NCBI GenBank assembly: GCA_964583985.1 | Contig: CAZOYD010000056.1 | Coordinates: 1-23,404 of the forward strand | Origin: an uncultured archaeon | GTDB lineage: Archaea; Asgardarchaeota; Lokiarchaeia; Sigyniarchaeales; SOKP01 | DNA length: 23,404 bases | Direction of reading: 5' to 3' | Shown: positions 1 to 23,404 of the stretch, one piece after another | How the letters are laid out: each line of letters opens with the position of its first letter | Position numbering within the stretch: the first letter of the stretch is position 1 | The notes under the pieces: model-generated | Database searches by the model: none | Told to the model about the DNA's origin: nothing | The model's input: the letters and a program-made list of their open reading frames with translations, nothing else | Program-made: the position numbers and the translations under genes

Positions 1-1043
1 CTGGTTATTGGATGAAAGATGAGTATGGAAACCCCAATGTTGCTAACTTCCCTACAGTAATCTACGCAATTTATGCTGATGCAAGCACTGCTCATCAAGC
101 GTTCCTTAGTGGTGCTATTGATGCAAACGCGATGGCCTCGGATCAAAACATTGCGACATACAAAACCAATCCTAATATCTACGTGTATGATTTCACTACA
201 GCAACCGGAAAACCAAGTTTAGTATATCAATATATGGGAGTTAATAACCATAAGTATAATGAAACTTGGAGAAAAGTTTTAGCTTTTGCAACGAACTACT
301 CGTATGTTATTGATGAATTACGATTAGGTAATGCATTCCGATCTTATACAGCCATTTCACCCGGTTTTGGTGCCGCATTTAACTCATCACTTCCATCTGA
401 TCCTCGAGTCGTTCCTGATGGTGGAAATGTTACAATTGCAAGGCAAACCATGGTATCCATGGGTTTTGGTGATATGGGATGGACAGATGCCCAATGGATT
501 GCAGTAGCAGAGGGTTCAAGTCCGTTCAGAACCGTTCGATACACGTATAATCTTGGAAATTCTTTTAGACAAGATTTAGGCGTTGCTGTTACAGAATGGC
601 TTAAACTAGTAGGTTGTGCTGTTGAAGATGATGGCGTAATATGGGATACATTCTTAGACTACCTATATGATGTAGGTACTGGTCCTGATTCCGGTTGGGA
701 TCACTTAGAATTATACGCTATCGGATGGGCTCCTGATTACCTTGAACCATACAACATGCTTGACCCATTGTTTAACCCAATGTCTGGTTCAAACTCTGCT
801 CAAGTCAATGATACAGTCTTAAATGGTTTGATGGCATCCGCATTAACAGAAACTGATACAGTTGCTAGAGATAACATCTACAAGCACATCCAAAGTTACA
901 TGGCAACAACAGGATTTAACCACATACCACTTTACCACTCAAGAGTCATAGGACTTTGTCGTGGTGATATCTATGGTATACCTTTTAATGCCATGGGTGC
1001 TTTAAGAATCTTTCCAATTTATCGTGGTGCTTACCGAACCTAA
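1..1043 (+). CDS. Peptide/oligopeptide ABC transporter substrate-binding protein (OppA/DppA, SBP family 5), 5'-truncated
   Basis: Frame 3 is open from the window edge (GYW-MKDE...), so the real start lies upstream. Family-5 C-terminal motifs are present (WRKVLAFATNY, IGWAPDYLEPYNMLDPLF, ETDTVARDNIYKHIQ, HIPLY). It lies upstream of oppBCDF. Confidence 0.9.
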   Translation, partial: GYWMKDEYGNPNVANFPTVIYAIYADASTAHQAFLSGAIDANAMASDQNIATYKTNPNIYVYDFTTATGKPSLVYQYMGVNNHKYNETWRKVLAFATNYSYVIDELRLGNAFRSYTAISPGFGAAFNSSLPSDPRVVPDGGNVTIARQTMVSMGFGDMGWTDAQWIAVAEGSSPFRTVRYTYNLGNSFRQDLGVAVTEWLKLVGCAVEDDGVIWDTFLDYLYDVGTGPDSGWDHLELYAIGWAPDYLEPYNMLDPLFNPMSGSNSAQVNDTVLNGLMASALTETDTVARDNIYKHIQSYMATTGFNHIPLYHSRVIGLCRGDIYGIPFNAMGALRIFPIYRGAYRT

Positions 1044-1080
1044 TTTAGCACCATGATCAAATAATAAATAAATCATTACA

Positions 1081-1089
1081 TTTTTTTTT
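1081..1089 (+). terminator. Putative archaeal oligo-T terminator/attenuator after the binding-protein gene
   Basis: T9 tract about 38 nt after the stop codon. Archaeal intrinsic termination commonly occurs at oligo-T tracts. Confidence 0.5.
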
Positions 1090-1131
1090 AATATTATATC
1101 TTCTTATGTCCTTTTTGGTATTATCATACTT

Positions 1132-2010
1132 ATGCCGTACTTCAAACCAAATCAAGTTAAATCTTTTAAACAAGATATTGCCCCAATAGGATTTTATTTT
1201 GATATTTTTTCTACGCCTTTATTTCAAATTCCAATACTCCCCATTCCGTTAAGAATAGATAAAATATTTCATGGTGAGCCTACCCTACTCATTTCTCCCA
1301 ATCTAAAAAAAATAGAGAGAACTTGTAAAAAACTTAAATTATGCATTAACTTTAGCCAGTTTTATAAAACAGGAATAAGAAACCTGCTAAATTATGCTCG
1401 TTCAAAGCAATTACTTATTTTCAAGAAGAAAATTGAGGATATTGATATAATAAGGAAATGGTGGGAGGGATCAAACAAGATTGCCACAGATAACCCCGAT
1501 TTAGTCGAATCATTCACATTCATTACTACTCAATTCCTCAAGACCTATTCTCTTATCAATAAACAAAACACCACTCCAATTTTAGATAATAATGATTATA
1601 TAAATAGATTAATTGAATACTGTGACTCCATCATTATATATTTCCGTACTAAGATTGAAAAGAATCTATATTTTAGTAAAACTGGAAGTAAATTCAACCT
1701 TGAGAAGCTATATATTGAACGGAGAAAAAAATATTTTCCAATACAAGTAAAAATTCCGATCAATGATGTGATTTCCAATGAAACTTATGACATGGAGTTT
1801 GTACCTTATTTAATTTATGATGATTTATTAGAAAGCTTTTGCTATAACAAAAGTCTCCTAATGAATACAACGAATATTCCGATAAATTTAAAAGTTTACG
1901 AAGATAATAAAATTATTAATAAAACATCTACTATTGATGATATTAGAATAAATTCATCTAAGATAGCACTAAATAAACTTACAATAGAAGAAGTATTCGA
2001 TATCTACTGA
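1132..2010 (+). CDS. Hypothetical soluble protein (292 aa) inside the peptide ABC operon
   Basis: Long ORF with ATG start, co-oriented, 10 nt from the next gene. No TM segment or family motif recognised. Confidence 0.75.
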   Translation: MPYFKPNQVKSFKQDIAPIGFYFDIFSTPLFQIPILPIPLRIDKIFHGEPTLLISPNLKKIERTCKKLKLCINFSQFYKTGIRNLLNYARSKQLLIFKKKIEDIDIIRKWWEGSNKIATDNPDLVESFTFITTQFLKTYSLINKQNTTPILDNNDYINRLIEYCDSIIIYFRTKIEKNLYFSKTGSKFNLEKLYIERRKKYFPIQVKIPINDVISNETYDMEFVPYLIYDDLLESFCYNKSLLMNTTNIPINLKVYEDNKIINKTSTIDDIRINSSKIALNKLTIEEVFDIY

Positions 2011-2020
2011 GTATATTATT

Positions 2021-2485
2021 ATGAAGATCAAAAAAATTGAATTTGCTCGACAAACTAACTTTCTATTGGCGTTATTACTCATCCATTTCTTATTTTTCGG
2101 TTATTTATCAAATGTTTATGCCAAAACTATAGGAGATGGTGTTTTATTTTTATATCAGGTACTATTTAGCCCACAATCGTATCTATCTTTAATTATCTTG
2201 GTATTAATTGTCTTTCTCATGGCATTTAGGGAAAATTTTTTCGAATATGGCATTCGAAATAGTATATGGTTAGTTCCCTTTATTATTGTACAATCCTGGA
2301 TCTGGTATTGGTTTATAATTGAGGATTTTGATATCGGAATTATTGGTGCCTATTTTCTTAGAATTGAAAGCTACATCACGATATTGACGTTATTGGGAGT
2401 AAACGTTATTACTGCTACGTTGGCTTCAATCGCAAAAGAAAAATATAAAGCATTAACGAAACGATACAAAAAAATTGAGGAATAA
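2021..2485 (+). CDS. Hypothetical integral membrane protein (about 4 TM helices, 154 aa)
   Basis: Four hydrophobic stretches with basic N- and C-termini. Stop is 21 nt upstream of the oppB start. Confidence 0.8.
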   Translation: MKIKKIEFARQTNFLLALLLIHFLFFGYLSNVYAKTIGDGVLFLYQVLFSPQSYLSLIILVLIVFLMAFRENFFEYGIRNSIWLVPFIIVQSWIWYWFIIEDFDIGIIGAYFLRIESYITILTLLGVNVITATLASIAKEKYKALTKRYKKIEE

Positions 2486-2506
2486 ATAAAAAAAAGGTCA
2501 TAATTA

Positions 2507-3526
2507 ATGAGTCTATCAAAATATATTATACGCAGGTTATTAATAGCCATTCCAGTGATATTTGGAGTAATGACCCTTACATTCATCTTGTCACGATTTA
2601 TGCCAGGTGACCCTGTTTTAGCATATATGAGAGAAGGAAGATTTGATCAAGATTATTACAACCAAATTTATCATCAACTGGGGCTAGATGAGCCCCTCAT
2701 TGTTCAGTATTTTAAATACCTTGGAGATATACTCGTAGGGAACTGGGGATATTCCCAATCGATCTATAAAGGTATGCCTGTTTGGAACTTAATCATGTTA
2801 AAATTGCCCCGAACTGCGGATCTCGCAATTTTTTCAATGGTTATTGCAGCTGTTTTAGGTATTAAAGCGGGGATCATTTCAGCAACTCATCGTAATAAAC
2901 CAAGGGACACTTTTTTAAGAGGCTTATCATTGATTGGTGTTGCAGTTCCCGTGTTCTTTCTTGGCATGCTACTTCAATATACTTTAGCTATAGCCAATGA
3001 TTTTTTTCCTGCAACGGGATTTAAAACCGAGTATTATGAAGATCCCCCTTTCGTAACTGGGTTTAGACTGATTGATTCGATACTTTCTGGACACCTTTAC
3101 ATGTTTACTGATTATTTATACCATTTAATTTTACCTGTTTTTTGTTTATCATTTATCTCCTTGGCAGGAATTGTAAGGCAAACTCGATCAAGTATGCTTG
3201 AAATTCTTGAACAAGATTATATCAGAACCGCTAGAGCGAAAGGTTGCAAAGAAAAAGATGTGATAAATGTCCATGCTAAAAAAAATGCGATGATTCCAAC
3301 CGTCACCGTTATTGGACTAGGATTCGGGGGTCTTTTGACAGGTGCAGTACTCACAGAAACCACATTTGGATTAGCTGGTTTAGGACAGTTATTAATTGAT
3401 TCAATAACGAATAGTGATTATTGGGTTTTAAATGGGTTAGTGTTTTTCTTCGCCTTAGTGTTCATTGCGGTTAACTTGATCACAGATGTGGTATATGGGA
3501 TATTAGATCCAAGAATACGATACTAA
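2507..3526 (+). CDS. oppB: Peptide ABC transporter permease OppB/DppB
   Basis: YIIRRLL...MPGDP N-terminus, GLDEPLIVQYFKY, EAA loop (RSSMLEILEQDYIRTARAKG), C-terminal LDPRIRY. Confidence 0.95.
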   Translation: MSLSKYIIRRLLIAIPVIFGVMTLTFILSRFMPGDPVLAYMREGRFDQDYYNQIYHQLGLDEPLIVQYFKYLGDILVGNWGYSQSIYKGMPVWNLIMLKLPRTADLAIFSMVIAAVLGIKAGIISATHRNKPRDTFLRGLSLIGVAVPVFFLGMLLQYTLAIANDFFPATGFKTEYYEDPPFVTGFRLIDSILSGHLYMFTDYLYHLILPVFCLSFISLAGIVRQTRSSMLEILEQDYIRTARAKGCKEKDVINVHAKKNAMIPTVTVIGLGFGGLLTGAVLTETTFGLAGLGQLLIDSITNSDYWVLNGLVFFFALVFIAVNLITDVVYGILDPRIRY

Positions 3527-3548
3527 TTAATAAATGAGGTAAGAAATT

Positions 3549-4580
3549 TTGCAAAAAGAAATGGTTTATGAAACTCTACTTGAAGATGAATCAGAAAAGA
3601 ATGGGATTAAAGATATTTCCATAAGAGTTGTAAAGTGGATTGGTAAAAATCTTAGATTTCTTTTCATTCCGGCATCTCGATTGGAAGAATTAACGATACG
3701 AGAAATCGAATATGAAATGACTCGAAGTAAGAGAAAATTCATTAGACGATTTAAATCAGTATTAACGATTTTGGGTATCCTCTTAGTGTTTCTTATGGCG
3801 ACATTAGCCATATTTCCTCATTGGATTTCACCATACACGCTCCAGCAAGCGCTGGGGGTATATACAGATGCGTGGGGTGCCCCAGATGCATTGCATCCTT
3901 TTGGAAAAACCAAATTTGGACGGGATGTTCTTGCAAGAGTAATTTTTGGAGCTAGAACGTCCTTAACAGTGGCACTTCCCGCAATAGCGATGAGTGTAGT
4001 TTTTGGCGTAATGATTGGTGTGATAGCTGCCTATTATGGAGGATGGATCGATGCAGTAATAATGAGAATAATCGATGTATTTATGGCATTTCCCTCTTTA
4101 GTTCTTGCATTGGTTTTTGTCGTGGTCTTTTCGGAAGCTTTTGGTTCCGACTCTACCATCAATTACATCATGCTTGCTTGGGGAATTCTTGGTATTCCCT
4201 ATTATTCTCGCCTAATAAGGGGTAGCGTACTCCAAGCGAGAGAGTTACCTTATATTCAAGCTGCTAGAGTATCTGGTGCGGGAAATTCGAGAATTATGTT
4301 TAAGCATATTCTCCCTAATATTATTCAACCTATAATCATTTCAATGACTTTTGATATAGGGGGTGTAATACTTGGATTATCTGGACTAGCATTTTTAGGA
4401 TATAGCGATTATAGAATGATTGACTGGGGCAATGAAATAAGTGAGGGCCGCAATTATTTCGATATAGCTCCCTGGGCTTCACTTTGGCCAGGTTTTTTCA
4501 TTTTACTTGCAGTTCTTGGTTTTATGCTGCTCGGTGATGGCTTACGTGACGCATTAGATCCTCGGTTAAAAAACTTATAG
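3549..4580 (+). CDS. oppC: Peptide ABC transporter permease OppC/DppC with N-terminal extension
   Basis: HPFGKTKFGRDVLARVIFGARTSL, EAA loop (YIQAARVSGA...HILPN), LGDGLRDALDPR. TTG start with GAGGT at 3536-3540; alternative ATG at 3561. Confidence 0.95.
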   Translation: MQKEMVYETLLEDESEKNGIKDISIRVVKWIGKNLRFLFIPASRLEELTIREIEYEMTRSKRKFIRRFKSVLTILGILLVFLMATLAIFPHWISPYTLQQALGVYTDAWGAPDALHPFGKTKFGRDVLARVIFGARTSLTVALPAIAMSVVFGVMIGVIAAYYGGWIDAVIMRIIDVFMAFPSLVLALVFVVVFSEAFGSDSTINYIMLAWGILGIPYYSRLIRGSVLQARELPYIQAARVSGAGNSRIMFKHILPNIIQPIIISMTFDIGGVILGLSGLAFLGYSDYRMIDWGNEISEGRNYFDIAPWASLWPGFFILLAVLGFMLLGDGLRDALDPRLKNL

Positions 4581-4640
4581 AGGATCCTTAATTATATTTT
4601 TTTAACTTATTAAAAACCTATCAAATGAAGAGATTATAAA

Positions 4641-5885
4641 ATGACAGAAAGCGAAGAATCATCAAATCTTGGAACTATTCAAAACGAAAAATTAATTCAA
4701 GTTAAAAATTTGAAGACCTATTTTTATACAGAAGAAGGAATAGTTAAAGCAGTCGATGGTGTCACATTCGACATTTATGAAGATGAAGTGATCGGTTTGG
4801 TTGGAGAAACTGGTTGCGGGAAATCAGTCACTGCACTATCTATTTTAAATTTAGTTAGAGCTCCAGGGAAAATTATTGATGGTCAAGTTATATTTAAGGG
4901 ACAAGACCTGGTAGAATTAGACAGAAAGGAAATGAGGAATTACCGTGGAAAAGAGATCACGATGATTTTTCAAGATCCACTCAATTCTCTCAATCCTGTT
5001 ATGACAGTTGGGACTCAAGTAGGAGAAATCTTTTTATTGCATCAACGTGATACAATAAAAGCCGAGTTAGATCAAAAATTACTTGAAAGAAAGAAAAAAC
5101 TCAACGAAGCGAAAGAACTAAAAGAAGAATTGAAAACAAATGAAGAAAGATTAAGTGAAAAAGAAAAAGAAGAATTACAACAACAAATTGATCAAATTAA
5201 GCATAAATATGAAAAACTTCCTTCTTTGAAAGACATTTTGAACGATTTTTGTGCAGAAATTATTAAAGAAGTAGGTATTGCTGATTCGAAAGCTATTCTT
5301 CAACGGTATCCTCATGAATTAAGTGGTGGAATGAGACAGAGAGTCATGATCGCAATGGCCTTATCTTGCAATCCTGCTTTGTTGATCGCAGATGAACCAA
5401 CGACTGCTTTAGATGTAACAATTCAAGCACAAATCATAGATCTAATGAAATCATTAAAAAATAGGTTTAAAACATCTATTTTACTAATCACTCATGATTT
5501 AGGTATTATTGCAGAACTATGTAATAGAGTTGCAGTGATGTATAGTGGAAATATTGTAGAATACGCGTCTGCAGAAGATTTATTTAAGAATCCAAGTCAC
5601 CCATACACAAAGGGTTTAATAGGAGCGATCCCAAGCATTGAGCTGAAGAACAAAAAACTTAAAACCATAAGAGGAATGGTTCCTAATCTAATATATCCCC
5701 CTTCGGGTTGTAGATTTCATCCACGTTGTGATTTTCGACTTGAAATCTGCGATAAAATTAAACCTAAACTTAATGAAATTCGCGATAAATATTATGTGGC
5801 ATGCCATTTATTTGATCCTGAATATAAAGATTCTCCTAAATATGAATGGAAGCAATTAGACGATACAATAACTTTTAAAGTTTAA
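4641..5885 (+). CDS. oppD: Peptide ABC transporter ATP-binding protein OppD/DppD with coiled-coil insertion
   Basis: Walker A GETGCGKS, Q-loop IFQDP, signature LSGGMRQR, Walker B LLIADEPT, H-loop ITHD, C-terminal HPYT...GCRFHPRC...C...ACH domain. Confidence 0.95.
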   Translation: MTESEESSNLGTIQNEKLIQVKNLKTYFYTEEGIVKAVDGVTFDIYEDEVIGLVGETGCGKSVTALSILNLVRAPGKIIDGQVIFKGQDLVELDRKEMRNYRGKEITMIFQDPLNSLNPVMTVGTQVGEIFLLHQRDTIKAELDQKLLERKKKLNEAKELKEELKTNEERLSEKEKEELQQQIDQIKHKYEKLPSLKDILNDFCAEIIKEVGIADSKAILQRYPHELSGGMRQRVMIAMALSCNPALLIADEPTTALDVTIQAQIIDLMKSLKNRFKTSILLITHDLGIIAELCNRVAVMYSGNIVEYASAEDLFKNPSHPYTKGLIGAIPSIELKNKKLKTIRGMVPNLIYPPSGCRFHPRCDFRLEICDKIKPKLNEIRDKYYVACHLFDPEYKDSPKYEWKQLDDTITFKV

Positions 5886-5908
5886 ATAAGAATTTAAAAT
5901 GATTAATA

Positions 5909-7036
5909 ATGACAGAAGCAGAAAAAATTGATAGTTTTCCTGAATATGATGATATTCCTGAAGATGCATTAATTTCAGTAAGAAATCTTCGAACATATTA
6001 TCCCCTTTATGGAGGGCTATTTAAAAGAAAGATTGGAGATGTTAGGGCAGTTGATGGCGTATCCTTTGATCTTAGGAAACGACAAACTCTTGGGCTAGTA
6101 GGCGAAAGTGGATGTGGTAAAACCACCATTGGAAATACTCTTTTGAACTTAGTTCCCCCTACATCGGGAGAGATTTATTTTAAAGGTAAATTAATAATTC
6201 AACCTAAATCGATGCTGCACAAAACTAAGTCAATAAAAACTTCAGATCAGACCATTCGAAGAGAAACACAAGTATTTAATACTGATTTAAGGAAGAAAAT
6301 TCAAATGGTATTTCAAGATCCTGATTCATCATTAAATCCGAGATGGAAAATTGTAAACATAATAGGCGAACCTCTTAGATTATTAATGGGCATGAAAAAA
6401 CGAAATGACATTCGAAAGAGAGTGCTGGAACTACTTGAAACAGTTTCAATGAAAGCAGAACATTTAGATAGATTTCCACACGAGTTCTCTGGAGGTCAAA
6501 AACAACGAATTGTGATCGCTCGAGCTTTAGCATGTAATCCTGAAGTTATGATATTAGATGAACCAACCTCAGCTTTAGATGTATCTGTACAAGCTCAAAT
6601 TTTAAATTTATTAAAAGATCTTCAAAATCGATTCGAATTTTCGTATTTATTTATTACCCACGATTTGACTGTAGTACAACATATCGCTGATCGGATTGAA
6701 GTAATGTATTTGGGAAAATTCGTGGAAGGCGGACGTATTGAAGAAGTATTTTATAATCCAACTCATCCTTATACTAAAGCGTTGTTATCTGCTAGACCAA
6801 CTTTCGATCCAAATTCCAAAAAAAATCGAATCATCCTGCAAGGAGATGTGCCTAGTCCAGTAAATCCCCCTTCAGGATGTACATTTCATCCTCGATGCTA
6901 TGAAATGAATAAACATACAGGTTGCGGAACCGATGCTCCTACGAAAGTCGATCTAGGTGGCGATCATTATATGTATTGTCGTCCGTTAGCTATCAAAGAA
7001 AAATCATATGAAGGAATGAAATTTATATCTGATTAA
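5909..7036 (+). CDS. oppF: Peptide ABC transporter ATP-binding protein OppF/DppF
   Basis: GESGCGKT, VFQDP, FSGGQKQR, ILDEPTSALDVSVQAQ, ITHD, HPYT...GCTFHPRC. Confidence 0.95.
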   Translation: MTEAEKIDSFPEYDDIPEDALISVRNLRTYYPLYGGLFKRKIGDVRAVDGVSFDLRKRQTLGLVGESGCGKTTIGNTLLNLVPPTSGEIYFKGKLIIQPKSMLHKTKSIKTSDQTIRRETQVFNTDLRKKIQMVFQDPDSSLNPRWKIVNIIGEPLRLLMGMKKRNDIRKRVLELLETVSMKAEHLDRFPHEFSGGQKQRIVIARALACNPEVMILDEPTSALDVSVQAQILNLLKDLQNRFEFSYLFITHDLTVVQHIADRIEVMYLGKFVEGGRIEEVFYNPTHPYTKALLSARPTFDPNSKKNRIILQGDVPSPVNPPSGCTFHPRCYEMNKHTGCGTDAPTKVDLGGDHYMYCRPLAIKEKSYEGMKFISD

Positions 7037-7053
7037 TCAATTTAAAATATCAC

Positions 7054-7065
7054 TTTCTATTTTTT
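7054..7065 (+). terminator. Putative T-rich terminator after oppF
   Basis: TTTCTATTTTTT about 18 nt after the stop at the operon end. Confidence 0.35.
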
Positions 7066-7143
7066 ATTATCTAAATTATATTATTTCAGCTAATCACAAA
7101 TATGATGGATATAAAAATAAAGTAGGGTACTTTTATCTTACCA

Positions 7144-8322
7144 ATGATAGATAATAAATCTCAAATTTTTGTCGTTAAAACAACTCCAAGAACCATTCTT
7201 GAGGATTATAAAAAAGTAATGGATTTAGCTCAATACAAGGATTTCTTTGATATTAATGAGGATCTTATTATCAAATTAAACCTGAGTTGGTCAAAATTCT
7301 TTCCTGCCTGCTCAAGTCCCCCATGGCAATTAGAAGGTGTAGTGAAGACCTTAGTAGAAGAAGGTTTCGATCCTAAAAACCTTTTTACTGCTGAAAATCG
7401 CACAGTTGTGACAAATATTGCTAAAGGGTTAAAAGGAAATCGCTGGGAACCAATAATTAAGAAGTATGATGTATGGTTTGTGCCATTAACAAGAATTCCG
7501 TTTGTTTCTTATGAATCATTAAGACCTAAATTTATTCAATTGAAAACTACAAAGTTACACGTATTGGATTCTAAGATATTTCCTGGTGGATTTAAAATTC
7601 CAAAGTTTTATCTTGGTAAATCAATAATTCATTTGCCTACAATGAAAACACATGGACACACAGGTGCTATCGGTGGGGATTTGAAAAAAACAAGTAATGA
7701 GATGATACATGGAGGCATCACATGTGCCATGAAAAATGCTTTCGGGGGCTTGTTAACAAAAAGACGGCACTACAGTCATCAATTTATATCTGAGGTGCTG
7801 GTAGATCTGTTAATCGTACAAAAACAAATTCATCCTCAAATCTTAGCAATAGTAGATGGAACAGTTTGTGGTGATGGGGCGGGACCTAGAACCATGATTC
7901 CTCGAATTAAGAATTATCTTCTTGCCGGTTATGATCAAGTGGCGGTAGATACAGTGGTATCAAAAATGATGGGATTTGATCCCTTGAAATTACCCGCCAT
8001 AAAATTGGCTCACGAAGAGGGTTTAGGTTGTGGTGATTTTGATCAAATCGAGATACTTGGAGAAGATGTCTCATCAATAAATTGGCACTTTAAAGTTAAA
8101 AGAAGTTTGGTTATATGGGGGGATCAAATGGTTCGTAAAGGGGCACTCAAATTTTTAAATCCTTTGATGCAAAATAGGTTATTCATGACTTTTCCAATAT
8201 TGGCCTCATTGGTATATCATGATATGTTTTGGTATCCTATAATTGGTAAAAAACGAATTAATGAATTCAATAAAACAGAATGGGGTAAAAAATTTCTTAA
8301 TTATCCTAAAAAAGTGAATTAA
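7144..8322 (+). CDS. DUF362 family protein
   Basis: IIKLN (cf. KPN), LPTMKTH, TCAMKNAFG, H, VDGTVCGDGAGP and DQVAVD...MMGFDP motifs typical of DUF362. Confidence 0.85.
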   Translation: MIDNKSQIFVVKTTPRTILEDYKKVMDLAQYKDFFDINEDLIIKLNLSWSKFFPACSSPPWQLEGVVKTLVEEGFDPKNLFTAENRTVVTNIAKGLKGNRWEPIIKKYDVWFVPLTRIPFVSYESLRPKFIQLKTTKLHVLDSKIFPGGFKIPKFYLGKSIIHLPTMKTHGHTGAIGGDLKKTSNEMIHGGITCAMKNAFGGLLTKRRHYSHQFISEVLVDLLIVQKQIHPQILAIVDGTVCGDGAGPRTMIPRIKNYLLAGYDQVAVDTVVSKMMGFDPLKLPAIKLAHEEGLGCGDFDQIEILGEDVSSINWHFKVKRSLVIWGDQMVRKGALKFLNPLMQNRLFMTFPILASLVYHDMFWYPIIGKKRINEFNKTEWGKKFLNYPKKVN

Positions 8323-9085
8323 TTTTTTCATTAATTTTTTCTTCTTTCAAAATACTTCTTTTTGAAATTTTAAAATGAATGAAAAATTCAATAGAACTCC
8401 CTTTCCCAATTAATGATGATTTTATAATATCTTGAGGATAAAAATCATGGTTAAATCCCCATTCTGTTAGTTCGTATAAAATCTGTTTAAGGCGATTTTT
8501 GTCCGAAATAACTTCAAATTTATCAGAATTTTCAAAATCCACTTCAAATATTGGTTTCACAAGAACTATTATATCTCCATTTTTTTTCAAGTAATATTTA
8601 GTATTTGGTAACACATCTTTCAATGATGCAAAAGTGATATCAATTACAATAATATCTACCATGTCACCTAATTTATTTATTAAACGAGCATCAACTCCAG
8701 ATAATTCAATTACTTTCTTATTTTGACATGTTAATGATGGGTGGAGAAAACCTGAGGCGGTATCGATAGAATATACCTTTTTCGCCCCATGTTTTAATAA
8801 ACAATCTGTGAATCCTCCTACCGAAGATCCTAAATCTGCACATATCTTCTCTTTGATCGGAATAGAAAATTTTTCTAAGGCAAATTCTAATTTCAAACCC
8901 CCCATACCTACATAAGGAAACTGCTTTATTAGTTCAATTTTTGCCTCATTGTCTATTTTTTTTCCTGACTTGGTTACTTTTTCATTATTTATTAAAACAT
9001 ATCCATTTTTGATTAACCATTGTCCTTTTGTCCTGCTTTCTACAAGGTGTCTGTCCACTAATAAAATATCTACTCTTTCTCTCAT
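8306..9085 (-). CDS. tlyA: TlyA family rRNA 2'-O-methyltransferase (S4 + FtsJ-like domain)
   Basis: S4 domain (ERVDILLV...ESRTK), YVGMGGLKL, SAM motif DLGSSVGGFTDCLL, IDITFASL, LVKPIFE, IEF. The K-D-K-E tetrad appears intact. Confidence 0.9.
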   Translation of the reverse strand: MRERVDILLVDRHLVESRTKGQWLIKNGYVLINNEKVTKSGKKIDNEAKIELIKQFPYVGMGGLKLEFALEKFSIPIKEKICADLGSSVGGFTDCLLKHGAKKVYSIDTASGFLHPSLTCQNKKVIELSGVDARLINKLGDMVDIIVIDITFASLKDVLPNTKYYLKKNGDIIVLVKPIFEVDFENSDKFEVISDKNRLKQILYELTEWGFNHDFYPQDIIKSSLIGKGSSIEFFIHFKISKRSILKEEKINEKINSLF

Positions 9086-9087
9086 TT

Positions 9088-10194
9088 TTATTCCTGAATA
9101 TTAGTCTTCTTTCTTCTTGCTTCTAATTTGTCTGCAAAATAAGAACTCAATCTTCCAAGTTGAACTTTAATTGAAAATAATCCTTTCCAATAATGATATA
9201 TAATTTTTAAAATAATTCCAAACAGTATAAAAGTAATTACAATTGCAAACCAAATGCTGATATAATCTAATTGTTTAAAAAAAAGAAAATATAATAAACT
9301 ATGCGTTAAATATACAGTGAAAGAATAATAAGAGAAATAAAACAGGAGTTTATAACTTTTTTTAATTTTATTGCCAATAAGAACCTCAAATATAAATAGC
9401 GTCATCAGTAATGTCATTTGAATTCCCAACGAGTAAACGCACCAAGATAGAGAACTCCTAAGCAAAAAATCAGGAAACTCTATAAAAAAACCAATAATAA
9501 TCAAGATAAAACCAACTATAAAATAATTTTTTAGAATACTTACTGTTTTCTTTCTACTTGGTCCAGTATCACTAAAATCTAATTTTGAAATTGAATTACC
9601 GATAACGGTTCCAAACAAAAAAAATGGGAAAAATGGTAAAATAGAATCAAGATCAGGTGTATTATACAACAAATAAGATAATAAACCAAGAACATTCATT
9701 TGTCCATAATAATTTATCAAGAAATTAAACAAATAATTATTTAAGATCCAAATAGAAAAACCTAAGATAATTCTGGTATATTTCGGTAATTTCAAAAGTG
9801 GCCATCCAATTAATAATGAGATTGATGCTGTTAAAAGAATAAACCATGACCAAATATAGTATAGATCATTTAAAGTTAAAGCTATAGATAAATTATAAAT
9901 TAATGCTATTATTAGTAAAAATAGAGCTCTTAAAAGATATGAATTTCTTACTCGAGTTTTTGTAAATTCACCTAAAACTTCTATACTATTTTTTCTCTTC
10001 TCGTAAGATATTGCAATACTCACACCTGAAACAAATAAAAAACCTGCAGCACCAACTGAGTCAAGAATTACATGAGTAAAATTATTTATATAAGCATATT
10101 CTGGTTTTATCCACCATTCTAATAAATGACCAAGGAACATCCAACCCATGCATATTCCACGAAATATATCAATGCTCTTATGCCTGACCATCAT
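9088..10194 (-). CDS. DUF1624/HGSNAT-like multi-pass membrane acyltransferase, paralog 2
   Basis: N-terminal SIDIFRGICMGWMFLGH, FLFVSGVS, LLRALFL, PFFPFFLFG and YYSFTVYLTH motifs; about 10 TM segments. Confidence 0.8.
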   Translation of the reverse strand: MMVRHKSIDIFRGICMGWMFLGHLLEWWIKPEYAYINNFTHVILDSVGAAGFLFVSGVSIAISYEKRKNSIEVLGEFTKTRVRNSYLLRALFLLIIALIYNLSIALTLNDLYYIWSWFILLTASISLLIGWPLLKLPKYTRIILGFSIWILNNYLFNFLINYYGQMNVLGLLSYLLYNTPDLDSILPFFPFFLFGTVIGNSISKLDFSDTGPSRKKTVSILKNYFIVGFILIIIGFFIEFPDFLLRSSLSWCVYSLGIQMTLLMTLFIFEVLIGNKIKKSYKLLFYFSYYSFTVYLTHSLLYFLFFKQLDYISIWFAIVITFILFGIILKIIYHYWKGLFSIKVQLGRLSSYFADKLEARRKKTNIQE

Positions 10195-10200
10195 TTTACC

Positions 10201-11274
10201 TTAACTTAATTTTTCTGCCAAGAATGTAGCAAATTTACTGACATAGAATTTTATTGAAGCGTATTTTCCAACCTTTATATATAGAAATCTGAATAAAAGG
10301 GTTATTAACACCATGATTGGTATTATATAAATCCATATCTCCACCGCATTGAATTGAGGTGGAAATACAAAATAGAGAAGTTGGTGGGCAAAAAAGATGG
10401 TAAATGAGTAAAATGAATAGTACTTGATAACCGAATAGTTTTTCTTAAATTTGAGCTTACCAAAATCCTTTATGAATACTAAAAATGAAATCAATAATAA
10501 TTGTAATCCAAAAGTATACATATGAGATGAAAAAGATTCTTTTAATACAAAATTAGGAAATTCAAAAAAAATGCCAAAAATTACTAAAATAATACCTCCA
10601 ATAAGTGATGGTTGGATCAATTTTTTTTGCAAATAATTTCGTTGTTCCTCTTTTCCATCTTTCAATGATGATTCATAAAATATATCTCCAATAACTGTTC
10701 CAGCAAGCAGAAATGGGAAATACCCCAATATAACATTTTGTTCAGGGACATTATATAGAAAATAATACAAATATCCAAGAAAATTTGGTTCACCTCGAAA
10801 TGGTGTTAACCATATGATAATAAATTCATTACTAATCCAAATAAAAAAGCAAGCGTAAATTCTAAATCGTTTTGAAGTCTTTAAAAAAGGCCAAGCAATT
10901 ATCAATGATACTGAGATAGTTTGTATTACAAACCATGTCCATACTCCAGGAATATTGGAATATAAGGTTCCAACTAGATTCCATACAGTAGAGATCAAAA
11001 AAATAAGTAACGCACGAAACATGTATTCATTTCTGATCAGTTTTTCATTTGAATCGTGAAATGATTGGTATTGTTGTCTCCTTTTCCTATAAGAAAGAGA
11101 AGCACTCATTCCTGAAACCAATAAAAAGCCACCACCACCTACAAATGCTCCAAAATTCCAAATTATTTCATAAAGCCAGTAATCGGGTTTTATAACCCAC
11201 CAATTAACAAAATGACCAAATGTCATGTAAAAGATACAAAGTCCACGAAAAATATCTAATGCTTGTACTCTCAT
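10201..11274 (-). CDS. DUF1624/HGSNAT-like multi-pass membrane acyltransferase, paralog 1
   Basis: ALDIFRGLCIFYMTFGH, FLLVSGMS, MFRALLI, YFPFLLAG, FYSFTIFFAH; collinear with the neighbouring paralog. Confidence 0.8.
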   Translation of the reverse strand: MRVQALDIFRGLCIFYMTFGHFVNWWVIKPDYWLYEIIWNFGAFVGGGGFLLVSGMSASLSYRKRRQQYQSFHDSNEKLIRNEYMFRALLIFLISTVWNLVGTLYSNIPGVWTWFVIQTISVSLIIAWPFLKTSKRFRIYACFFIWISNEFIIIWLTPFRGEPNFLGYLYYFLYNVPEQNVILGYFPFLLAGTVIGDIFYESSLKDGKEEQRNYLQKKLIQPSLIGGIILVIFGIFFEFPNFVLKESFSSHMYTFGLQLLLISFLVFIKDFGKLKFKKNYSVIKYYSFYSFTIFFAHQLLYFVFPPQFNAVEIWIYIIPIMVLITLLFRFLYIKVGKYASIKFYVSKFATFLAEKLS

Positions 11275-11337
11275 ATAATATCCCTAATTTTATTTTACAT
11301 GAAATAAATTAAAAAAATGAATTATTCTGAAAAAACT

Positions 11338-12180
11338 TTACTCAAAATTATTTAAATTTTGTATCATTTTAATTGACTCTGATAATGATTTTTCGCCCGA
11401 TATTACTTCTTCTGCAATATTGGAAAATTCAACACGATATTCTTTAGAATACCCTTCAATATTTCTCGAAAATTGTTCTATTTTCAATAAATTCGTCTTA
11501 AATATGGTATTATAATTTTGATAATTAACATCCAATCCATCTCTGAAAGATAATATTAATGCAGCTGCTTCATGTTTCGGAAATTTTTTCCCTTGGTTCG
11601 CAATCTTAATTTTAGACGTGTTTGATTCATCAATTAATTGTACTCTCATCTCAGTAGTTTTTGAAAATGTTGAAAAAACGCGACTTATTAGATCTAGTGT
11701 AATTTCTAAGAGCCCCCTTCCGAATTTAATTTCTATGCTTAATGGATTTGTATTTTTTTGCCGAAGAGAATCAAATATTTTTGTGATATAGCCAATAACT
11801 TGTGAATTATCAGTTACAGTATTTGAATCTAAGAAATGATCATCTAAAAACGCAACAATTCCTATATGATTTAGTCCTGGATCAATTGAAAACAACAATT
11901 TATCATAATATTGATAACCCAGTTTATTAATTGCTAGAACCTTTATGATGTATTGATTGATGTCATCGCCATCGACAAATTCTAAGAGATTAATATCCTT
12001 ATTAGCGATATCAATTTTGCTCGATTCTTTCGAAGTTGTCAGTATAACTGAAGAGATGTTCGGGAGTTTGTCCCAAAATGATAAAATTCTAAACTGAATT
12101 CTTTTCTCCTTTAGACCTTTATTTATCTTGTAGAAAAAATTTAAGTTCTCTGTTAATATATAAATAGGTTTGAGTCTCAA
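11338..12180 (-). CDS. Conserved archaeal protein with YqgF/RuvC-like RNase H-fold domain
   Basis: FSIDPGLNHIGIVAF (strand-1 Asp), IKFGRG, LIDESNTS (cf. YqgF DERxT/S) and HEAAALIL motifs. TTG start. Confidence 0.65.
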   Translation of the reverse strand: MRLKPIYILTENLNFFYKINKGLKEKRIQFRILSFWDKLPNISSVILTTSKESSKIDIANKDINLLEFVDGDDINQYIIKVLAINKLGYQYYDKLLFSIDPGLNHIGIVAFLDDHFLDSNTVTDNSQVIGYITKIFDSLRQKNTNPLSIEIKFGRGLLEITLDLISRVFSTFSKTTEMRVQLIDESNTSKIKIANQGKKFPKHEAAALILSFRDGLDVNYQNYNTIFKTNLLKIEQFSRNIEGYSKEYRVEFSNIAEEVISGEKSLSESIKMIQNLNNFE

Positions 12181-12185
12181 ATTAA

Positions 12186-12194
12186 TTATATAAA
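12186..12194 (+). promoter_or_regulatory. TATA-box-like element in a 43-bp divergent intergenic region
   Basis: TTATATAAA about 30 nt upstream of ATG 12224, consistent with a near-leaderless archaeal transcript. The AT-rich background lowers specificity. Confidence 0.4.
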
Positions 12195-12223
12195 TAACGT
12201 AAAAAAATTAAAAATTTCCAATT

Positions 12224-12907
12224 ATGAAATTTCCACTCGACCAATTCAATGAAGAAATAGGTCTTGAAGAAATTGTGTCAGTTTGGGGTGAGATGGGAGT
12301 AGGAAAAACCACATTTGCACTTCAAATCGCATTTAATAACATTCAAGTTGGTGGTAGTGTTTATTATTTTTATAGTAAACCAAAATTACCCTTGGAAAAG
12401 ATTAATTTACTCCTTTCAACCTTGGATTCTAACGTAATAAAGAATCTTAAAACCATTAAATTGAAAGATTTCAATGATTTATACCGAATTGTATTAGATT
12501 TAGAAATTAATATCCGAAAAGATAAAAAAGAAAACAAGAAATATCCAAACCTAGTAATCATTGATTCTCTCACCGATCTTTATAGAATAGAGTTATATAG
12601 GGATAAAAAAGATAAAAATGTAATTTTGAATTATAAGTTGAATCATATATTAGGTACTTTGACCCATATAAATCATAATTTTGCAGTGGATATTCTAATT
12701 ATCAATGAAATGAGCTATATTCATTTTGAAGATCATTCTCATGAAGTTCAAAGTGGTGGAAAAGTAATGAGTTATTGGGTACCCTGTTCTATAAAAATAG
12801 CTAGAAGTGAGATGCTGAATAAGCGTAGATTTTATCTTTATAAAAATTCTCAAATTCAATCCGAATTACTAGTCATGTTATCTGAAAAAGGTTTTCAAAA
12901 CCTTTAA
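12224..12907 (+). CDS. RadB-like RecA-superfamily ATPase
   Basis: Walker A GEMGVGKT, Walker B LVIIDSLTDLYR, LIINE, SGGKVMSYW and C-terminal LSEKGF. ATPase core only, 227 aa. Confidence 0.8.
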   Translation: MKFPLDQFNEEIGLEEIVSVWGEMGVGKTTFALQIAFNNIQVGGSVYYFYSKPKLPLEKINLLLSTLDSNVIKNLKTIKLKDFNDLYRIVLDLEINIRKDKKENKKYPNLVIIDSLTDLYRIELYRDKKDKNVILNYKLNHILGTLTHINHNFAVDILIINEMSYIHFEDHSHEVQSGGKVMSYWVPCSIKIARSEMLNKRRFYLYKNSQIQSELLVMLSEKGFQNL

Positions 12908-13043
12908 ATGTAATATTTAGATTTTGCTACTGCCAAGAACTAATAAAATTCTTAATTCTTTACTAAATAATTTTGAAAAATCTAACAAGACATATTTTCA
13001 ATCAATCATTAGTCTAATTGAGAACTAAAAAATTGAATAAATT

Positions 13044-14039
13044 ATGAATAATAAAACTGAAAACATAAAACTTACGAAGTGGTTAGATAAGAATATTCCA
13101 GCATATTTTCCAAATAAAGGAATTTTGATAGAAATAATTGAAAATATTGCTGAAGCAACAATTCCAATTAGAGGTTTACTAGAAAGAGGCATAACTTCTC
13201 GTGAAATTTCACAAAGAATGAATATCCAAGACCCTATTGAAAAAACTTTCAACCTGTATGAAGAGGAACAAATTCACGAGGATATTCTAACTCACGGAAT
13301 AATACTTCAAGCACTCAAAGAAAAAGGGGTAAAGTATTCATTTGTGGCTTCTGAGGAGGCAGCACCACTTCTGGGAGATGGTTCATTTGGAATAACTATA
13401 GATCCTGTTGATGGATCTTCCAATGTTGCAGTTAATAGAACCGTTGGTACTATTGTTGGGATTTATAATGAACAGGGTGAAATTGTTTGCGCTTTTTACG
13501 CATTATATGGGATATTTACCAATCTTATAATCGCAATCAATGGAATGGTAGCAGAATTTATTTTAGATACATCTCCTTATAGTATGACATTTTATCATTA
13601 TGTATTTCAAGAAAATATACAAATGCCAAACCCAGAAAAGGGAGGAATTAGATGTCTTGGTGGTGATCCTATGATGTGGACTACGAAGTGCAAGAATTAC
13701 GAAAAAAAACTAATTGAACTTAAATTAAAGGATCGTTATAGTGGAAGTTTTGTCGGTGATCTTCATGCTATTCTTAAATTTGGTGGGATATATGGTTATT
13801 TTCCTTGCCCAAAACCAAAATTAAGACTATATTTTGAATGGTTTCCATTAGCATTTATTGTGAAGACCTTAGGTGGTAATTTTATTGCTATTGGTGATGA
13901 TAAAGATGTGGATAAAATCATATTGATGGATGAAATTAAACCTCTTCAAAAGAAGAATGTAAAAGAGATTCACGCTGTGGTATGTGGAGGAATAGTTGGA
14001 AGTAAAAATATAATAGATCTTTTCCTGACACAAAAATGA
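13044..14039 (+). CDS. fbp: Class I fructose-1,6-bisphosphatase family protein
   Basis: ASEE, IDPVDGSSNVAVNRTVGTIVGIY, YALYG, RYSGSFVGDLH, GGIYGY and KLRLYFE..PLAFIV..LGG motifs. Confidence 0.85.
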   Translation: MNNKTENIKLTKWLDKNIPAYFPNKGILIEIIENIAEATIPIRGLLERGITSREISQRMNIQDPIEKTFNLYEEEQIHEDILTHGIILQALKEKGVKYSFVASEEAAPLLGDGSFGITIDPVDGSSNVAVNRTVGTIVGIYNEQGEIVCAFYALYGIFTNLIIAINGMVAEFILDTSPYSMTFYHYVFQENIQMPNPEKGGIRCLGGDPMMWTTKCKNYEKKLIELKLKDRYSGSFVGDLHAILKFGGIYGYFPCPKPKLRLYFEWFPLAFIVKTLGGNFIAIGDDKDVDKIILMDEIKPLQKKNVKEIHAVVCGGIVGSKNIIDLFLTQK

Positions 14040-15271
14040 ATGTAAAAATTATGAAAAATTCAAATAATCATTTTAATCAAAATCTCGATAAACAAGTGAT
14101 TAGAAAATCAGAAGGCAATGCCCAATTTTATATTTATATGGATGATGAAAAAATCGTCCCATCAAAAGCTATGAACGTTTTTTATAATGAGAAAATGGTC
14201 ATCAATAGGGATCTCTCGTCTTTAGCTATACTCGCGTATGATAAATTGTTCAATAAAAATTTTCTTAGAATTGTAGATTGCATGGCTGCTTCTGGAATTG
14301 GAGCAATAAGGCTTTTACACGAATGTGTAAATATTGACAAAATATTTATTAATGATATAAACCCATTAGCAGTAGCTCTTATAAAGGATAATTTAAAGTT
14401 AAATGATTATGAATCGGAGAAGATTATTGTAACTCAAAAAGATGCAAATCAATTACTCTTAGAATTAGTGGGTGATAATCCAAATGTAATTAATATCGAT
14501 CCATTTGGAACGCCTAACATTTATGTTGATGCTGCATTTAAAGCTATTCAAAAAAAAAACGGGTTGGTATGTGTTACTGCCACTGATACTGCAGTTCTAT
14601 TTGGAGTCAGACCTCAAGTTTGCATCAGAAAATACATGTCAAAACCCCTTCATATAGAATACACAAAGGAGATCGGAGCAAGGATCTTATTATATTTCAT
14701 CTCTCGAGTCGCAAATATCAATAAATTAGGAATTGTACCCCTATTAACATTCTATTCCAATCATTTTATTAGAATCTTTGTTTTAACCTTTAAGAGTAAA
14801 GAAAAAATAACAGGGTTATTCTCGAACTACGGATATATCATTCACTGTAGAGAATGCGGATTTCGAACAAAACAATCCATAAATCCAATTGAAACAATGA
14901 AAATTTGTCCCTCTTGTCAAAATAGGAATACTTTATCGTATGCTGGACCTCTCTGGGTTGGAATAATGCATGATTCTATGTTTCTTCATCAATTAATAGC
15001 AGAAAATAATGGTAAAAATTATAAAAATAAAAAAAAAATTGATAAATTATTGAAAATTGCAGTTCAAGAAAATGCAATGCCGCTCTCATTTTATAATTTA
15101 CATAAACTTTGTAAAGAATTAAATTGTGCATCTGTTCCAAAAATCGAAGGAGTAATTCAAATCATTAAGGAGATTGGATATGAAGCAACCCGGACGCATT
15201 TTGATCCTCTATCTATTAAAACTGATATTAAAATTGAGGATTTAAAGAATATTTTATTGAAAAAAATGTAG
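14036..15271 (+). CDS. trm1: tRNA (guanine-26-N2)-dimethyltransferase Trm1
   Basis: VFYNEKMVINRDLS, AASGIGAIR, INDIN, IDPFGTP, VTATD, CxxC...CxxC, AGPLWVG, TRTHF..SIKTD. ATGA overlap with fbp; alternative start at the second Met. Confidence 0.95.
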   Translation: MNVKIMKNSNNHFNQNLDKQVIRKSEGNAQFYIYMDDEKIVPSKAMNVFYNEKMVINRDLSSLAILAYDKLFNKNFLRIVDCMAASGIGAIRLLHECVNIDKIFINDINPLAVALIKDNLKLNDYESEKIIVTQKDANQLLLELVGDNPNVINIDPFGTPNIYVDAAFKAIQKKNGLVCVTATDTAVLFGVRPQVCIRKYMSKPLHIEYTKEIGARILLYFISRVANINKLGIVPLLTFYSNHFIRIFVLTFKSKEKITGLFSNYGYIIHCRECGFRTKQSINPIETMKICPSCQNRNTLSYAGPLWVGIMHDSMFLHQLIAENNGKNYKNKKKIDKLLKIAVQENAMPLSFYNLHKLCKELNCASVPKIEGVIQIIKEIGYEATRTHFDPLSIKTDIKIEDLKNILLKKM

Positions 15272-15282
15272 AGATTTAAATT

Positions 15283-15918
15283 ATGTCAAAAAAAACAGAA
15301 GAACATAAACATGATTCACAATATCAACAAGCTAAAAGACAAGGTTATAGAGCACGTTCCGCATTTAAATTATTTGAAATACAAAAAAGATTTAACGTTT
15401 TTAAACGGTCTTTTTATATATTAGACTTAGGGAGTGCCCCCGGATCTTGGTTACAAGTTTCAAAAAAATTTGCAGAAGAAAATGTAGATAAATATAGAGA
15501 TGGATTTTACCATAGAGACCACATTAAGGTTCTTGGGGTTGATATCAAAAATATTAGTGCTATTGATGATGTTCATGTTATTAAGATGGATTTTACGCAA
15601 CCTGAATTTTTCGATCGAGTAGAATCCTTTTTTAAAGGACCAAAGATCGATTTAATCTTATCCGATGCGAGTATTAAAAAATCAGGGAATAAATTTAGCG
15701 ATCAAATAAATCAAATTAAACTCTGCAATTCAACTCTCAAATTCTTAGATTTATTGAAAAAAAAAGGAAATTTTGTCATTAAAATTTTCGAAGGAGAAGA
15801 TTATCAAAATTTCTTAAACCAACTGAAAAAAAAATTCCAAACGGTAAAAGCATTTAAACCTCAGACTTCTTACAAAAAAAGTAATGAAGTTTACCTCATT
15901 GGGTTAAGAAAAAACTAA
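15283..15918 (+). CDS. rlmE: 23S rRNA Um2552 2'-O-methyltransferase RlmE (FtsJ/RrmJ)
   Basis: GYRARSAFKLFEI, LDLGSAPGSWLQV, GVD, LSDA, VIKIFEG, FKP..S...SNEVY; K-D-K-E tetrad present. Confidence 0.93.
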   Translation: MSKKTEEHKHDSQYQQAKRQGYRARSAFKLFEIQKRFNVFKRSFYILDLGSAPGSWLQVSKKFAEENVDKYRDGFYHRDHIKVLGVDIKNISAIDDVHVIKMDFTQPEFFDRVESFFKGPKIDLILSDASIKKSGNKFSDQINQIKLCNSTLKFLDLLKKKGNFVIKIFEGEDYQNFLNQLKKKFQTVKAFKPQTSYKKSNEVYLIGLRKN

Positions 15919-16530
15919 TCAAGGAGCGGTACTATCTTCTAATTCATCCATCTTAAATTTATAGACATCACCTGAAAGAGAGGTATATATCCACTCCGTA
16001 AGCCAAGGGCATCTTGTTGGATTAAATTGATCTAAATTTGTATCATTACATTTACCTGAAAAAGGACAAATTAAGCACGGTTGAAACGAGAAAAAATCTA
16101 AAATGAAATCTTTTTTAGTTGCATCAATTTTTTTCTCTTCAACATTTACTCCAAGGGTCTCTATGATTGTGACTATTTTTGTCCATGATGCCTCTACCAT
16201 TTCTCGTTTGGTAATAATCTTGGATTGGAGAGTCAAGAGTTCTAATATATCATCAAGCTCGCTACGTGTCATATCAGATAATTCAAGTAATTCTTCAAAA
16301 TACATGCTATTTTTCTTTTGAATTATTTCTAATACAAATTTTTCATCTTTTTTCAAATGACGCGTTGAATCTTTCTTCTTTTCCTCAATTCGTTCTATTC
16401 TTCTCTCTAATTGAGATTTATCAGGTTCTTCTGGACCTTCTACTCTTTCCTTTACCTTACATTTATGGCGATTAAGGTAAGCAAAAGAATTTCCGCAATA
16501 AGGACATACTTCCTTTTTCTTTTTTGCCAT
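15919..16530 (-). CDS. RPC34/C39 (Pol III subunit) / TFE-beta-like protein: N-terminal CxxC-HxC zinc knuckle, winged helix, C-terminal four-Cys Fe-S motif
   Basis: C-terminal PCLICPFSGKC-x-FNPTRCPWLTEWI matches the PCxxCP...C...PxxCxxxxEW motif of RPC34/TFE-beta. The central segment is wHTH-like (FVLEIIQKKNSMYFEELLELSDMTRSELDDILELLTLQSKIITKR). Confidence 0.75.
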   Translation of the reverse strand: MAKKKKEVCPYCGNSFAYLNRHKCKVKERVEGPEEPDKSQLERRIERIEEKKKDSTRHLKKDEKFVLEIIQKKNSMYFEELLELSDMTRSELDDILELLTLQSKIITKREMVEASWTKIVTIIETLGVNVEEKKIDATKKDFILDFFSFQPCLICPFSGKCNDTNLDQFNPTRCPWLTEWIYTSLSGDVYKFKMDELEDSTAP

Positions 16531-16654
16531 TTTTTTAATTTGAAAGAGTTTTTTGTAAAATTTAAGAAAAGTATAGTGATTTGTATGATTCCTTTAAAAA
16601 TAATTTTTCGGTTTTCCTAATTTCACAAAAATGATTTATTCGATTTTATTCTTA

Positions 16655-16661
16655 TTATAAA
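16655..16661 (+). promoter_or_regulatory. TATA-box-like element upstream of the RadA paralog
   Basis: TTATAAA about 30 nt upstream of ATG 16690. Confidence 0.35.
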
Positions 16662-16689
16662 TTGAAATATAAAAAATAAAATAATTAAA

Positions 16690-17448
16690 ATGTATTCTTC
16701 AAGAATTGTCAATCTAGAAAGCAAGCTAAAAGAAATTCAAAATCATGATAGATTTCTTCTTCCTACAGGTTCTACACATTTCGATGAGATCTTGAAAGGA
16801 GGATTTCATCCTGGAATGTATTTAATCTATGGTGCAAATAGAACGGGAAAGACGCAAATTTGTCATCAAATGTGTTTACAAGCTTATATCGCCAATTCAG
16901 ATTCTATTTTTATTGATTCTGAGAATACCTTTCGCCCAGAAAGAATTAGAGAGTTATGCATCAATCGTGGTGTGAATGAAGATAAAGCTCTGAAAAGTAT
17001 ATTAATTACTAAAGTGTCGGGTAATTCAACATTTTTATTGAATTTAGATGAAGTAGAAAATAAATTAGAAAAGTCTAACACAAAGCTTCTAATAATAGAT
17101 TCCATAAATAATCATTTCAGAGCTGATCAAGGGGCAAGAAATATAACTCAGAATAAATTGAAAAAAACCTTCCTTAAAATCTTGCAAAAATTAAGTGAAA
17201 TTACACAAAAAAATAATATAGTACTAATAGCTACTGCCCAAATTTCTCCAAATTTCACTGAAAAACCAATTATTAGTGAGAATCCTGTAGGACTACAATA
17301 TTTAAACCACTTTTTTTCGGAATTTTTGTATTTAATTCGAAATTCAGATAAAAATTATGTGCATTTAGTTAACTCAAGCACCTTACCCGAAAATAAACTC
17401 CCTTTCAAAATTACAGCAAGGGGAATTGAAGATTACGTAAAATCATAA
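16690..17448 (+). CDS. RadA/Rad51-family paralog lacking the N-terminal HhH domain
   Basis: PTGSTHFDEILKGG, Walker A GANRTGKTQICHQ, FIDSENTFRPERI, Walker B LLIIDS..HFR and C-terminal LPE...FKITARGIED. Confidence 0.85.
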   Translation: MYSSRIVNLESKLKEIQNHDRFLLPTGSTHFDEILKGGFHPGMYLIYGANRTGKTQICHQMCLQAYIANSDSIFIDSENTFRPERIRELCINRGVNEDKALKSILITKVSGNSTFLLNLDEVENKLEKSNTKLLIIDSINNHFRADQGARNITQNKLKKTFLKILQKLSEITQKNNIVLIATAQISPNFTEKPIISENPVGLQYLNHFFSEFLYLIRNSDKNYVHLVNSSTLPENKLPFKITARGIEDYVKS

Positions 17449-18296
17449 TCTTGGATATTGTCCAAAGAAATATTTCTAAAATAGTGCGATTTGGTTTTAC
17501 TATTCAGCAAAATAATTTCATTTTCAAGTTTTTTAGAGATCCATTTCAATAGAATAAATCCATATTTTAATTTCTTTATTTTAGTGTCAGTTCCTATTAA
17601 ATTTCCTTGAAGGTGAGGTTTACTATATTTTCCTACAATGTTTCCAAAATCCATGCCAATAAAATAAAGCTTTTGGCTAGGAGATAATATTGATCTCAAA
17701 AAAAATAAGATTCTATCACCATCTGTAAAACCTCCCGGATTTAATAGCAGATCATTTGGTTCAACTTGTGTAGTTCCTATTAAATTATTAAATCTTATAA
17801 TGTCCTCTTTAAATGTAAGAAGTCTGTTAATGTTATCACCATGGGCATGAATTATCATGAAAGAGGGATAATCAAATTCATTTTTTGTTATTCCATCTAA
17901 ATCAGAAAAGGTACCATAAATTGGGATTCCCTTTTTTTTTAAAAATCTCGTCGCTCCATCAGCAGCTAGATTTATACTCTGGTTAAAAAATTTAATTCCC
18001 TTTAACTCAATTATATGGTCAATTGTATCCTCAAGTGATGGACCACTTCCAAAAATAAATATGCTTTTCGCTTTTTTAATTCCATTATAAAAAGTCAAGA
18101 GAACTTCTTTAAAATCCCAATCGCTTGATTTCATCTTTATTATGTCAGATAATATACGTTTCGCTTCTATATCTTTTTTATAATCGAAGTCGAAATCCTT
18201 AATGATTTTATCATACCAGCCTTTAAATTCTAAATAATAATTAATTTGATTTCTGAGCTCTTGCAAGATATCTCTTTTTTTTGGTAATAAAAACAA
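17433..18296 (-). CDS. mptE: 6-hydroxymethyl-7,8-dihydropterin pyrophosphokinase MptE (DUF115)
   Basis: GSGPSL, AADGA, SDLDG, HAHGDN, GTTQVEP, NPGGFTDGDR, GMDFG..VGKYSKP and KIKKL motifs. TTG start. Confidence 0.9.
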   Translation of the reverse strand: MFLLPKKRDILQELRNQINYYLEFKGWYDKIIKDFDFDYKKDIEAKRILSDIIKMKSSDWDFKEVLLTFYNGIKKAKSIFIFGSGPSLEDTIDHIIELKGIKFFNQSINLAADGATRFLKKKGIPIYGTFSDLDGITKNEFDYPSFMIIHAHGDNINRLLTFKEDIIRFNNLIGTTQVEPNDLLLNPGGFTDGDRILFFLRSILSPSQKLYFIGMDFGNIVGKYSKPHLQGNLIGTDTKIKKLKYGFILLKWISKKLENEIILLNSKTKSHYFRNISLDNIQDYDFT

Positions 18297-18383
18297 TATT
18301 GTAATAAAAAAATTTTAAATCTATTATATAATTAATTTGATCATATACTTATATTCAATATAATTATATTATTATAACAAAAT

Positions 18384-18388
18384 AGGTG
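18384..18388 (+). promoter_or_regulatory. Shine-Dalgarno-like AGGTG upstream of gcvH
   Basis: AGGTG 11 nt before ATG 18400, matching part of the archaeal GGAGGTGA consensus. Confidence 0.4.
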
Positions 18389-18399
18389 TTTGATTAATC

Positions 18400-18798
18400 A
18401 TGGCAATATGGTACTCTAAGACCCACCAGTGGTATAATGATAGCACGGGTGAAGTAGGTATTACCCCTTTTGCTGCCGAGCAATTGGGTGAGATTTCATT
18501 TGTTGATGTAGAAGCACTTGAAGGAGCTACTGTTGAGCAAGTAAAAATGGATGGGAATGAACCAACGAGCGATCCATTAGATTGTACAGTGGAATCTAGT
18601 AAAGCCGTTGGAGATATTTATAGCCCCGTTTCCGGAGCCGTTACTGCAGTAAATTCTGATTTAATGGATGAACCTGAGAAAATTAACGAAAATCCACTCT
18701 CAACTTGGTTATTCAAGATTAAAGCTTCTAATTTCGGAGCTGAAAAGGCTAATTTATTAGATGAAGCTGCATATAAAACATACGTAGCATCTCTATAA
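18400..18798 (+). CDS. gcvH: Glycine cleavage system H protein (lipoyl carrier)
   Basis: YSKTHQW, VGITPFAAEQLGEISFV, lipoyl-Lys motif VESSKAVGDIYSPVSG, PEKINENP..WLFKI, LLDEAAY. Confidence 0.95.
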   Translation: MAIWYSKTHQWYNDSTGEVGITPFAAEQLGEISFVDVEALEGATVEQVKMDGNEPTSDPLDCTVESSKAVGDIYSPVSGAVTAVNSDLMDEPEKINENPLSTWLFKIKASNFGAEKANLLDEAAYKTYVASL

Positions 18799-18832
18799 AA
18801 AGACTATAAGAAATTAATAGTTAAATCAATAA

Positions 18833-18853
18833 TTTTCTCTTTTTTTTTATTTT
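18833..18853 (+). terminator. Putative oligo-T terminator after gcvH
   Basis: TTTTCTCTTTTTTTTTATTTT about 35 nt downstream of the stop. Confidence 0.5.
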
Positions 18854-18938
18854 GGATTATTGAAATCACTAATTCTCTAAAAATATCAATGATACAGTCT
18901 CAATAATTTAAAAAGCTTTAAACATTTCTAAAAAGATC

Positions 18939-19448
18939 TTATTTTAATTTTTCGGAAATCATATATTGTAAAGCAGTATAAGAGATTAAAATTAAAATTA
19001 TCCCGATAGAAAGAATTCTAACAGCAATCTTTTTATTATATACGTGTTTGGAGGCTTGATATAAGAAGACAAAACCCAAAGAACACAAGAATATGAAAAT
19101 AGAAGCAACAATTGATTCTACTATGAATGCATCGTGAATTGAAGGATATAGAAATATTGCATTGCCTTGGGAATCTCCTCCCAATGCTGGAGGTTTTGTA
19201 TATATAAGATATACTATTCCCGTTTGAAGGAGAAATAAAATTGCATATATTAATATTACTGCTATTGATTTACTCGGTAATGGCATATCCATTTTTGGAA
19301 GTAAGGACTCAGGGAATCTAATTTTTGGCTTTCTCAAAGACTTTCCGAAAATCCAAGGTGTTTTACTCCTTACTCGTTCAAAAACGGTCTCTGATCCGCT
19401 AATATCTTCCTTTTTTATTTTAGCTTGTGCTTGGACTTGTTTTTCCAT
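18939..19448 (-). CDS. Oligosaccharyltransferase accessory subunit OSTC/DC2-like (OST3/OST6 TM family)
   Basis: Three TM helices. The pattern PKI..P...LPS...FLLQTGIVY....PPALG...FLY...FIVESIVAS.FIFLCSLGFVFL...KL parallels eukaryotic OSTC (PNL..P..MPS...FLITGGIIY..EPPSVG...FL...YIMEGLASSFLF.MGGLGFIIL...KL), recalled from memory. Confidence 0.8.
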   Translation of the reverse strand: MEKQVQAQAKIKKEDISGSETVFERVRSKTPWIFGKSLRKPKIRFPESLLPKMDMPLPSKSIAVILIYAILFLLQTGIVYLIYTKPPALGGDSQGNAIFLYPSIHDAFIVESIVASIFIFLCSLGFVFLYQASKHVYNKKIAVRILSIGIILILISYTALQYMISEKLK

Positions 19449-19537
19449 GGTATTATTTTGAAAAATATTTACCTTATAAGTTATAAAATTTGATTAGATT
19501 AAAATATTTTTTTAAAAGATATTTAAAATCAAAATAT

Positions 19538-21058
19538 TCATTGTAATTTCTGTATTAAAGTTAACAAAAATTTCCATATTTTTTCACTAGATTGTATTTT
19601 CAATCGTTCATCAGGAGAATGTCCTCCTATTATATCGGGGCCAATTGAAATCATTTGCATGTCGGGGTAATATTTCGAGAAATAAGCACATTCCAAACCA
19701 GCATGAATGGCCTTAATACTTACTTCTTGTTTAAACAATTCTGTATATATTTCTCTCGCGTTAGAGGTTAATTTTGAACTAAAATCTGGATCCCAGCTAG
19801 GATAATCCGTTATTATTGTTAAATCCATGTTAAAATTAAAAGCTTTAAGTAAGGTGATTATCTTCTCATAAATTACCCCCTTACTATATTCAGCCAAACT
19901 TCGAGTACTTATTTTGACTTTAATAGAATTTGGTTTTGTTTTAATAACAGCGAAATTATCGGAAGTATGTACTAATTCTGGAATTGTTGGATGCATGGAT
20001 AAAGGGCCATTAGGCATTAAGTAGAATAGATCAAGCAATTTATCTTTAAAATTATTCGCAAAAACGAGATGGTCCAAATTTTCTTGGTATTCTTCACAGG
20101 TAATCTTCAAATTCGGATCAATCCCCTTATATAGTGATTTTATATTAGACGTATAGAATTCAATTTGTTCCGAGATATCCCTAATTTCTTCTTTATTAAC
20201 ATAAAAAATCGCATTTGCTTCTCGAGGAATTGCATTTGATAAATTTCCTCCATTTATAGTCGATAAATAAATTTTAAACTCTTCATTTAACTTCCATAGA
20301 ATCTCTGCTAGAATTTTATTTGCATTACCTCTCCTCTTATTGATATCTGTTCCAGAATGCCCACCTACTAAACCCATTACATCCAATTTCATTGGTGTAA
20401 TTTGATTTTTTATCTTTTCAATTGATATGCGTTCTTCTTTGATCTCAACCTTGAATACTCGCCCTCCAGCACAACCAATGGTAAATTCGTTATCTCTCTC
20501 AGAATCGAGGTTTATTAAATACTTGCCCTTGATGATATTCAAATCCATCTGGGAAGCTCCTGAAAGCCCTCTTTCTTCATCAACAGTAAATAATAAATCT
20601 AAATGGCATGACCCAAGATTTAATTCTCCATTATAAATTTTCTTCATGATTGCCAATTGATAAGCCATGCCAACAGCATTGTCTGCCCCAAGTGTCGTGC
20701 CATCTGCGGTCATCCACTTTTCATTGTTAACATCAATTACCTTTAATCTTAATGGATCTTTTGCGAAATCATGTTTAGTCTCATCATTTTTCTCACATAC
20801 CATGTCCATGTGGCTTTGCAAAACTATTCTTAATGGTTCACTTCCAGTTCTTGTCTGAGGGGGAACTCTGACAACTATATTACCAATCTGATCTATTTGA
20901 TGCTCAAATCTAAACTTAACGGCTTCTTCTTTAATAAAGGTTCTAATCAGCCCTTCTTTTTTGGAACATCGGGGTATTTTGGAAATTTGAAAAAAATAAT
21001 CCCAAAATTCTTGTGGTTCACCTAAACTCTTTAAATTCTCCATTTTAATCGCATCCAT
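19538..21058 (-). CDS. pepD: Aminoacyl-histidine (Xaa-His) dipeptidase PepD, M20C
   Basis: IPRCSKKE, LQSHMDMVCEK, TTLGADNAVG, LFTVDEERG, INLDSE, GGHSG, NAIPRE, IHAGLEC and HSPDE motifs. Confidence 0.93.
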   Translation of the reverse strand: MDAIKMENLKSLGEPQEFWDYFFQISKIPRCSKKEGLIRTFIKEEAVKFRFEHQIDQIGNIVVRVPPQTRTGSEPLRIVLQSHMDMVCEKNDETKHDFAKDPLRLKVIDVNNEKWMTADGTTLGADNAVGMAYQLAIMKKIYNGELNLGSCHLDLLFTVDEERGLSGASQMDLNIIKGKYLINLDSERDNEFTIGCAGGRVFKVEIKEERISIEKIKNQITPMKLDVMGLVGGHSGTDINKRRGNANKILAEILWKLNEEFKIYLSTINGGNLSNAIPREANAIFYVNKEEIRDISEQIEFYTSNIKSLYKGIDPNLKITCEEYQENLDHLVFANNFKDKLLDLFYLMPNGPLSMHPTIPELVHTSDNFAVIKTKPNSIKVKISTRSLAEYSKGVIYEKIITLLKAFNFNMDLTIITDYPSWDPDFSSKLTSNAREIYTELFKQEVSIKAIHAGLECAYFSKYYPDMQMISIGPDIIGGHSPDERLKIQSSEKIWKFLLTLIQKLQ

Positions 21059-21140
21059 GAAAATATAAATATGAATTATGTTTTATTACTTATAAAAATA
21101 GCATTAAATTACTTAAATTTCAAATATAAGCGATTTTAAA

Positions 21141-22265
21141 ATGAGCAGCTGGAAAGATTTATACTCGGAAGTCAAAAAACGTAAGATGGAAGCACTGGAT
21201 AAAAAAGAAGTAGTTAAAGCAGTTGAGAAATATGGAAAAATACTTGCGGTCAAAGGTCGATATGAAAAACCCGAGAAAGTTGTTGATCACATGTACGCCG
21301 CTAAACATGATACCATTAAACCTCAAGATATTATGAAATATAATCTAAATGATTATGATGTGGTACTTATTGGGTGTCCTGGAGATGAGATCCCTCATTC
21401 TGCATTTCCAAAGATAAGTGAGTACGTCAATTTAAATGGGGGATGGATACTAACAACCGATTGGGCGATAAAGCATATTGTCGAAATCATTTTTCCGGGA
21501 TTCATTCGATGGAATGGTGATAAAACAGCAGATGCAGTGGTAAGTTGTCAAATTCTTGAACCTAATCATCCTTTTCTTGAAGGTGTCCTTACAGAAATCC
21601 AACAAGATAAATGGCATGCAAAAACAACTACGGATACAAAGAAATCCGAGTTTCGGTGGTGGTTAGAAAATCGTAGTTTTCCAATTCAAGTTCTGAACCC
21701 AACAGCAGTCAAGGTTCTAATTGAATCATGGGAAATAAAAAAGAAATGGGGAGAATCTCCAGTTTTGTGTTATTTTGATTATGGAAAAACGGGCGGTCGT
21801 ATTATTCATTTAATATCTCACACGCATTTGCAAAAAGGAGGTCAAAAAGGGAAATACGCCTCAGCATTAATTTTAACAAATATCCTTGACGAAAAAGTCT
21901 CCAAGAAAATGGGTTTATCAAAAAAGCCCGCTTCAGGGTATGTCTCAAATTGGGAAGAAACTCCTGCTCAATCGTATGCCGATCCAAATAGTCCGTGGCA
22001 AACTCCTGATGAACAAAGTCAATTTGTAACTCCTTCTGTTTCAGAATTTGGATTAACTGGTACAGCTCAAATTATTGAAGTTGATGCTAATAGCACTAGT
22101 TTTTCATACGCAAGCAAATGTGCTTATTGTAACTATGATTTTGCAGATTATTCCGGGAAAGTCTATAAATGCCAAGCTTGTGGCACGCATTATCATGAAA
22201 ATTGCTTGAATAACCAAATTAACGAGGGAATATGTAAGAACTGTGGAAAAATTCTCCTTTGGTAG
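21141..22265 (+). CDS. Hypothetical protein: class I GATase-like alpha/beta domain, S/P/Q/T-rich linker and C-terminal C4HC3 RING/PHD-type zinc finger
   Basis: N-terminal domain LNDYDVVLIGCPG...ISEYVNLNGGWILTTDWA...GGRIIHLISH; C-terminus CAYC-x13-CQAC-x4-H-x2-C-x9-CKNC. Confidence 0.7.
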   Translation: MSSWKDLYSEVKKRKMEALDKKEVVKAVEKYGKILAVKGRYEKPEKVVDHMYAAKHDTIKPQDIMKYNLNDYDVVLIGCPGDEIPHSAFPKISEYVNLNGGWILTTDWAIKHIVEIIFPGFIRWNGDKTADAVVSCQILEPNHPFLEGVLTEIQQDKWHAKTTTDTKKSEFRWWLENRSFPIQVLNPTAVKVLIESWEIKKKWGESPVLCYFDYGKTGGRIIHLISHTHLQKGGQKGKYASALILTNILDEKVSKKMGLSKKPASGYVSNWEETPAQSYADPNSPWQTPDEQSQFVTPSVSEFGLTGTAQIIEVDANSTSFSYASKCAYCNYDFADYSGKVYKCQACGTHYHENCLNNQINEGICKNCGKILLW

Positions 22266-22368
22266 AATTTTAACCATCATGTCAAATTTTGCTTTCAAGC
22301 TCAACAAAATGAATTTAATTCATTTTATACTTTATTAAATATTCAATTAAAATCAGCAGAGAATAATT

Positions 22369-23404
22369 ATGAATATAAGTAAAGAGCGCGTTTTTGACGA
22401 AGTTGAGAGGTTAGATCGGAATTATATAATGGATATCATGAGTAATCTTATTAATATTGATACTACCGTTCCACCTGCTAATTCCTATCGAGAATATGTT
22501 GACGCTTTAACTCCATTTTTTCAAGATTTAGGTTATGATTTGGAAGAAATTATTGTCCCCCAAGAATTAATACAACAAATTCCTTATCCCCTTGAAGGCC
22601 CAAGAATTAACTTAATTGCAACTAAAGATTTTGGACAAAACCAATTCATAACTTTTTACGGTCACATGGATGTTGTTCCAGCTCCAAATGAAGGGCAAAA
22701 TAAATGGCGCTTTCCTCCATTTAAAGCCACGATGATTAAAAGTGGGAAGATCTATGGTCGTGGGACGTCTGATATGAAAGGTGCAATGGTTTGCTTGATA
22801 ATCGCATTCCAATTAATTAAAAAATTAAACTTAACACCTAAATATAATATTAGAGTTTTGAATTGTACTGATGAAGAAATCGGGATCTGGCCAGGTGTAA
22901 GATATTTAGCCGAAAAAGGATACGTTAAAGGAACCGTTTTTTGCATGGAAGGAGTCATCAACCCCATAATTGTTCAAGGAACTGCGGGTGCATTAAATGT
23001 CATTGTGGAATCTATAGGAAGGAGTTGCCATTCTGGTACTAATTTTATGGGAGTTAATGCATTTGAAGAAACAATTCCAATCTTGAATGAATTAATGAAA
23101 CTAAAAAGGATGGTAGAAGTTCGAGAAAGCAAGAATATTCCCGGTTTACCACGTTTTGGTACGGGAGAAAAAAGAAACATGACACCTATGTTTAATTTAG
23201 ACATCATCCATTCTGGTACCAAAACTAATATTGTCCCTGATCTTTGTACTCTGACCATTAATAGGCGTCTTATTCCAGATGAAGACATTGAAGAAGTTAA
23301 AAAAGAAATAGCAGATGCTGTTGAACGTGGACGAATTCAGAGTAAATTGTTAGATGTCAAGACAAAATACATCTATGATTATCCTCCAATGACAGCTGAT
23401 CCAA
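22369..23404 (+). CDS. ArgE/DapE-family M20 metallohydrolase, 3'-truncated (not in the ORF track)
   Basis: Translated by hand from ATG 22369: MNISKERVF...LINIDTTVPP...FYGHMDVVPA...W.FPPF...IYGRGTSDMKGA...CTDEEIG...GRSCHSG...GVNA...GTKTNIVPD...NRRLIPDE. The frame is open to the window end. Confidence 0.92.
   Translation, partial: MNISKERVFDEVERLDRNYIMDIMSNLINIDTTVPPANSYREYVDALTPFFQDLGYDLEEIIVPQELIQQIPYPLEGPRINLIATKDFGQNQFITFYGHMDVVPAPNEGQNKWRFPPFKATMIKSGKIYGRGTSDMKGAMVCLIIAFQLIKKLNLTPKYNIRVLNCTDEEIGIWPGVRYLAEKGYVKGTVFCMEGVINPIIVQGTAGALNVIVESIGRSCHSGTNFMGVNAFEETIPILNELMKLKRMVEVRESKNIPGLPRFGTGEKRNMTPMFNLDIIHSGTKTNIVPDLCTLTINRRLIPDEDIEEVKKEIADAVERGRIQSKLLDVKTKYIYDYPPMTADP

Follow-up and report, generated by a model that had tools for sequence, protein, structure and literature searches.

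The Locus

The window, by which we mean the whole stretch of 23,404 nucleotides that was analyzed, carries near its end a complete open reading frame on the forward strand (21141..22265, from the open reading frame list and its translation), which encodes a protein of 374 residues followed by a stop codon, and whose homologs begin with a conserved M-S-(S)-W-K-D-L-Y in the alignment. Two genes of the M20 family flank it: divergently, a gene for a PepD-type dipeptidase (19538..21058, reverse strand; TIGR01893, 504 bits) and, downstream, a gene for an ArgE/DapE-family deacylase (22369..23403, forward strand), which runs past the end of the window and in this truncated form scores 215.1 bits against the 217.6-bit cut-off of TIGR01910. 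The gene and pepD share an AT-rich spacer of 82 bp (21059..21140), in which a nine-locus alignment reveals conserved TATA-like boxes that may act as promoters. Both M20 genes lie as the earlier note on this DNA, made from the letters alone, had placed them.

Architecture and Conservation

The modules of the protein follow one another in the order of an alpha/beta domain (N-domain, residues ~30–258), a disordered linker rich in Gln, Pro, Ser and Thr, and a C4HC3 finger, which is the layout originally read from the sequence. The N-domain is preceded by an N-terminal pair of helices (residues 1–31, 21141..21233; helices 4–17 and 22–31 in the model), which is almost invariant in the orthologs and holds the invariant columns K5 to K21 in an alignment of 25 sequences. 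The linker (residues ~259–304, 21915..22052) is modeled with a pLDDT below 50 at residues 262–305, and it measures between 32 and 75 residues across 121 ortholog representatives. The earlier note had also seen repeated W-x-T-P elements here; among the 121 orthologs, the W-x-x-[ST]-P form occurs in 6, whereas [YF]-x-T-P is present in 105 and Y-V-S-x-W in 114, so that the TP motifs are conserved in part only. These features, like those described below, are all on the forward strand.

That this domain architecture is genuine is confirmed by its conservation: more than 235 clusters of full-length homologs exist at 62–91% identity, placing the feature far above chance; the protein is found in 66 of the 67 sampled genomes of its own Asgard family, a few of these being matches to the finger or to fragments only; and its conservation equals or exceeds that of the neighboring genes. 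The fusion of N-domain and finger is limited to this one Lokiarchaeia-type family and one genus of a sister family, while other Asgard lineages carry the N-domain with a Lys-rich tail in place of the finger, so that the expectation that relatives further afield would be without the finger is borne out. Literature searches found the combination of a GATase fold with a RING-type finger in no paper, and the architecture is, as had been proposed, undescribed.

Fold and Family of the N-Terminal Domain

The N-domain (21228..21914) is a class I glutamine amidotransferase (GATase)-like alpha/beta domain of the ThuA/STM3548 type, an assignment on which VIA-align and Foldseek agree and which bears out the GATase-like reading made earlier. 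Residues 30–256 of the model match 1t0b (Z 15.7), 4jqs (Z 15.3) and 2gk3 (Z 14.8) in VIA-align, as well as the GH42 structure 5xb7 and the IFT52 structure 5fms (both Z 13.4), and true glutaminases, namely PdxT (2abw, Z 14.1), PurQ (3d54, Z 13.7), HisH and PabA, align over residues ~30–257 as well. The flavodoxin-like alpha/beta/alpha fold of GATase1 is thus present, and the closest structural group is that of the GATase1-like domains of ThuA, the middle domain of GH42 (GH42M), GIFT and STM3548. With the ThuA-like proteins and STM3548 (1t0b, 4jqs, 2gk3), the domain has in common the three-layer alpha/beta/alpha architecture over ~190–200 residues (rmsd 2.7–3.0) and the lack of a glutaminase Cys at the nucleophile elbow; it differs from them in its own conserved set of Cys79, Asp107, Glu176, His223 and His227, and in the addition of the N-terminal helical pair and the C-terminal finger. 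A relation to OST48/Wbp1 (Z 12.6–13.0), suggested by the nearby OST3 gene, was considered and set aside, these matches being tied with many others to the GATase fold, and the target showing no evident signal peptide or membrane-spanning stretch.

Despite the ThuA-like fold, the target has no match to the Pfam models for ThuA, GH42M or GATase, nor does any Pfam or NCBIfam model match the N-domain: PF00117 gives nothing at E <= 1, and PF06283, PF08532 and related models likewise find no match. Sub-threshold matches appear in relatives only (Glyco_hydro_42M at 22.5 bits against a cut-off of 25.8 bits in the relative P0132, and one ThuA match at E 2.6e-5). Against PDB sequences, the family profile yields nothing significant, GH42M, IFT52 and ThuA-like entries appearing at E 0.015–1.4, and a profile of the 25-sequence ortholog alignment matches C1, PHD and RING fingers weakly (E > 0.1). 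PADLOC has no model that matches the N-domain, its matches being confined to fused kinase and HEAT parts, and the ESM Atlas offers only unnamed bacterial clusters, one of them auto-named "beta-galactosidase trimerisation domain." The family as a whole comprises 606 cluster representatives, and its fusion partners are mostly signaling or protein-binding modules (of 94, FHA 15, HEAT 8, SH3 5, zf-RING_2 3, PBZ 2, protein kinase 1 and GGACT 1).

Conserved Residues of the N-Terminal Domain

Counted over 117 family representatives at 28–65% identity, a near-invariant polar set emerges that consists of Cys79, Thr106-Asp107-Trp108, Glu176, Ser179, Ser196 and His223-x3-His227. Cys79 (98% family-wide) belongs to the G-C-P-G motif (residues 78–81, 21372..21383) after strand beta3 (74–77); the T-T-D-W motif (residues 105–108, 21453..21464; T106 97%, D107 98%, W108 96%) forms a strand-helix elbow between strand 102–105 and helix 107–117 of the model; and the H-x3-H-x-H motif (residues 223–229, 21807..21827; His223 97%, His227 98%) lies at the end of strand 219–224 or just past it. 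In the model, then, conserved polar residues sit directly past strands 74–77, 102–105 and 219–224, and the topology suggests that the set would cluster in loops along the sheet's C-terminal edge, the usual location of the active site in this fold.

The G-x-C-x-G elbow that follows strand beta4 in glutaminases is absent, and its nucleophile Cys position is occupied by Asp107. An hhalign comparison with a genuine GATase of the same genome, which is not significant (probability 0.3%) and serves as a consistency check on topology only, likewise sets D107 opposite the Cys of G-I-C-Y-G, and G-C-P-G opposite S-G-G-P. The His-x-Glu of the catalytic triad is not found either: His227 is conserved, and the residue two positions further on is His or Tyr. 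Judged from these residues, the N-domain is not a glutaminase, since Asp replaces the nucleophile Cys; most likely, we infer, it either hydrolyzes a substrate with the help of a thiol or a metal or serves to bind a small ligand. Metal-dependent amidase sites are possible in ThuA-like folds (PMC7686228), which provides a precedent only, and the closest structural relatives (the GH42 middle domain, the IFT52 GIFT domain and STM3548) are mostly non-catalytic.

The C-Terminal Finger and Its Paralogs

The finger module (residues 305–374, 22053..22262; model pLDDT 90.3) comprises an N-terminal strand, the C4HC3 core and a C-terminal I-L-L-W strand. Its eight zinc ligands, identified in the alignment as C327, C330, C344, C347, H352, C355, C365 and C368 (22119..22244), follow the pattern C-x2-C-x13-C-x2-C-x4-H-x2-C-x9-C-x2-C; all eight are invariant in the 25-sequence alignment, and among 121 ortholog representatives the C4HC3 order is kept in 120 and the loop lengths of 13 and 9 in 119. 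The module is confidently predicted to be a RING-type cross-brace (pLDDT 90), not a pair of tandem ribbons. Its model superposes on RING domains over 55–62 residues (rmsd 2.3–3.1), and its structural neighbors are almost exclusively the cross-brace domains of the RING, U-box and C1 types, led by the finger of the TFIIH subunit p44/Ssl1 (Z 6.1–6.8) and followed by RNF12, RNF38 and RNF165 (Z 5.5–5.8, TM 0.56–0.62); all of these Z-scores are below 8, a range in which a common arrangement alone can match small domains.

On sequence comparison, the finger has paralogs in the C-terminal fingers of the two Ssl1/p44-like vWA proteins encoded by the same genome, L002 (E 1.1e-6, 40% identity over 64 residues) and L003 (E 1.9e-6), both of which consist of a vWA domain and two fingers and pass the Pfam Ssl1 cut-off (33.5 and 42.7 bits, respectively). 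The L002 finger in turn passes PF14446 (Prok-RING_1) at 34.4–35.7 bits, so that the target finger is homologous to a bona fide member of that family while itself scoring below the 29.1-bit gathering cut-off (14.1 bits for the full-length protein, 18.1 bits for the isolated module); 16 of 18 fingers of the target's family match PF14446 at E <= 0.01. With the PF14446 and p44/Ssl1 fingers, the target has the C4HC3 binuclear cross-brace in common; unlike them, it is preceded by a GATase-fold domain instead of a vWA domain, is clasped by an additional strand, and ends in an invariant I-L-L-W. An identification of the protein as TFIIH p44/Ssl1 itself was rejected, given that the GATase-fold domain takes the place of the vWA domain. 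A search of the genome for a separate Tfb4/p34-like partner turned up none, the sole match being the vWA protein itself, below the cut-off.

A Proposed Two-Module Model and Its Alternatives

We propose, with a probability of about one half, that the gene encodes a cytosolic protein of two modules, in which an enzyme-like or ligand-binding N-domain is tethered to a protein-docking finger. The first module, the ThuA/STM3548-like domain, would carry out thiol- or metal-dependent hydrolysis or bind a small ligand. The flexible linker of 32–75 residues would join it to the second, a 70-residue C4HC3 finger of the RING superfamily clasped by its N-terminal strand and the I-L-L-W strand, which may dock a partner protein or complex and so tether the activity or ligand sensing of the N-domain there. 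Among the candidate partners is E2~Ub, which we do not favor.

The case for E2~Ub as the partner is that of a true RING-type E3, in which the finger binds E2~Ub and the N-domain either brings in a substrate or is the target under regulation; we regard this reading, which the earlier note had advanced in the form of an E3-like role, as doubtful. The genome does possess the ubiquitin system that it presupposes, in the form of a full operon of Ub-like (L097 7618-7953), E1 (L097 8032-9267), E2 (L097 9326-9853) and JAMM proteins; an archaeal E1/E2/RING cascade has been reconstituted (PMC5654768); and the C4HC3 arrangement is typical of prokaryotic RINGs (PMC11354881). The best Foldseek matches to the cross-brace model are RINGs solved in complex with E2s, and in distant relatives the finger exceeds the zf-RING_2 cut-off or has the ending C-P-x-C-[KR]. 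An E2 is detected in 118 of 120 genomes of the order, yet this co-occurrence does not discriminate between the readings, because E2 is near-universal and is present also in the lineages without the fusion; furthermore, the Ub operon already includes a membrane-anchored RING-like protein of its own.

What weighs most against an E3 is the set of residues with which RINGs contact their E2. The target resembles RNF12, RNF38, RNF165 and the archaeal srfp in overall fold, in the eight-ligand cross-brace and in the hydrophobic residue between ligands 1 and 2, where the orthologs have an acceptable substitute for the E2-contact Ile (Tyr in 114, Phe in 5, Leu in 1). It differs from RING-H2/HC E3s, which are C3H2C3 or C3HC4, in its C4HC3 order, and from srfp and other RING E3s in the remaining contacts: the position of the E2-contact Trp in the helix is Gln in 119 of 120 orthologs, that of the E2-contact Pro after ligand 7 is Lys in 120 of 120, and the residue directly behind the last Cys, where the linchpin Arg/Lys would stand, is Gly, Asn, Ser, Asp or Glu, although the next residue, two past that Cys, is basic (Arg in 95, Lys in 23). 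With the linchpin counted at the first of these two residues, essentially all orthologs have lost the canonical residue at three of the four E2-contact positions, and the finger does not carry the contact set (hydrophobic, Trp, Pro) as a whole, whereas the E2-contact residues of srfp from C. subterraneum have been tested and matter for activity (PMC5654768). The zf-RING_2 score of 11.9 bits against a cut-off of 27.3 bits points the same way. E3 activity of the target is possible but unsupported, as the E2-contact residues are mostly replaced; the earlier term "hydrolase-RING fusion" is reasonable as a description of the architecture, with the hydrolase activity of the N-domain putative.

Unlikely, in our estimate, is a purely non-catalytic scaffold or adaptor, whose N-domain would bind protein or sugar in the manner of the GH42 middle domain, the IFT52 GIFT domain or OST48. 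Such a role would agree with the loss of the GATase nucleophile, with the presence of the non-catalytic STM3548, GH42M, IFT52 and OST48/Wbp1 among the nearest folds (Z 12.6–14.8), and with the fact that echoes at the sequence level are limited to sub-significant GH42M, IFT52 and ThuA-like matches; the near-invariance of a Cys, an Asp, a Glu and two His at 28–65% identity would nonetheless be unusual for a scaffold and argues for chemistry or for specific binding of a ligand or metal. Still harder to credit is an Asgard-specific bifunctional enzyme of the ubiquitin system, in which a non-canonical RING with a divergent E2 or Ub-like interface would be joined to a GATase-fold amidase or isopeptidase of the Cys/His or metal type.

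Very improbable, too, is a role of the finger as a PHD-type reader of the K-rich tails reported on lokiarchaeal histones (bioRxiv 10.1101/2021.11.30.470311), or as a C1-type binder of lipid or membrane. PHD and C1 fingers do share with the target the C4HC3 order and the spacings x13, x2, x4 and x2, including the C-x2-C and x4-H elements of PHD; some orthologs bear the NCBI name "PHD finger domain-containing protein," and 17 of 18 family fingers match PHD below threshold. The isolated module, however, reaches only 21.1 bits against the 24-bit cut-off of PF00628, and in 120 of 120 orthologs a Gly takes the place of the Trp that marks PHD fingers two positions ahead of ligand 7. For C1_1 (PF00130), the isolated module does exceed the 26.5-bit cut-off (27.8 bits; 21.7 bits for the full-length protein), but the C1 pattern H-x12-C...C-x7-C calls for a His further upstream and only one Cys at the end; the target has no conserved His before C327, and its final ligands make up a fourth C-x2-C pair. 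Against both types, RING and p44 fingers lead the structural neighbors, with C1 domains at Z 4.4–4.6.

A functional coupling to the flanking M20 peptidases, by which the earlier note had linked tagging to peptide turnover, is largely refuted and the least probable reading of all, for although pepD adjoins the gene in 77 of 80 same-family loci across a conserved 82-bp spacer, the pair is divergent and forms no operon, the entire upstream block of OST3, gcvH, an MptE-like gene and a RadA-like gene is equally collinear (68–77 of 80 loci), a DapE gene lies downstream in no more than 33 of these 80, the sister-family ortholog, at 54% identity to the target, has neither pepD, DapE nor OST3 alongside and no M20 neighbor at all, and N-domain homologs elsewhere have no common gene neighbors that would give a functional hint. 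The adjacency of pepD looks like collinearity of the block, and the M20 genes look like mere neighbors.

Implications

The relationship of the finger to those of the vWA proteins means that a finger of the RING superfamily has been moved around in evolution and sits on two kinds of scaffold, one of the vWA (Ssl1/p44-like) type and one with the GATase fold. The active-site-like residues of the N-domain, taken together with its repeated fusions to phospho-signaling and protein-binding modules, offer a tractable starting point in the search for a new activity. Were the bifunctional reading true, the protein would represent a previously unrecognized family of enzymes that act in regulation throughout the prokaryotes, and bacteria would be using the same catalytic domain in combination with FHA, kinase, PBZ and HEAT signaling modules; if, on the other hand, the finger is not an E3, the protein would warn against assuming that any C4HC3 finger in Asgard archaea belongs to a ubiquitin ligase.

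Architecture, conservation, and phyletic range

The open reading frame at 21141..22265 (plus strand) encodes a protein of 374 aa in which an N-terminal domain is joined by a linker to a C-terminal finger, the eight zinc ligands of which follow the pattern C-x2-C-x13-C-x2-C-x4-H-x2-C-x9-C-x2-C and, by arithmetic, span 22119-22244 (plus strand); the earlier note had located and described this frame accurately. Sequence comparison shows the protein to be genuine and maintained by selection: more than 235 clusters of full-length homologues occur at 62-91% identity, the named members coming nearly all from Promethearchaeota/Lokiarchaeia-type MAGs. In a 25-sequence alignment, none of the eight ligands varies, nor does the C-terminal I-L-L-W, and C4HC3 is kept in 120 of 121 orthologue representatives (13/9 loop lengths in 119). 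The linker of the orthologues measures 32-75 aa (Gln 17%, Pro 13%, Ser 12%, Thr 9%). Only 6/121 orthologues have the repeated W-x-x-[ST]-P elements to which attention had been drawn; what the linker conserves is Y-V-S-x-W, in 114/121, and one [YF]-x-T-P, in 105/121.

Among 300 genomes sampled across the phylum, the protein is matched in 66 of the 67 from the window's family, a few by finger or fragment alone, and one genus of a sister family has the full-length fusion too, at 54% identity. In eight other Asgard families the N-terminal domain occurs alone (33-42% identity over residues ~13-238), ending in a conserved helix and a Lys-rich tail without the finger; no gene neighbors are common to these Asgard homologues. 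In loci L098-L111, which include second copies in the window's family, such homologues are 290-335 aa long, and a helix of the form G-E-[VA]-E-S-A-Y...E-Q-[QK]-K is followed by a Lys-rich basic tail that replaces the finger; a second, N-domain-only copy was not among the matches in the source genome. A contig labelled "Candidatus Nanopelagicaceae bacterium" (L089; DATKTW010000178.1) carries an orthologue of 75% identity within the complete Asgard synteny block (pepD, OST3, gcvH); this contig probably belongs to an Asgard archaeon and was mis-binned into a bacterial MAG.

The N-terminal domain

None of the Pfam and NCBIfam models matches the N-terminal domain, and PADLOC has no model for it. 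The AlphaFold2 model built from the alignment has a mean pLDDT of 74, with values below 50 in linker residues 262-305. With this model, Foldseek retrieves class I GATase-like folds, chief among them STM3548, the GH42 middle domain, ThuA-like proteins, and the IFT52 N-domain. VIA-align, with matches all covering residues ~30-257, places the ThuA-like structures 1t0b (Z 15.7) and 4jqs (Z 15.3) and STM3548 (Z 14.8) first, followed by true glutaminases, GH42M, IFT52, and OST48/Wbp1 (Z 12.6-14.1). The family is large: an exhaustive HMMER search returned 606 cluster representatives at E <= 1e-3, 324 of them at E <= 1e-10.

Across 117 representatives (28-65% identity), conservation reaches 98% for Cys79, 97%, 98%, and 96% for Thr106, Asp107, and Trp108, 89% for Glu176, 94% for Ser196, and 100%, 97%, and 98% for Gly219, His223, and His227, with Trp173, Trp174, and Ser179 near-invariant. 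The near-invariant residues come after model strands 74-77, 102-105, and 219-224, in loops that, by topology, would be the active-site crevice loops of the fold. Because Asp107 occupies the elbow where glutaminases have their nucleophile Cys, the domain is not a glutaminase, though it has the GATase fold. Cys79 sits at the G-G-P motif position after beta3. An hhalign alignment to a genuine GATase from this genome agrees in register for both residues, but is non-significant. The residue set appears active-site-like, and its Cys/Asp/Glu/His-x3-His composition suggests that the domain has an activity dependent on a thiol or a metal, or binds a ligand specifically. There is precedent for a metal amidase site hosted by a ThuA-like fold (PMC7686228).

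In other prokaryotes, the fusion partners of this domain are mostly signalling or protein-binding modules: the 94 representatives include FHA (15), HEAT repeats (8), SH3 (5), zf-RING_2 (3), PBZ (2), Ser/Thr kinase (1), and GGACT (1). Proteins P0168, P0203, P0169, P0208, and P0141, among others, exemplify the FHA, HEAT, SH3, PBZ, kinase, and GGACT fusions.

Fold and kinship of the zinc finger

Residues 305-374, folded alone from an 18-sequence alignment (pLDDT 90.3), form a strand at the N-terminal end (308-313), then two short strands and a helix, as is usual for RING-like fingers, and finally a C-terminal I-L-L strand. Foldseek matches the model best to RING domains solved with E2s (RNF12, RNF38, RNF165, RNF4, and TRAF6; TM 0.56-0.62, probability 0.9-0.99, E 0.06-0.5), with C1 domains next. 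Independently, VIA-align puts the RING-like finger at the C-terminus of TFIIH p44/Ssl1 at the top (Z 6.1-6.8), then RNF12, HRD1, ZNRF1, RNF165, and RNF38 (Z 5.5-5.8) and C1 domains (about 4.6); since all of these Z-scores are below 8, the family-level assignment is soft. The structural matches are nonetheless almost exclusively cross-brace fingers, and the module does not come out as the non-cross-brace ribbon that the earlier note had named as counter-evidence. Against Pfam, the isolated module scores 27.8 bits for C1_1 (cut-off 26.5), 21.1 for PHD (24), and 18.1 for Prok-RING_1 (29.1). Of 18 family fingers, 18, 17, and 16, respectively, give hits to these models, the PHD hits being sub-threshold and the Prok-RING_1 hits at E <= 0.01.

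Within the genome, the finger matches (E ~1e-6) the one at the C-terminus of each of two ~392-aa proteins, encoded at L002:502-1683 (contig 4, plus strand) and L003:1483-2661 (contig 59, minus strand), which score 33.5 and 42.7 bits for Ssl1 (PF04056; cut-off 27). Each consists of an Ssl1/p44-like vWA domain followed by two C4HC3-type fingers, the same layout as the TFIIH p44/Ssl1 subunit, and one of their fingers passes both Prok-RING_1 and zf-RING_2. Most genomes of the window's family contain similar finger matches in reading frames of ~390-410 aa. The C4HC3 arrangement is typical of the prokaryotic RING assemblage (PMC11354881), and the match to the Ssl1-like proteins makes the finger a lineage-shuffled member of it.

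The E3 ligase question

The earlier note had proposed an E3-like role, and the cross-brace finger and a complete ubiquitin operon in the genome speak for it. The operon (L097:5364-11839, corresponding to 19363-25838 of contig 29) encodes two Ub-like proteins, an E1-like protein, an E2, a JAMM/MPN protein, and a multi-pass membrane protein that bears a C-terminal RING-like finger of its own, in which a helix Trp is kept; a Ub-like membrane protein and a wHTH-like gene also belong to it. An E2 is present in 118/120 genomes of the order, lineages without the fusion included, so that co-occurrence does not discriminate. Three residues are needed in the archaeal RING E3 that Hennell James et al. 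reconstituted: the Ile lying between ligands 1 and 2, a Trp in the helix, and the linchpin Arg (PMC5654768). In 120 orthologue fingers, the Ile position holds the acceptable Tyr/Phe/Leu, but the Trp position is Gln in 119, the Pro position after ligand 7 is Lys in all 120, and the linchpin position is Gly/Asn/Ser/Asp/Glu, with Arg/Lys one residue on. Distant relatives are more RING-canonical, with C-P-x-C-[KR] endings and a zf-RING_2 match of 29.6 bits. In two distant fusion relatives (P0123 and P0209), the first ligand pair has another residue in place of its second Cys (C-A-L-G and C-P-A-G), so one zinc site may be degenerate in some lineages. Given these residues at the E2-contact positions and the mixed features of the relatives, a canonical E3 ligase is possible but rather unlikely, and not the reading that we favor.

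Genomic neighborhood

The gene lies 82 bp from a divergent PepD-type M20 dipeptidase gene (minus strand; TIGR01893, 504 bits) and is followed by an ArgE/DapE-family M20 gene starting at 22369 (plus strand), from which a link to peptide turnover had been drawn. In 80 related loci, pepD adjoins the gene in 77, but conservation extends equally to OST3 (77), gcvH (75), and another two genes upstream (71 and 68). DapE follows in only 33, and none of pepD, DapE, and OST3 lies next to the sister-family orthologue; what ties the M20 genes to the locus is thus block collinearity rather than functional coupling. On balance, the earlier reading as an E3 tied to peptide turnover finds only partial support. 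Conserved TATA-like boxes in the 82-bp spacer would fit two independent back-to-back promoters. The OST3/OST6-family membrane protein (18939-19448, minus strand; PF04756, 39.1 bits) is a eukaryote-type oligosaccharyltransferase subunit, and the remaining upstream genes are unrelated housekeeping genes (MptE-like, RadA-like, FtsJ, Trm1, and FBPase). The window also holds two tandem HGSNAT/acyltransferase_3-type membrane acyltransferases (9088-11274, minus strand) and three frames of 203-280 aa without a Pfam match at E <= 1e-4 (15919-16530, minus; 12224-12907, plus; 11338-12180, minus).

The architecture is real, conserved, and, in the literature searched, undescribed: a GATase-fold domain tethered to a RING-superfamily finger, a putative docking module, of a kind also present in Ssl1-like vWA proteins.
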